From: Candidatus Baldrarchaeota archaeon
GTDB taxonomy: Archaea > Asgardarchaeota > Baldrarchaeia > Baldrarchaeales > DXJG01
DNA: 32,000 nt
NCBI GenBank assembly: GCA_019056805.1
Contig: DXJG01000002.1
Span: 136,907-168,906 of the forward strand
Reading direction: 5' to 3'
Shown here: piece after piece, positions 1-32,000 of the stretch
How the letters are laid out: every line of letters starts with the position of its first letter
Numbering within the stretch: position 1 is the first letter of the stretch
The notes under the pieces: generated by a model
Told to the model about the DNA's origin: nothing
Seen by the model: only the letters and a program-made list of their open reading frames with translations
Database searches by the model: none
Translations under genes and position numbers: made by a program

Positions 1-2661
1 ATTTCCATGTGGTTTTATCGGTAAAACTGCAACATTTGGCGGTAAATGACAGAATGGTAAAACTTCAGCACTTGTCAAAACGTAATAAAGAAACTCTCTC
101 TCAATGGGGTGTCTATCAATTTCATATTCGATCTTTCCTCTCATCTTTGCTCTTCTTGATGTTCTAACCATTGGAATCTTTTCATCAATAACATCAACAA
201 ACCAGCAAGTTTGCGGAACTATCGTTGCTCCCTGGTAAAAATCTCCATAGTAGTGACTTCTAGAACTAATTGCCTCAAGTTTTACAAGTGAGATGAAAGA
301 TCTCTTCTTAACTAGGTTTAAGTAAAGTTCGCTCTCCAAAACTTTTAATTGTTTTAGTGCTTCTGATAGGCTCATAACCTTGTGTCTATCTTCTGGAAGT
401 TTTCCTTCAATAATAATTGTTGGAACTGGATAAGATTTTCCAGTTTCCTTTTTTGCTATAACAGCGCATGCTGGAACATAGAATAGTGGGGTAACTTTGC
501 AGTCAATGAACTTCTCAATTTTATACTCAACTTTAACATCTTGCCTTCTAAATTTGTCGTGTTGATCGGAATACATTATTGATTTTGGCATTACAAACCC
601 TATTGATCCTCCATCCTTTAAATATAAATCTAAACATCTAATTAGGAATAGTGTAGCCATTTCCATGTGAGTCATTAAATGTTCCTCAACAACTAATCCA
701 TATTTTTCTTTTATCAGTTTTTTGACTTTCCTTTGGTAATCTGGGTCTGCTATAAATCTGTAGGCAAGCCAAGGAGGATTCCCTACGATAAAATCAAAAT
801 CTCTGTAGTACGTTGAGACTATGTAAGTTTTGAGTATAGGTATCCAGACTGTATCAATTTCTTTCCTCACGAATTCAAGTAATTTATCATAGACACTTTT
901 AATTAAGATTCTTTCTTCCCTTGTTAGCTTATAACTCTCTAGCCTTCTTTGGAGTTCTATATTATCAAATGGAGCTTTTGCTTCTAGAAATCGTTCGAAA
1001 TCGTTCAGTAAATCTAGAGCTTTATCAAGAAGTTTCGAGGGGATTTGGAATTTCGTTCCACCAGCTTCAATTTCAACGACTTTTACGGGTTTACCCGCTA
1101 CCCATACTGTATCTTCAAGCTCCCTAGCAGTAATAATTGAGTTTGCTAAATACACTGGAATTTCTATCATTTCCTCCCCTTTATGTTCTAATAGTCTTTC
1201 AGAGGCTAATGCAATTAGATAATTTGCTCTAGCTGTAAGAACGGCCAAAGAATCTATATCAAAACCTATAACATTTGAACAGATCGTTTTCAGTAAAGTT
1301 TTTGGGCCAATTTTGTCTTTATACTTTGCCATCTTTTTAATTACTAAAGCTAAAAATGTTCCGGTTCCAGCTCCGGGATCTAAAAATTTGGTATTAATCA
1401 AATCTGTATCTTTAGTTAGTTCATTTATTATGAGTTCTGCAAGCCAGTCTGGAGTTGTGTATATTCCTAGCTTTTGTCTTACTTCTTTTCTTGGAACTAA
1501 TTCTTCATATAAAAGTTTGAAAACGTCTCTAGCCATTGAAGGCTCTTGAATTAAAGACTCTATATCATATTCCAAAAGCTTTTCAGCAATTACTCTTACA
1601 ATTTCCTCTATTTCGTCATCCCATTCATCCAGATACCATGAGAAAAATTCCCCTTCTAAAAAGTTCTTTATTTTGTAAATAGAATAAAGGTATCCGGTTT
1701 CAAGCTCTTCAATTTTCTCTTTAAGTTCATTTTCAGCAATAGCTCTTTTAACTTCTTCAAAGAAAGTTGCTATAGTCGCATTATAAAATCTTGCAGCAAC
1801 TTCAACTGATAATAACTTTATAACTAGAGCGTAGTAAGTTTGAATTGCAAAAAATAACTTTAATCCATCAATCTTTTCCATCTCCATTTTTTCAAATCCA
1901 TAATCTTCGGCGATTTTCCTTAATTCTTCACCAGAAATTGAAAAAGCTTGAGATGTGAGCCTTAACCATTCATCAAACAGTTTTTGGGTCTTTTCACTCG
2001 GATTTTCAAGTTTTTTATACAATTTCTTTACAGCTAAATGTTTCTTTACAATTAGGCTTCTATAACCAAAGTCTGATGCCAAAAGTCTTGCATCTATCTT
2101 CTTCTTATAAGCTGCAATAACCCTACCTATTATTCTCCTTAATGTTTCTGGTTTTAGCTTGTAAAATCCTACCTCTGGTTCCAGTTTGAATTCGTTCAGT
2201 TCAGGGCAATATTCAACAAAAATTACGTTGTAGCCGTCCCAGATAATTCCAGTAATTATTGGGGTAAAACCTTTCTCCTTAATCGCTTCTATATGTCTTC
2301 TAATTCCCTCTTTATTGAGAAGGCCAGGGATATAGATTTCTTTTGTTTTCTTTATTGCTTCTTCTCTTACACTTGCCTTTTCTAATTCACTCGGCTTTTT
2401 GTACTCAAATATTACTAAGCCATATAACGCATCTATTCTCCCCCAATGTTTAGCAGAGACACCAAGCCATTCCTCACTTTCAACTCTATACTCGTATCTT
2501 GGCTCTGGAACCCCTAAAGCATCCCAAACTTCTTTTCTTAAAATTCGCTCTATTCTATTCTTCAAATCCTCTTCATTGCCTTTAATGTTTTTAACTTCTT
2601 CCACTTCTTGTATTATTTTATTGCAAATATCACCCAATTTAGCCTCAAACAAACGACACAC
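1..2661 (-). CDS. Fused restriction endonuclease / N6-adenine DNA methyltransferase (type IIG/Eco57I-like), 3' end outside window
   Basis: Manual translation of the minus strand is open in the segments read from GTG 2661 (or TTG 2652, preceded by GGAAGGTG) to position 1; absent from the ORF track because it has no stop in the window. N-terminal GRIDALYGLVIFEYKKP (PD-(D/E)xK-like), GIYTTPDWLA (motif X), FLDPGAGTGTFL (motif I), FIVGNPPW (motif IV, nt ~769-792): gamma-class order. Confidence 0.9.
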   Translation of the reverse strand, partial: MCRLFEAKLGDICNKIIQEVEEVKNIKGNEEDLKNRIERILRKEVWDALGVPEPRYEYRVESEEWLGVSAKHWGRIDALYGLVIFEYKKPSELEKASVREEAIKKTKEIYIPGLLNKEGIRRHIEAIKEKGFTPIITGIIWDGYNVIFVEYCPELNEFKLEPEVGFYKLKPETLRRIIGRVIAAYKKKIDARLLASDFGYRSLIVKKHLAVKKLYKKLENPSEKTQKLFDEWLRLTSQAFSISGEELRKIAEDYGFEKMEMEKIDGLKLFFAIQTYYALVIKLLSVEVAARFYNATIATFFEEVKRAIAENELKEKIEELETGYLYSIYKIKNFLEGEFFSWYLDEWDDEIEEIVRVIAEKLLEYDIESLIQEPSMARDVFKLLYEELVPRKEVRQKLGIYTTPDWLAELIINELTKDTDLINTKFLDPGAGTGTFLALVIKKMAKYKDKIGPKTLLKTICSNVIGFDIDSLAVLTARANYLIALASERLLEHKGEEMIEIPVYLANSIITARELEDTVWVAGKPVKVVEIEAGGTKFQIPSKLLDKALDLLNDFERFLEAKAPFDNIELQRRLESYKLTREERILIKSVYDKLLEFVRKEIDTVWIPILKTYIVSTYYRDFDFIVGNPPWLAYRFIADPDYQRKVKKLIKEKYGLVVEEHLMTHMEMATLFLIRCLDLYLKDGGSIGFVMPKSIMYSDQHDKFRRQDVKVEYKIEKFIDCKVTPLFYVPACAVIAKKETGKSYPVPTIIIEGKLPEDRHKVMSLSEALKQLKVLESELYLNLVKKRSFISLVKLEAISSRSHYYGDFYQGATIVPQTCWFVDVIDEKIPMVRTSRRAKMRGKIEYEIDRHPIEREFLYYVLTSAEVLPFCHLPPNVAVLPIKPHGN
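2573..2651. repeat. 79-bp direct repeat, copy 1 (5' end of the RM gene)
   Basis: tcattgcc...agcctcaaaca matches 3393-3471 at 78/79 nt (2605 t vs 3425 a); offset 820 bp. Confidence 0.95.
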
Positions 2662-2766
2662 CTTCCAATTTTAAATGTAATATTTAATTTACCAACTAAA
2701 TGTGAATTTTATTGAGTAATAAAAAGCTAATAGATTTTATCATCACAGTAATCAATCCTTATGTAG

Positions 2767-3207
2767 CTATTGTAACGTTAGTTGGGATATTATATATTCG
2801 TATTCTTGTTTTGTTAAGTATCTTCCAGAGACCGTTACCATAGTTTTCGGTTTTATAGGTTTCTCATATTTTTTATGATTTTTTAGTTTAATGACTAGCA
2901 TTTTCGGAAGTCCCCCCTCCGACCAACGTTCTTTAGTATATTTCTTAAATTCTTCGGGTGTAAGGAATAGGTCTACACGGTATTTTTTTAATACATTTGG
3001 TGGTTCAAGGAATTCGATGGATTCTATAACTGCTTCTCCAATTATTTGATTAATTCCATGTGAAGCGTAGAAGAGAATTTTATGATCTGGTTTTAATTGA
3101 TTCATTTTTGTGAATTTAACAAAAATTTTCTTCTTTTTATCAAAAATACGATTTGCTATACTCTCAGGCAAGGGAAATATAGCACCTAATATTTTTTCCT
3201 TTTTCAT
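2767..3207 (-). CDS. DUF365-like / ASCH-EVE (PUA-superfamily) domain protein
   Basis: 146 aa; GAIFPLP...RIF...KIFVKF...KILFYAS...IIGEAVIESIEF...LFLTPEEFKKY and a C-terminal P-V-T-V-x-G-x-Y pattern recalled from archaeal DUF365/PUA-like proteins. Confidence 0.7.
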   Translation of the reverse strand: MKKEKILGAIFPLPESIANRIFDKKKKIFVKFTKMNQLKPDHKILFYASHGINQIIGEAVIESIEFLEPPNVLKKYRVDLFLTPEEFKKYTKERWSEGGLPKMLVIKLKNHKKYEKPIKPKTMVTVSGRYLTKQEYEYIISQLTLQ

Positions 3208-3346
3208 TAATATGCACCTAGCCTAATTTACTTACCAAATGTTCTAGTTAATTTTGTTATTTTCACTATGTTTCAGAAGATCTAACTTCTATTTTAATCT
3301 TTGTTTAGAATCTATTGTTGTAATAAGAGAAAAATTATGAAATTTA

Positions 3347-3472
3347 CTACATTCTACGGCAAGAAACGGGATTAATTGGTAGCTTAGCGCGCTCATTGCC
3401 TTTAATGTTTTTAACTTCTTCCACATCTTGTATTATTTTATTGCAAATATCACCCAATTTAGCCTCAAACAT
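3347..3472 (-). pseudogene. 41-codon remnant duplicating the N-terminus of the RM gene
   Basis: AGGTGA RBS then ATG 3472: MFEAKLGDICNKIIQDVEEVKNIKGNE, matching the RM N-terminus (one E/D change), then unrelated RAKLPINPVSCRRM and TAG. Confidence 0.8.
3393..3471. repeat. 79-bp direct repeat, copy 2
   Basis: Matches 2573-2651 with one mismatch. Confidence 0.95.
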
Positions 3473-3776
3473 AGGTCACCTTTTACTTAATAATTAAAAT
3501 TTCAACTTAATAATTGATTTATCGTAACGCTTCCTTAACATCTCGCTGAAAATCAAAATGCATCTGAATTATTTGTTTTCTAGGTGTTTTATATGTTTTT
3601 ATCTGTTAGTTTCAAACATCTCTCTACACTATCTGAGTAATATCCAATGAAATAGTGTTACGTTAAACTGTAATCTCAATTCTATTAACAGTAATTTTTG
3701 TGTTATAAAAATTAAAGAATTCTCCAATCCTAAAATACTCAACACTTAATGTTTTATGTGCATGGGGGAGGTGACC

Positions 3777-6700
3777 TTGAAAAACAAACAAAAAATAAGA
3801 TTTAAGAGGTTTCGTAAAGATCTAAAGAAGTATTTCTTCGTTTTTTCCTTAATGTTCTCGCTACTCTACGTGGAATTCGTATTCTTTGTGAATTCAGCGT
3901 CCACAGGGCCCTTAGAGGGACTAGCAGTCTACTTGAATCCTGAGGGAAATGAGATTGAAAACGCTGTGGGAAGACTTGCAATAACAGACGAAGCACACCT
4001 ATTGGTAAAAGGTGAAGGGAAGTTTGAACTAAAAATATATGACTCAGAAGGAAGGCTTGTTCTGACAAGAAGAGGGAGATTTAATAATACAGGGTTTGCA
4101 GACATAAGCTTTCAACTTTCTCCAGAAAAGTTCAAAGTAAACAAGGAATACGTAGTTGTGCTTGAAGCTTTCAACGAACCTCTACCATTGATTCTAAAAT
4201 GTGGGAAAACAAAAATTAGGTTTAAGGTTAAGAGGGATATAACAAAACTTGGAATAGGATTCTACAAAAACCCCGTGACAAACGAGACAACGGTTTTCGC
4301 AAAGCTAATGGACGAGATAAACCCGATTGCAGGGCGAAAAATAAGGCTTGAGTATAAGCTTTACGCTTCGAATGAAAGCTTCAAATATTTAGGAGAAGCA
4401 ACAACAGATGAAAATGGGAAAGCTGAAATACCACTGAGAATAAACGATACTCAGCTAATTGTTGTTAAAGCCGAGTTTTGTGGAGACGAGTTTTACGAAC
4501 CCTCAGCAGTAAGCGAGATTTTCACAAACCAAATTGACGTAGATCTATACGCAAAATACGTAAGCGGGAAATTAAATTCAAACGCTTTAAACGAAGGAAA
4601 ACTAGGTACTGCGGTTTCCCGAAGTGAATCAAATTTAGAATCGAAATCAAGTACGAATGATAACGCTGGAAGAGTTGAACTTGGACTAATATCAAGCCTA
4701 AGCAAATTCTCCTCCAAATTTAATGTTAGTTTTGGATTTTCCGCGGCGAAAATCAAAGTCGCAATAAAATCCCGTGATGACTCAGTAAAACTTGAGAGCG
4801 AAGGCAAGGATCGAGGAAAGCTTGCTGAAGATGAAATGAACTTTAACTTCGATTTTGAACAAATGACGCTAATGGAATTCCTCAACAGAATTACCATGGA
4901 TGATAGCCCAGCATCTCTACTAGTTGATATTGCTGAAATTTTAAGTAATCCGTGCGATTTACCCTATGTTGTTCATAAGCTCCAAATAGTTTTAAGCAAG
5001 CTTTCTATTGCCTTAATTCCTATAGTTGATGGTGATGGGATTGTTTTGTATAGGGTTGAGGTTCACGAAGTCGTTAAAAAAGTTGCTAAGCAAGTTGAGG
5101 AAACTGTAACCGAGGTTCGCAGCAAGTGGGTTAAAAGGACAAAAACCGTTTATAAAAGGGTTGCTAAGCGGATTAGAGTTTGGATGAAGTTTGTAAAATG
5201 GGTTAAACAGCGTAAAGTTATAACTTATAGGTATTGGGATCCTTTGAAGTGGAGATGGGTAACCGTTTGTCAAGTTTACTATGTTTGGGTTCCAAAAGTG
5301 CAGTGGAAAGTTTTCTGGAAAACAATATACGAGACCGTAACTGAAACAGTAACCTACTGGGTAAGAGTTACTGAGACTGTTACGAAAAAAGTTGTAAAAA
5401 CAGTGTATGAAACAGTTAAGGAAACTGTCAGAGAAAACGTAAACGTATACAGGCTAAAGGTCTTCGAAGGAAAAGTCGTAGATCTGAAGGCGAATAAGGA
5501 ATACAATATAGCTGAGTGGCTTTTAAGTCTAGTAGGTGTAGATGTTAGGGCTTTGAAAGAGGCGATTGAGAACAAAAATAATCCCCTTGGAAGTTTTGTA
5601 GGGGCGTTTGGAGACCTTATAGGATCTCTAATAAACTTTGTAACAAACTTGGTGCAAATGTTTACAGATTCCTTAGAACGGTGTAGAAAGACGCTCATAG
5701 ACTTGATATTCAGTCAGGTATTCTATGATATGCTTGGACGTATGATAGTAATGGCAGAACTGGCGAGAAAGGAGGCAGAGGAAGGGAGTAGTGATAGTAG
5801 TGGAAGTGAGAAGGTTGTGTGGTTTGACGTTGATTTTGACGATTTCAATTTGCTGAGAGACTTAAGTGTAACGCGTTGGCCGGGAGGTGGGATTTGCGCG
5901 TTTTGTGGTCAGTGGCACTATTTACCAGAGGGTACTAAGGATATATCGAATAACGCGAAGCTATATTTGACTTGGAAGAAGCTTCGCGGAGAGAATCCAA
6001 TTGTCGAATATCTTATGGTTGAGAGACACTTATGCATCGTGAAGTATGAGGACGGCACGGAGAGACTTGCATGGGTAGACAAGGGAAGAATGAATATTGG
6101 AGATGATGGAATATTAAAGTATAAGATCGTAGAGGGCGTATATGCAGATATTTTGCCGCTAGGGATAAGGAGAACGTGTAAACTTATTTACAGTTTGAGT
6201 CCAAATAACCCAATGAAGATGACAGTTACACCGATGTATGAGGTTGTGGTTGCTGACTGGGCTAAGGATACAATAAATAGACTTGCTGAGGAAAGGAAGA
6301 GGATCGGTGATGGCGAACAGGTGTATCTACAGAGTTTCGATGAGATAATTAATAGTATAAGAGAGAGTTTGAAGTTCGGGGACGAGAATGCGGAAGTTAA
6401 GGAGATAGAGGTCGGCACCAAGGAAGGGAGGCAACTAATGTTCTTAGGGATACCAACGACAGAGGAGCAGATAAAGAACTTGTTAGGAGGTGAAAATGGT
6501 CTAAAAGAAATACATAATGCTAATGTTCGTATTTTAGCTGAACTACTTGATGGGAACATACCGGAGATGATTAGGGAGAAAGTGGAGAGTGGGGAGTTAA
6601 AGCCGCACTCGGGTGATATAAAGGATTTCTGCATAAGTGTGATAAATGACAAAATGGTGCCATTAAACGGTGAGATAAAGAATATTATAGTCAGGCAGCA

Positions 6701-8537
6701 CAAGGAAGTCTGTAAGATTATCGAGGCTAGGACTGGTGAAGGCGCTAAGCTTACAAACGCTCAATACATTTACGCAATCATAGGCGAGCACAAGTATAGA
6801 GACGTAATCTTGTTGGTTAACGCAGATCCGTTCAAATACGGAGCTGCGGACAAAAATATATTTTACTTGTGCGACGATACGCTGAAGTTTGGAGCTAGGG
6901 GATTCGAAAACCCAGATAAACTCAAAGAAGTAGCAACACTACGTGAATACATTGTGGATCGTCTCTCCGACAGCACCAGATACTACAGGGATGGCAATAA
7001 CTTTCAAGCTTCCCTAAACTTCTTTTACGCTAGGGTGGCGCAGTATGAACTTAAAACCATGCTCTGCGGACGGGATCTAAACAGGGAGGGAACAGAGTTC
7101 AAGATAGGCGATTACACCGAGCAAATATCCGTAGCTGAACTCGCAGAAATAAGGAAGGAACTGGCAAATATTGCAATGAGAGAGAAAACGGATGGAGTGT
7201 TAAGGTATTTTGAGAGGAATGAGAGAGTTAGGTGTATCTTCCTTCAGGTCTGTGGTTTCAAGGATCTAGATAGGGCGCTAAATAAGAAGATTGATAACAG
7301 TATGGAGATAAAGCCCTTATGCGAGGATTTAATCAGCAGAATAATCACGGATAATAAAGCTTTGAACGAGCAACTAGCTTGGCCAATAGGTCATGCACCA
7401 ATTGAAAAATTGGAGGTCTATCAGGAGGTAGTGGACAAGGGTATAACCGTGCGTCAGTTCTGGGATGCTATTGAAACGGCAGCTAGAAAAGAGGCGGGGG
7501 ACATGAAGGAGGCTGGAGGTGTAAAGAGGGAAGAGAAGGGAATAAGCGTGAAAAATGTGGGTAAGATGATTTTCAGATACGAGTTTTCGAGGTACTTGCT
7601 TCAAGAAATCTTCGGCGATAGAGTGAATCTAGTTGAAAAGTTGATAAGAAGGAACGAGAAAGGTGAGATTGAGGGACAAGATTTCGAGAGGCTGAAGGAG
7701 GAGGTAAAACAGGCACTTAGCGAAAAAATCAACGAAATACCAGAACCTCATCGGGAGAGTTTTGTGGAGGAGTTTACAAGGCTCTGTGTGAAGGTTGATT
7801 ATCATAGTAGGAGGCTTAGACTTGCTGGTGACATGGCTAAGGAGGCTTTCGGGTCTTTCAAGTATAAGGAAACGTGGGTGAAGGGATTTGTACAGTATTT
7901 TATTGCCATAGCACTTTTCTGGACTGGCATACTTGCAGCAATGACTATGATAATGGTTAAACCTGAGCCGTTTGCATGGCTTGTTTGTCATGACTGGGCT
8001 AGGATAGGCTTAGGTGTGGGTTTGACAGCGTTGTTTATCATAGGGTTAAACTTTGAGGGGGACTATATGAAAGCGTTGGTAAATCCTAAGAAGTATTTCG
8101 CTGAGGCTATGAAAAATCAAATTGTTGAGAGCGTCAAGGAGAGTGCAAAGAAGGGTTTGAGTTTGAAGGATGTTTTGAATTCTGATAAAAGCTTCGTAAT
8201 AACGATGATTGTGGGCGGGTTTGGAACAGTTATAAAAGAGCTTGGTGTACCGTTCTACACGAGCGATGAGTTATGTGATATGTTTTGTGAGTGGGTTAAG
8301 GGTTTTAACGAGGATGTTGGTAAGGTGCTACATAAGGTTTTAAGCTTCGAAATACCATTCATAAATCAAGCTCTATTCGACTTGATACTGGGGTTCTTGC
8401 TTGGTGGTCCGGTTGAGGTCATAGGCGATTCAATAGTTGGCGCAGTGATGAACATGCTGATGAACGTAATAAACAAGGCTGTAACAGAGTTACTAACGGT
8501 GATGGTTACACAGATCGCTGCTTCGACGGTGAACTAA
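3777..8537 (+). CDS. Very large (~1586 aa) secreted/membrane protein of unknown function
   Basis: ORF 3756-8537; likely start TTG 3777 after GGGGGAGGTGA. Basic n-region, hydrophobic h-region and VNSAS (signal peptide), beta-rich Ig-like N-terminal part, V/T/K/W-rich alternating segment, CAFCGQWH motif, several hydrophobic helices in the last ~200 aa. Confidence 0.85.
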   Translation: MKNKQKIRFKRFRKDLKKYFFVFSLMFSLLYVEFVFFVNSASTGPLEGLAVYLNPEGNEIENAVGRLAITDEAHLLVKGEGKFELKIYDSEGRLVLTRRGRFNNTGFADISFQLSPEKFKVNKEYVVVLEAFNEPLPLILKCGKTKIRFKVKRDITKLGIGFYKNPVTNETTVFAKLMDEINPIAGRKIRLEYKLYASNESFKYLGEATTDENGKAEIPLRINDTQLIVVKAEFCGDEFYEPSAVSEIFTNQIDVDLYAKYVSGKLNSNALNEGKLGTAVSRSESNLESKSSTNDNAGRVELGLISSLSKFSSKFNVSFGFSAAKIKVAIKSRDDSVKLESEGKDRGKLAEDEMNFNFDFEQMTLMEFLNRITMDDSPASLLVDIAEILSNPCDLPYVVHKLQIVLSKLSIALIPIVDGDGIVLYRVEVHEVVKKVAKQVEETVTEVRSKWVKRTKTVYKRVAKRIRVWMKFVKWVKQRKVITYRYWDPLKWRWVTVCQVYYVWVPKVQWKVFWKTIYETVTETVTYWVRVTETVTKKVVKTVYETVKETVRENVNVYRLKVFEGKVVDLKANKEYNIAEWLLSLVGVDVRALKEAIENKNNPLGSFVGAFGDLIGSLINFVTNLVQMFTDSLERCRKTLIDLIFSQVFYDMLGRMIVMAELARKEAEEGSSDSSGSEKVVWFDVDFDDFNLLRDLSVTRWPGGGICAFCGQWHYLPEGTKDISNNAKLYLTWKKLRGENPIVEYLMVERHLCIVKYEDGTERLAWVDKGRMNIGDDGILKYKIVEGVYADILPLGIRRTCKLIYSLSPNNPMKMTVTPMYEVVVADWAKDTINRLAEERKRIGDGEQVYLQSFDEIINSIRESLKFGDENAEVKEIEVGTKEGRQLMFLGIPTTEEQIKNLLGGENGLKEIHNANVRILAELLDGNIPEMIREKVESGELKPHSGDIKDFCISVINDKMVPLNGEIKNIIVRQHKEVCKIIEARTGEGAKLTNAQYIYAIIGEHKYRDVILLVNADPFKYGAADKNIFYLCDDTLKFGARGFENPDKLKEVATLREYIVDRLSDSTRYYRDGNNFQASLNFFYARVAQYELKTMLCGRDLNREGTEFKIGDYTEQISVAELAEIRKELANIAMREKTDGVLRYFERNERVRCIFLQVCGFKDLDRALNKKIDNSMEIKPLCEDLISRIITDNKALNEQLAWPIGHAPIEKLEVYQEVVDKGITVRQFWDAIETAARKEAGDMKEAGGVKREEKGISVKNVGKMIFRYEFSRYLLQEIFGDRVNLVEKLIRRNEKGEIEGQDFERLKEEVKQALSEKINEIPEPHRESFVEEFTRLCVKVDYHSRRLRLAGDMAKEAFGSFKYKETWVKGFVQYFIAIALFWTGILAAMTMIMVKPEPFAWLVCHDWARIGLGVGLTALFIIGLNFEGDYMKALVNPKKYFAEAMKNQIVESVKESAKKGLSLKDVLNSDKSFVITMIVGGFGTVIKELGVPFYTSDELCDMFCEWVKGFNEDVGKVLHKVLSFEIPFINQALFDLILGFLLGGPVEVIGDSIVGAVMNMLMNVINKAVTELLTVMVTQIAASTVN

Positions 8538-9638
8538 ATGGTTAGGAAAGGAAAATTTAAATTACTGTACATAGATTTAAAACCGGACGAAAAACTTAGT
8601 GGAAGGCTTCTGGAACTATTTCGTAGGGTTCCAGTTGAATGTTCAATAGCTAAAATAGAATATTTTTTTATTTATAATTTTGACGTCGAATCTGCTGTTG
8701 AGGGACTTACTGATCGGTGTAAGAGAGACGTGGGCAATCTATATCATATTACTGTTGAGGATGCTGAGTTTCCTGTTTTTTCTGGTGAAGTTAAACCGTT
8801 GGAGTTTCCTGAGGATGTTAAGGCTGATTTTATGGAGATTTGGGTAAATGGTAGCTTAGATGATAGGTGGAGGATTGTCTCAGATATTTTCAGGGATTGT
8901 AAGATGTTTAGGGTGAGAGAAGACCTTTATATTGTTGAAACGCTAATTAAATATGAGGGTTACAAGTACTACGTTGTTAAAGTGGGAGATTTCGCTAAGA
9001 AAAGTACTTATATCGACGATGACGGGCTAAGGGTTTCGGAGTACGAGAATGCCTGGAGGAAGAAGCCAGTTAGGACAAGAAAGGGTAAAAAGACGTGGGT
9101 TAGGGTTTTAGCAAAACACTCCCTCATAATGCCTGAGGCTGTAGTCATTGTTAATAAAATGACTAGAGACTTAATTTACGAGGTTAGTAATGGTAGATGT
9201 TTCATGTGTTCTTTTAGTGTTGAGGCGACTGAGGAAGCAATAAAACTACTATCGGAACTCAGAGATAACCCAGAAATATGGGGCATTAATCTGTGGAAGA
9301 GAGAAGAAGTTTATAGCGGGAAAATCGGCTTTGATGAGTTTCTTAAGTTTGATGAAAAGTGTTGGGCTGCAATCGCTTCAAACTACAAAGGTTACAACTC
9401 GTTGAAGGATCCCACAGGATGGAGAAGTCCTGAGAACCTTGAGGCTTTTAGGAGATCTGGTTGGGGATGGAAAGGCTGTATGGGCCTTGTTGTAGTTGAA
9501 AATGGCTATGATGTCAAAGTTCCTTACTCCGGCTTTCTTCGTCTCGAAAAATATTACAAGTGGAGAAATAGGTTTTTAGAATGGGGTAGGGAGATCTGTT
9601 TGCCAGAGAAGAGACTTCGGACATTCTATAATCTGTGA
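8538..9638 (+). CDS. Hypothetical 366-aa soluble protein, translationally coupled to the large upstream gene
   Basis: ATG directly abuts the upstream stop (TAA-ATG at 8535-8540); no signal peptide or recognisable motif. Confidence 0.8.
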   Translation: MVRKGKFKLLYIDLKPDEKLSGRLLELFRRVPVECSIAKIEYFFIYNFDVESAVEGLTDRCKRDVGNLYHITVEDAEFPVFSGEVKPLEFPEDVKADFMEIWVNGSLDDRWRIVSDIFRDCKMFRVREDLYIVETLIKYEGYKYYVVKVGDFAKKSTYIDDDGLRVSEYENAWRKKPVRTRKGKKTWVRVLAKHSLIMPEAVVIVNKMTRDLIYEVSNGRCFMCSFSVEATEEAIKLLSELRDNPEIWGINLWKREEVYSGKIGFDEFLKFDEKCWAAIASNYKGYNSLKDPTGWRSPENLEAFRRSGWGWKGCMGLVVVENGYDVKVPYSGFLRLEKYYKWRNRFLEWGREICLPEKRLRTFYNL

Positions 9639-9769
9639 AACCGGCTTTCGTTCCGAAGCATAAAAATGTAACTTCGGAGACTTTATATAATTTTAGAAGC
9701 GAAAGCTTAAATAACTCACTTAATAATGTGAGTAATGATAAGGTTTAGAAGTTGTACTGATTCATAAGT

Positions 9770-9830
9770 GGCCGATGACGACAATCCGGCAAGGAGGAAC
9801 ACATGACTGATCACAGTTACGCGCGAGGCC
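9770..9830 (+). ncRNA. Box C/D guide sRNA (candidate), LSU rRNA H69/H71 guides
   Basis: GGCC/GGCC terminal stem, C box ATGACGA 9775-9781, guide aatccggcaagg, D'-like AGGA 9795-9798, C'-like ATGACTG, guide tcacagttacg, D-like GCGA 9823-9826, then a T-run. Boxes are degenerate; first guide is complementary to CCUUGCCGGA (recalled archaeal H71). Confidence 0.6.
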
Positions 9831-9923
9831 TTTTAATATTTTACACATTTAATGGTTATTATACTTATTTTTGGTGTAGTGGATTTTGTTTCGGATGATG
9901 CCTGGTCTGGTGGAGGGTAGGCG

Positions 9924-10469
9924 TTGGGTTTTGATAAAAAGAGGAGGGTAAAATTTTTTTATGATGCTACAGCGAAGTTTTACAGGAAACGGTATTATGA
10001 TATTCAATTAATTAAGTATGGAATTATTCTTAAAAAAATAGATAATGGAAAGTTTTTAGTTATTGATGTGGGATGTGGCATTGGTTTTCTTTGTCATTTA
10101 CTCTCTTTAAAGGGATTTAGAGTTGTTGGTATTGACTTTTCAATTGAAATGCTCAGAGAAGCAAAAAAATCAAGGCAATTACCAAGCGTTTCTTTTCTAT
10201 GCTGTGATTCTGATTTTTTACCTTTCCGTAGTGATGTTTTTACCGGGGCTTTTAGTGTCACTTTACTTCAAAATCTACCTGATTCCACGTTATCATTAAG
10301 TGAAATGGTCAGAGTTTGTAAAAAGGAAAGTATATTATATCTATCGGTATTATCAAAATCTCTAGACACAAAGGATTTAAGGATTCTACTTTCAAAGGCT
10401 GGTTTGAAAGATGTTGAGGTTTGGGGGAGTTTTGGTAGCGAGGATATCTATGGATGCGGGAAAGTTTAA
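9924..10469 (+). CDS. Class I SAM-dependent methyltransferase (Methyltransf_11/25-like)
   Basis: VIDVGCGIG motif I, VVGIDFSIEML, CCDSDFLPF; TTG start after GGAGGG. Confidence 0.9.
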   Translation: MGFDKKRRVKFFYDATAKFYRKRYYDIQLIKYGIILKKIDNGKFLVIDVGCGIGFLCHLLSLKGFRVVGIDFSIEMLREAKKSRQLPSVSFLCCDSDFLPFRSDVFTGAFSVTLLQNLPDSTLSLSEMVRVCKKESILYLSVLSKSLDTKDLRILLSKAGLKDVEVWGSFGSEDIYGCGKV

Positions 10470-10577
10470 AAGATTATGTCAATATTCGACTTGAAATAAA
10501 GAGTATGTATGAATAGATAGCAAGGTTTTTATTGTTTGAGTTATACATTTTTTCGAGAATCAGGGGGCATGTGTTGC

Positions 10578-10823
10578 ATGGAAAAAGATCCACTTAAACT
10601 ACTGGCAAAATCAATAAACAATGTTGTTCTTGTTAAACTAAAAAACGGTTTAGAATATAAGGGCAGATTGATCGAAGTAGATAACTATATGAATTTGGTC
10701 CTTAGTAGTGCCGAAGAGGTTGAAGAAGGAGAACCCAAAGCTAAGTATGGAGAAATTTTCATTAGAGGAAATAATATACTATTTATTAAACCAGATATCA
10801 CTGAAACCGACTGGGAAGAATGA
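10578..10823 (+). CDS. Archaeal Sm/Lsm protein (SmAP)
   Basis: VLVKLKNGLEYKGRLIEVDNYMNLVL (Sm1) and IFIRGNNILFI (Sm2); start ATG 10578 (or 10569) rather than 10536. Confidence 0.95.
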   Translation: MEKDPLKLLAKSINNVVLVKLKNGLEYKGRLIEVDNYMNLVLSSAEEVEEGEPKAKYGEIFIRGNNILFIKPDITETDWEE

Positions 10824-10850
10824 AAATCCTGCTTTAGAGTATTTAGACGG

Positions 10851-12899
10851 TTACTCTGCTACTTTTCTCTCCATTCTATACTTTTCTAGAAGTCTCTCTA
10901 TTCTTTCTTCGAGTTCCTTTTTCTCCATTTCTGAATATTCTCTTAGTCGCTTTTCAATTATCTGTTCAAGCTCTTTTTTACTAATCGTTGCAAACTCGTC
11001 AACTCTTCTTATATTTACTTCTTCTACCGATAGTACCGGTATTTTTGCTTTGAAAAATTCTTTAAACGCCATATGACTCATTGGAGTCCCACATATTATT
11101 GCTTTTACACCCTTTTTAATTAACAATTTAGCTGTTGAAGGCCCTCCTCCACTTGCATCCAAGAGAAAGACAACGTCTCCTCTTTTTATACCAACTTCTC
11201 TTTCAGTATCCATTATTCCTTCATAAGAAAATCTTCTTATCACTTTTAATGGTATAGCCAAACCTCGTGTTTCCATAACTCTCATTCTAATTAGCTGAGC
11301 AATTTTCTCATTAAGTTTAGCTATTTCATTCTTTAAAATTAAGTTCTCTTTTCTCAGTCTCTCTATTTCACGTTCTCTAAGCGAAATTTCTCTCAATTTT
11401 TTAATTTCAATAGCTTGTTCAGAAGTTATTTTTTCAATGAATTCTTTAAGCTCCTGATTTTTCTTCTCCAGTTCAGAAACTTTTGTTTTTAATTTTTGAA
11501 TCTGTCCTTCTAATCTTTTAATCACTTTTTCTTTAACATGTAATTGTTCTTTTAAATCGAGAACCTCTGGACTTGGTTTCTTTTCAATTGGTTTCGTTGT
11601 TTCCTCTGGTTCAGGTTTCTTTCTCGTTTCTTCTATTTCCTGAACCACTTTATTGATAGCGTCCTTTATAGACATTCCCTGAATCACCAGGGTCTTTACG
11701 GGATCAACAGGTATATTAATTCCAAGTTCTCTTATATGGGCTTCCACCCGGGCGAGTTTGTTCTTTAAACTTTGGTATGCCTTTATTGCTGCTGCTAATG
11801 CATCTCGCTGATGTGAATCTAAAGATATTTCTTCTTGATTTATTTTTTTGAGATAATCTTGGACAAGTGTTCTTTTTTCAACTACTGTTAGTGGCTTTGA
11901 AGGTTGAAAAAGTTGTGAATTGAGCGTTTTCGCTAATTTTTCAACAAATTGAGGTACCTGTGTCACATCGGTTGCTATTACTGCTGGTACACCGTGTTTA
12001 GCTATCAATCTTATAATGTCTTTTCTCGTTAACTCTTTTGCACTCTTTACCTCTAATATATTGCCATCAATATCTAAAATAGCAACACCAGTTGTGACTC
12101 CGGGATCTACTCCAACTATAACGTATTTTATCTCTTTCATTTTTATATCGGAAGAATGTAAAGGCAAAAATTCTATGTGCCTTTTTTGTACAGGAGTTAC
12201 TTTTATTTGAATATCCTGACCTTTAACAGGTTTTACAAGATTTAATACAGTATCATAATTTGCGTAAACAGTAAACTTACTTCTCACAAACCCGTGTTCA
12301 GACTTCCTTATGTATAAATCAAAATCTAACCCATGCGTATTGAGCAGACTCTCTATTTGATGTGTTGTTCGCTGAACAAGTGCGTACAATCTTCTTCTAT
12401 ATCTATCTTGACTCCATCCTCCAGGCCCTAAACTTCTTCCTCTAGATACCGTTATTTGCGTCTCTTCTTCAAAAGCCGAAACTAAATATCCTACACCCTT
12501 AGCTGCAAGTAATGCTGAAGCTTCAGCTTCTTCTAATGGAGATGCTTTACTTGGAATATTTATATCATGCCTCTTAGCTAACCTATGTAAAGGCTCCATG
12601 CCGTGTAGTGGAGAACCAGTTACTTGAATTACTTTGGTTTTTGCTGGTATTTTTAACATAAAGTTTATTATGTATTTCTCCTCCGACCCTAGTTCAAAAA
12701 TATTATCAATGGCTATAATATCTGGTTTTATTTCATTAATTTTTTCTACAAGCTTATAGTAGCTTAGTTCTTCATATTTTTCAATAATTTTATTGTCTTG
12801 AAGAATTACAACTGCATATTTCGCTTGTCTTTTAGAAGATGGGGATCTCATTGGTAAAATATCAATCCCCATGATAATTTTATCTTCATTTTCCATCAA
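10851..12899 (-). CDS. DUF460 family protein (RNase H-like domains plus coiled coil)
   Basis: IMGIDI, IIAIDNIFEL, SRGRSLGPGGWSQDRYRR, IVGVDPGVTTGVAILD, SHQRDALAAAIKAY and a long coiled coil. Confidence 0.9.
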   Translation of the reverse strand: MMENEDKIIMGIDILPMRSPSSKRQAKYAVVILQDNKIIEKYEELSYYKLVEKINEIKPDIIAIDNIFELGSEEKYIINFMLKIPAKTKVIQVTGSPLHGMEPLHRLAKRHDINIPSKASPLEEAEASALLAAKGVGYLVSAFEEETQITVSRGRSLGPGGWSQDRYRRRLYALVQRTTHQIESLLNTHGLDFDLYIRKSEHGFVRSKFTVYANYDTVLNLVKPVKGQDIQIKVTPVQKRHIEFLPLHSSDIKMKEIKYVIVGVDPGVTTGVAILDIDGNILEVKSAKELTRKDIIRLIAKHGVPAVIATDVTQVPQFVEKLAKTLNSQLFQPSKPLTVVEKRTLVQDYLKKINQEEISLDSHQRDALAAAIKAYQSLKNKLARVEAHIRELGINIPVDPVKTLVIQGMSIKDAINKVVQEIEETRKKPEPEETTKPIEKKPSPEVLDLKEQLHVKEKVIKRLEGQIQKLKTKVSELEKKNQELKEFIEKITSEQAIEIKKLREISLREREIERLRKENLILKNEIAKLNEKIAQLIRMRVMETRGLAIPLKVIRRFSYEGIMDTEREVGIKRGDVVFLLDASGGGPSTAKLLIKKGVKAIICGTPMSHMAFKEFFKAKIPVLSVEEVNIRRVDEFATISKKELEQIIEKRLREYSEMEKKELEERIERLLEKYRMERKVAE

Positions 12900-13416
12900 A
12901 AACCACCGAAGATATCCAGTAAAAACGCCATTTTTTTATTATTTATAATTTACGCTACAAGATAAAGGCTTTGGATAAATTCTTATGACTTTTCTACGAA
13001 AGTTTAGCATTAAAATATTTGGACGTATACTAATAGAATTTAAAAGTCACTTACTATTAATATTTACACCTACCCCATAAGTTCTTTATATCCATTAAAA
13101 TTCGATATTCACTCATCAAATAGCTACTTTTTTAAGAGAATACATGGAGCGGCAAAGGTTTTACAGAACATTTAAATTTATCTAAAAACTCATCTTTAAA
13201 ACAATATTACTATCTTTAGGCAACACACAAAACATCAAGCTATCAACATTTTTACATTAAGAAAAAATGTTAATATTATATATAATATTTTGTTGTTCTA
13301 AATCATATTTTTTGTTTAATTGAAAAAATATGATTGATAGATAAAAAAGATAAATTTATAAGTTTTCACTTAGAAAAATAATCCTAACAAAACAAAATAC
13401 ACAAGGTGATTAATAG

Positions 13417-13692
13417 ATGCAAGAACTCGTTGTGGAAGACGAAAACGTGGCAAAAATAGCAAAGGCACTAGCATCAAAAACACGCTGGCAAATCCTCAAA
13501 CTACTCAAAGAGAAAAAAATGGACGTCAGCAGAATCGCTGAAGTACTAAACCAAACAGAAGCAAACATATCGGCGCAAGTTAAAATTCTTGAAAAGGCTG
13601 GTTTGATTAGGAGTAAGTATGAGCCTGGTGAGCATGGTGTGAGGAAAGTCTGTGAACCTGCAGTTGAAAAGATAATTATCAAAATAAAATGA
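13417..13692 (+). CDS. ArsR/SmtB-like winged-helix regulator
   Basis: AKALASKTRWQILKLL...DVSRIAEVLNQTEANISAQVKILEKAGLI; AGGTGA RBS upstream. Confidence 0.9.
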   Translation: MQELVVEDENVAKIAKALASKTRWQILKLLKEKKMDVSRIAEVLNQTEANISAQVKILEKAGLIRSKYEPGEHGVRKVCEPAVEKIIIKIK

Positions 13693-13798
13693 ACTATTTC
13701 TGTTTTCTTCCCTAAAATTTGATGTACTTTTCTGTTTTCTAATTTTAATAGGATAGTATAGATTTATGAACCTACACAGAAGGGATGGTTATCAAAAT

Positions 13799-15325
13799 TT
13801 AGGTATATTGTTTTTCAAACTTTTTCGCTGCGTCTTCTAAATTTAATGCATGTTTTGGCTCTTTGCTTCTTCGTTTTCTAATTTTGATAAATAAGGGGAA
13901 ATTTACAGCTTCGCCTACAATTAACGCTTCGCCTACATTGAGTGTTGTAATTACATCTAGCACAGTCCTATCTATTCCTTCGCTGCTTTCACCTATGTGT
14001 TTTAAATCGTAGGGATTTGTAATACGAAGGATTATATGAGTATTGCATTGTGATAATACTGTTGTTGATAACTTCACTGGTCTTTGACTTATTAAACAAA
14101 GGGATGCGAAGAATTTTCTGCCTTCTCTAGCAATGGTTTCTATGATGCTTTTAGATATTGCGAGTTCTCTTCTTGCTTCGGGACAAAATTGGTGAGCTTC
14201 CTCCAAAATTAATACGAACGGTGGAATTTTTTCTTGTTTACGCAAGTCAAAAAGCCTTCTTGCCACGTATGAAACCAAAATTTGTTTTTTCCTTAAACTT
14301 ATGATCTCACTAAGATCAATTATTGCAGCATGTCCCGGTTTCACAATTTTATCCAAGTTTGGTGACTCCACTGGTCCAAAAAGCCCAGTTTCCTCTAAAT
14401 CATACAACCATCCAAGCAACGCTTCTTTTGTTCTTATATTCATCTTTTCATCTTGTTCTATCTCTCTAATAACATCTTGAAGAGAATAAGGAATTCCAGT
14501 TTCATACATTTTTCTTTTTAGATTTTTTAAAACTCTTCCTAACTCTCTGATTTGAATCGGTGAAATCTGTGGCTGAAATTCTCCAAACATTCTTTCACTT
14601 ATTTGAGGAACAGCTATCTGGAAGAAGGAAGTCTTAAAAACCGAAACTCTATCCGAAAAATCTACATATCCACTGCTTTCAACTTTTTCAGCAAGAGAAA
14701 CATATTCGCCATGTACATCTACAATTACAACCGCAACTCTTCCTTTTGCAGGGCTACGTAATAATAGCTCTTCAGTTAAAACAGACGCTAGATACGATTT
14801 TCCGGCTCCTGAAATTGCAAGGATAGCTACATGTTTTTGAAGTAATCTTGTAAGATTTAATCTTGCTGGTATATTATGATAACGGACTGTACCAAGCTCT
14901 ATCCCATTTTCTATATCTAGCCCCAGAAAATTTGCTAATGTATCTTGACTTGCAAGTCTAACCTTTTCTCCTGGAGACGGGGGGAAGGTAACTCTTTCCA
15001 GTTGTCCATTTATACTTATTGCAAGCGGTTTTGCTTTAGCAATAATATATTCCCATTTATCGACAGGAAAAATTGTGGTTAGCGGTTTACCACCTCTTTC
15101 ATATTCTCTAACTGCTTCGGCGTGCATAAAATATCTATTAGTTTTCATGATTTCGGTTACTTGAGCAATTAGTTTTCCTTCTTCAGTACTAACTTCAACA
15201 AACTGACCAGTTCTAACGGGTACTGATAACGATGTATTTGTGACCACAAAGTCGAATTCAAATGCACTTGGGCCACTACTGGTACATATTACTGTTCCGA
15301 CTTCTCTTTCCACCGATACCCCCAT
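13799..15325 (-). CDS. herA: HerA-family bipolar helicase/ATPase
   Basis: N-terminal HAS-barrel-like region, Walker A ISGAGKS, VDVHGEY, Walker B LILEEAH, AREGRKF, SQRP; start probably ATG 15325 (track start 15391 is an extension). Confidence 0.9.
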   Translation of the reverse strand: MGVSVEREVGTVICTSSGPSAFEFDFVVTNTSLSVPVRTGQFVEVSTEEGKLIAQVTEIMKTNRYFMHAEAVREYERGGKPLTTIFPVDKWEYIIAKAKPLAISINGQLERVTFPPSPGEKVRLASQDTLANFLGLDIENGIELGTVRYHNIPARLNLTRLLQKHVAILAISGAGKSYLASVLTEELLLRSPAKGRVAVVIVDVHGEYVSLAEKVESSGYVDFSDRVSVFKTSFFQIAVPQISERMFGEFQPQISPIQIRELGRVLKNLKRKMYETGIPYSLQDVIREIEQDEKMNIRTKEALLGWLYDLEETGLFGPVESPNLDKIVKPGHAAIIDLSEIISLRKKQILVSYVARRLFDLRKQEKIPPFVLILEEAHQFCPEARRELAISKSIIETIAREGRKFFASLCLISQRPVKLSTTVLSQCNTHIILRITNPYDLKHIGESSEGIDRTVLDVITTLNVGEALIVGEAVNFPLFIKIRKRRSKEPKHALNLEDAAKKFEKQYT

Positions 15326-15414
15326 GTTTTTAAAATTAAAACAATATAAAATTCTTTCCTCTCTGCTTTCTCGGCAAAACATTAAAAGCACTAAATATAC
15401 TATTTGATTCTAAA

Positions 15415-16575
15415 TTAAAAAGGTCTTCTATCACGTCTAAGCTTTAGTAGTGAAGGCAGGAATCCAACAGCATGAACTAAACTATCATAGATAATTTCAA
15501 GGTCAGATTCGAGGAGTCTTGCTCTTGCATCAGCCTCAATTATAACTGAAGGTGTCGCATATTCTGAGTGATAACTTGAAAGGGGATAAATTATTGAGGC
15601 CAGTCTATTTGCAAGGTTTATCGGATTATCTCTAAATGTTAAGAATTCTATACGAATAGGAATATCAAATTCTACAGTTTTGAGATAAAACACGTTAATC
15701 GGCTTGGTCCAACCTTTCTCTTCCAAATCTCTTAGAATGAGATGTTCTTGCGGCTTTTCAGAATAGGAAAACACTAATGTTCTCTCACCCACATCTAAAA
15801 ATCTAAATAAAAAATCTGAGTCTCTCATTAACTTCAATACTTGTCTATAATCAAAATTTAATAGGTTTTTTAGTTCTGAATATCTATAAATTAGATGAGG
15901 AAGTAGTCTGTTTAGGATTTGTATAAACCTTGTACTTCTGCTATCCTCAATTACACCTGCCAAGATAGTATTTGTTTCTATGGACTTTTCATACAATTTT
16001 ATATACAAATCAAGAATTTGTTCATATTTTTTAATTAAAAGTGAAGTTGAAACATGTGGTTTATCAGTAATTTGTGGAATAAGTGATCCGTTAAGAAGAA
16101 TGGCATCAACACTATATTCGTCTTGGACTTTAATAGCAACTTCCAACTCAGTTTTGAGTCTTTCTAAATTTGCATTTATTTCCGAGTTAATTTTATTTAA
16201 CGGGGTAATATTAATAATTATTTTTGGTTCAGGGAATTTATCCGGAAAATAGTCAACGTTAGGGCCTTCTTCTGATTCATACCTAAAAATAGCTGCTACT
16301 GCTCTAGTAATTATCAAATCAGCGCATTGCAATGACCGATTAAGAACACCGCCATCAATCCCAGCTACACATAAACCCCTAAGATTAGTAGGAGTTACAT
16401 TATAAGCAAGTTTATCTTCTAGTAGGTCTAATCTACCAACCTTAGGTAAAGAAGAAAAGTCTGCCTTTGTTTTTATTGATCGAAGAATTTTACTAAATAA
16501 ATCTTTATGTTCTTCAATTTTTACGAGATCTTTTACAACATTTCTCATTTGTCTTTGCAAATCAAACATTAACAT
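15415..16575 (-). CDS. nurA: NurA 5'-3' nuclease
   Basis: VAGIDGG, LLNGSL, AGVIEDSRS, YATPSVIIEADARAR; directly upstream of herA. Confidence 0.88.
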   Translation of the reverse strand: MLMFDLQRQMRNVVKDLVKIEEHKDLFSKILRSIKTKADFSSLPKVGRLDLLEDKLAYNVTPTNLRGLCVAGIDGGVLNRSLQCADLIITRAVAAIFRYESEEGPNVDYFPDKFPEPKIIINITPLNKINSEINANLERLKTELEVAIKVQDEYSVDAILLNGSLIPQITDKPHVSTSLLIKKYEQILDLYIKLYEKSIETNTILAGVIEDSRSTRFIQILNRLLPHLIYRYSELKNLLNFDYRQVLKLMRDSDFLFRFLDVGERTLVFSYSEKPQEHLILRDLEEKGWTKPINVFYLKTVEFDIPIRIEFLTFRDNPINLANRLASIIYPLSSYHSEYATPSVIIEADARARLLESDLEIIYDSLVHAVGFLPSLLKLRRDRRPF

Positions 16576-16580
16576 TTACC

Positions 16581-18265
16581 TCAGCATCTATTTCTTTTAT
16601 GCTTTAACGCTTCTCTGACGAAGGCAACATATATCGGAGACGGCCTATTAGGTCGACTCTTAAATTCAGGGTGAAACTGGACTCCTACAATCCATGCGTT
16701 ATTTGCAAGTTCTATTGCATTCACAATGTTACCCGTTTCATCATACGCTGAAATAACCAGATTTTTATTCTCTGCTTTTTCTGCATATTCTTTTATAATG
16801 TGATATCTGTGTCTAAATCTCTCCACAACTACTTCTTTTCCATAAGCTTCAAAAAGCTTAGTTCCCCTTTTTATGTAGATTTTATGGCCGCCCAACCGCA
16901 TGGTTCCACCTTTCGCTTCTATCTTACGTTGTTCTGGAAGCATATCAACTACGGGATGTGGTGTATTGGGATCTATCTCCGTGCTATTTGCATCTTTTAA
17001 TCCAAGCATTCTTCTACAAAATGCAATAAATAAAAGCTGAGCACCGAAACAAATTCCTAAAAACGGCTTTCCCTTAAGTATGGCATAGTCGGCTGTTGCA
17101 ATCATGCCCTCCACACCCCTCTTACCGAAACCAGGTGTAAGAAGAATACCGTCAAAATTATCCAACATACTTATTTTTTCCGGATTTTCTTCAAATACTT
17201 CTGTTTCAATCCATTCAAGTAACACTTTTACTCCTAGGTGTGCACCTGCATGTTTTAAAGCCTCATTTATTGAAATATAACTATCAATAATAGCTGTATA
17301 TTTGCCAGGCATTGCTATTTTTACGGTTTCGTTGTACGTTTTGAATTTTTCTACGACTTGTTTCCAGCTTTCAAGCGAAGGAGTACGATTTTGGAGATTT
17401 AAAATTCTAGATAAATATTCTCCAAGCCCCTGTTCCTCAAAAAGAAGCGGTAATTCGTAAATACAATCAGTATCAGGGTTTGAAATTACAGCTTCAACGG
17501 GTACATTACAATATAGACTAATTTTTTCTCTTATTTTTTGATCAAGAGGAATTTCAGCCCTACCAACAATAACATCAGGTTGAAGTCCCATGCCTTGGAG
17601 AACTTTAACACTATGTTGAGTAGGTTTTGTTTTGAGTTCTCTAACAGTCTTAAGGAATGGGAGAAGAGTAACATGTACTAATGCGGTATTTTCTCTAGGT
17701 TCTTCTAATCGAAATTGTCTTATAGCTTCGAGAAAAGGCATGGCTTCTATATCTCCTACAGTCCCCCCTACCTCAACAATCAATATATCTGGATTCTCTC
17801 TCTTAGCAACTTCCCTAATCCTGTTTTTTATTTCATCGGTAATATGTGGTATTATTTGAACAGTTTTACCAAGATATTCTCCAACTCTTTCACGAAGAAT
17901 AACCGATAAGTAAACCTGTCCACTAGTAATATTATTGCATGGATGAATATTTTTATCTAAAAATCTTTCATAAGTCCCAAAATCTTGATCAATTTCGGAT
18001 ATTCTAAATTTAAAACCATCAGCTGGTGTGAATTCCCAAACATCTTCAGTTACAAAAACCTCCCCATGTTCGATTGGATTAAGAGTACCTGGGTCAACAT
18101 TCAAATTCCCCCACGGCTAGAAATACTCTAGCCGCGTTAGGGGTCGATTTTTATAGCATCAACACTAAACCCTCTAAATTGGAAAAGTTTGGCAATCGAA
18201 GCAACAGTAACACCCTTACCAATACCAGACATAACTCCTCCTGTTATAAATATGTATTTTGTCAA
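16581..18265 (-). CDS. pyrG: CTP synthase, two exons (18265-18138 and 18105-16581), 550 aa after splicing
   Basis: Exon 1 from TTG 18265 (GAGGTG RBS): [42 protein letters not shown] plus UA; exon 2 U plus [18 protein letters not shown]..., [10 protein letters not shown], glutaminase FLGICFG and QFHPEF. The ORF track starts at 18104 and misses exon 1. Confidence 0.97.
18106..18137 (-). other. 32-nt bulge-helix-bulge (BHB) mRNA intron in pyrG
   Basis: Minus strand: UCGA-CCCC-UA|A-CGCGGCUAGA-GUAUU-UCUAGCCGUG-GGGG-AA|U-UUGA. 4-bp CCCC/GGGG central helix, two 3-nt bulges, 10-bp intron stem, 4-bp exon helix; splicing yields GAC CCC UAU UUG AAU (DPYLN). Confidence 0.93.
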
Positions 18266-18376
18266 TTTTTAACACCTCACAAATAAACAAATTAAAATAT
18301 TTTTCATGATATAATGTGATATTTTGGTAACTTTAAAATTTCGTTAAATTTCATCGATGTTTTGTTTTGCGATAGA

Positions 18377-18385
18377 TATTTTAAG
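18377..18385 (+). promoter_or_regulatory. Putative TATA box for the 18407 sRNA
   Basis: TATTTTAAG about 22-30 nt upstream of the predicted 5' end. Confidence 0.45.
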
Positions 18386-18406
18386 CTAATGGAGATTTGT
18401 TAATAT

Positions 18407-18483
18407 TGCGGGATGATATTACGACGGTCTCATGAGCTTTCATTGTTTCTTAGCAAGGATGAGAAATGGGCAGCATGACCGCA
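18407..18483 (+). ncRNA. Box C/D guide sRNA, predicted 2'-O-methylation of LSU C2590-equivalent
   Basis: TGCGG/CCGCA terminal stem; C-like ATGATAT 18413-18419; guide ttacgacggtct 18419-18430; D' ATGA 18432-18435; C' ATGAGAA 18459-18465; D ATGA 18475-18478. Guide pairs over 12 nt (one G-U) with recalled LSU AGACCGUCGUGA. Confidence 0.82.
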
Positions 18484-18594
18484 CTAAATACTACTTTTTA
18501 AATTTTGAATGCTCTTATGCAAAAAGAAGTAACCTATAAAAAGGCGGTTACTAAAATTTTACGATAAAATTTGAGATGGGTAATATTTGATAGG

Positions 18595-18653
18595 TGGCTC
18601 ATCCAAATGCCTTTTCATCACTTTTCAGTGCCGGAAGTATTAATCATCGACCA
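18595..18653 (-). ncRNA. Box C/D guide sRNA, predicted 2'-O-methylation of LSU A1938-equivalent
   Basis: Minus strand: tggtcg-ATGATTA-atacttccggca-CTGA-aaa-GTGATGA-aaaggcatttgg-ATGA-gcca, classic C-D'-C'-D spacing with 12-nt guides; D guide is complementary to CCAAAUGCCUU. Confidence 0.88.
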
Positions 18654-18676
18654 AGTAATTTACACTGTTTGAACTA

Positions 18677-18685
18677 GTTAAAAAG
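18677..18685 (-). promoter_or_regulatory. Putative TATA box for the minus-strand sRNA
   Basis: CTTTTTAAC on the minus strand, 24-32 nt upstream of 18653. Confidence 0.45.
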
Positions 18686-18917
18686 CTATCTCATTTTTGT
18701 AATTATTCATAATTAACTTAAAAACAGATGGGAACATTACATTATTCTCTTAGGTTTTGCTTAAAATGTTTAAAGTGGAATAGTCATTCTAATGAGGTTT
18801 CTTGAGGTACTAATCTATTGTTTTTGTTGGTATGATTTTTCTGAGAGAGTCTAAGAACATGTTACATGAAAACGGAAAACTTATAAGAGAAAAAGTAGCA
18901 AAATGTGAGGGATTTAA

Positions 18918-19928
18918 ATGCCGTGCGAAATAGTTGTTGGTGGATTTTTTGGAGACGAGGGTAAAGGAAAAATTATTTCTTATCTTGCTTCTAGAGATAA
19001 ACCAGTAATTGTTGCTAGAGCTGGTGTTGGTACAAACGCTGGCCATACTGTAGTAGTCAATGGCAAACCTTTTAAATTGAGACAGATTCCCAGCGGATTT
19101 ACCTACGAGAAGGCAAGGCTTTTAATAGGGCCAGGAGTTCTTATTAATCCGGAAATTTTCTTTAAAGAAGTCGAAGAAACAAATTGTAAAGATCGCATCG
19201 GCATAGATTATCAATGTGGTGTTATAGAGAAAAAACACATAGAAGAGGACCGTGGATCCTCACATTTACATGGAAAAATTGGTAGCACTGGAAGTGGATG
19301 CGGTCCTGCAAATGCTGAACGAGTTCTAAGAAAACTGAAGCTTGCTAAAGATTTACCCGAACTGCAACCATATCTAACAGATGTTTCATTAGAAATAAAT
19401 GAGGCTATAGACCGTGGAGATACGGTTCTTGTTGAGGGAACACAAGGTACCTATCTATCTCTCTATCATGGTACTTATCCCTTTGTTACATCAAAAGATG
19501 TATGTGCAGCCGCCGCATGCTCCGATGTAGGAATAGGTCCTACTAAAGTGGATGACGTTATAATAGTCTTTAAAGCCTACGTAACAAGGGTAGGAGCTGG
19601 CCCTCTTGAAGGTGAACTTTCAGAAGAAGAAGCAAAGAAAAGAGGATGGCTTGAAATAGCAACAGTAACGGGTAGAAAGAGAAGATCGGCTCCATTCAAC
19701 TTCAAACTAGCTAAGAGAGCTGTAATGTTAAACGGTGCTACACAAATAGCAATAACTAAGATCGATATAGTTTTTCCCGATGCTCGTGGAGTGTCAAACT
19801 ACGATGAACTTCCAGTTGAAGCGAAAAACTTTATTGAAAAGGTTGAAAAGGAAACAGGTATTCCAGTAACTTTAATTGGTACAGGGCCTGGAATTAATGA
19901 AATAATTGATCGAAGAAACGAAAAATAA
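18918..19928 (+). CDS. purA: Adenylosuccinate synthetase (short archaeal form)
   Basis: [49 protein letters not shown]. Confidence 0.98.
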
Positions 19929-19944
19929 GTTTAAGGAACAAATT

Positions 19945-20169
19945 TTAACACTTTCTATTATATTGATACGGGTAAGATTGACAAACTGTTTGAAGCATTT
20001 TTTCTAACTCATTTTTTCTTATTGCAATTAAGGCGTTAGCTAATTCCACCGAGTTATACCTTAGCGTTAGATATTCTGTTAGTCTTTCTTTCTTATAACC
20101 CCTTAATAACATTTCATCGATTATTTCTAACATCTTATGGATTCTCACTTGTTTAAATAGATGTTTCAT
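19945..20169 (-). CDS. Small hypothetical protein (74 aa)
   Basis: ATG preceded by GGGGTT, fills the gap between purA and alaS, amphipathic helical composition; no motif recognised. Confidence 0.55.
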   Translation of the reverse strand: MKHLFKQVRIHKMLEIIDEMLLRGYKKERLTEYLTLRYNSVELANALIAIRKNELEKMLQTVCQSYPYQYNRKC

Positions 20170-20309
20170 TTCTAACCCCTGTTGTCTTATGTATGTCTTT
20201 ATTTTTGTGCTTTTTTAGGCGTATTATTTTCTTTAAAATGACTTGAATAGAGGAAAGAGGGAGGTAACTGAAAGTATTCATATGCTATAAAAATTATTAA
20301 GATTAAAGA

Positions 20310-23072
20310 TTAATCAGTAGATAAGGATTCTATCTTTGCAATTATCGTTTGAAAAATTTTCTGCAATACTTTATCCAGATATTGGACTTTAGGACCTCCG
20401 CCAATTACTATTTTTCCCTTTCCTCCAGCAGATCCTCCAAGTTCTTTACAACCTTCCCTGACTATATTTGGTAGTTCAGTTTCGAGAATCTCTTTCGTGG
20501 CTCCAACAATTATGGCTCTATCGGTTCCTCCGCCTAATACTACTATGCAATTAGGCTCTTGTTTAATTATTTTTTCAGCTATCGAGATTAGATCTTTCTC
20601 GTTTAGGTTTATTCTCCTTACCACTACCTTATATTTTCCTACAGTCTCCGCCTCTTTGATTATTCTTTCTGCTATCATTGTTGAAAGCTGATTTCGTAGT
20701 CTTTCTATTTCTTTATTCAGTTCCTTCCATTCTTTGAAGAACCTCTCTGCTGTCTTCGGTAATTGTATCTGTGGTACTCGAAAGACGTTGGCAGTTTTTT
20801 CTAGTAATTCTTCTTGTTGTTGTATTTGCTGAACAGCAGCTAGTCCTGCACAGAATTCTATCCTGACAACTCCATCTTGAATCCTTTCTACTCTAATTAT
20901 CTTAATAGGTCCTACTTCTCCAGTATTTTGGCAATGTAGTCCTCCACAAGCTTCAACATCCCAGTCCTTTATTTCGATTATTCTAATATCTTTCCCTGGT
21001 ACCACTCCTCCTTGATAGATTCTGAATCCATATTTTTGTTCTGCTTCGTTTCTGGGCATCCAAAAGATATGTACTGGGCGATTTTCCATAACTATTTTAT
21101 TTGCCAATAATTCTATTTTTCTAACTTCATCTGTTGATAGCGATTTATAGTGAGTTATATCTAATCTTGCTCTATCCGGCCGTTTCTCCGCACCAGCTTG
21201 CCATACATGTTTCCCTAATACGCGTCTAGCCGCTTCGTTAATTATGTGGGTTGCTGTATGATGACGCATTAAAGATATTCTATGTTCTAAATCTACTTTC
21301 CCCTCAACTTTTTGTCCTTCATTTAACGTAGTTTGACCTTTTATTTCATGTACAATTACATGATTAACTTTTTGAACATTTATAACTCTATTTCCATTTA
21401 TTTCTCCAATGTCGTGAAGCTGTCCTCCTCCCGTAGGGTAAAAACACGTCCTATTCAGCACTATATACTTGTTTTGAATTACTTTCAATACTTTTGCTTC
21501 GAAGGCAGTTTTCCACGGGTCTTCGTAGTATAATTCCTCTGTTGGAGGAAGTGATTCGGTTTGTTGTTTTAAATAGTCTTCGATACGTTTTTGCGGCTTT
21601 TCTCTTTTTTCTCTTTTTTCTCCAATTGTTGCGTAGAAGTCTGTTGGAATTTCTATTTGTAAGCCAAGCGTTTTTCCGATGTCCTGAACCATTTCTGGTT
21701 GTATACCTTTTGATTCATAAAGTGTTATAAGAGTGTCCTTATCGAGTTTCTTCTTCTTTGTTAGTAGACGTTTAACGTATGCCTCTCCTCTCTTTAATGC
21801 TTCATAATATCTCTGTTTTTCGATTTTAAATATATCATCTATTATATCTTCTGCTTCTAAAACCCTCTCGTAGGTTTTCTTTAAATAATCAATATGTCTG
21901 TGAAACAATTCTAGAAAATCTATGTTAAAGTTATAAAGATCATTTAGGCTTAATGCTCTTCTCAAAATTGTACGTAAATTGTAGCCACCACCCACATTAG
22001 ATGGCAATGCTCCATCTGCTATAGCGAAAATTAGGGCACGTGTATGATCTGCTATAGCGTAGAGAGCTTCTAATGGTTCTAATTCTCTTTTTAATTCCTC
22101 ATAACTCGTTCTAAGTTGTTCAGCTATCTGTTTTCTAACAGCATCTATGTTTGTTATTTCGCTTACATCTAACATTCCCATATAGGTTACATAGTTTTTC
22201 AGCAATTTTTCATCTATCTTTAAGTCAACTTGCGACTTTAACCATTCGAGAACTGGTCCAAAAACTGCTTCATATGCGGTAGGAGTTCCTTGACTAAACC
22301 AGCAAATTCTTTCTATTCCCCATCCAACATCTATTACTCTGATCTTCATTTCTCGGTATGTTCCATCTGGTTGTACCTCATATTGCATAAAAACATTATT
22401 TACAATCTCGAGTCCTTTCGCAAAGGCCTCAAGGCATGGCCCAAAGTTTCCCCCTCCAATCCAAACATCTTCCCGGTATGTTATATCTTCTGGGGGAATT
22501 TTAAGCTCTTCCGTTAGAAACTTGAAGTTTAGCTCTATACAATGATCCATCCAATAACCTTTCCATTTATCCGAATTAAAAGCGTGCTGTCCACCCATTA
22601 CAAAAAGAGAGAAGTGCCGACCAGTTCTTCCAACATTATCTACATCATTAAACCCTTTTCCTCCAAATCTCAAACATGGTTGTGGAACAACAAGTGGGTT
22701 TGCTGGAGGATCAACTATTCCGCTCACTACCCAAGGCTGAAAGTCCGCAATCGAAGCTATAGTAAATGTTAAGTCGTCTCTCCAACGTGCAACAACAGGA
22801 TACTCCTTGATTCTTGTATGTCCATGTCTTTCAAAAAAATTACACCAGCGTTCAATAGTTTCGTGGTAATCCCAGTTACCTTTTTGTTCACCGATGAATT
22901 TATACCCATTTTCGCATGCAGGGTCTCCACATGTATCTCTATCGGGGTTTAGAGTCCAGAAAAAACCTCCACATTTAGGACATCGCTTTCTTACAAATTC
23001 TTTTTCCTTAAACAAACTTACTCTGTACTTCTCTTCAGTTAGTATATCCTTCAACTGAGATTTATTGATCAA
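20310..23072 (-). CDS. alaS: Alanine--tRNA ligase (archaeal type)
   Basis: CPKCGGFFWT...CGDPAC N-terminus, YPVVARWRDD, DNVGRTGRH, DVGWGIER, editing HTATH and ACGGLH, C-Ala tail. Confidence 0.98.
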   Translation of the reverse strand: MINKSQLKDILTEEKYRVSLFKEKEFVRKRCPKCGGFFWTLNPDRDTCGDPACENGYKFIGEQKGNWDYHETIERWCNFFERHGHTRIKEYPVVARWRDDLTFTIASIADFQPWVVSGIVDPPANPLVVPQPCLRFGGKGFNDVDNVGRTGRHFSLFVMGGQHAFNSDKWKGYWMDHCIELNFKFLTEELKIPPEDITYREDVWIGGGNFGPCLEAFAKGLEIVNNVFMQYEVQPDGTYREMKIRVIDVGWGIERICWFSQGTPTAYEAVFGPVLEWLKSQVDLKIDEKLLKNYVTYMGMLDVSEITNIDAVRKQIAEQLRTSYEELKRELEPLEALYAIADHTRALIFAIADGALPSNVGGGYNLRTILRRALSLNDLYNFNIDFLELFHRHIDYLKKTYERVLEAEDIIDDIFKIEKQRYYEALKRGEAYVKRLLTKKKKLDKDTLITLYESKGIQPEMVQDIGKTLGLQIEIPTDFYATIGEKREKREKPQKRIEDYLKQQTESLPPTEELYYEDPWKTAFEAKVLKVIQNKYIVLNRTCFYPTGGGQLHDIGEINGNRVINVQKVNHVIVHEIKGQTTLNEGQKVEGKVDLEHRISLMRHHTATHIINEAARRVLGKHVWQAGAEKRPDRARLDITHYKSLSTDEVRKIELLANKIVMENRPVHIFWMPRNEAEQKYGFRIYQGGVVPGKDIRIIEIKDWDVEACGGLHCQNTGEVGPIKIIRVERIQDGVVRIEFCAGLAAVQQIQQQEELLEKTANVFRVPQIQLPKTAERFFKEWKELNKEIERLRNQLSTMIAERIIKEAETVGKYKVVVRRINLNEKDLISIAEKIIKQEPNCIVVLGGGTDRAIIVGATKEILETELPNIVREGCKELGGSAGGKGKIVIGGGPKVQYLDKVLQKIFQTIIAKIESLSTD

Positions 23073-23228
23073 GTTTTACACCCATTCTGATTTTAGTAGA
23101 ATCCTTGATTAATAGTAATATTCCATTTTAATTTAAGATGATATATTCTACGAAATCGTGTTTTCCTACACTTAAATAATTTATGATCTAAGTTTCCCTT
23201 AGACTAAAAATAACATCTGATATAGGGG

Positions 23229-23969
23229 TTAAGGTACAAAACTCCTTAATTTTTTAACTAGTTCCTCGATATTATCTATTTTTGACACCAATAATGGTAT
23301 TTGTTCTATTTCAGCTATTTTTATAGCTAATGGGTCAATCTTTTCCAAACCGTGAAGAATAACTATTGCTGGTTTTAACGCTTTCCCTCCGGTCATTTGT
23401 GCAACACGAATTGCGATCATAGGAGATCTACCTGTTGTGACTCGTGTAAAAATGGCGGCTCTTTGAGGCGTTGCACCATATAATCGTAGTAATTGTGGTG
23501 GAGATAACTTGAGTATCGCATTCACAGAATCCACTACCGTATAACCGTAAATAACTTCGTTTTTAAGAACATCGCCACAAGCATATACCTTGCAATTTAA
23601 ATAATCTGCAAGATCCTTGGCATTAACTGGATACGGGAACTCTCTAATAGCAAGTATCACATCCGAAGGAATTTCTGGAGACATTAGTTTCTTTAATGCG
23701 CCCGTAACGTATCCTCCTCGCTTTTCATCCATTTCTATTAATGCTTCAACAAACTTTTTCACAGTTTCAACTCGAGGCGAAGAACGTCTCCCACTTTCAT
23801 AATCACTTATCACTGATGGTGAAATATTAAGAAATTGTGCTAAGGTCTTTTGAGAAATTTGAAAAAGCTCTCTCCACTTTTTCATAATTTTTCCTGGTTC
23901 ATTTGACAGAATTATTTCTCCTGCTATACTTTGTGCTATTCTTTCTAAGGCATTGTCTCTATAATTCAT
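23229..23969 (-). CDS. XRE-family HTH transcriptional regulator (COG1709-like)
   Basis: IAGEIILS..PG..MKKWRELFQISQKTLAQFLNISPSVISDYESGRR..P, FTRVTTGRSPMIAIRV. Confidence 0.88.
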   Translation of the reverse strand: MNYRDNALERIAQSIAGEIILSNEPGKIMKKWRELFQISQKTLAQFLNISPSVISDYESGRRSSPRVETVKKFVEALIEMDEKRGGYVTGALKKLMSPEIPSDVILAIREFPYPVNAKDLADYLNCKVYACGDVLKNEVIYGYTVVDSVNAILKLSPPQLLRLYGATPQRAAIFTRVTTGRSPMIAIRVAQMTGGKALKPAIVILHGLEKIDPLAIKIAEIEQIPLLVSKIDNIEELVKKLRSFVP

Positions 23970-24377
23970 ATTTCTCTGAATAATTTTAATTGATATTTGA
24001 GTATTTCGATATTGCCGAATAACTATTCGACAAACGACGAAAAATTTTGAGCGCTTAATCGGGAAAATAGCTATAAATAAATAACCTATCTTGTCTTTCC
24101 GGATTCTTTAGCACATTTTCGTTGCTCAGAAGAACTTTGTTTTCAAGTTCAAGTTTTACCTTCAAAATATCTCATGAATATATGAGTAGTTATATGATTT
24201 TATCTGCTAGCTGGTATAAGCAAATGTTTGTTCCGTCGAAGAGATTTTTTATTCTAAGTACTTTGTTGCTTCAAAGAGCGATACTTTACATTTTCCAAGT
24301 GATAAAAATACGAAAACTTTAAATAATCTTTAAGTACGTGCTACGTTACTTGATTAACATTTACTGGAGTGATATTA

Positions 24378-24656
24378 ATGGAATTTTGTCCAAAATGCGA
24401 AAGTATGCTAGTACCCCAAAAACAAAAAGATGGTACAGTTGTTCTCGTCTGCAGAAATTGTGGATACACGGCTCCAGCAGAGAAAGAGAAGGGGGAATAT
24501 AAACTAGTATTTAAAATAAGACATACGCCACAAGAAGAAATAATTGTAGTGGAGGGGGACCTAAAAAGAAAAATTCAAATAACAAAAGATGGAAGAGAAG
24601 AAGAATACAAAGCAGCATTAGACTATTATCAAGAATGGGAAACCGAAGAAGAATAA
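24378..24656 (+). CDS. TFS/RpoM (RPA12/RPB9/RPC11)-like protein with N-terminal Zn ribbon only
   Basis: MEFCPKCESML...LVCRNCGY; no second CxxC pair or RSADE hairpin; acidic tail. ATG 24378 follows GGAGTGA. Confidence 0.8.
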   Translation: MEFCPKCESMLVPQKQKDGTVVLVCRNCGYTAPAEKEKGEYKLVFKIRHTPQEEIIVVEGDLKRKIQITKDGREEEYKAALDYYQEWETEEE

Positions 24657-24781
24657 TCTAAAATGAATATTGAGAGTATACGATCCTTCACTGATGCTAA
24701 CAACAAAGCAATTTTATTATTATAATTTCGGCCTAACTTTTATCTTTTTTATGAAATAAATAGGTGAGTTTTGAAATTATA

Positions 24782-26236
24782 TTAACCCTTGGTAACTCCC
24801 ATTGGAACCATTCTTGCTACGAGAGTAGCAATACCTAGTTTGTGACTAACTTTAACAACTCTGTCAATATCTTTATATGCACCTGGAGCTTCTTCTGCAA
24901 CTACCCTGATATTTGCAGCTCTAATTAATATTCCTCTTTGCTCCAAATCCTTTTTCACTGTAGAACCCCAATAACGTCGAGTGGCAGCAGCTCGTGATAA
25001 GTGTCGCCCTGCACCATGGGCAGTACTGCCAAAAGAGATCTTCATAGCCTGTTTTGCTCCAATTAGCAAATAACTAGCAGTACCCATACTTCCGGGAATC
25101 AGTACGGGTTGACCCATGCTTCTATAGTCAGCAGGAATATCTTTGTGTCCCGGTGGAAACGCCCTAGTAGCACCTTTTCTATGAACAAATACTTTAACCT
25201 TCTTTCCATCGACATCATGTTCCTCTAATTTCGCTATATTATGGGCTACATCATAAATCAAATGTAAATCTAAGTCTTCAGCATCTTTTCTGAATATTTT
25301 TTGAAGAGCTTCTCTTGTCCAATGAGTTATTAGTTGTCTATTTGCCCAAGCAAAATTAGCTGCGCACTGCATTGCTTGAAAATATTGTTCAGCTTCTTTG
25401 CTATTTGCTGGTGCACATGCCAATTCTCTATCTGGTAGTTTTATTCCATACTGGTGTACTGCTCTTTCCATAACTCTGAGATAATCAGAACATACCTGGT
25501 GACCAAAACCTCTAGAACCTGTATGAATCATAACAGTTACTTGTCCTTCTTCATATATACCAAGTTTCTTGGCTACTTGAGGATTATAAATCTTATCTAC
25601 ATACTGTATTTCGAGGAAATGGTTTCCACTTCCTAGAGTTCCAAGTTGTGGTCGTCCTCTTTGTTTAGCTCTTGAAGATACTACATCTGGATTCGCATTC
25701 GGCATTGCCCCTTCTTCTTCGCAATGTTTCCAATCCTCATCCCAACCATATCCCTGTTCAACAGCCCATTTTGCACCACCTTGCATTGCTTCATCCAGTT
25801 CGGCAGTTGATAGCCTTAACTTTCCAGTGCTTCCCACTCCGCTAGGAATATTTCTGAATAAAGCTTCCAGAAGTTGAGGTAAGATTTTACGTACCTCATC
25901 TTTTTTCAAATTTGTTCTTAGTAATCTTACACCACAATTAATGTCGTAACCCACTCCACCTGGTGAAATTACACCTGTTTCTAAATCACTTGCCGCTACT
26001 CCCCCTATTGGGAATCCGTATCCTTGATGTCCATCCGGAAGAACTATGCTATACTTGTAGACTCCCGGAAGACATGCAATGTTTGCTGCTTGTTCTAATG
26101 TTAAATCTGTTCTCATTTTTTCTAGTAAAAATTCATCTGCATAAATTCTCGCTGGTACACGCATGCAATTCTTGTAAGTTCGTGGTATTTCCCATACGAA
26201 TTCATCTATCTTTTCGATAGGCCCTCTATAACCCAT
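24782..26236 (-). CDS. rtcB: RNA-splicing ligase RtcB
   Basis: PDGHQGYGFPIGG, GVGYDINCGVR, GTLGSGNHFLE, HTGSRGFGH, YDVAHN, HRKGATRA, HGAGR, EEAPGAYK; start ATG 26236 after GGTGA. Confidence 0.97.
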   Translation of the reverse strand: MGYRGPIEKIDEFVWEIPRTYKNCMRVPARIYADEFLLEKMRTDLTLEQAANIACLPGVYKYSIVLPDGHQGYGFPIGGVAASDLETGVISPGGVGYDINCGVRLLRTNLKKDEVRKILPQLLEALFRNIPSGVGSTGKLRLSTAELDEAMQGGAKWAVEQGYGWDEDWKHCEEEGAMPNANPDVVSSRAKQRGRPQLGTLGSGNHFLEIQYVDKIYNPQVAKKLGIYEEGQVTVMIHTGSRGFGHQVCSDYLRVMERAVHQYGIKLPDRELACAPANSKEAEQYFQAMQCAANFAWANRQLITHWTREALQKIFRKDAEDLDLHLIYDVAHNIAKLEEHDVDGKKVKVFVHRKGATRAFPPGHKDIPADYRSMGQPVLIPGSMGTASYLLIGAKQAMKISFGSTAHGAGRHLSRAAATRRYWGSTVKKDLEQRGILIRAANIRVVAEEAPGAYKDIDRVVKVSHKLGIATLVARMVPMGVTKG

Positions 26237-26479
26237 TTTTTTCACCATGTTTAGGGAGACTTTCAAAATTTTTAAGTGTTTTTGGTACATGAGCATGAAT
26301 TTTGGTGTCTTATACCAAAATATTAGGTCCACTTACCGAGAAAATGAAGTCTTAACTAACTTGAGAACAATGTTCTACGATGTTCATAATAACTCTTTAA
26401 AGAACTTAAAATCAAGGTATCAATTTGAAGTTATTTCTTTGTATTATGACAAAAGTGATATTAGTATGACAAAGAAAGT

Positions 26480-27271
26480 TCAGGGATTATATTCAGTATA
26501 TAATATTTTTTTAATTTCTTTGATTGTTTGTAACCCTATACCTTTGAGCTGTTTCCATTTTTCAATATTTTGAATAGCTTTTATGGGTGTTTTAAAAACT
26601 TCTAGTATTTTTTGAGCTCTTATAGTTGATATGCCTGGTAGTCCTGCCAAAAAGAAGATTTGTTGCTGAAATATGTCCGAAAACTTAGGTTTTGTCCTAA
26701 TTATTGGTATTGCTTTTTTCCGCGGTTTCTTCTCTTTTTCTCCTAAAATCTCCTTTAGTTTTTGGAAAATGTATAATGCTGTATGCATCGCGTCGAAAGT
26801 TTCTACTACTAAAATACCTTTCCTTTCTGCTTCTTGTTTTAAAGCTTCATATGCCTTTGGACTAAATTTTACCTTTTTTTCTATTACTATGTAATGTAGA
26901 TGATCTTTTGTTGTTCGTTTTATTGGTACGTATATGCATTTATTTATAGGGTCTTTTCTAATAGCTAATCCACCCTCAATAAGAAGTACAGGGTTGCTAT
27001 ACTTTTCTACCATGGTTTCCAATTGTTTTTCTAGTCTTGGTATTCCCTTCTGTGAACCCTTTAAAGTATGTATGAGATCCATCACAGTCTTTCTTTCTAT
27101 CACGGTTTCTTCTGGTAACAAGTAATCCCCTATTGGTAAAGATTCCACTCTGTATGTTATTTTTTCTTTCTCAAGGAGTTTAATAAGGATGCTTGCCGTT
27201 CCACCCTCGCTCCGAGCTTCATGTACATCAATTACGATAGAAGGAACTTCACCAAATAATGTTATTTGCAA
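26480..27271 (-). CDS. Short XPF/ERCC4 structure-specific endonuclease with (HhH)2
   Basis: IVIDVHE, LPIGDY, IERKTVMDL (ERKxxxD), LLIEG, C-terminal LPGIS and LKGIG HhH repeats; no helicase domain. Probable TTG start 27271 after AGGTG. Confidence 0.88.
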   Translation of the reverse strand: MQITLFGEVPSIVIDVHEARSEGGTASILIKLLEKEKITYRVESLPIGDYLLPEETVIERKTVMDLIHTLKGSQKGIPRLEKQLETMVEKYSNPVLLIEGGLAIRKDPINKCIYVPIKRTTKDHLHYIVIEKKVKFSPKAYEALKQEAERKGILVVETFDAMHTALYIFQKLKEILGEKEKKPRKKAIPIIRTKPKFSDIFQQQIFFLAGLPGISTIRAQKILEVFKTPIKAIQNIEKWKQLKGIGLQTIKEIKKILYTEYNP

Positions 27272-27364
27272 GTAAAACACCTTTTGGAGCCATAAACTCC
27301 TAATCTAGTATCTATCTATTAAATTCGAGATATATAAGTATGGATTAAAATGAAATCGATAACA

Positions 27365-28369
27365 TTAAAAGTGATAATCGATCGGCGGTTTTGTTTTTCT
27401 CCTTTCTTGTTTTGATTTTTTCCTCCATTTCTCAAATTCTTCCGATGGAGGGTATTGACGATATAACGTCTGTCTATTTGCTTCTAATAATTGTTGCTTC
27501 TTGTTTAAGTATTCTGAGACACATTTTATTTCATGTTTACTCATTTTCGCTTCTTCTATTACCGTTTTGAGCCATATTTTCCAATCTAAGTCCCTTAGTA
27601 GATGGTGATCTATAATTATTAGCGATATTTTTCTTGCAAGTTTAGCGATATTCTCTTTTGCTTTTCCAATAGCTTCCTCTTTGATTCTATATCTTTCTAA
27701 ATAGGTTGGCGGGCCACTTATGTAAATCACGTTTGGTTTTTCCTTTAATATGAGATTTAATGTCCTATCGCTTATGGGTCCCTGCACATCCGATGCATGA
27801 ATAAATGTTTCATCTTCATACTTTATTGTACACATTAAAACGTAGCCCAAGGGTGTGTTTTCTTCACCATGTGGCACTGGTGCTGAAAACTTTATTATAG
27901 TATCTCCGAACACATAGGACTTTCCGTCTGCAAAATCAATTTTTTTGGCTATTTTTTCAACATTTTTATAAAACGAGTAGCCCCGTTTCTTTTGGCTAAA
28001 ATTAATGTTTTTCTGATAATCCTTTCCTAATATAATTTTATCTGCATATATTGTCTCTGCTATTTCCTTGCTGCTCCATATATACCTATATTCTTCAAAA
28101 AACGGTTTAAAGTGATCCCAATGCATATGACTTATTGTAACAATGTCCGCATAGTATGCATATTTCATAATTTCTCTTGTCGTCCTTTCAACAGCTTTAT
28201 ACTCAAGAGGATGAGGTATTAATCCATATCTAAAACCCAGTGATGCTGAAGCATCAATTAACACATTTATATCAGGTGTTTTCACAAACGTCGCCATAGA
28301 TCGCACGCCAAGACTTTCTGCCGCCAAAGGCCTGATCTTTATATGTTTTAATATTATTTCTCTTGCCAA
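27365..28369 (-). CDS. UPF0282 / COG2248 metallo-beta-lactamase-fold hydrolase
   Basis: LAAESLGVRSMATFV, ISHMHWDH, PVPHG, HASDVQGP, IDHHLLRD. Confidence 0.9.
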   Translation of the reverse strand: MAREIILKHIKIRPLAAESLGVRSMATFVKTPDINVLIDASASLGFRYGLIPHPLEYKAVERTTREIMKYAYYADIVTISHMHWDHFKPFFEEYRYIWSSKEIAETIYADKIILGKDYQKNINFSQKKRGYSFYKNVEKIAKKIDFADGKSYVFGDTIIKFSAPVPHGEENTPLGYVLMCTIKYEDETFIHASDVQGPISDRTLNLILKEKPNVIYISGPPTYLERYRIKEEAIGKAKENIAKLARKISLIIIDHHLLRDLDWKIWLKTVIEEAKMSKHEIKCVSEYLNKKQQLLEANRQTLYRQYPPSEEFEKWRKKSKQERRKTKPPIDYHF

Positions 28370-28438
28370 GGGTACATCTCCGCTTTCGAAGATTTAATTT
28401 TTAAACCAAGTAAATTGAAATAAAATTATGGGAATATT

Positions 28439-29497
<1,059 letters not shown>

Positions 29498-29803
29498 CTA
29501 TTTAAACTTAAAGGTATTTTTTGATAAGCTTTTATGGCTTTTAAAAATTCTGATAGCATTATTCTAAATTCTTTCATTTTAACCATATTTTTCCAATAAA
29601 TGTCAAAAGATAGCAAATTGATTTGATTAAGAAATAAACAGTAAGCTAATGAGGTCATAATGTCACCGTTTATTACTTTCCTTTAGTTTGAACAAAGTTT
29701 GTTAGCAGATGGTCAAAATGAAATTCACGTAAAGGAAAGTGTTATTACATTTGATAATGAACTATTTGTACTACAAAATAGATAGATAATCTGGGTGATA
29801 GTA

Positions 29804-30253
29804 ATGTCTTTTAAAGTCGGCGATATAATGACAAAAGAGGTTGTAACTGTTAGTCTCGGAAAAACAGTTCAAGAAACAGTTGAGATAATGAATGAAAAAG
29901 AAATTGGATGTGTAGTTGTAGTTAAAGATAATACCCCAGTGGGAATTGTTACAGAAAGAGACGTTTTAAAGAAAATCGTAGTTGAAGGAAAAGATCCAAA
30001 GAAAACTAAGGTCGAAGAAATAATGTCATCCCCGCTTATAACAGGTTCCCCTGACATGACTCTAGAAGATGCTGCTAAACTTTTGGTTTTAAAAAGAATT
30101 AAAAAACTTCCAATAGTTGAAAAAGGAAAGTTAATAGGCATTATAACACTTTTTGACATTGTTAGATGGGAGCCTCTAGCAGTCAACATTTTAAAGAAAG
30201 CTTTAGCAGCAGAAAAACTACCTCCACATATGAAGAAATTTCTGAAAGAATAA
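29804..30253 (+). CDS. CBS-pair domain protein
   Basis: VGDIMTKEVVTV...VGIVTERD...IMSSPLIT...IKKLPIV..GKLIGIITLFD. Confidence 0.93.
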   Translation: MSFKVGDIMTKEVVTVSLGKTVQETVEIMNEKEIGCVVVVKDNTPVGIVTERDVLKKIVVEGKDPKKTKVEEIMSSPLITGSPDMTLEDAAKLLVLKRIKKLPIVEKGKLIGIITLFDIVRWEPLAVNILKKALAAEKLPPHMKKFLKE

Positions 30254-30271
30254 TCATTTGAGAGTGATCAT

Positions 30272-30775
30272 ATGCCTCTCATACCATACAAAAATAGATC
30301 ACCTAACATAGATAAAGCGATTTTCATCGCATCTAATGCAACTCTCGTTGGACAGGTTACCTTAATGCGTGGAGTTAGCATCTGGTTTGGAGCGGTGCTT
30401 AAAGGCGATAGTAAGGAGGTTTTCATAGATGAAAATTCTGCGGTTCTTGAAAACTGCTTTGTCGAAGGATCTACTATAGGAAAAGAATCGCTAATTAGTC
30501 ATGGAGCAATTTTACATTCATGCAACATAGGAAATAACGTCCTAGTTGGTATAGGTGCTATCATCCTGGACAATGTTAAAATATGTGACAACAGCATAGT
30601 TGCTGCTGGTTCGGTAATTCCACCTGGAATCAAAGTTGCAGAGGGCACCGTAGTTGCTGGTGTACCTGCGAAAACCATTAGAAAAGTAAAGGAAGAAGAC
30701 ATCACTAACATTAAAAACTCGCTAAAAACTATTAGGGAGAAAGCATTAGTATATAGTAGAGTTCTGAATATTTAG
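30272..30775 (+). CDS. Gamma-carbonic-anhydrase-like / hexapeptide-repeat protein (YrdA/PaaY-like)
   Basis: Left-handed beta-helix repeats, SIWFGAVLKGD, ISHGAILHSC, GVPAKTIR. Confidence 0.88.
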   Translation: MPLIPYKNRSPNIDKAIFIASNATLVGQVTLMRGVSIWFGAVLKGDSKEVFIDENSAVLENCFVEGSTIGKESLISHGAILHSCNIGNNVLVGIGAIILDNVKICDNSIVAAGSVIPPGIKVAEGTVVAGVPAKTIRKVKEEDITNIKNSLKTIREKALVYSRVLNI

Positions 30776-30789
30776 GAGGTGGAAATTAA

Positions 30790-31311
30790 ATGGATATATT
30801 TGAATGTATTAAGGGGAGAAGAAGTATCCGCGCGTTTACATCTGATCCAGTAAGAGAAGAAGACCTTAAAAAAATCTTAGAAGCTGCTATATATGCTCCT
30901 AGTGCAGGTAATCTTCAAAGCTGGGAATTTGTCATAGTTCGAGATAAGGATAGAAAGCTTCAATTAGCTCGAGCAGCATTAAACCAGACATTTATTGCTG
31001 AAGCACCTGTAGTAATAGTAGTTTGTGCAAATCTTGCAAGGTCGGGTAGAATTTATGGCGAACGAGGACGAACCCTCTACTGTATTCAGGATACAGCAGC
31101 AGCCATTCAAAACATCCTACTCACAGCTTATGCTCTTGGTTATGGTACATGTTGGGTTGGCGCCTTTAGAGAGGAGGATGCTAGCAAAATATTAAAATTA
31201 CCGCCAGATGTTCGGCCTGTTGCAATCATTCCAATTGGAAGACCAGCTGAAAGACCTGCTCCAAGACCGAGAATGCCGCTGGACAAAGTTGTACACTACG
31301 AAGTATTTTGA
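30790..31311 (+). CDS. Nitroreductase family protein
   Basis: [41 protein letters not shown]. Confidence 0.95.
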
Positions 31312-31398
31312 GAAAATTAATCATTCAATTACATGCAATCTAAGTAAAATATTATTTATTTTATGAATTAAAAAGGTAAGATTCAAGGTTAACAAGTT

Positions 31399-32000
31399 TT
31401 ATCTTACTTTAATTGCTACTATTCTAACGAATTCAGCTGTGTCTTCGCTAAAATCTGCAATATTTTCAATGCATTCTATAAATGTGTGAAGGGTTATTGC
31501 GTTAAAAGGAGTTTTTAAATAATCCCATGACATCTTTAAGAGATGTTTTCTCACATTCATATGGCTTTCATCTACAACATGCTCTAAACGGTCAACTGCG
31601 TCAGCATATTTGATTATTGTTTCTACAGGATCTTTGCCGAGCCTAATAATCATTTCGTACATCTTATCTACGCAATTAACAACATCCTTTATCATTTTCA
31701 GGAGTTTTTCCTTAAATTCTGCATCTCCGGTAATTATACTTTCATCTAAAAGGTTTAAACGCCTTGCAGCAGCATTTGCAAAATTAGCTACACTATCTAA
31801 TCTTTTAGCAAGATGTGCAAGGTCTTCTCTATGGGCGGAAACTAACGCTCCTTCAGTTAATATTACCATGATTCTTTTTCTAATACTATCAGCTTCACTT
31901 TCAATTTCCGATATTCTTCTAATTCCGAGTTTTGCTTCATCTACTTTTCCATCGCTAAAAAGCTTAATTACTTTTTCCAATTCTAGTACGCAATCATAAA
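31399..32000 (-). CDS. DUF47 / TIGR00153 PhoU-like protein, 5' end outside window
   Basis: ISEIESEADSIRK...LAKRLDSVAN...VDRLEHVVD...IENIADFSED; frame stays open to the window edge (YDCVLELEKVI). Confidence 0.85.
   Translation of the reverse strand, partial: YDCVLELEKVIKLFSDGKVDEAKLGIRRISEIESEADSIRKRIMVILTEGALVSAHREDLAHLAKRLDSVANFANAAARRLNLLDESIITGDAEFKEKLLKMIKDVVNCVDKMYEMIIRLGKDPVETIIKYADAVDRLEHVVDESHMNVRKHLLKMSWDYLKTPFNAITLHTFIECIENIADFSEDTAEFVRIVAIKVR

Follow-up and report, generated by a model that had tools for sequence, protein, structure and literature searches.

Three box C/D sRNAs of an Asgard archaeon with predicted 23S rRNA targets in common with Thermoproteota and eukaryotes

Described guides for the same rRNA positions

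Four 23S rRNA positions considered here are already assigned to crenarchaeal box C/D sRNAs in Dennis 2015 (PMC4644070, Additional file 1). Column 2211 of that compilation (G1945) is attributed to Thermoproteus tenax (Tte) sR30, Pyrobaculum calidifontis (Pca) sR54 and Ignicoccus hospitalis (Iho) sR91, column 2204 (A1938) to Sulfolobus acidocaldarius (Sac) sR125 and Iho sR109, column 2864 (2590) to Pca sR30, Tte sR52 and Iho sR27/sR124, and column 2179 (A1913) to Iho sR91. These crenarchaeal sites are predictions; many shared sites were called convergent in that work, which made no comparison with yeast. No list of measured modifications for P. calidifontis was found in the portion of the literature covered by the search, which likewise turned up no modification data for Asgard archaea.

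The same targets are served in eukaryotes by yeast snR75, snR13, snR73 and snR63 and by plant and human U15 and U35, which direct methylation of Gm2288, Am2281, Cm2959 and Am2256 through the same +5 rule (PMC3511168, PMC5199042, PMC11542601). The U15/snR13, snR75 and U35/snR73 sites are placed at the level of LECA (PMC3511168, Table 1), and sites common to plant, human and yeast are tabulated in PMC11542601 (Table 2). Unlike the archaeal RNAs described below, these snoRNAs are longer, distribute their targets differently per RNA and work with Nop56/58 and Snu13; yeast methylates A2280 as well. PMC3511168 recognized only one to three archaeal–eukaryotic equivalences and could not establish homology: because a guide has to be complementary to conserved rRNA, its occurrence in two lineages is no proof of descent.

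Three sRNAs and their predicted targets

The window is a 32,000-nt stretch of contig DXJG01000002.1, and all feature coordinates are positions within it. Its host is an uncultured Asgard archaeon in the genus of 'Odinarchaeota' AUK032, one of the two placements (Asgard or TACK) for which the original prediction was considered relevant to snoRNA origins; genes for fibrillarin, Nop5 and L7Ae-family proteins are encoded. Motif and Rfam searches of the host assembly returned no 16S or 23S rRNA, and targets are therefore read on the 23S of AUK032, together with that of one further relative (G004). Numbering follows a MAFFT alignment of the relatives' 23S with E. coli rrlB and a yeast 25S drawn from metagenome contigs, which has the expected base at 37/37 Nm positions. 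Yeast A2281, G2288, C2959 and A2256 correspond in this alignment to E. coli A1938, G1945, 2590 and A1913. The features are as follows.

9770..9830, + strand: sRNA1, dual-guide box C/D sRNA with a 4-bp stem; C 9775-9781, D' 9795-9798 (AGGA), C' 9803-9809, D 9823-9826 (GCGA)
9784..9794, + strand: sRNA1 D' guide; 11 bp to 23S 1941-1951, no G-U; predicted target G1945 (yeast Gm2288)
9811..9822, + strand: sRNA1 D guide; helix 69; strict +5 rule gives A1912 here, orthologs give A1913 (yeast Am2256)
18407..18483, + strand: sRNA2, box C/D sRNA with a 5-bp stem; C 18413-18419, D' 18432-18435, C' 18459-18465, D 18475-18478
18420..18431, + strand: sRNA2 D' guide; 12 bp, 1 G-U; predicted target C2590 (yeast Cm2959)
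18466..18474, + strand: sRNA2 D guide; genus-invariant, only 7 bp to helix 92 at C2558; weak, target uncertain, not a yeast site
18595..18653, - strand: sRNA3, dual-guide box C/D sRNA; C 18647-18641, D' 18628-18625 (CUGA), C' 18621-18615, D 18602-18599 (AUGA)
18603..18614, - strand: sRNA3 D guide; 11 bp, no G-U; predicted target A1938 (yeast Am2281)
18629..18640, - strand: sRNA3 D' guide; 10 bp, 1 G-U; most likely target G1906, not a yeast site

Judged by sequence, the three RNAs are ordinary archaeal box C/D sRNAs whose target pairs are already on record. Each is 50-80 nt long, lies outside protein-coding frames and has the order C-guide-D'-C'-guide-D. Each carries a guide of 10-12 nt complementary to rRNA, with a Watson-Crick pair at +5 on the same-genus 23S, and the G1945, C2590 and A1938 pairings are each clearly the top match in rRNA. 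Near-invariant guides are kept in 3/3 other genomes of the genus while the flanking sequence diverges; sRNA1 and sRNA3 are also present in a genome of the same order. Compensatory guide–rRNA changes occur in genomes that have both guide and 23S, and the sRNA1 D' guide covaries with the 23S of its own host in other Asgard genomes. A further candidate at ~9894 was rejected, as the other boxes are missing and it shows no conservation.

The assignment of the three guide RNAs to Gm2288, Cm2959 and Am2281, originally made from numbering offsets, proves exact on the alignment, and the offsets themselves are right. What had been described as convergence of all three stands insofar as the best guide of each falls on a yeast site, but these are three different sites, not one. 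Yeast sites are matched by 3/6 guides strictly and by 4/6 at family level; the other three fall on A1912, C2558 and G1906 in this genome.

I. hospitalis sR91 resembles the sRNA1 family in being a dual guide with D directed to A2179 (A1913) and D' to G2211 (G1945), in the same order, a likeness judged on the targets. Here, in an Asgard host, the GCGA D box has one extra C in front, which moves the strict prediction one base off the yeast site to A1912, whereas A1913 is predicted from the D guide of all orthologs.

sRNA3 likewise matches S. acidocaldarius sR125 and I. hospitalis sR109, in which D is directed to A2204 (A1938) and D' to G2172 (G1906) in the same order. Apart from the host lineage, it differs in its AUGA D box and in a G1906 pairing that contains one G-U and competes with a G-U-rich alternative, a 15-bp match at G2621 that has six G-U pairs and is less likely than G1906. 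Alone of the three, sRNA3 has an Rfam match, to sR17, which covers the boxes only, has different guides and at 30.3 bits lies below the gathering threshold of 36.

For sRNA2, the likeness to P. calidifontis sR30, T. tenax sR52 and I. hospitalis sR27/sR124 lies in the D' guide, directed to C2864 (2590). The D guides of these RNAs are directed to C2880, G2322 or G2842, whereas sRNA2 has a weak D guide near C2558 and a 23-nt variable insert between D' and C'. It is convergent with sRNA3, and this adjacent pair is kept in the host's family, Jordarchaeales and Odinarchaeaceae.

Distribution and repertoire

Pattern searches place the guides on both sides of the Asgard–Thermoproteota divide. The A1913 pattern occurs in 49/250 Asgard genomes (2 control hits) and 38/301 Thermoproteota (0 control), the A1938 pattern in 53/250 Asgard genomes (7 control), and the C2590 guide in 13/151 Thermoproteota (1 control) as well as several Asgard families. 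Loose C2590 and G1945 patterns are noisy, and only matches checked by eye were counted; one genome labelled Thermoproteota (L033) is Asgard and was left out of the TACK counts. A1913 is paired with G1945 in most Asgard archaea and a few crenarchaea, and with A1938 in many Thermoproteota (19/25 loci read). The G1945+A1913 sRNA was found in 16/16 Hodarchaeum genomes searched, in which A1938 guides (1/16, doubtful) and C2590 guides (2/16) are rare. Pattern search found neither of the latter two in one large family (f5), and in several large Asgard families (f5, f7 and f9) most genomes show no match to the guide patterns.

For Euryarchaeota the comparison covers four published repertoires and a single structure paper. 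All four sites are unpredicted in the Methanopyrus, Methanococcus, Nanoarchaeum and P. abyssi sets and in the M. acetivorans structure; in Methanopyrus the target sequences are the same and the repertoire comprises 127 sRNAs. Broad methylation across all archaea, which the original prediction held would remove any special affinity, is thus approached only in part: the guides are broad across TACK and Asgard, but absent from the published euryarchaeal sets.

A four-box scan found ~16 sRNAs genome-wide; its decoy counts run high because the genuine sRNAs score there too on their boxes. Of the sRNAs found, 7/16 carry a yeast site, and at this rate 3/3 within a single window would need only mild luck (p = 0.06). 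A half-module scan (C box, guide and NNGA) performed no better than decoy rRNA and was dropped.

Descent, convergence and Asgard affinity

The predicted sites are probably part of an ancient stock of methylation targets that Thermoproteota and Asgard archaea have in common with eukaryotes, common descent being the simplest account, and are addressed here by ordinary sRNAs. L7Ae would bind each sRNA, once expressed, at the C/D and C'/D' K-turns, and Nop5 and fibrillarin would assemble on it. Once the guides had paired with pre-23S rRNA, 2'-O-methylation would fall on the base facing the fifth nucleotide upstream of D or D': G1945, A1938 and C2590, and probably A1912/1913 and G1906. sRNA1 and sRNA3, with two guides each, would thereby bracket helices 69-71. 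The target set may go back to the ancestor from which Thermoproteota, Asgard archaea and eukaryotes all descend, the guide modules having been combined differently in different lineages.

Convergence is an unlikely but serious alternative, in which guides turn over fast and archaea and eukaryotes have separately arrived at the same nucleotides under selection at the H69-71 subunit interface and the peptidyl transferase centre. Archaeal hot spots are known at H68-71 and H90-93, partner guides vary between lineages, and Rfam finds no similarity to snR75, snR13/U15 or snR73/U35 beyond boxes and guide at E up to 5. Several further guides of the genome also fall one base beside yeast sites (C1995, G2447 and G1050, like A1912). 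Exact matches are nevertheless far above site density, since yeast Nm sites make up 11/264 positions within the H69-71/PTC hot spots and 6/13 hot-spot calls land on them (p ~7e-6). Across ~10 Asgard families guide, register and partner stay the same, and this, with the conserved sRNA2/sRNA3 gene order, indicates slow turnover of these guides. Methanopyrus, for all its sRNAs and identical targets, has guides for none of the four sites.

Still less likely is an Asgard-specific affinity, in which these repertoires would be nearest the eukaryotic set and keep direct precursors of snR13, snR73 and snR75. Besides the ubiquity of the G1945+A1913 sRNA in Hodarchaeum, this reading draws on enrichment: yeast sites make up 6-7/15 predicted 23S targets here vs 12/142 in Sac, Tte and Pca (Fisher p = 0.003 strict). 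The enrichment is lost against small repertoires (Mma and Neq, 5/24, p = 0.28; Sac alone, p = 0.056), and the genome scan itself favours conserved targets because relatives' rRNA was used. Methanococcus (Mma), with a small repertoire, has 3/7 yeast sites, all 3/3 sites reported for M. acetivorans in the structure paper are yeast sites, and Ignicoccus has 10-11 yeast-shared 23S sites, more in number than this genome. The repertoire of this genome is small too, and a conserved core would form a large share of it. The scarcity of A1938 and C2590 guides in Hodarchaeum and family f5 also speaks against such an affinity. All seven yeast-shared 23S sites of this genome are predicted in non-Asgard archaea as well (0/7 exclusive to Asgard among archaea), and none is thus confined to Asgard archaea and eukaryotes.

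The suggestion that this lineage retains guides ancestral or convergent to snoRNAs accordingly survives for the sites, which are LECA-level and not universal in archaea, but not as anything special to the lineage. Predictions for each site already exist from two or three crenarchaea, the guides occur widely among Thermoproteota, and sRNA1 and sRNA3 have both target regions in common with crenarchaeal sRNAs. Since guides for the same positions are predicted in Crenarchaeota, the set is shared by TACK, Asgard archaea and eukaryotes and marks no special Asgard–eukaryote link.

It is very improbable that the motifs arose by chance or are remnants of decayed genes with no guiding role: some boxes have non-consensus letters (AGGA, AUGA and GCGA), folding is not strong (z -0.55 to 0.48) and the one Rfam match is weak, but GA is kept in every box, protein-free C/D sRNAs normally fold weakly, reversed-pattern controls give near-zero counts, and the guides stay invariant amid diverging flanks and change together with rRNA.

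Beyond a shared target set, the guides for Am2256, Am2281, Gm2288 and Cm2959 may, more tentatively, have been inherited unbroken from the TACK–Asgard ancestor and be missing in Euryarchaeota, with small Asgard repertoires, among them the G1945+A1913 sRNA fixed in Hodarchaeum, measurably enriched for eukaryotic sites. This bears on whether individual snoRNA families predate eukaryotes: unbroken inheritance, if true, would give several named snoRNA families archaeal ancestors that could be traced for the first time. The four sites, whose guides extend over both Thermoproteota and Asgard archaea, form a testable set, and three of them are predicted in Sulfolobus, Pyrobaculum and Ignicoccus, culturable organisms whose methylation is measurable and whose guides could be knocked out.

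Three box C/D sRNAs and their predicted targets

The window carries three box C/D sRNAs, each with a D' guide and a D guide:

9770-9830, + strand: sRNA1, intergenic, all four boxes
18407-18483, + strand: sRNA2, intergenic, all four boxes
18595-18653, - strand: sRNA3, intergenic, all four boxes

All three are kept in the other genomes of the host genus (G001-G003), where the guides hardly vary while the flanks diverge, and the host genome encodes fibrillarin, Nop5 and L7Ae-family genes. Their role is very likely standard guided 2'-O-methylation by L7Ae-Nop5-fibrillarin, which would modify nucleotides at the subunit interface and at the foot of the PTC.

The host (1.92 Mb in 18 contigs) is Asgard, since its PurA shares 88% identity with that of the same-genus genome 'Candidatus Odinarchaeota archaeon AUK032' (G003) and 72% with that of Baldrarchaeum yapensis. 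ARAGORN detected only 18 tRNA genes in the whole genome, most with introns, consistent with heavily interrupted Asgard tRNAs. A search of the 18 contigs found no rRNA, so the 23S of AUK032, with its 583-nt intron behind position 1926 taken out, and that of G004, a genome from the same order, served as targets; 16S came from G004 (partial) and one Jordarchaeales genome. The AUK032 intron, 3' of E. coli position 1926, lies between the sRNA1 and sRNA3 target regions, and other Asgard 23S genes also carry an insert there.

Alignment of E. coli rrlB, yeast rDNA and seven Asgard 23S sequences equates yeast 2256, 2281, 2288 and 2959 with E. coli 1913, 1938, 1945 and 2590; the yeast Nm list, checked against PMC5199042, has the right base at all 37 and all 18 positions. 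By the +5 rule, the best guides of sRNA1, sRNA2 and sRNA3 are predicted to target G1945 (11 bp), C2590 (12 bp, one G-U) and A1938 (11 bp), exactly the yeast methylation sites first proposed. Their second guides are predicted to target A1912, C2558 (7 bp) and G1906. Host sRNA1 has one extra base between D guide and D box, giving A1912 rather than A1913; in all orthologs the D box directly follows the guide, which makes A1913 (yeast Am2256) the predicted target, so the family adds one yeast site to those first claimed. Across Asgard genomes, the sRNA1 D' guide varies in step with host helix-71 sequence.

The sRNA2 D guide (within 18436-18474) is invariant in the genus and variable in Odinarchaeaceae and Jordarchaeales orthologs. 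It could bridge the A-loop, pairing with 2550-2552 on one side and 2557-2563 on the other while four bases loop out, which suggests a chaperone role.

Neighbouring genes and a pyrG intron

Immediately upstream of sRNA1 lie 1593-aa (3756-8537, +) and 366-aa (8538-9638, +) ORFs, neither with a match in a Pfam search. An Sm-like ORF, recognized by eye (10536-10823), adjoins the sRNA1 neighbourhood, and a nurA-herA pair (13799-16575) lies downstream of pyrG.

The pyrG gene (minus strand, 18265 or 18232 to 16581) holds a 32-nt bulge-helix-bulge intron at 18106-18137, with a 10-bp stem and a CCCC/GGGG central helix, that interrupts the KIDPYLNVDPG motif of CTP synthase. Its removal restores a 539-550 aa frame. 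G001-G003 have a 31-nt version at the same position; the intron is absent from Baldrarchaeum and one Odinarchaeum genome. Because neither length is divisible by three, the mRNA very probably needs splicing.

Genome-wide repertoire and enrichment

A four-box scan of the host genome yields ~16 credible sRNAs. Yeast sites make up 6/15 of the best 23S calls (G1945, A1938, G2251, A2577, C2590 and U2552, the last depending on a non-canonical D' box), or 7/15 counting A1913, and 2 of ~11 16S calls (A364, G1197). With yeast sites placed by hand on the alignment of Dennis et al. 2015 (PMC4644070), the corresponding shares are 5/38 in Sulfolobus acidocaldarius, 3/39 in Thermoproteus tenax, 4/65 in Pyrobaculum calidifontis, 2/17 in Nanoarchaeum, 3/7 in Methanococcus and ~17/287 in Ignicoccus hospitalis and Methanopyrus together. 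The host's share is above that of the first three, all crenarchaea (p = 0.003); set against the small repertoires of Nanoarchaeum and Methanococcus it shows no such excess (p = 0.28). These are hand counts with predictions on both sides, a published table that includes secondary targets and a host scan that favours conserved ones. Given 7/16 sRNAs with a yeast site genome-wide, finding 3/3 in one window has p = 0.06.

Three further host guides fall one base off yeast sites: C9:599074-599125, C17:237633-237690 and C9:293934-293982 (C1995 vs Cm2337; G2447 vs Gm2815; 16S G1050, between Um1269 and Gm1271). A C2467 call matches plant site Cm2837. Two sRNAs with strong boxes (C6:61239-61288, C6:9688-9736) had no rRNA target found; their guides may be directed at tRNA or at variable rRNA missing from the assembly.

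Distribution and history of the target set

The sites are not special to this lineage, as all four are already predicted targets in crenarchaea (PMC4644070). There, column 2178 corresponds to A1912 and column 2880 to C2606, which places the four at 2179, 2204, 2211 and 2864. G2211 (G1945) is assigned to T. tenax sR30, P. calidifontis sR54 and I. hospitalis sR91; A2204 (A1938) to S. acidocaldarius sR125 and I. hospitalis sR109; C2864 (C2590) to P. calidifontis sR30, T. tenax sR52 and I. hospitalis sR27/sR124; and A2179 (A1913) to I. hospitalis sR91 and probably S. acidocaldarius sR113, printed 'A21779'. Both targets of sR91 are identical to those of the sRNA1 family, and both targets of sR125 and sR109 to those of sRNA3. 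The published target lists of Methanopyrus (127 sRNAs), Methanococcus and Nanoarchaeum contain none of the four sites (PMC4644070). None appears among the plant-shared sites of P. abyssi, and in a structure paper on M. acetivorans the only Nm residues described are 2251 and the adjacent A-loop pair.

In genome searches, the G1945+A1913 sRNA was read in ~ten Asgard families, including Jordarchaeales, Freyarchaeia, Atabeyarchaeia, Njordarchaeia, Borrarchaeum and Hodarchaeum. The A1913 pattern matched 49/250 Asgard genomes (reversed-pattern control, 2), with all 16 Hodarchaeum genomes positive, and 38/301 Thermoproteota (control, 0). Its partner is an A1938 guide in 19 of the 25 Thermoproteota loci read, in either order, and the G1945+A1913 form occurs in one Thermoproteota genome. 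The A1938 guide search matched 53/250 Asgard genomes, and that for the C2590 guide 13/151 Thermoproteota and ~eight Asgard families. The convergent sRNA2-sRNA3 pair also occurs in Jordarchaeales and Odinarchaeaceae, besides the host's family. Three large Asgard families (f5, f7, f9) came up blank, which may be due to variant boxes and to gaps in the genomes.

An Asgard-only link to eukaryotic sites finds no exclusive site to back it, and all seven host 23S yeast sites are predicted outside Asgard too. Convergence of archaeal and eukaryotic guides on the same sites is possible, because any guides for a given site must share sequence (PMC3511168). The simplest history is an ancient target set that Thermoproteota, Asgard archaea and eukaryotes have in common and whose guides have switched partners. 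sRNA1-3 themselves are new, their target pairs already catalogued; the cross-domain site pattern, stated in neither PMC3511168 nor Dennis et al. 2015, is the part that deserves follow-up.

Follow-up and report, generated by a model that had tools for sequence, protein, structure and literature searches.

A putative tRNA-type intron in the CTP synthase gene of an Asgard archaeon, one of several candidate mini-introns in its genome

The removal of introns from messenger RNA by proteins alone, independently of the spliceosome, is exemplified by the IRE1/RtcB splicing of HAC1/XBP1, in which the intron of XBP1 measures 26 nt and the ligase of metazoa is of the RtcB type. In archaea, pre-mRNA introns of the BHB type have been described for cbf5 (pseudouridine synthase) in the crenarchaeal orders Desulfurococcales and Sulfolobales (Watanabe 2002; Yoshinari 2006; Yokobori 2009, PMC2738675), and cbf5 is the only archaeal gene in which a BHB intron of the coding sequence has been confirmed, others having been predicted (PMC2738675). 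Here we describe an insert of 32 nt at positions 18137-18106 of a window from an Asgard archaeon, the window being the whole stretch of 32,000 nucleotides that was analysed, and we hold it highly likely, from the sequence comparisons set out below, that the insert is an archaeal BHB (tRNA-type) intron in the single CTP synthase (pyrG) pre-mRNA of this organism. A full-text literature search turned up neither a pyrG intron nor any BHB intron in an Asgard mRNA, and further publications may exist; pyrG would be a new host gene for BHB or tRNA-type introns in mRNA, a class already known from cbf5.

Layout of the pyrG locus and fold of the insert

A single copy of pyrG is present in the genome, which is 91% complete (assembly of 1.92 Mb in 18 contigs, 35% G+C), and the gene and its insert are laid out in the window as follows:

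18138..18265, minus strand: pyrG exon 1, with a TTG start at 18265, 42 codons to 18140, then U18139 and A18138 of a split Tyr codon
18106..18137, minus strand: putative BHB intron of 32 nt, comprising nt 3 of the 5' bulge, a 10-bp stem with a 5-nt loop, the GGGG strand, and nt 1-2 of the 3' bulge
16581..18105, minus strand: pyrG exon 2, from the U of the Tyr codon through LNVDPG... to the stop
18101..18147, minus strand: whole hBHBh' motif, with the UCGA/UUGA outer helix, the CCCC/GGGG central helix, the bulges UAA and AAU, and the intron stem
16584-18104 and 18140-18265, minus strand: the two intervals into which public gene calls split the gene

Exon 1 encodes the nucleotide-binding loop, its peptide running to ...AIKIDP before the UAA at 18139-18137, and exon 2, which is open in frame from 18104 to 16581, encodes the remainder of the synthetase domain together with the glutamine amidotransferase domain. 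The preliminary description of this DNA, which was made from the letters of the sequence, had placed exon 1 (42 codons plus UA) out of frame with the rest, and this is correct to the base. It had also predicted that cutting in the bulges would yield the motif D-P-Y-L-N and a protein of 550 aa, which agrees both with splicing in silico and with the continuity of the Pfam profile. The joined sequence reads GAC CCC UAU UUG AAU, restores KIDP-Y-LNVDPG, and has an open reading frame of 42 + 1 + 507 = 550 aa, the predicted junction in the spliced mRNA being ...GACCCCUA|UUUGAAU..., with CCCCUA|UUUGAAU at the joint. In Pfam CTP_synth_N, exon 1 covers profile positions 1-40 and exon 2 positions 42-265, so that the gap between the exons is a single position, which the split Tyr codon exactly fills. 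The class-I GATase profile is matched in exon 2, and the gene thus has both Pfam domains that define PyrG, with the loop in exon 1. The best match among solved CTP synthase structures has an E value of 5.5e-156, and the solved chains align to exon 2 from their residue 43-54 on, depending on the chain.

Public gene calls (NCBI, JGI, ENA, Logan) divide the gene into a CTP synthase of 507 or 465 aa without its N-terminus and a separate product of 31 to 52 aa, one of which is named, as a 42-aa 'hypothetical protein' of Baldrarchaeia archaeon. This N-terminally truncated call with a small companion product is the misannotation that the preliminary description had expected of annotation pipelines.

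When transcribed, the sequence around the break is predicted to fold into the following elements:

18147-18144 (UCGA) with 18104-18101 (UUGA), minus strand: outer exon-exon helix, 4 bp
18143-18140 (CCCC) with 18111-18108 (GGGG), minus strand: central helix, 4 bp
18139-18137, minus strand: 5' bulge UA|A, which doubles as an in-frame stop codon
18136-18127 with 18121-18112, minus strand: intron stem, 10 bp, with a 5-nt loop
18107-18105, minus strand: 3' bulge AA|U, on the strand opposite the 5' bulge

This is exactly the complete hBHBh' fold that had been proposed for the 32 nt, and RNAfold, applied to 66 nt around the break, returns it as the minimum-energy structure and again as the centroid. 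The predicted fold energy of -24.1 kcal/mol compares with -12.8 +/- 2.6 kcal/mol for shuffled sequences (z -4.4), none of the 200 shuffles being as stable. The arrangement is that of a canonical BHB, in which two 3-nt bulges lie on opposite strands, each 3' of its helix strand, with a helix of 4 bp between them, and it is flanked by an exon-exon helix h of 4 bp and by an intron stem h' of 10 bp. As known from solved EndA-RNA complexes, EndA cleaves after the second nucleotide of the bulge; since the bulges read UAA and AAU, the predicted mRNA is identical whether the cut follows bulge nucleotide 1 or 2. No Rfam family reached its gathering score on the window, ARAGORN found no tRNA there, and a search for copies of the intron stem elsewhere in the genome returned none, so that nothing points to a mobile repeat.

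Conservation of the insert and readings without splicing

One objection to an intron would be that the 32 nt are an assembly or sequencing artefact and absent from the real genome, and two circumstances might favour it, namely that the window derives from a metagenome-assembled genome and that one of the independent contigs (X4) breaks off within the insert without bridging it, which leaves a second contig (X3) as the sole independent bridge. X3, which comes from the metagenome of an independent study, spans the insert with identical sequence; two runs contain the stretch identically, although this DNA may derive from them; and no DNA joint without the insert was seen among the matching contigs. 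A further 27 loci from NCBI, ENA, JGI, and Logan, representing many samples, likewise have the insert at this codon, where it shows natural variation. We treat an artefact as practically excluded because many independent assemblies carry the insert.

Within the genus, the insert occupies the same codon in all 28 of the loci that were fetched, in six distinct variants of 31 or 32 nt. These loci include the three other species genomes of the genus and 22 loci obtained by exact look-ups of the exon 1 peptide, the latter drawn from NCBI, ENA, JGI, and Logan assemblies that represent many hydrothermal and subsurface samples; the congeneric public records carry the labels Candidatus Odinarchaeota or Candidatus Baldrarchaeia, and the relatives retrieved by the genome search are Asgard archaea. 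In 26 other Asgard genes (from one genome of the sister family and 25 genomes of other families) pyrG is unbroken at this site and reads KIDPY[LF]N[VI]D[PA]G. When 5.8 billion protein clusters were searched, all homologues of at least 91% identity proved to be truncated calls of 465 or 507 aa, the next match being full length at 72% identity, and no intron-less allele of the lineage was present among these clusters. Scanning metagenome contigs with exon 2 retrieved only relatives of at most 51% identity, which are of no use for the intron.

The six variants differ in a manner that follows the predicted structure. Nine inner pairs of the stem and the GGGG strand are invariant save for one G-U/A-U change, a C-G/U-G exchange is tolerated in the central helix, and the geometry of two 3-nt bulges around a 4-bp central helix holds throughout, whereas the loop is different in every variant (GUAUU, GGGAUUU, AUUCGC, UUUG, GUGAAU, and CUUG). 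One pair of the outer helix passes through C-G, U-G, and U-A and is an A.A mismatch in the commonest (L002-type) variant. Across the six variants 97% of cells are paired, as against 35-55% when the partner columns are slid. Aligning related pyrG genes, as had been suggested, confirmed the presence of the intron at the same codon in 28 of 28 loci but not the covariation of its stem, which among six variants is not statistically significant, only one pair changing on both sides and 230 or 276 of 500 shuffles reaching the observed score. The evolutionary support, as read from these sequences, is the contrast between a conserved stem and a hypervariable loop rather than covariation. When the codons are compared with those of an L002-type congener, 17 of the differences in exon 1 are synonymous and 3 are non-synonymous, the corresponding counts for exon 2 being 111 and 22; judged by these counts, both exons are under purifying selection. 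Furthermore, since the insert is 32 nt long here and 31 nt long in congeners, the frame offset between the exons varies by species, and only removal at the RNA level tolerates such variation.

Two observations on pyrG in other genomes deserve separate mention. In another Asgard family, pyrG of the genomes G031 (locus L028, about 1480-1510) and G021 (locus L029, about 597-627) carries an insert of 31 nt at a different site, DFGT-Y|ERF, the fold of which combines an outer helix of 4 bp with two bulges of 3 nt each and a central helix made up of 3 bp and a G.A mismatch; its BHB-constrained fold lies 3-5 kcal/mol above the minimum-energy fold, and the insert is probably an independent, relaxed BHB intron. 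An internal TAA in the pyrG match of a further genome (G013) was set aside, since the gene itself, an intact ORF of 514 aa, does not contain it.

Two readings would dispense with splicing. The gene could be split or decaying, producing a 42-aa peptide and, by a restart at TTG 18104, a protein of 507 aa, with the two pieces acting as non-covalent partners or representing a dying gene. Gene callers output exactly these two products, and a run of GGGGG directly upstream of TTG 18104 could mimic a ribosome-binding site; yet the G-run is spaced just 3 nt from the TTG, and the restart product would have neither the nucleotide-binding loop nor the conserved Tyr, despite deriving from the sole pyrG of the genome. 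The apparent purifying selection on both pieces also speaks against decay. A split gene, moreover, requires no BHB, and nevertheless the 10-bp stem and the 4-bp helix are kept in six variants as the loop drifts; nor does it account for six other inserts of the same geometry (see below), some of which combine a length that is a multiple of three with a stop. We consider a split or decaying gene very improbable.

Translational recoding, by which the ribosome would frameshift or hop over the insert in the manner of phage T4 gene 60 while the RNA stays uncut, draws on the presence of a stop right after the would-be take-off codon, followed by a stable hairpin, which superficially resembles the bypass signal of gene 60. 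Stops occur in all three frames, in or just after the insert, with a UAG inside the insert in the frame of exon 2, so that neither a frameshift nor read-through gives a full protein. In addition, there is no matching landing codon, the Tyr codon arising only by the joining of UA and U, and the shift needed would have to vary among species, as the insert measures 32 nt in this genome but 31 nt in congeners. The exact 3-4-3 geometry of the BHB would also be left unexplained, and we rate recoding as highly improbable.

Processing enzymes and further candidate mini-introns

The genome encodes the enzymes that removal of a BHB intron would call for, and they lie on the contig of pyrG:

24782..26332 of the window, minus strand: RtcB RNA ligase, the presumed exon joiner, about 7 kb from pyrG (Pfam RtcB, E 3.7e-183, at G000:C9:161691-162998)
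G000:C9:197884-198129, minus strand: EndA alpha-like
G000:C9:13779-14039, minus strand: EndA beta-like
G000:C9:28295-28720, plus strand: archease

The two EndA paralogues, of 184 aa (alpha) and 178 aa (beta), are separate genes, each matching both tRNA_int_endo_N and tRNA_int_endo, and with N- and C-terminal domains present they make up a gene set of the heterotetramer type; inspected by eye in translation, the 184-aa subunit looks catalytic. Asgard archaea have been described as having an (alpha-beta)2 EndA with an L1 loop that broadens specificity (PMC5829648). Of the only 31 tRNA genes that ARAGORN predicts in the genome, 22 are called with an intron, some of these calls being dubious (Stop and SeC anticodons). 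This suggests that the tRNA genes are heavily interrupted and partly undetected, as has been described for Asgard archaea (bioRxiv 10.64898/2026.10.13.758758).

Since the only CTP synthase gene of the genome is broken by an insert of the RNA shape cut by EndA, its mRNA very probably has to be spliced. The preliminary description had read the insert as a spliced BHB intron, and this reading gains support from its geometry, the restored frame and motif, its fixation across the genus, the constraint on both exons, and the enzyme genes, from which we infer cleavage, ligation, and a spliced mRNA. In the mechanism that we propose, the exon-intron junctions would pair into the hBHBh' motif after transcription, and a heterotetrameric (alpha-beta)2 EndA would cleave the two bulges, the 5' one at UA|A and the 3' one at AA|U, leaving a 2',3'-cyclic phosphate and a 5'-OH. 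RtcB, aided by archease, would then ligate the exons, and the intron would probably be circularised. The junction would complete the Tyr codon from UA and U and bring exon 2 into frame, allowing synthesis of the 550-aa enzyme with KIDPYLNVDPG. Translation of unspliced RNA would end at the UAA of the 5' bulge, which is a stop codon, and would yield only a 42-aa peptide. Archaeal translation is able to begin on nascent RNA, and some unspliced mRNA may be translated to this peptide.

The whole genome was scanned for BHB-compatible pairings whose removal fuses two otherwise interrupted open frames. When the strict motif was demanded as the minimum-energy fold, only 2 of 2,915 frame-restoring BHB candidates in the whole 1.92-Mb genome remained, namely those in pyrG and infB, and the same two again stood far apart from the other candidates under a softer energy criterion. 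Filtering by open frames only had proved too noisy (22,278 and then 351 hits), and usable lists came from the requirement for a minimum-energy BHB and, later, from a screen for stable hairpins combined with a closed exon 2 frame upstream. This second screen, for stable helix-bulge-stem hairpins, brought to six, in five genes, the number of further inserts that share this architecture and whose removal restores a conserved motif:

G000:C10:39163-39195, plus strand: insert of 33 nt in infB/aIF5B, with an in-frame UAG; LREAGGI|TQHIGA restored
G000:C6:44186-44213, minus strand: insert 1 of glyA, 28 nt, outer helix almost absent; LIASEN|IPSPAV restored
G000:C6:44097-44122, minus strand: insert 2 of glyA, 26 nt, about 60 nt from insert 1; NRYAE|GWPGERVYAG restored
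G000:C17:48225-48255, plus strand: insert of 31 nt in pcm; TISAP|HMVA restored
G000:C6:168431-168466, plus strand: insert of 36 nt in atpD; PPTR|MELL restored
G000:C10:32511-32551, plus strand: insert of 41 nt in rpoN; IPVR|CFTCGK restored

The infB insert has a canonical hBHBh' with a GGCA/UGCC central helix, the bulges UAA and AAA, and a 10-bp stem; glyA encodes serine hydroxymethyltransferase. All seven inserts, pyrG included, are 26 to 41 nt long, and each is placed in the first ~70 codons of its gene. Most of the remaining hits of the screen are junk frames, tRNA genes, or other RNA genes, and a candidate within purA (at about 19511 of the window) was rejected as a false positive. The cbf5 gene is uninterrupted in this genome.

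The preliminary description had called mRNA introns of this kind rare, which holds as far as confirmed cases go, these being limited to cbf5, but sits less easily with a genome in which pyrG is one of at least seven candidates. On balance we lean towards the view that in Asgard archaea mRNA splicing of the EndA/RtcB type is routine and genome-wide, with pyrG as one instance of it. If this is true, protein-only mRNA splicing would be common in the closest prokaryotic relatives of eukaryotes, and the yield of CTP synthase and other core enzymes could be tied to the capacity for tRNA splicing.

Significance and comparison with known systems

The pyrG insert is of wider interest as part of a set of candidate mini-introns that spans several genes of one Asgard genome. 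With it, an essential enzyme would rely on the tRNA-splicing pathway, making EndA/RtcB splicing of mRNA a putative part of core metabolism in this lineage, and protein-only mRNA splicing would be extended to the archaeal group nearest to eukaryotes, which would bear on the evolution of introns and splicing. There is also a practical consequence, as public calls lose the nucleotide-binding loop, and metabolic reconstructions and completeness estimates of Asgard genomes are distorted.

Four described systems invite comparison. Phage T4 gene 60 resembles pyrG in that a stop and, after it, a hairpin interrupt a coding sequence that otherwise continues, but bypassing in gene 60 requires a take-off codon with a matching landing codon and does not cut the RNA, whereas in pyrG the junction codon exists only after joining and the length of the gap is variable. 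The splicing of HAC1/XBP1 is similar to that proposed here in that an endonuclease cuts stem-loop structures, a short mRNA intron is removed, and the reading frame of the product is changed; it differs in depending on the kinase/RNase IRE1, on two 7-nt loops, and on regulation by ER stress, in place of a BHB of the EndA type. Archaeal pre-tRNA introns share with the pyrG insert the same hBHBh' motif, the (here predicted) cuts in the bulges, a similar range of lengths, and the enzymes, which are encoded in this genome, but the host RNA of the pyrG insert is an mRNA, with no tRNA body to aid folding or recognition, and its splicing would have to restore a reading frame in competition with translation of the precursor.

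The nearest counterpart is the intron of cbf5. Both are short BHB introns that interrupt a coding sequence, the EndA of their hosts is of the heterotetrameric (alpha-beta)2 type, and both introns are removed via the tRNA-splicing pathway, presumably so in the case of pyrG; both have a patchy, lineage-specific presence, and in both the gene is misannotated as split or frameshifted. The splicing of cbf5 has been confirmed by RT-PCR and in vitro cleavage, whereas that of pyrG is predicted from DNA sequence. The pyrG insert further differs in its host gene and in its phylum, being found in a Baldrarchaeia-labelled genus of the Asgard archaea, and, unlike the lone intron of cbf5, it would be one of at least seven in its genome.

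Follow-up and report, generated by a model that had tools for sequence, protein, structure and literature searches.

The CTP synthase gene of a Baldrarchaeota archaeon carries a predicted tRNA-type intron, one of at least nine in the coding sequences of its genome

The CTP synthase gene (pyrG) of a Baldrarchaeota archaeon is interrupted at codon 43 by a bulge-helix-bulge (BHB) intron of the tRNA type, one of many in this lineage, which is most likely removed constitutively and without any sensing specific to pyrG. We analyzed a window of 32,000 nt (contig DXJG01000002.1 of assembly GCA_019056805.1, positions 136,907 to 168,906); all coordinates are positions in that window, and the genes located in it here lie on its minus strand. 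The motif, the colinearity of the product, its conservation, the selection on the exons, and the genes for the enzymes can be read directly, and together they point to excision of the intron, ligation of the exons, and splicing that would be constitutive. In the pathway that we propose, the pre-mRNA would fold into an hBHBh′ motif composed half of exon and half of intron sequence, a heteromeric EndA would cut within each 3-nt bulge, at UA|A and at AA|U, and RtcB, together with Archease, would join the exons. The 550-aa CTP synthase would be encoded only after splicing; the unspliced RNA would yield at most a 42-aa peptide, and the UAA that is in frame where the 5′ cut falls would arise incidentally, from an A-rich bulge and from a Tyr codon that the intron divides after base 2.

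Exon 1 (18138 to 18265, minus strand) has a TTG start and is 128 nt long, comprising 42 codons plus the UA of the split Tyr43 codon. The TTG at 18265 is kept in the congeners and is preceded, 7 nt upstream, by a Shine-Dalgarno-like GAGGTG. This exon matches positions 1 to 40 of the Pfam profile CTP_synth_N (E value, 9e-15) and encodes the nucleotide-binding loop, and the next in-frame codon after it is UAA (18139 to 18137). Exon 2 (16581 to 18105, minus strand) runs from the U of Tyr43 to a TGA stop (16583 to 16581) and contains the rest of the synthetase domain (CTP_synth_N, positions 42 to 265; E value, 7e-89) followed by the glutamine amidotransferase domain (GATase; E value, 3e-39). The spliced coding sequence corresponds to 550 aa, and the gene is single copy, the sole CTP synthase gene in a genome of 1.92 Mb that is 91% complete. 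These results bear out the sequence reading of the original prediction, in which the 5′ bulge was itself the in-frame stop, the unspliced transcript gave only a 42-aa peptide, and a restart at TTG 18104 would lose the nucleotide-binding loop. The unspliced frame from TTG 18265 does encode 42 aa and ends at UAA 18139 to 18137, and the open reading frame that begins at TTG 18104 and ends at 16581 covers CTP_synth_N only from position 42 onward and has no P-loop.

Read from the sequence, the complete hBHBh′ motif occupies positions 18101 to 18147 (minus strand) and encloses an intron of 32 nt (18106 to 18137, minus strand) that begins with A and ends with AA. The outer helix h′ pairs 18147 to 18144 with 18104 to 18101 (UCGA/UUGA, 4 bp including one G-U), and the central helix H pairs 18143 to 18140 with 18111 to 18108 (CCCC/GGGG). 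The 5′ bulge UAA (18137 to 18139), with UA from the exon and A from the intron, doubles as the stop codon at which the unspliced frame ends; the 3′ bulge is AAU (18107 to 18105), and an inner stem of 10 bp (18136 to 18127 with 18121 to 18112) is closed by the 5-nt loop GUAUU (18126 to 18122). On folding, the region was more stable than shuffled sequences (z = −3.8). The minimum free energy (MFE) fold had the same inner stem, with H one base off register (CCCU/GGGG) and hence a 2-nt AA bulge, and the weak, 4-bp helix h′ was missing from it. The motif nevertheless passed the strict genome-wide hBHBh′ scan described below and ranked 2nd of 3,527 by energy per nucleotide among inserts of ≤75 nt.

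Excision of the 32 nt leaves GAC CCC UA|U UUG AAU, that is, DPYLN within the protein context KIDPY|LNVDPG, and the spliced junction sequence is GACCCCUA|UUUGAAUG. The spliced product is colinear, residue for residue at the junction, with the intron-less enzyme of the nearest other genus (genome G004). Placed from the reading frame, the cuts would fall between the second and third bases of both bulges (UA|A and AA|U), which is the canonical BHB position; cutting one base upstream at both sites leaves an identical mRNA. Half of the motif consists of codons (Asp-Pro-Tyr on one side and Leu-Asn on the other), so that constraint on it comes from the protein sequence as well as from the structure.

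The same intron was found in all four genomes of the genus, at the same profile position, and on three public metagenome contigs. No insert was present at that site in the other 55 Asgard genomes in which pyrG was found, among them the one other genome of the order; for one genus (g9, genomes G011 and G048), neither a family query nor a protein query returned pyrG. In relatives, the intron measures 31 nt instead of the 32 nt in the window, and the same cut rule gives the identical junction DPY|LNVDP, which rules out frameshifting, a sequencing error, and pseudogene decay. The UAA 5′ bulge was kept in all seven aligned intron sequences. Between the window and its congeners, the spliced gene differed by 196 to 216 synonymous codon changes versus 45 to 50 nonsynonymous ones, and exon 1 alone differed by 12 to 17 versus 2 to 3. 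By these counts, both exons are under strong purifying selection.

Within the motif, the stems and H′ were near invariant across relatives, with the intron stems far better kept than synonymous sites, and the loop differed (GUAUU, AGGUU, or the six-base UUCGCC or UUUGUC). Across four distinct sequences, 96% of cells were paired, compared to 35 to 54% in slid registers. Covariation amounted to one two-sided compensated pair and was not significant (182 of 500 shuffles reached the observed score) because four distinct sequences are too few. The middle pair of h′ was C-G, U-A, or U-G in relatives and was broken (A × A) in two congeners. A search of public metagenome contigs, where cDNA or intron-less strains are possible, gave 0 matches to the spliced junction pattern. 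Another Asgard family (genomes G021 and G031) has a second pyrG interruption, which appears BHB-like; we could fit no canonical BHB to it, and even in the best register the central helix contains a G × A mismatch. In addition, a 46-aa CTP synthase fragment from marine sediment (P0003) ends in KIDPY and may mark an interruption of pyrG at the same site elsewhere.

We searched the entire genome for BHB motifs, under a strict and a relaxed definition, that on excision leave two open frames joined as one. This open reading frame fusion filter alone was unspecific, giving 129 strict BHB matches versus 131 to 137 at random positions. Candidates were ranked by constrained-fold energy per nucleotide, since a ranking by total energy brought up long inserts only, and an intron was taken as verified when a Pfam profile or conserved motif was continuous across its junction. 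The filter also demanded that a stop come early, by L/3 + 10 codons at the latest, and introns with a length that is a multiple of 3 were detectable only when they carried a stop.

In this way, nine BHB introns were verified in seven unrelated housekeeping genes, namely, that of pyrG plus eight in six other genes of translation, ATP synthesis, one-carbon metabolism, protein repair, and oxidoreduction. The gene for aIF5B (infB) has an intron of 33 nt (junction REAGGI|TQHIGA), atpD one of 36 nt (PTR|MELL), and a P-loop protein, which we take from its motif to be cyclic-2,3-DPG-synthetase-like, one of 22 nt (MGAAGRD|FHNFN). The pcm gene carries 31 nt, with the PCMT profile matched at positions 3 to 59 and 61 to 208 on the two sides, and the gene for a POR gamma-like subunit carries 35 nt (POR profile, positions 1 to 32 and 33 to 173). 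Three introns, of 28, 26, and 29 nt, interrupt glyA, with the SHMT profile running across the third (positions 51 to 285 and 286 to 399). Three sets of candidates proved false: the one at C17:83337-83383 lies inside an RNase PH-like coding sequence, repeated elements contain several others, at C17:268 kb and C11:45 kb, and the one at C11:44260-44308 is upstream of an apparent transposase (TnpB-like) open reading frame, with no coding continuity across the junction.

All nine introns share a common build, with A-rich bulges; eight of them begin with A, and seven end with AA. Every one has an in-frame stop inside the intron, 0 to 9 codons past the 5′ cut, compared to 8 of 18 for the other two frames (Fisher P = 0.005, or P = 0.015 without the two introns with a length that is a multiple of 3). 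They also cluster toward the 5′ ends of their genes (mean relative position, 0.18; P of about 1e-4).

The genome encodes two paralogues of the splicing endonuclease. EndA alpha (184 aa) carries residues that we read as the catalytic Tyr, His, and Lys and scores 155 bits against the first-ranked PDB chain, 3P1Z_B, a tRNA-splicing endonuclease (from Aeropyrum pernix) to which its loop region aligns; EndA beta (178 aa) lacks the His. [quoted passage not shown] The gene for the RNA ligase RtcB (24782 to 26332, minus strand; PF01139, profile positions 1 to 426; E value, 4e-183) lies 6.5 kb from pyrG, and RtcB is the presumed exon-joining enzyme. An Archease gene is found elsewhere on the same contig. 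Given that the Archease of Pyrococcus horikoshii confers dual use of GTP and ATP on RtcB (PMC3973293), its presence weakens the argument that splicing senses GTP. A search of the genome for the IRE1 KEN/RNase domain (PF06479) gave no match, but control genomes were equally without one. The sole candidate nuclease for the pyrG intron is the housekeeping EndA.

Downstream of pyrG, nurA (15415 to 16575, minus strand; NurA E value, 1e-16) starts with ATG 16575, 5 nt after the pyrG stop, and a GAGGT overlaps the pyrG stop codon ahead of it, which makes translational coupling of nurA to pyrG plausible. The herA gene follows (13799 to 15391, minus strand; DUF87/HerA). Its longest open reading frame begins at GTG 15391, 23 nt after nurA; the likely start is ATG 15325, some 90 nt past the end of nurA, from which herA has the same length as in relatives. 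The gene order and spacing thus agree with what had been predicted, with pyrG ending 5 nt before nurA and herA further downstream. The spacer between nurA and herA is A/T rich and about 90 nt long, as it is in a congener, and contains a TATA-like TTTATATT at 15350 to 15343, so that herA may have its own promoter there; a scan for sigma-70 promoters and intrinsic terminators is uninformative for an archaeon. The nurA gene also follows pyrG in the congeners, and in one of these it overlaps the end of pyrG. At least 12 intron-less Asgard relatives, drawn from several families, likewise have nurA, partial or complete, immediately after pyrG. The pyrG-nurA linkage therefore predates the intron and is independent of it. 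On the other side, purA is divergent upstream of pyrG in several relatives, and in this genome, a sub-threshold Rfam match to a box C/D RNA lies upstream of pyrG at 18597 to 18651. No Rfam family matched at the leader or at the intron itself. The intron amounts to a minimal hairpin with a variable loop, and we found no gene-specific conserved regulatory element in or around it.

We weighed this interpretation against others, among which the least credible, and a very unlikely one, is that there is no intron and that pyrG is a pseudogene, is broken by an assembly error, is read through by ribosomal frameshifting or hopping, or is expressed as two separate polypeptides. Interrupted open reading frames are indeed what a gene caller would report, and a 52-aa product of exon 1 has a protein record of its own (P0001). 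However, the identical interruption recurs in four species-level genomes and three metagenome contigs, with synonymous differences far in excess of nonsynonymous ones in both exons. No single frameshift rule can bypass inserts of both 31 and 32 nt, and the pyrG insert is not flanked by matching take-off and landing codons. An independent exon 2 polypeptide would have no P-loop, and the G-run that precedes TTG 18104 stands only 2 to 3 nt from it, too close for a Shine-Dalgarno sequence. The exact BHB geometry is, moreover, common to the eight other inserts. The original prediction accepted the intron and made it a regulatory switch, in which the spliced fraction of pyrG would follow tRNA-splicing capacity or GTP and set the output of CTP synthase, with termination at the UAA being polar on nurA and herA. 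One part of it stands, in that CTP synthase output depends on EndA and RtcB insofar as the full-length enzyme needs excision, as indicated by the single-copy gene, the BHB motif, and the enzyme genes. Also in its favor, unspliced pyrG RNA terminates at once, nurA begins 5 nt downstream, where coupling is possible, RtcB is encoded nearby, and the intron persisted through deep synonymous divergence with its stems kept better than synonymous sites; a role as a negative regulator was once proposed for the cbf5 intron, as a proposal only (PMC2738675). The tie between CTP supply and splicing capacity or GTP nonetheless found no support. Eight like introns reside in six functionally unrelated genes, and nothing about the build is therefore specific to pyrG. 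The loop is variable, no sensor-like RNA was matched in Rfam, and Archease is present, with which RtcB may use either GTP or ATP, as in P. horikoshii (PMC3973293). Regarding polarity, the synteny of pyrG and nurA is found in the intron-less relatives as well, and the A/T-rich spacer of 90 nt intervenes before herA. The search for a dedicated sensing nuclease found none by the IRE1 KEN domain, with the uninformative control noted above. The stop at the splice site is itself expected because the codon of Tyr43 is split as UA|U and the intron begins with A. We consider a switch of this kind improbable and pyrG-specific regulation by the intron unlikely.

A third reading concerns the stops and is compatible with constitutive splicing: in-frame stops within introns would be selected genome-wide as a fail-safe, so that ribosomes on unspliced pre-mRNA terminate at once and clear the BHB before any long aberrant protein is made, with the UAA in the pyrG bulge as the extreme case. 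We regard it as possible, if doubtful. The excess of in-frame over out-of-frame stops and the location of the introns near 5′ ends are what it would lead one to expect, but the sample comprises only nine introns, the detection filter itself required an early stop, and introns with a length that is a multiple of 3 were visible only with one. Composition also yields stops, through A-rich bulges, CUAG palindromes, and UAA loops, and the Tyr codon makes the stop in pyrG unavoidable. The UAA at the pyrG cut site thus looks incidental and not designed; the in-frame stops in all nine introns hint that early termination is selected, and to that extent the pyrG stop may not be purely incidental. In a broader reading, the core set of pyrG, glyA, infB, atpD, pcm, and the gene for the POR gamma subunit could be gated jointly by the tRNA-splicing machinery, with 5′-proximal introns and selected stops aborting unspliced pre-mRNAs. 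We think this improbable. If it were true, a global post-transcriptional checkpoint resembling HAC1/XBP1 would operate in close archaeal relatives of eukaryotes, with pyrG as one target and possible polar effects on nurA. Constitutive removal of an ordinary member of a genome-wide set of BHB introns remains the explanation that we favor.

Apart from compensatory change between relatives, which did not reach significance, the pyrG intron has every testable feature of the family, and we therefore assign it to the pre-mRNA BHB introns of the cbf5 type. The cbf5 pre-mRNA intron of Crenarchaeota is said to have been described by Watanabe in 2002 and by Yoshinari in 2006. It occurs in Aeropyrum, Sulfolobus, and Desulfurococcales (Yokobori 2009, PMC2738675). 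Both introns are short BHB elements within a coding sequence, needed for the full-length protein; both are lineage restricted, with gain and loss, and for both a regulatory role has been proposed and never demonstrated. The hosts of the cbf5 intron, like this genome, have a hetero-oligomeric EndA with broad specificity. The present case differs in its gene, in its phylum (Asgard), in the presence of at least nine introns in one genome, and in that splicing is predicted here from sequence. A paper from 2020 gave cbf5 as the only BHB case in a coding sequence then reported, along with the BHB in the 5′ untranslated region of HVO_1309 (PMC7714728). The BHB motifs of archaeal tRNA and rRNA introns and of Haloferax volcanii HVO_1309 (PMC7714728) resemble that of pyrG in their hBHBh′ form, 3-nt bulges, and 4-bp central helix, and they have in common with it the EndA and RtcB pathway, which is predicted here. 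They differ from it in substrate, which in pyrG is the coding region of an mRNA.

The only established splicing switch with such chemistry is that of HAC1/XBP1, in which IRE1 cleaves and a tRNA ligase or RTCB joins the RNA (PMC4282640). As in pyrG, this is nonspliceosomal mRNA splicing completed by a tRNA ligase, and the unspliced mRNA gives no active protein. Unlike pyrG, where the nuclease would be the housekeeping EndA, it relies on a nuclease dedicated to stress sensing, and its ratio of spliced to unspliced RNA is regulated. In Bacillus and Lactococcus, pyrG is regulated by CTP-sensitive reiterative transcription and attenuation, which sense CTP directly during transcription initiation. 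There, too, a leader-proximal RNA element decides the output of full-length pyrG mRNA, whereas the archaeal intron is inside the coding sequence, shows no nucleotide-sensing feature, and belongs to no Rfam family.

A full-text search of the literature returned no paper pairing CTP synthase with a BHB intron and none describing mRNA BHB introns in Asgard archaea; a preprint from 2026 deals with Asgard tRNA introns only. The idea of regulation is not new, having been put forward earlier for the cbf5-type intron (PMC2738675). As applied to pyrG, the switch is a reasonable hypothesis that lacks sequence support and adds little; the intron itself is noteworthy as part of a genome-wide pattern. An essential single-copy gene of nucleotide biosynthesis that needs splicing of the tRNA type would imply that EndA and RtcB act on Asgard mRNAs. 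With at least nine introns in seven genes, 5′ biased and all carrying stops, mRNA splicing may be a routine step of gene expression in this organism. Gene calling is affected, as annotation turns such split genes into fragments or pseudogenes, and the pattern bears on ideas about the origins of introns near the root of the eukaryotes.

Besides the 32-nt bulge-helix-bulge (BHB) intron of pyrG, the source genome carries eight BHB introns across six protein genes, and Pfam profiles or conserved motifs run unbroken through the junctions. Single introns were found on the plus strand in the genes for aIF5B (33 nt, L121:664-696), AtpD (36 nt, L132:432-467), Pcm (31 nt, L133:326-356) and a POR gamma-like subunit (35 nt, L134:274-308), and on the minus strand in the gene for a P-loop cDPG-synthetase-like protein (22 nt, L122:1651-1672). 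The glyA gene has three, also on the minus strand (28, 26 and 29 nt at L125:1187-1214, 1098-1123 and 401-429, respectively), with a micro-exon of 63 nt. Outside long open reading frames, two BHB-like motifs with 11-bp stems (C9:185819-185917, plus strand, and C18:35013-35101, minus strand) enclose nearly identical inserts of ~90 to 100 nt containing GTGTGAGTAGGTCTCCCCCCTCCTCCCCCT, which may be introns of a non-coding RNA or copies of a repeated element.

The gene for RtcB, the presumed exon-joining ligase, is likewise on the minus strand, at a distance of 6.5 kb from pyrG (window 24782-26332; 516-aa ORF with a full-length Pfam match). Those for the splicing endonuclease subunits EndA alpha (C9:197884-198129) and EndA beta (C9:13779-14039) and for the RtcB partner Archease (C9:28295-28720) are on the same contig, away from RtcB. 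Within the surroundings of pyrG, the nurA-herA spacer spans ~90 nt up to the likely herA ATG (window 15325-15414, minus strand; 89 nt in one congener) and includes a TATA-like TTTATATT at 15350-15343, so that herA may have a promoter of its own. On the pyrG strand and upstream of the gene, window 18597-18651 resembles archaeal box C/D sRNA families of Rfam at a score below threshold (sR17, 30.3 bits versus a gathering score of 36).

In two genomes of another Asgard family, pyrG has an independent 31-nt interruption at a different site (L039:599-629 and L040, about 642-672), between DFGTY and ERFLG (Pfam 62/71). It combines a hairpin of 7 to 8 bp with an exon-exon pairing of 6 bp; a search for a canonical BHB register there found none, and the best register has a central helix with a G x A mismatch. 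Neither of two 99% complete genomes of the Asgard genus g9 yielded pyrG with the Pfam N-terminal family or the window exon-2 protein as the query, while sister genera of the same family have the gene. A 46-aa CTP synthase N-terminal fragment from a marine sediment metagenome (P0003), called as a separate protein, ends exactly in KIDPY. This end may indicate that pyrG of another lineage is interrupted at the window's site or right beside it, or it may just be where the contig stops.

Taken with the pyrG intron (window 18106-18137, minus strand), the eight introns of the other genes form a set of nine sharing A-rich bulges, with A as the first base in eight and AA as the last bases in seven. All nine contain an in-frame stop, and their positions within genes show a strong 5' bias (mean relative position, 0.18). 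This could stem from selection, whether because splicing has to outpace translation or as a fail-safe, or else from reverse transcription having removed introns from the 3' end, the mechanism proposed for yeast introns.

Follow-up and report, generated by a model that had tools for sequence, protein, structure and literature searches.

A predicted box C/D sRNA in the pyrG–purA spacer of a Baldrarchaeia-type Asgard archaeon with a guide to the C2590-equivalent site of 23S rRNA

Archaeal box C/D sRNAs carry a C box (RUGAUGA), a D box (CUGA) and internal C′ and D′ boxes, and the target nucleotide lies opposite the fifth nucleotide upstream of D′ or D. In the supplement of a previous survey, 23S C2864 (alignment numbering) is listed four times as a predicted target, and Pyrobaculum sR30 is among the Thermoproteota sRNAs assigned to it (Dennis et al., 2015; PMC4644070). 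The same study gives the RNA-seq-detected Ignicoccus hospitalis sRNA IHOsR27 as ...GAUGAUCGAACGACGGUCUCCUGA..., and equates alignment position 2880 with E. coli 2606 and the A-loop U with E. coli U2552 (Dennis et al., 2015; PMC4644070). Since position 2880 is E. coli 2606, alignment C2864 corresponds to E. coli 2590. In eukaryotes, yeast Cm2959, guided by snR73, is equivalent to human Cm4506 (U35A/B), Arabidopsis Cm2949 (AtU35) and Dictyostelium Cm3292 (PMC8817022). The Plasmodium U35/snR73 homologue PFS17 reads CACGACGGUCUU-CUGA, with the same register upstream of D′ (PMC2656528).

No description of box C/D guide RNAs of Asgard archaea was found in the literature searched. Here, we analyzed a 32,000-nt stretch of contig DXJG01000002.1 from a Candidatus Baldrarchaeota archaeon (the window), in which positions 18407–18483 very probably represent the gene for an Asgard (Baldrarchaeia-type) box C/D sRNA that guides methylation of the C2590 equivalent, judging from sequence comparison.

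Anatomy and genomic context of the sRNA

Direct reading of the sequence demonstrated a complete box C/D anatomy at 18407–18483 (+), 77 nt long, with the layout UGCGG-G-AUGAUAU-UACGACGGUCUC-AUGA-(20 nt)-AGGAUGA-GAAAUGGGCAGC-AUGA-CCGCA (Table 1). The parse was set by the canonical archaeal guide length of 12 nt, and both guides measured exactly 12 nt, in agreement with the 10–12 nt expected of archaeal C/D sRNAs. The spacer of 20 nt and the total length of 77 nt are outside the usual archaeal ranges of 3–9 nt for the D′–C′ loop and 50–70 nt for the whole RNA; longer D′–C′ spacers are known among accepted C/D members, such as the 22 nt of L110. The initial annotation had described a 23-nt insert between D′ and C′ that makes the RNA longer than the minimal form. 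The extra length was retained, but the insert was corrected to 20 nt, the C′ box having been placed 3 nt too far downstream. The boxes also deviate from the consensus in that the C box is without the second GA and both D and D′ are AUGA rather than CUGA. A reading on the minus strand was dropped because no box C-like motif was present in register.

Table 1. Coordinates of the predicted sRNA, its parts and neighboring elements in the window.
Feature	Position	Strand	Remarks
Whole box C/D sRNA	18407..18483	+	77 nt; covariance model from the four orthologues scores 100–106 bits, at the orthologous site only
Terminal stem, 5′ half (UGCGG)	18407..18411	+	pairs with 18479–18483; 5/5 pairs invariant in four species
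Terminal stem, 3′ half (CCGCA)	18479..18483	+	partner of 18407–18411
Linker, 1 nt, variable	18412	+	precedes the C box; would give the 3-nt k-turn bulge
C box AUGAUAU	18413..18419	+	AUGAUUA in three other species; UGAU core invariant
D′ guide UACGACGGUCUC, 12 nt	18420..18431	+	position 5 is G18427, predicted to select the target C
D′ box AUGA	18432..18435	+	invariant in four species
D′–C′ spacer, 20 nt	18436..18455	+	19–22 nt in relatives under the same parse; possible closing stem GCU/AGC
C′ box AGGAUGA	18456..18462	+	invariant; one mismatch to RUGAUGA
D guide GAAAUGGGCAGC, 12 nt	18463..18474	+	positions 1–11 invariant in four species
D box AUGA	18475..18478	+	invariant; A1 can pair with C-box U6 in three species
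Promoter-like element TTTTGCGATAGATATTTTAA	18365..18384	+	TATA-like ATATTTTAA centred ~27 nt before the 5′ stem
T5 run	18495..18499	+	possible archaeal termination signal
Convergent partner sRNA	18597..18651	-	Rfam sR17 at 30.3 bits, below the gathering score

The 5-bp terminal stem named in the initial annotation was recovered, with UGCGG (18407–11) pairing with CCGCA (18479–83), and its description of k-turn-like C/D ends was likewise borne out by the invariant UGAU and UGA cores, between which G·A, A·G and U·U pairing is possible. According to established k-turn rules, the C/D motif would consist of the terminal stem, a 3-nt bulge (N-A-U), sheared G·A and A·G pairs with the D box, and then a U·U pair. 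Position 6 of the C box and position 1 of the D box canonically form G-C in a k-turn; in this RNA they are U-A in three species and A·A in the source species. The U-A replacement looks like a habit of the lineage, as the same AUGAUUA/AUGA pair occurs in the convergent neighbor. The C and D boxes can be read as a k-turn-forming pair that is a sequence variant of the consensus.

In the internal motif, the D′ box AUGA runs straight into GC(U), and AGC stands before A-AG-GAUGA. A short closing stem at D′/C′ would give a true k-turn instead of a k-loop. This GCU/AGC stem is weak: its G-C and C-G pairs are invariant in the four species and one further pair is compensatory (G-C vs. A-U); the folding energy of the internal hairpin was no better than that of shuffled sequences. 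That compensatory pair was the only one in the whole four-species alignment. The terminal stem never varies and therefore provides no covariation support.

A strict descriptor, written as a regular expression, asked for a C box of the RTGAT type, two guides of 11–13 nt, D′ and D boxes of the form NTGA, and at least 4 bp in the terminal stem. The 1.92-Mb genome was matched twice, at this RNA and at its convergent neighbor, and the reversed genome not at all, indicating that the arrangement did not arise by chance from AT-rich DNA (35% G + C). No Rfam family matched 18407–18483 either at the gathering score or at E ≤ 10, which weighs little because the C/D models of Rfam are guide-specific. No ORF of at least 40 aa overlaps the pyrG–purA spacer. 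Thermophiles usually carry dozens of C/D sRNAs; with only two strict-descriptor loci genome-wide, either this lineage has generally degenerate C/D boxes or its repertoire is small.

The 650-nt intergenic region is flanked by the CTP synthase gene pyrG on the minus strand and the adenylosuccinate synthetase gene purA on the plus strand. The proposal that this spacer holds two convergent sRNAs was supported, since a second sRNA was found at 18597–18651 (-) and both loci were descriptor matches. The neighbor had C/D matches in Rfam below threshold, and it is best read with AUGAUUA as the C box rather than the CGAUGAU of the Rfam alignment, which results in guides of exactly 12 nt. Both RNAs belong to the same conserved locus and share the AUGAUUA C box and AUGA D box, a 12-nt guide spacing and, upstream, a similar GATAG..TTTTTAA element, whereas the neighbor differs in its minimal 55-nt form, a D′–C′ loop of 3 nt and other guides. 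The element upstream of the neighbor, GATAG-N2-TTTTTAA, lies ~25 nt before it (window 18652–18700) and is common to the 77-nt RNA. Neither sRNA gene is annotated in the MAGs. The pyrG frame is itself interrupted: a stop closes the N-terminal 42 codons (18138–18265), and a palindromic insert of 32 nt comes next, at 18106–18137 (-).

BLAST and covariance model searches recovered a single orthologue per genome from the other three species of the genus (G001, G002 and G003) and none elsewhere in the five-genome class. A BLAST match in the sister family (G004) was rejected as chance because it is located inside a coding region; covariance model R1 found no orthologue in that genome, which also lacks GACGGTCTNNTGA. 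In the public genome collection, contigs match the G001, G003 and G002 orthologues identically over the stretch shown. The order pyrG, 77-nt sRNA, convergent sRNA, purA is kept in 4/4 species. The boxes were conserved in these relatives, as the initial annotation had anticipated for a genuine sRNA: in the four-species alignment, the stem, the D′, C′ and D boxes, the UGAU of the C box and the guide cores are invariant, while the flanks drift. Variation is confined to the linker base, C-box positions 6–7 with guide position 12, and the spacer (19–22 nt). Conserved boxes and guides next to a drifting spacer and flanks are what a guide RNA should show. The upstream element TTTTGCGATAGATATTTTAA is also conserved in 4/4 species, and the stretch separating it from the RNA drifts; GATAGCTTTTTAA, which is similar to TTTTGCGATAGATATTTTAA, is located at a similar distance upstream of the neighboring sRNA. 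We infer that TTTTGCGATAGATATTTTAA acts as a promoter.

Targets of the two guides

The source genome has no assembled 16S or 23S rRNA, and the target of the D′ guide was checked in the 23S rRNA of the congener G003. The source-species guide UUACGACGGUCU pairs with AGACCGUCGUGA of this rRNA through 11 Watson–Crick pairs and one G·U pair, and the 23S sequence found by the D′ guide is UAGACCGUCGUGA. The predicted complementarity to 23S rRNA is thus present in the congener, and the 12 bp claimed initially hold there; all four species retain a core of 10 Watson–Crick pairs, formed by guide positions 2–11 with AGACCGUCGU. The two 5′-most pairs occur in the source species only, one of them through the last base of the C box. 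The AGACCGUCGU sequence is near-universal in 23S rRNA. When guide cores were shuffled, 598 of 200,000 had a perfect 10-nt complement in the G003 23S rRNA (0.3%; probability 0.003).

Counting in the G003 23S rRNA from the A-loop U (E. coli U2552) within ...GUUGUUCGCCCAUUAAAGGGGAACGUGAGCUGGGUUUAGACCGUCGUGAGACAGG... places guide position 5 opposite E. coli 2590, the same nucleotide that the initial annotation had derived by the D′ + 5 rule. Because yeast Um2921 is U2552 and the offset from the A-loop is equal (2959 - 2921 = 2590 - 2552 = 38), the target is yeast C2959. The claimed equivalence to yeast Cm2959/snR73 and to the human U35 site agreed with the published table (PMC8817022) and with the register of PFS17 (PMC2656528).

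The G003 23S rRNA (L034, contig G003:C116; 3632 nt) contains an insert of ~600 nt at ~2200–2800 with 29–42% G + C, and the rest has ~64% G + C. The insert is probably an intron of the rRNA that may carry an endonuclease ORF, and the G + C content outside it suggests a thermophile. The 350 nt upstream of this 23S rRNA are AT-rich and hold no 16S rRNA, which suggests unlinked rRNA genes.

For the second guide, the initial annotation had named no assignable target, and no convincing one was found in our searches. The best match of the D guide in the G003 23S rRNA was 8/10 with central mismatches, or a run of 7 bp. The 7-bp run, GCCCAUU, lies in the A-loop helix, on its 3′ side, with the D′ target 32 nt further downstream; pairing there would put E. 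coli C2558 at the +5 position. M. kandleri sR64 is listed for the C2558 position, but a match of 7 bp is weak. Every 10-mer match in the genome, perfect or near-perfect, and every 11-mer match in the genus fell within a long ORF.

Among 21 Asgard 16S rRNAs, the best match of the D guide was 9/10, in helix 11 of one unrelated family. Helix 11 was not supported as a target, as a pattern scan of metagenomes gave eight matches, of which none was in rRNA. None of the 18 tRNAs predicted by Aragorn in the source genome matched the D guide. This genome (G000) is 91% complete and yielded only these 18 tRNA genes even with the intron search, most of them intron-containing; many of its tRNA genes must be atypical (with multiple or non-canonical introns, or split) or unassembled. 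As for 16S rRNA, it is assembled in no member of the genus, and the target of the D guide most likely lies in this unassembled rRNA.

Proposed function and rival explanations

In the source genome, the genes for Nop5 and fibrillarin are adjacent, and two genes of the L7Ae family are present. We infer that the RNA is transcribed, assembled into an RNP and used for methylation. In the proposed model, it would be transcribed from its own TATA-like promoter, and its C and D boxes, with the 5-bp terminal stem closing them, would fold into a k-turn, with C′/D′ forming a second k-turn or a k-loop. L7Ae may bind both motifs, on which Nop5 and fibrillarin could then assemble. The 12-nt guide upstream of D′ would pair with 23S 5′-AGACCGUCGU-3′ beside the peptidyl-transferase centre, and fibrillarin would 2′-O-methylate the C opposite guide position 5, which is E. 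coli 2590, yeast Cm2959 and human Cm4506. The second guide presumably directs methylation or an rRNA-folding contact on an unassembled RNA, most likely 16S rRNA.

Double-guide sRNAs have also been proposed to serve as chaperones (Dennis et al., 2015; PMC4644070), and the main role of this RNA might accordingly be that of an rRNA folding chaperone or assembly factor that holds the peptidyl-transferase strand and the site of the orphan guide, with methylation secondary or absent. A D guide that is fully conserved without a canonical target, and that can form seven contiguous pairs with the A-loop helix (3′ strand), would suit such a role. However, the geometry of the D′ duplex is exactly that of methylation, the same site is methylated in eukaryotes (PMC8817022), and seven pairs are weak where the 23S rRNA has ~64% G + C outside the insert, and we therefore consider a mainly chaperoning role improbable.

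Its place in the 650-nt pyrG–purA spacer, on the purA strand, could alternatively make the element an L7Ae-binding or other cis-regulatory site of the divergent pyrG/purA promoter region rather than a trans-acting guide, and binding of L7Ae to mRNA k-turns has been reported (PMC5539422). This is highly improbable, since 435 nt, including an sRNA in the opposite orientation, separate the end of the element from purA, its conserved parts are exactly two 12-nt guides and four boxes, and its guide is the same as in unlinked crenarchaeal sRNAs. The degenerate boxes, and the frequency of short ATGA motifs at 35% G + C, would permit a mere chance resemblance in AT-rich spacer DNA; yet the reversed genome was free of descriptor matches, the rRNA match has a probability of 0.003, and the conservation of guides and boxes across four species against drifting flanks effectively refutes chance, which is the least credible of these explanations.

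Under the preferred reading as a methylation guide, the RNA reveals no new mechanism. The guided site is already known, being predicted in Crenarchaeota and proven in eukaryotes, and the box variants and long spacer are lineage-specific. What the RNA would add is a concrete, predicted Asgard guide for a ribose methylation site of the peptidyl-transferase centre that is common to Crenarchaeota, yeast, human, plant, Dictyostelium and Plasmodium, and hence one more observation on which rRNA modifications are older than eukaryotes. In addition, a natural k-turn variant with U-A or A·A in place of G-C, AUGA D boxes and a long spacer could be used to probe the tolerance of L7Ae/Nop5 assembly.

Archaeal and eukaryotic counterparts

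The D′ guide of IHOsR27, AACGACGGUCUC, is identical in 3/4 of the Asgard orthologues, and the source species differs at the first base. The Asgard RNA and IHOsR27 have in common a guide between C and D′, 12-nt spacing and a +5 target, and in the Asgard RNA the D′ guide ACGACGGUCU is in register with D′, as in IHOsR27-type sRNAs. A C-box pattern, TGAT-N3-ACGACGGTCT-N-[AC]TGA, was found in 71 contigs of a collection with one genome per GTDB species that is dominated by bacteria, and 66 of these contigs are archaeal. They include Desulfurococcales, Sulfolobales, Ignisphaera, Thermofilaceae and others, together with three Asgard contigs. Most of these contigs combine a short spacer with the second guide UCUUCUCUUCAC.

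The crenarchaeal family accordingly has UCUUCUCUUCAC as the second guide, spacers of mostly 3–12 nt, and canonical UGAUGA C and CUGA D boxes, whereas the Asgard RNA has AAAUGGGCAGC as the second guide (GAAAUGGGCAGC in the source species), a spacer of 19–22 nt and AUGAUUA/AUGA boxes. Some crenarchaeal members use AUGA as D′, or their D′–C′ spacer contains a small hairpin (CCUUCGGGG) or measures 22 nt, and a CAUGA or AAUGA variant of D′ occurs in L057, L061, L074, L078 and L101; AAUGA is the D′ of the Sulfolobales L057, L061 and L101. In Desulfurococcales (L047, L084, L085, L092, L095 and others), the D′–C′ loop is often CCUUCG(A)GGGG, a UUCG-type mini-hairpin that would turn the k-loop into a k-turn.

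A phylum-wide pattern with one extra N, which does not cover the source genus, gave five matches compared with one in the control. Two of the loci, L120 and L121, belong to two other Asgard families and are plausible complete C/D sRNAs with the same guide core. L120 (G117:C14, ~88860–88952, minus strand) reads AUGAUGA-GUAAGACGGUCUC-CUGA, followed by a spacer of ~37 nt that contains a 6-bp stem (AGUUUA/UAAACU), and then by AUGACGA-12 nt-CUGA. For the same site in 23S rRNA, it is the second C/D candidate with a long spacer.

The eukaryotic SNORD35 members (U35, snR73, AtU35 and PFS17) address the same rRNA nucleotide as the Asgard D′ guide and also have a long D′–C′ region. In the Rfam search, the Asgard RNA did not match the SNORD35 family, and this gave no similarity beyond the guide. 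In contrast to the Asgard RNA, SNORD35 members have one functional guide and poorly conserved C′/D′ boxes, are bound by Snu13, Nop56 and Nop58, and are often intron-encoded. As a universal rRNA sequence dictates the guide, shared ancestry with IHOsR27 or U35 is indistinguishable from convergence. It is doubtful that the Asgard RNA is a true orthologue linking IHOsR27-type sRNAs and U35/snR73 in one guide lineage that passed through eukaryogenesis. If it were, its long, variable spacer and relaxed boxes would represent a eukaryote-like loosening already present in Asgard archaea.

Follow-up and report, generated by a model that had tools for sequence, protein, structure and literature searches.

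Does the spacer between pyrG and purA of an Asgard archaeon (Candidatus Baldrarchaeota archaeon) encode a genuine small guide RNA, and which nucleotides of the ribosome would such an RNA act upon? These questions are raised by a short minus-strand segment of the window, that is, the whole stretch of 32,000 nucleotides that was analysed. In all likelihood, the segment 18652-18595 encodes a box C/D double guide of ~58 nt with its own TATA promoter, directed at the equivalents of E. coli A1938 and G1906 in 23S rRNA and representing the counterpart of the known guides Sac-sR125 and IHOsR109. The predicted gene lies in a 0.8-kb spacer, with the CTP synthase gene pyrG (minus strand) on one side and the adenylosuccinate synthetase gene purA (plus strand) on the other, the encoded CTP synthase being 92% identical to a record named ‘Candidatus Odinarchaeota archaeon AUK032’. 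The following elements were assigned to it:

18652-18595, minus strand: sRNA gene, 58 nt, its C/D box layout read from the sequence
18692-18685, minus strand: BRE-like GAGATAGC, from the sequence
18684-18678, minus strand: TATA-like TTTTTAA, 26 nt 5′ of the terminal stem
18649..18652, minus strand: 5′ half of the terminal stem, GGUC, from the four-genome alignment
18647-18641, minus strand: C box AUGAUUA (consensus RUGAUGA), with U instead of G at position 6
18640-18629, minus strand: D′ guide AUACUUCCGGCA of 12 nt, pairing best with the 5′ strand of 23S helix 69
18628-18625, minus strand: D′ box CUGA, invariant in the genus and CCGA in Baldrarchaeum (G004)
18621-18615, minus strand: C′ box GUGAUGA, after a 3-nt spacer following D′ (k-loop)
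18614-18603, minus strand: D guide AAAGGCAUUUGG (as DNA AAAGGCATTTGG), 12 nt, target 23S CCAAAUGCCUUG
18602-18599, minus strand: D box AUGA (consensus CUGA), with A at position 1 as the partner of C-box U6
18595-18598, minus strand: 3′ half of the terminal stem, GCCA, weak in the host genome

All four boxes called by an earlier note on this DNA were recovered on the minus strand at the same coordinates, together with its two 12-nt guides, the spacing of which was exact. The upstream TATA that it had mentioned corresponds to the TTTTTAA listed above, and the promoter block containing it (AGATAnCTTTTTAA) was kept in the four aligned members of the genus; a similar promoter element was present at a neighbouring second sRNA. 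The internal boxes read CUGA, 3 nt and GUGAUGA, with guides of 12 and 12 nt against the 10-12 nt expected of the class. At the terminal k-turn, where a 3-nt bulge (G-A-U) separates the 5′ half of the terminal stem from the C box, the GA/GA and U-U positions were intact, and stem II was closed by U6-A1, not by G6-C1.

Homologues were found at the syntenic pyrG-purA spacer of the three other genomes of the genus (3/3), and another one in Baldrarchaeum, the sRNA of the same-order genome G004 being identical to that of Candidatus Baldrarchaeum yapensis. Across the four species of the genus, 49 out of 58 columns (84%) were invariant in the sRNA vs. 24 out of 111 (22%) in the adjacent downstream spacer, and the sRNA differed between species in the loop joining D′ to C′, in the nucleotides with which each guide begins behind its box, and in the flanks. 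This distribution of conserved and variable positions matches the footprint that would be expected for a guide RNA. Moreover, the boxes themselves varied in a concerted manner. In the C/D k-turn, a base pair joins the second G of RUGAUGA to the C of CUGA (PMC5389607), and these two positions (C-box position 6 and D-box position 1) were U and A in the genus and G and C in Baldrarchaeum (AGGAUGA, CUGA). Among 30 sRNA-like loci with the same D guide, G-C appeared in 18, U-A in five, A-U in three and non-Watson-Crick combinations in four, one of these last being a bacterial chance match and the related genomes among the 30 loci not being independent. Even so, the occurrence of three pair types at one position amounts to real covariation, and the deviant C and D boxes of the host sRNA compensate each other.

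Regarding the terminal stem, all four pairs were present in G001, G002 and G003, with a 3′ flank of GGCC or GACU resulting from one-sided changes; the stem extended to 14 bp in Baldrarchaeum, and only two of the four pairs could form in the host genome (GCCA). The AUGAUUN/AUGA variant of the k-turn, with U-A in stem II, was observed to recur in orthologues of distant lineages, its carriers belonging to other Asgard families (L228, L234, L236 and L237) and to Crenarchaeota/Sulfolobales MAGs (L132, L142, L152 and L165). Furthermore, D boxes reading TTGA tended to accompany an A at C-box position 6 in orthologues of the pyrG-purA sRNA. The compensated stem II (U-A for G-C), common to two neighbouring sRNAs, is useful for improving sRNA gene finders, and standard finders requiring CUGA would miss such variant boxes.

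To place the locus in its genomic background, a relaxed composite pattern (a C-like box, 11-13 nt, NTGA, 2-9 nt, TGAYGA, 11-13 nt and NTGA) was considered, which found three matches in the host genome (1.92 Mb, 35.5% G+C) and none in each of five first-order Markov-shuffled genomes. A strict pattern gave one match and 12 half-sites had rRNA complementarity of at least 9 nt, although regular-expression scans miss variant boxes and such counts are not a census of the sRNAs in the host genome. At the Rfam gathering thresholds no family was matched in the whole window. Under a permissive Rfam scan of 181 nt, at least eight Pyrococcus C/D families aligned over their full length, below threshold, at 18597-18651 of the minus strand. 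The best of them was sR17 (RF01144), with 30.3 bits and an E-value of 1.4e−5 (gathering threshold of 36 bits), followed by sR47, sR1 and sR28. These end-to-end matches indicate that the generic archaeal C/D architecture is recognized here, though the locus is claimed by no curated family.

The core proteins of the class are encoded in the host genome, fibrillarin and Nop5 by genes lying side by side on contig C9 (PF01269, 335.6 bits, and PF01798, 259.2 bits, respectively) and L7Ae by two genes of its family (PF01248). In addition, a word composed of the C′ box, NN, AGGCATTT, NNN and TGA was present in many genomes of Desulfurococcales, Sulfolobales, Thermoproteales, Nitrososphaeria, Bathyarchaeia and Asgard archaea. 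The same exact word appeared in 22 out of 301 sampled Asgard genomes, distributed over 10 out of 70 genera, compared with 0 out of 301 for the reversed-pattern control; the word being strict, genomes without a match are not evidence of absence. The public runs listed with the locus, in whole or in part, were 11 DNA metagenomes, none of them recorded as RNA. Overall, the locus is very probably a genuine box C/D small guide RNA of an Asgard archaeon.

The targets of the guides were read on the 23S of relatives, since neither 23S nor 16S was found in the host assembly with the LSU and SSU rRNA models. The SSU model detected no 16S in the three genus relatives either, so that 16S targets could not be screened within the genus. 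The set of 23S sequences comprised eight Asgard genomes, namely the same-genus G003 (L005), Baldrarchaeum G004 (L004) and six others. Among the 11 tRNAs called by aragorn, a clearly incomplete set, neither guide had a target. Besides, 23S was sought in five other guide-carrying genomes, to see whether the D′ guide covaries with helix 69, and it was present in Nitrosopumilus only.

On these sequences both guides showed at least 9 bp of complementarity with a Watson-Crick pair at position 5, as in known members of the class. In particular, the host D guide formed 11 Watson-Crick pairs with CCAAAUGCCUUG starting at position 1 beside the D box, and the D guides of G001 and G003 paired with it at 12 out of 12 positions. 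The match was unique in the 23S of G003 and G004, the next-best site in G003 having 8 bp with wobbles, and only 0.14% of the shuffled D guides reached 11 Watson-Crick pairs anywhere in the rRNA operon. The core of the D guide was invariant in the alignment of the genus, and on the side of the target the motif CCAAAUGCCUU was present in the eight Asgard 23S sequences, including one from the same genus, all of which also contained CCAAATGCCTTG. The pairing site, CCAAAUGCCUU(G), is located at the junction of helices 70 and 71, and position 5 of the guide is a U that lies opposite the third A of the target, giving a Watson-Crick U-A pair.

With the numbering anchored on pseudouridines 1911, 1915 and 1917, we take CCAAAUGCCUUG to be E. 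coli 1934-1945 and its third A to be A1938. By our own mapping, the yeast run m5C2278-A2279-Am2280-Am2281 places this third A at 2281. The E. coli numbering was consistent with the E. coli row of a published alignment (Dennis 2015, PMC4644070). The yeast modifications m5C2278, Am2280 and Am2281 have been listed previously, with snR13 guiding both Am2280 and Am2281 (PMC5199042), and yeast Am2281 corresponds to human Am3764 (U15A/B), Arabidopsis Am2271 (AtU15) and Dictyostelium Am2547 (PMC8817022).

The best site for the D′ guide was CGCCGGGAGUAA, which belongs to the base of helix 69 on its 5′ strand and, in mature rRNA, lies 32 nt upstream of the D target. There, the host guide formed 10 contiguous pairs (nine Watson-Crick and one G-U) with the 23S of G003 and G004, and the Baldrarchaeum guide (G004) formed 11. 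The pair at the +5 position was C-G, which by our own numbering would select the equivalent of E. coli G1906. Within 100 nt of the D target, a match this good was reached by 0.28% of the shuffled D′ guides. The same-genus 23S also offered an equal match (10 bp, nine Watson-Crick and one G-U) at about nt 1069, and 9% of the shuffles found a match of this kind somewhere; the assignment to helix 69 rests consequently on proximity and on the orthologues. Concerning the latter, the partner guide of Nitrosopumilus paired with the loop of helix 69 (9 bp), and that of the Asgard family f8 with its 3′ strand (7 bp, by eye). The family is accordingly a double guide in which the D arm stays on A1938 and the D′ arm shifts its position around helix 69. 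For the host, the most likely D′ target is E. coli G1906, on the 5′ side of helix 69.

Several proposals of the earlier note bear on these pairings. Its D guide pairing of 11 bp was reproduced, with 11 Watson-Crick pairs, on the same-genus 23S. Likewise, its identification of the +5 nucleotide as A1938, and hence as yeast Am2281, holds in silico on the 23S of relatives (PMC5199042, PMC8817022), and the idea of an archaeal guide for a eukaryote-conserved modification is supported, also in silico, by a target motif shared by all eight Asgard sequences. When both guides were aligned with the 23S of relatives, the D target stood (11-12 bp), whereas the D′ target proposed at G1948 did not: the pairing with UGCCGGA, described as weak by the note itself, exists, with 7 bp, but it is not the best one, given the 10 bp available at helix 69. 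This helix 71 target was consequently rejected in favour of the longer helix 69 pairing, which is backed by published orthologues.

Three alternative explanations were weighed against this double guide. That there is no RNA gene at all, box-like words and an rRNA-complementary 11-mer having come together by chance in AT-rich intergenic DNA, is barely credible. A host genome with 35.5% G+C and the lack of an Rfam family at gathering score speak for it. Against it stand the zero pattern matches in shuffled genomes, a sharp island of conservation across four species, compensatory changes in the boxes, and orthologues spread over Asgard and TACK archaea against a reversed-pattern control of 0/301; the conservation already contradicts it. 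More room is left for a real C/D sRNA in which the D arm works as set out above and the D′ arm acts elsewhere, which we nevertheless consider unlikely. The candidates in this case would be AGCCGGAGGUAG near nt 1069 (domain II), UGCCGGA of helix 71 (G1948), or no target, the arm then being a helper or chaperone. The domain II site offers the same 10 bp (nine Watson-Crick and one G-U) as helix 69 and even 11 bp to the guide variant of G002; however, it is ~1,070 nt away compared with the 32 nt of helix 69, and the eleventh pair gained by the guide of G004 appears at helix 69 and not in domain II. The helix 71 site pairs from guide position 1 with 7 Watson-Crick pairs, but its pairing is limited to these, and it abuts the D target, so that simultaneous binding is ruled out. 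Moreover, only 0.28% of the shuffled guides do equally well within 100 nt, and the published Sac-sR125 and IHOsR109 were assigned to the 5′ strand of helix 69.

The remaining alternative, according to which the sRNA would mainly be a structural clamp on the 23S segments flanking the intron site of the genus, serving exon alignment or folding with methylation as a secondary role, appears improbable. It draws on an insert of ~580 nt in the same-genus 23S (L005), which separates the helix 69 target from the CCAAAUGCC target and ends 8-9 nt before the latter, the D target, on similar inserts in L002 and L007, and on the chaperone roles proposed for double guides (Dennis 2015, PMC4644070). Nonetheless, the same double guide exists in lineages that have no 23S insert at this point (L003 and L004), no tie was seen between the presence of the sRNA and that of the intron, and both +5 positions form the Watson-Crick pairs needed for methylation. 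The insert itself (L005, sense ~2527-3091) was found after ...CUCUCUUAA and before GGUAGCCAAAUGCC, and any link between the sRNA and this same-genus intron separating its two target sites is speculative.

Under the preferred reading of a methylation double guide, the C and D boxes would form a k-turn and the C′ and D′ boxes a k-loop, following what is known of archaeal C/D sRNPs. Both would be bound by L7Ae, and a dimer of Nop5 would bridge them and position two fibrillarins. Each guide would then form a duplex of ~10 bp with nascent 23S, the nucleotide opposite position 5 receiving the 2′-O-methyl group. By way of the D guide, fibrillarin would methylate the third A, equivalent to A1938 in E. 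coli, A2281 in yeast and A3764 in human, and the D′ guide would direct methylation at the equivalent of E. coli G1906, at the base of helix 69. The double guide might also hold two neighbouring domain IV segments of the subunit interface during ribosome assembly.

Three further elements were observed in the window:

18407-18483, plus strand: second C/D sRNA, convergent with the 18652-18595 sRNA, with a 5-bp stem UGCGG/CCGCA
18106-18137, minus strand: insert in pyrG, 32 nt, bulge-helix-bulge-like
9770-9830, plus strand: third C/D-like RNA, with a GGCC stem, C box GATGACGA and guide CAATCCGGCAAGG

In the second sRNA the C box reads AUGAUAU, for which the three relatives have AUGAUUA, and AUGA serves as both D′ and D; it has a D′-C′ spacer of 20 nt (22 nt in G002) and its own conserved TATA ~23 nt upstream, with 61 out of 77 columns invariant in the genus. 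Its D′ guide has 10 nt complementary to 23S AGACCGUCGU in the peptidyl-transferase region, with E. coli 2590 at +5, and its D guide (GCUGCCCAUUU) showed no target in the available 23S, the partial 16S or the called tRNAs. The pyrG insert splits the CTP synthase between ...AIKIDP and (Y)LNVDPGT..., shifting the frame, and folds into a 4-bp CCCC/GGGG helix with flanking 3-nt bulges and a 10-bp hairpin. It measures 31-32 nt in the four members of the genus (4/4), the length varying in the hairpin loop, and Baldrarchaeum pyrG lacks it, the protein running continuously through KIDPYLNVDPGT. On the basis of sequence and fold, this insert is probably an endonuclease-spliced mRNA intron. As for the RNA at 9770-9830, its guide is complementary (by eye) to CCUUGCCGGAU, directly 3′ of the D target in the 23S of relatives; if this pairing is true, three guides would cluster on helices 69-71. 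Outside the window, the only fully canonical C/D sRNA found by the strict pattern lies at ~293.9 kb of host contig C9 on the minus strand (ATGATGA, 12 nt, CTGA, AAAG, TGATGA, 12 nt, CTGA), and both its guides are complementary over at least 9 nt to the partial 16S of Baldrarchaeum (L004, 512 and 356).

The guide occurs in a number of Asgard families and is widespread among TACK archaea; in every case its partner guide is directed at helix 69, and its orthologues often carry the AUGAUU-/AUGA box variant. The occurrence in Asgard archaea and Crenarchaeota of a guide for Am2281/Am3764 makes it plausible that the modification is older than eukaryotes. This site is among the most conserved ribose methylations of eukaryotic rRNA, and its guide is here described in the closest archaeal relatives of eukaryotes. 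Whether the guide was inherited from the archaeal ancestor of eukaryotes, such that SNORD15, snR13 and AtU15 would descend from a similar sRNA and not merely converge on it, is more doubtful, and we put such descent forward tentatively, as the less probable case; if true, it would place them among the very few snoRNA families traceable across eukaryogenesis. A full-text literature search found no catalogue or description of Asgard C/D sRNAs, and the present work adds a well-supported C/D guide RNA to this group. For other archaea, textbooks or published work already cover the mechanism as well as the target site; the gain is incremental and involves no new mechanism.

Compared with known guides, the Pyrococcus families (sR17, sR47, sR1 and sR28) have an architecture of ~55 nt and a box spacing like those of the host sRNA, but unrelated guides, and their matches below the gathering thresholds are a class resemblance, not family membership. 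The eukaryotic SNORD15 (U15A/B), snR13 and AtU15 guide 2′-O-methylation of the same universally conserved adenosine at which the host D guide is directed, although these eukaryotic RNAs are longer and their second targets differ. Human SNORD15A uses its box D guide for the A3764 site and its D′ guide for the nearby G3771, whereas the D′ guide of the host sRNA falls on helix 69; in snR13 it is the D′ arm that serves the shared site, and A2280 is methylated as well, by means of an unusual D′ box and extra pairing. Within the 181-nt region, the Rfam models of SNORD15 and snR13 gave no match at E≤10, what they share with the host sRNA being only the boxes, the guide and the target nucleotide.

The closest counterparts are Sac-sR125 of Sulfolobus acidocaldarius and IHOsR109 of Ignicoccus hospitalis, both of them C/D sRNAs detected by RNA-seq; the published 23S alignment places each of the two on CAAAUGCC and on helix 69, 5′ strand (Dennis 2015, PMC4644070). 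The Pyrobaculum sRNA P40 is also marked at CAAAUGCC, the site of the D guide, and the same study describes helices 68-71 as hotspots of methylation and roughly half of the archaeal sRNAs as double guides acting within 100 nt (Dennis 2015, PMC4644070). Like the host sRNA, Sac-sR125 and IHOsR109 consist of a C box, a 12-nt guide, a D′ box, a short spacer, a C′ box, a second 12-nt guide and a D box. The +5 nucleotides of Sac-sR125 are, by our own mapping, E. coli G1906 and A1938, as in the host sRNA. Several differences were found as well: the two published RNAs belong to Thermoproteota and not to Asgard archaea, the sequence of the D′ guide follows the helix 69 stem of each lineage, and guide positions 1-2 beside the D box pair in the host sRNA, unlike in Sac-sR125 and IHOsR109. 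The terminal boxes also differ, being AUGAUUA/AUGA, with U-A in stem II, in the host and GAUGAAG/CAGA in Sac-sR125. As in these orthologues, the D guide of the host falls on the third A of CCAAAUGCC and its D′ guide on helix 69, and the shared D-guide core (AAGGCAUUUG), together with both target regions, identifies the host sRNA as the Asgard orthologue of a known double guide.
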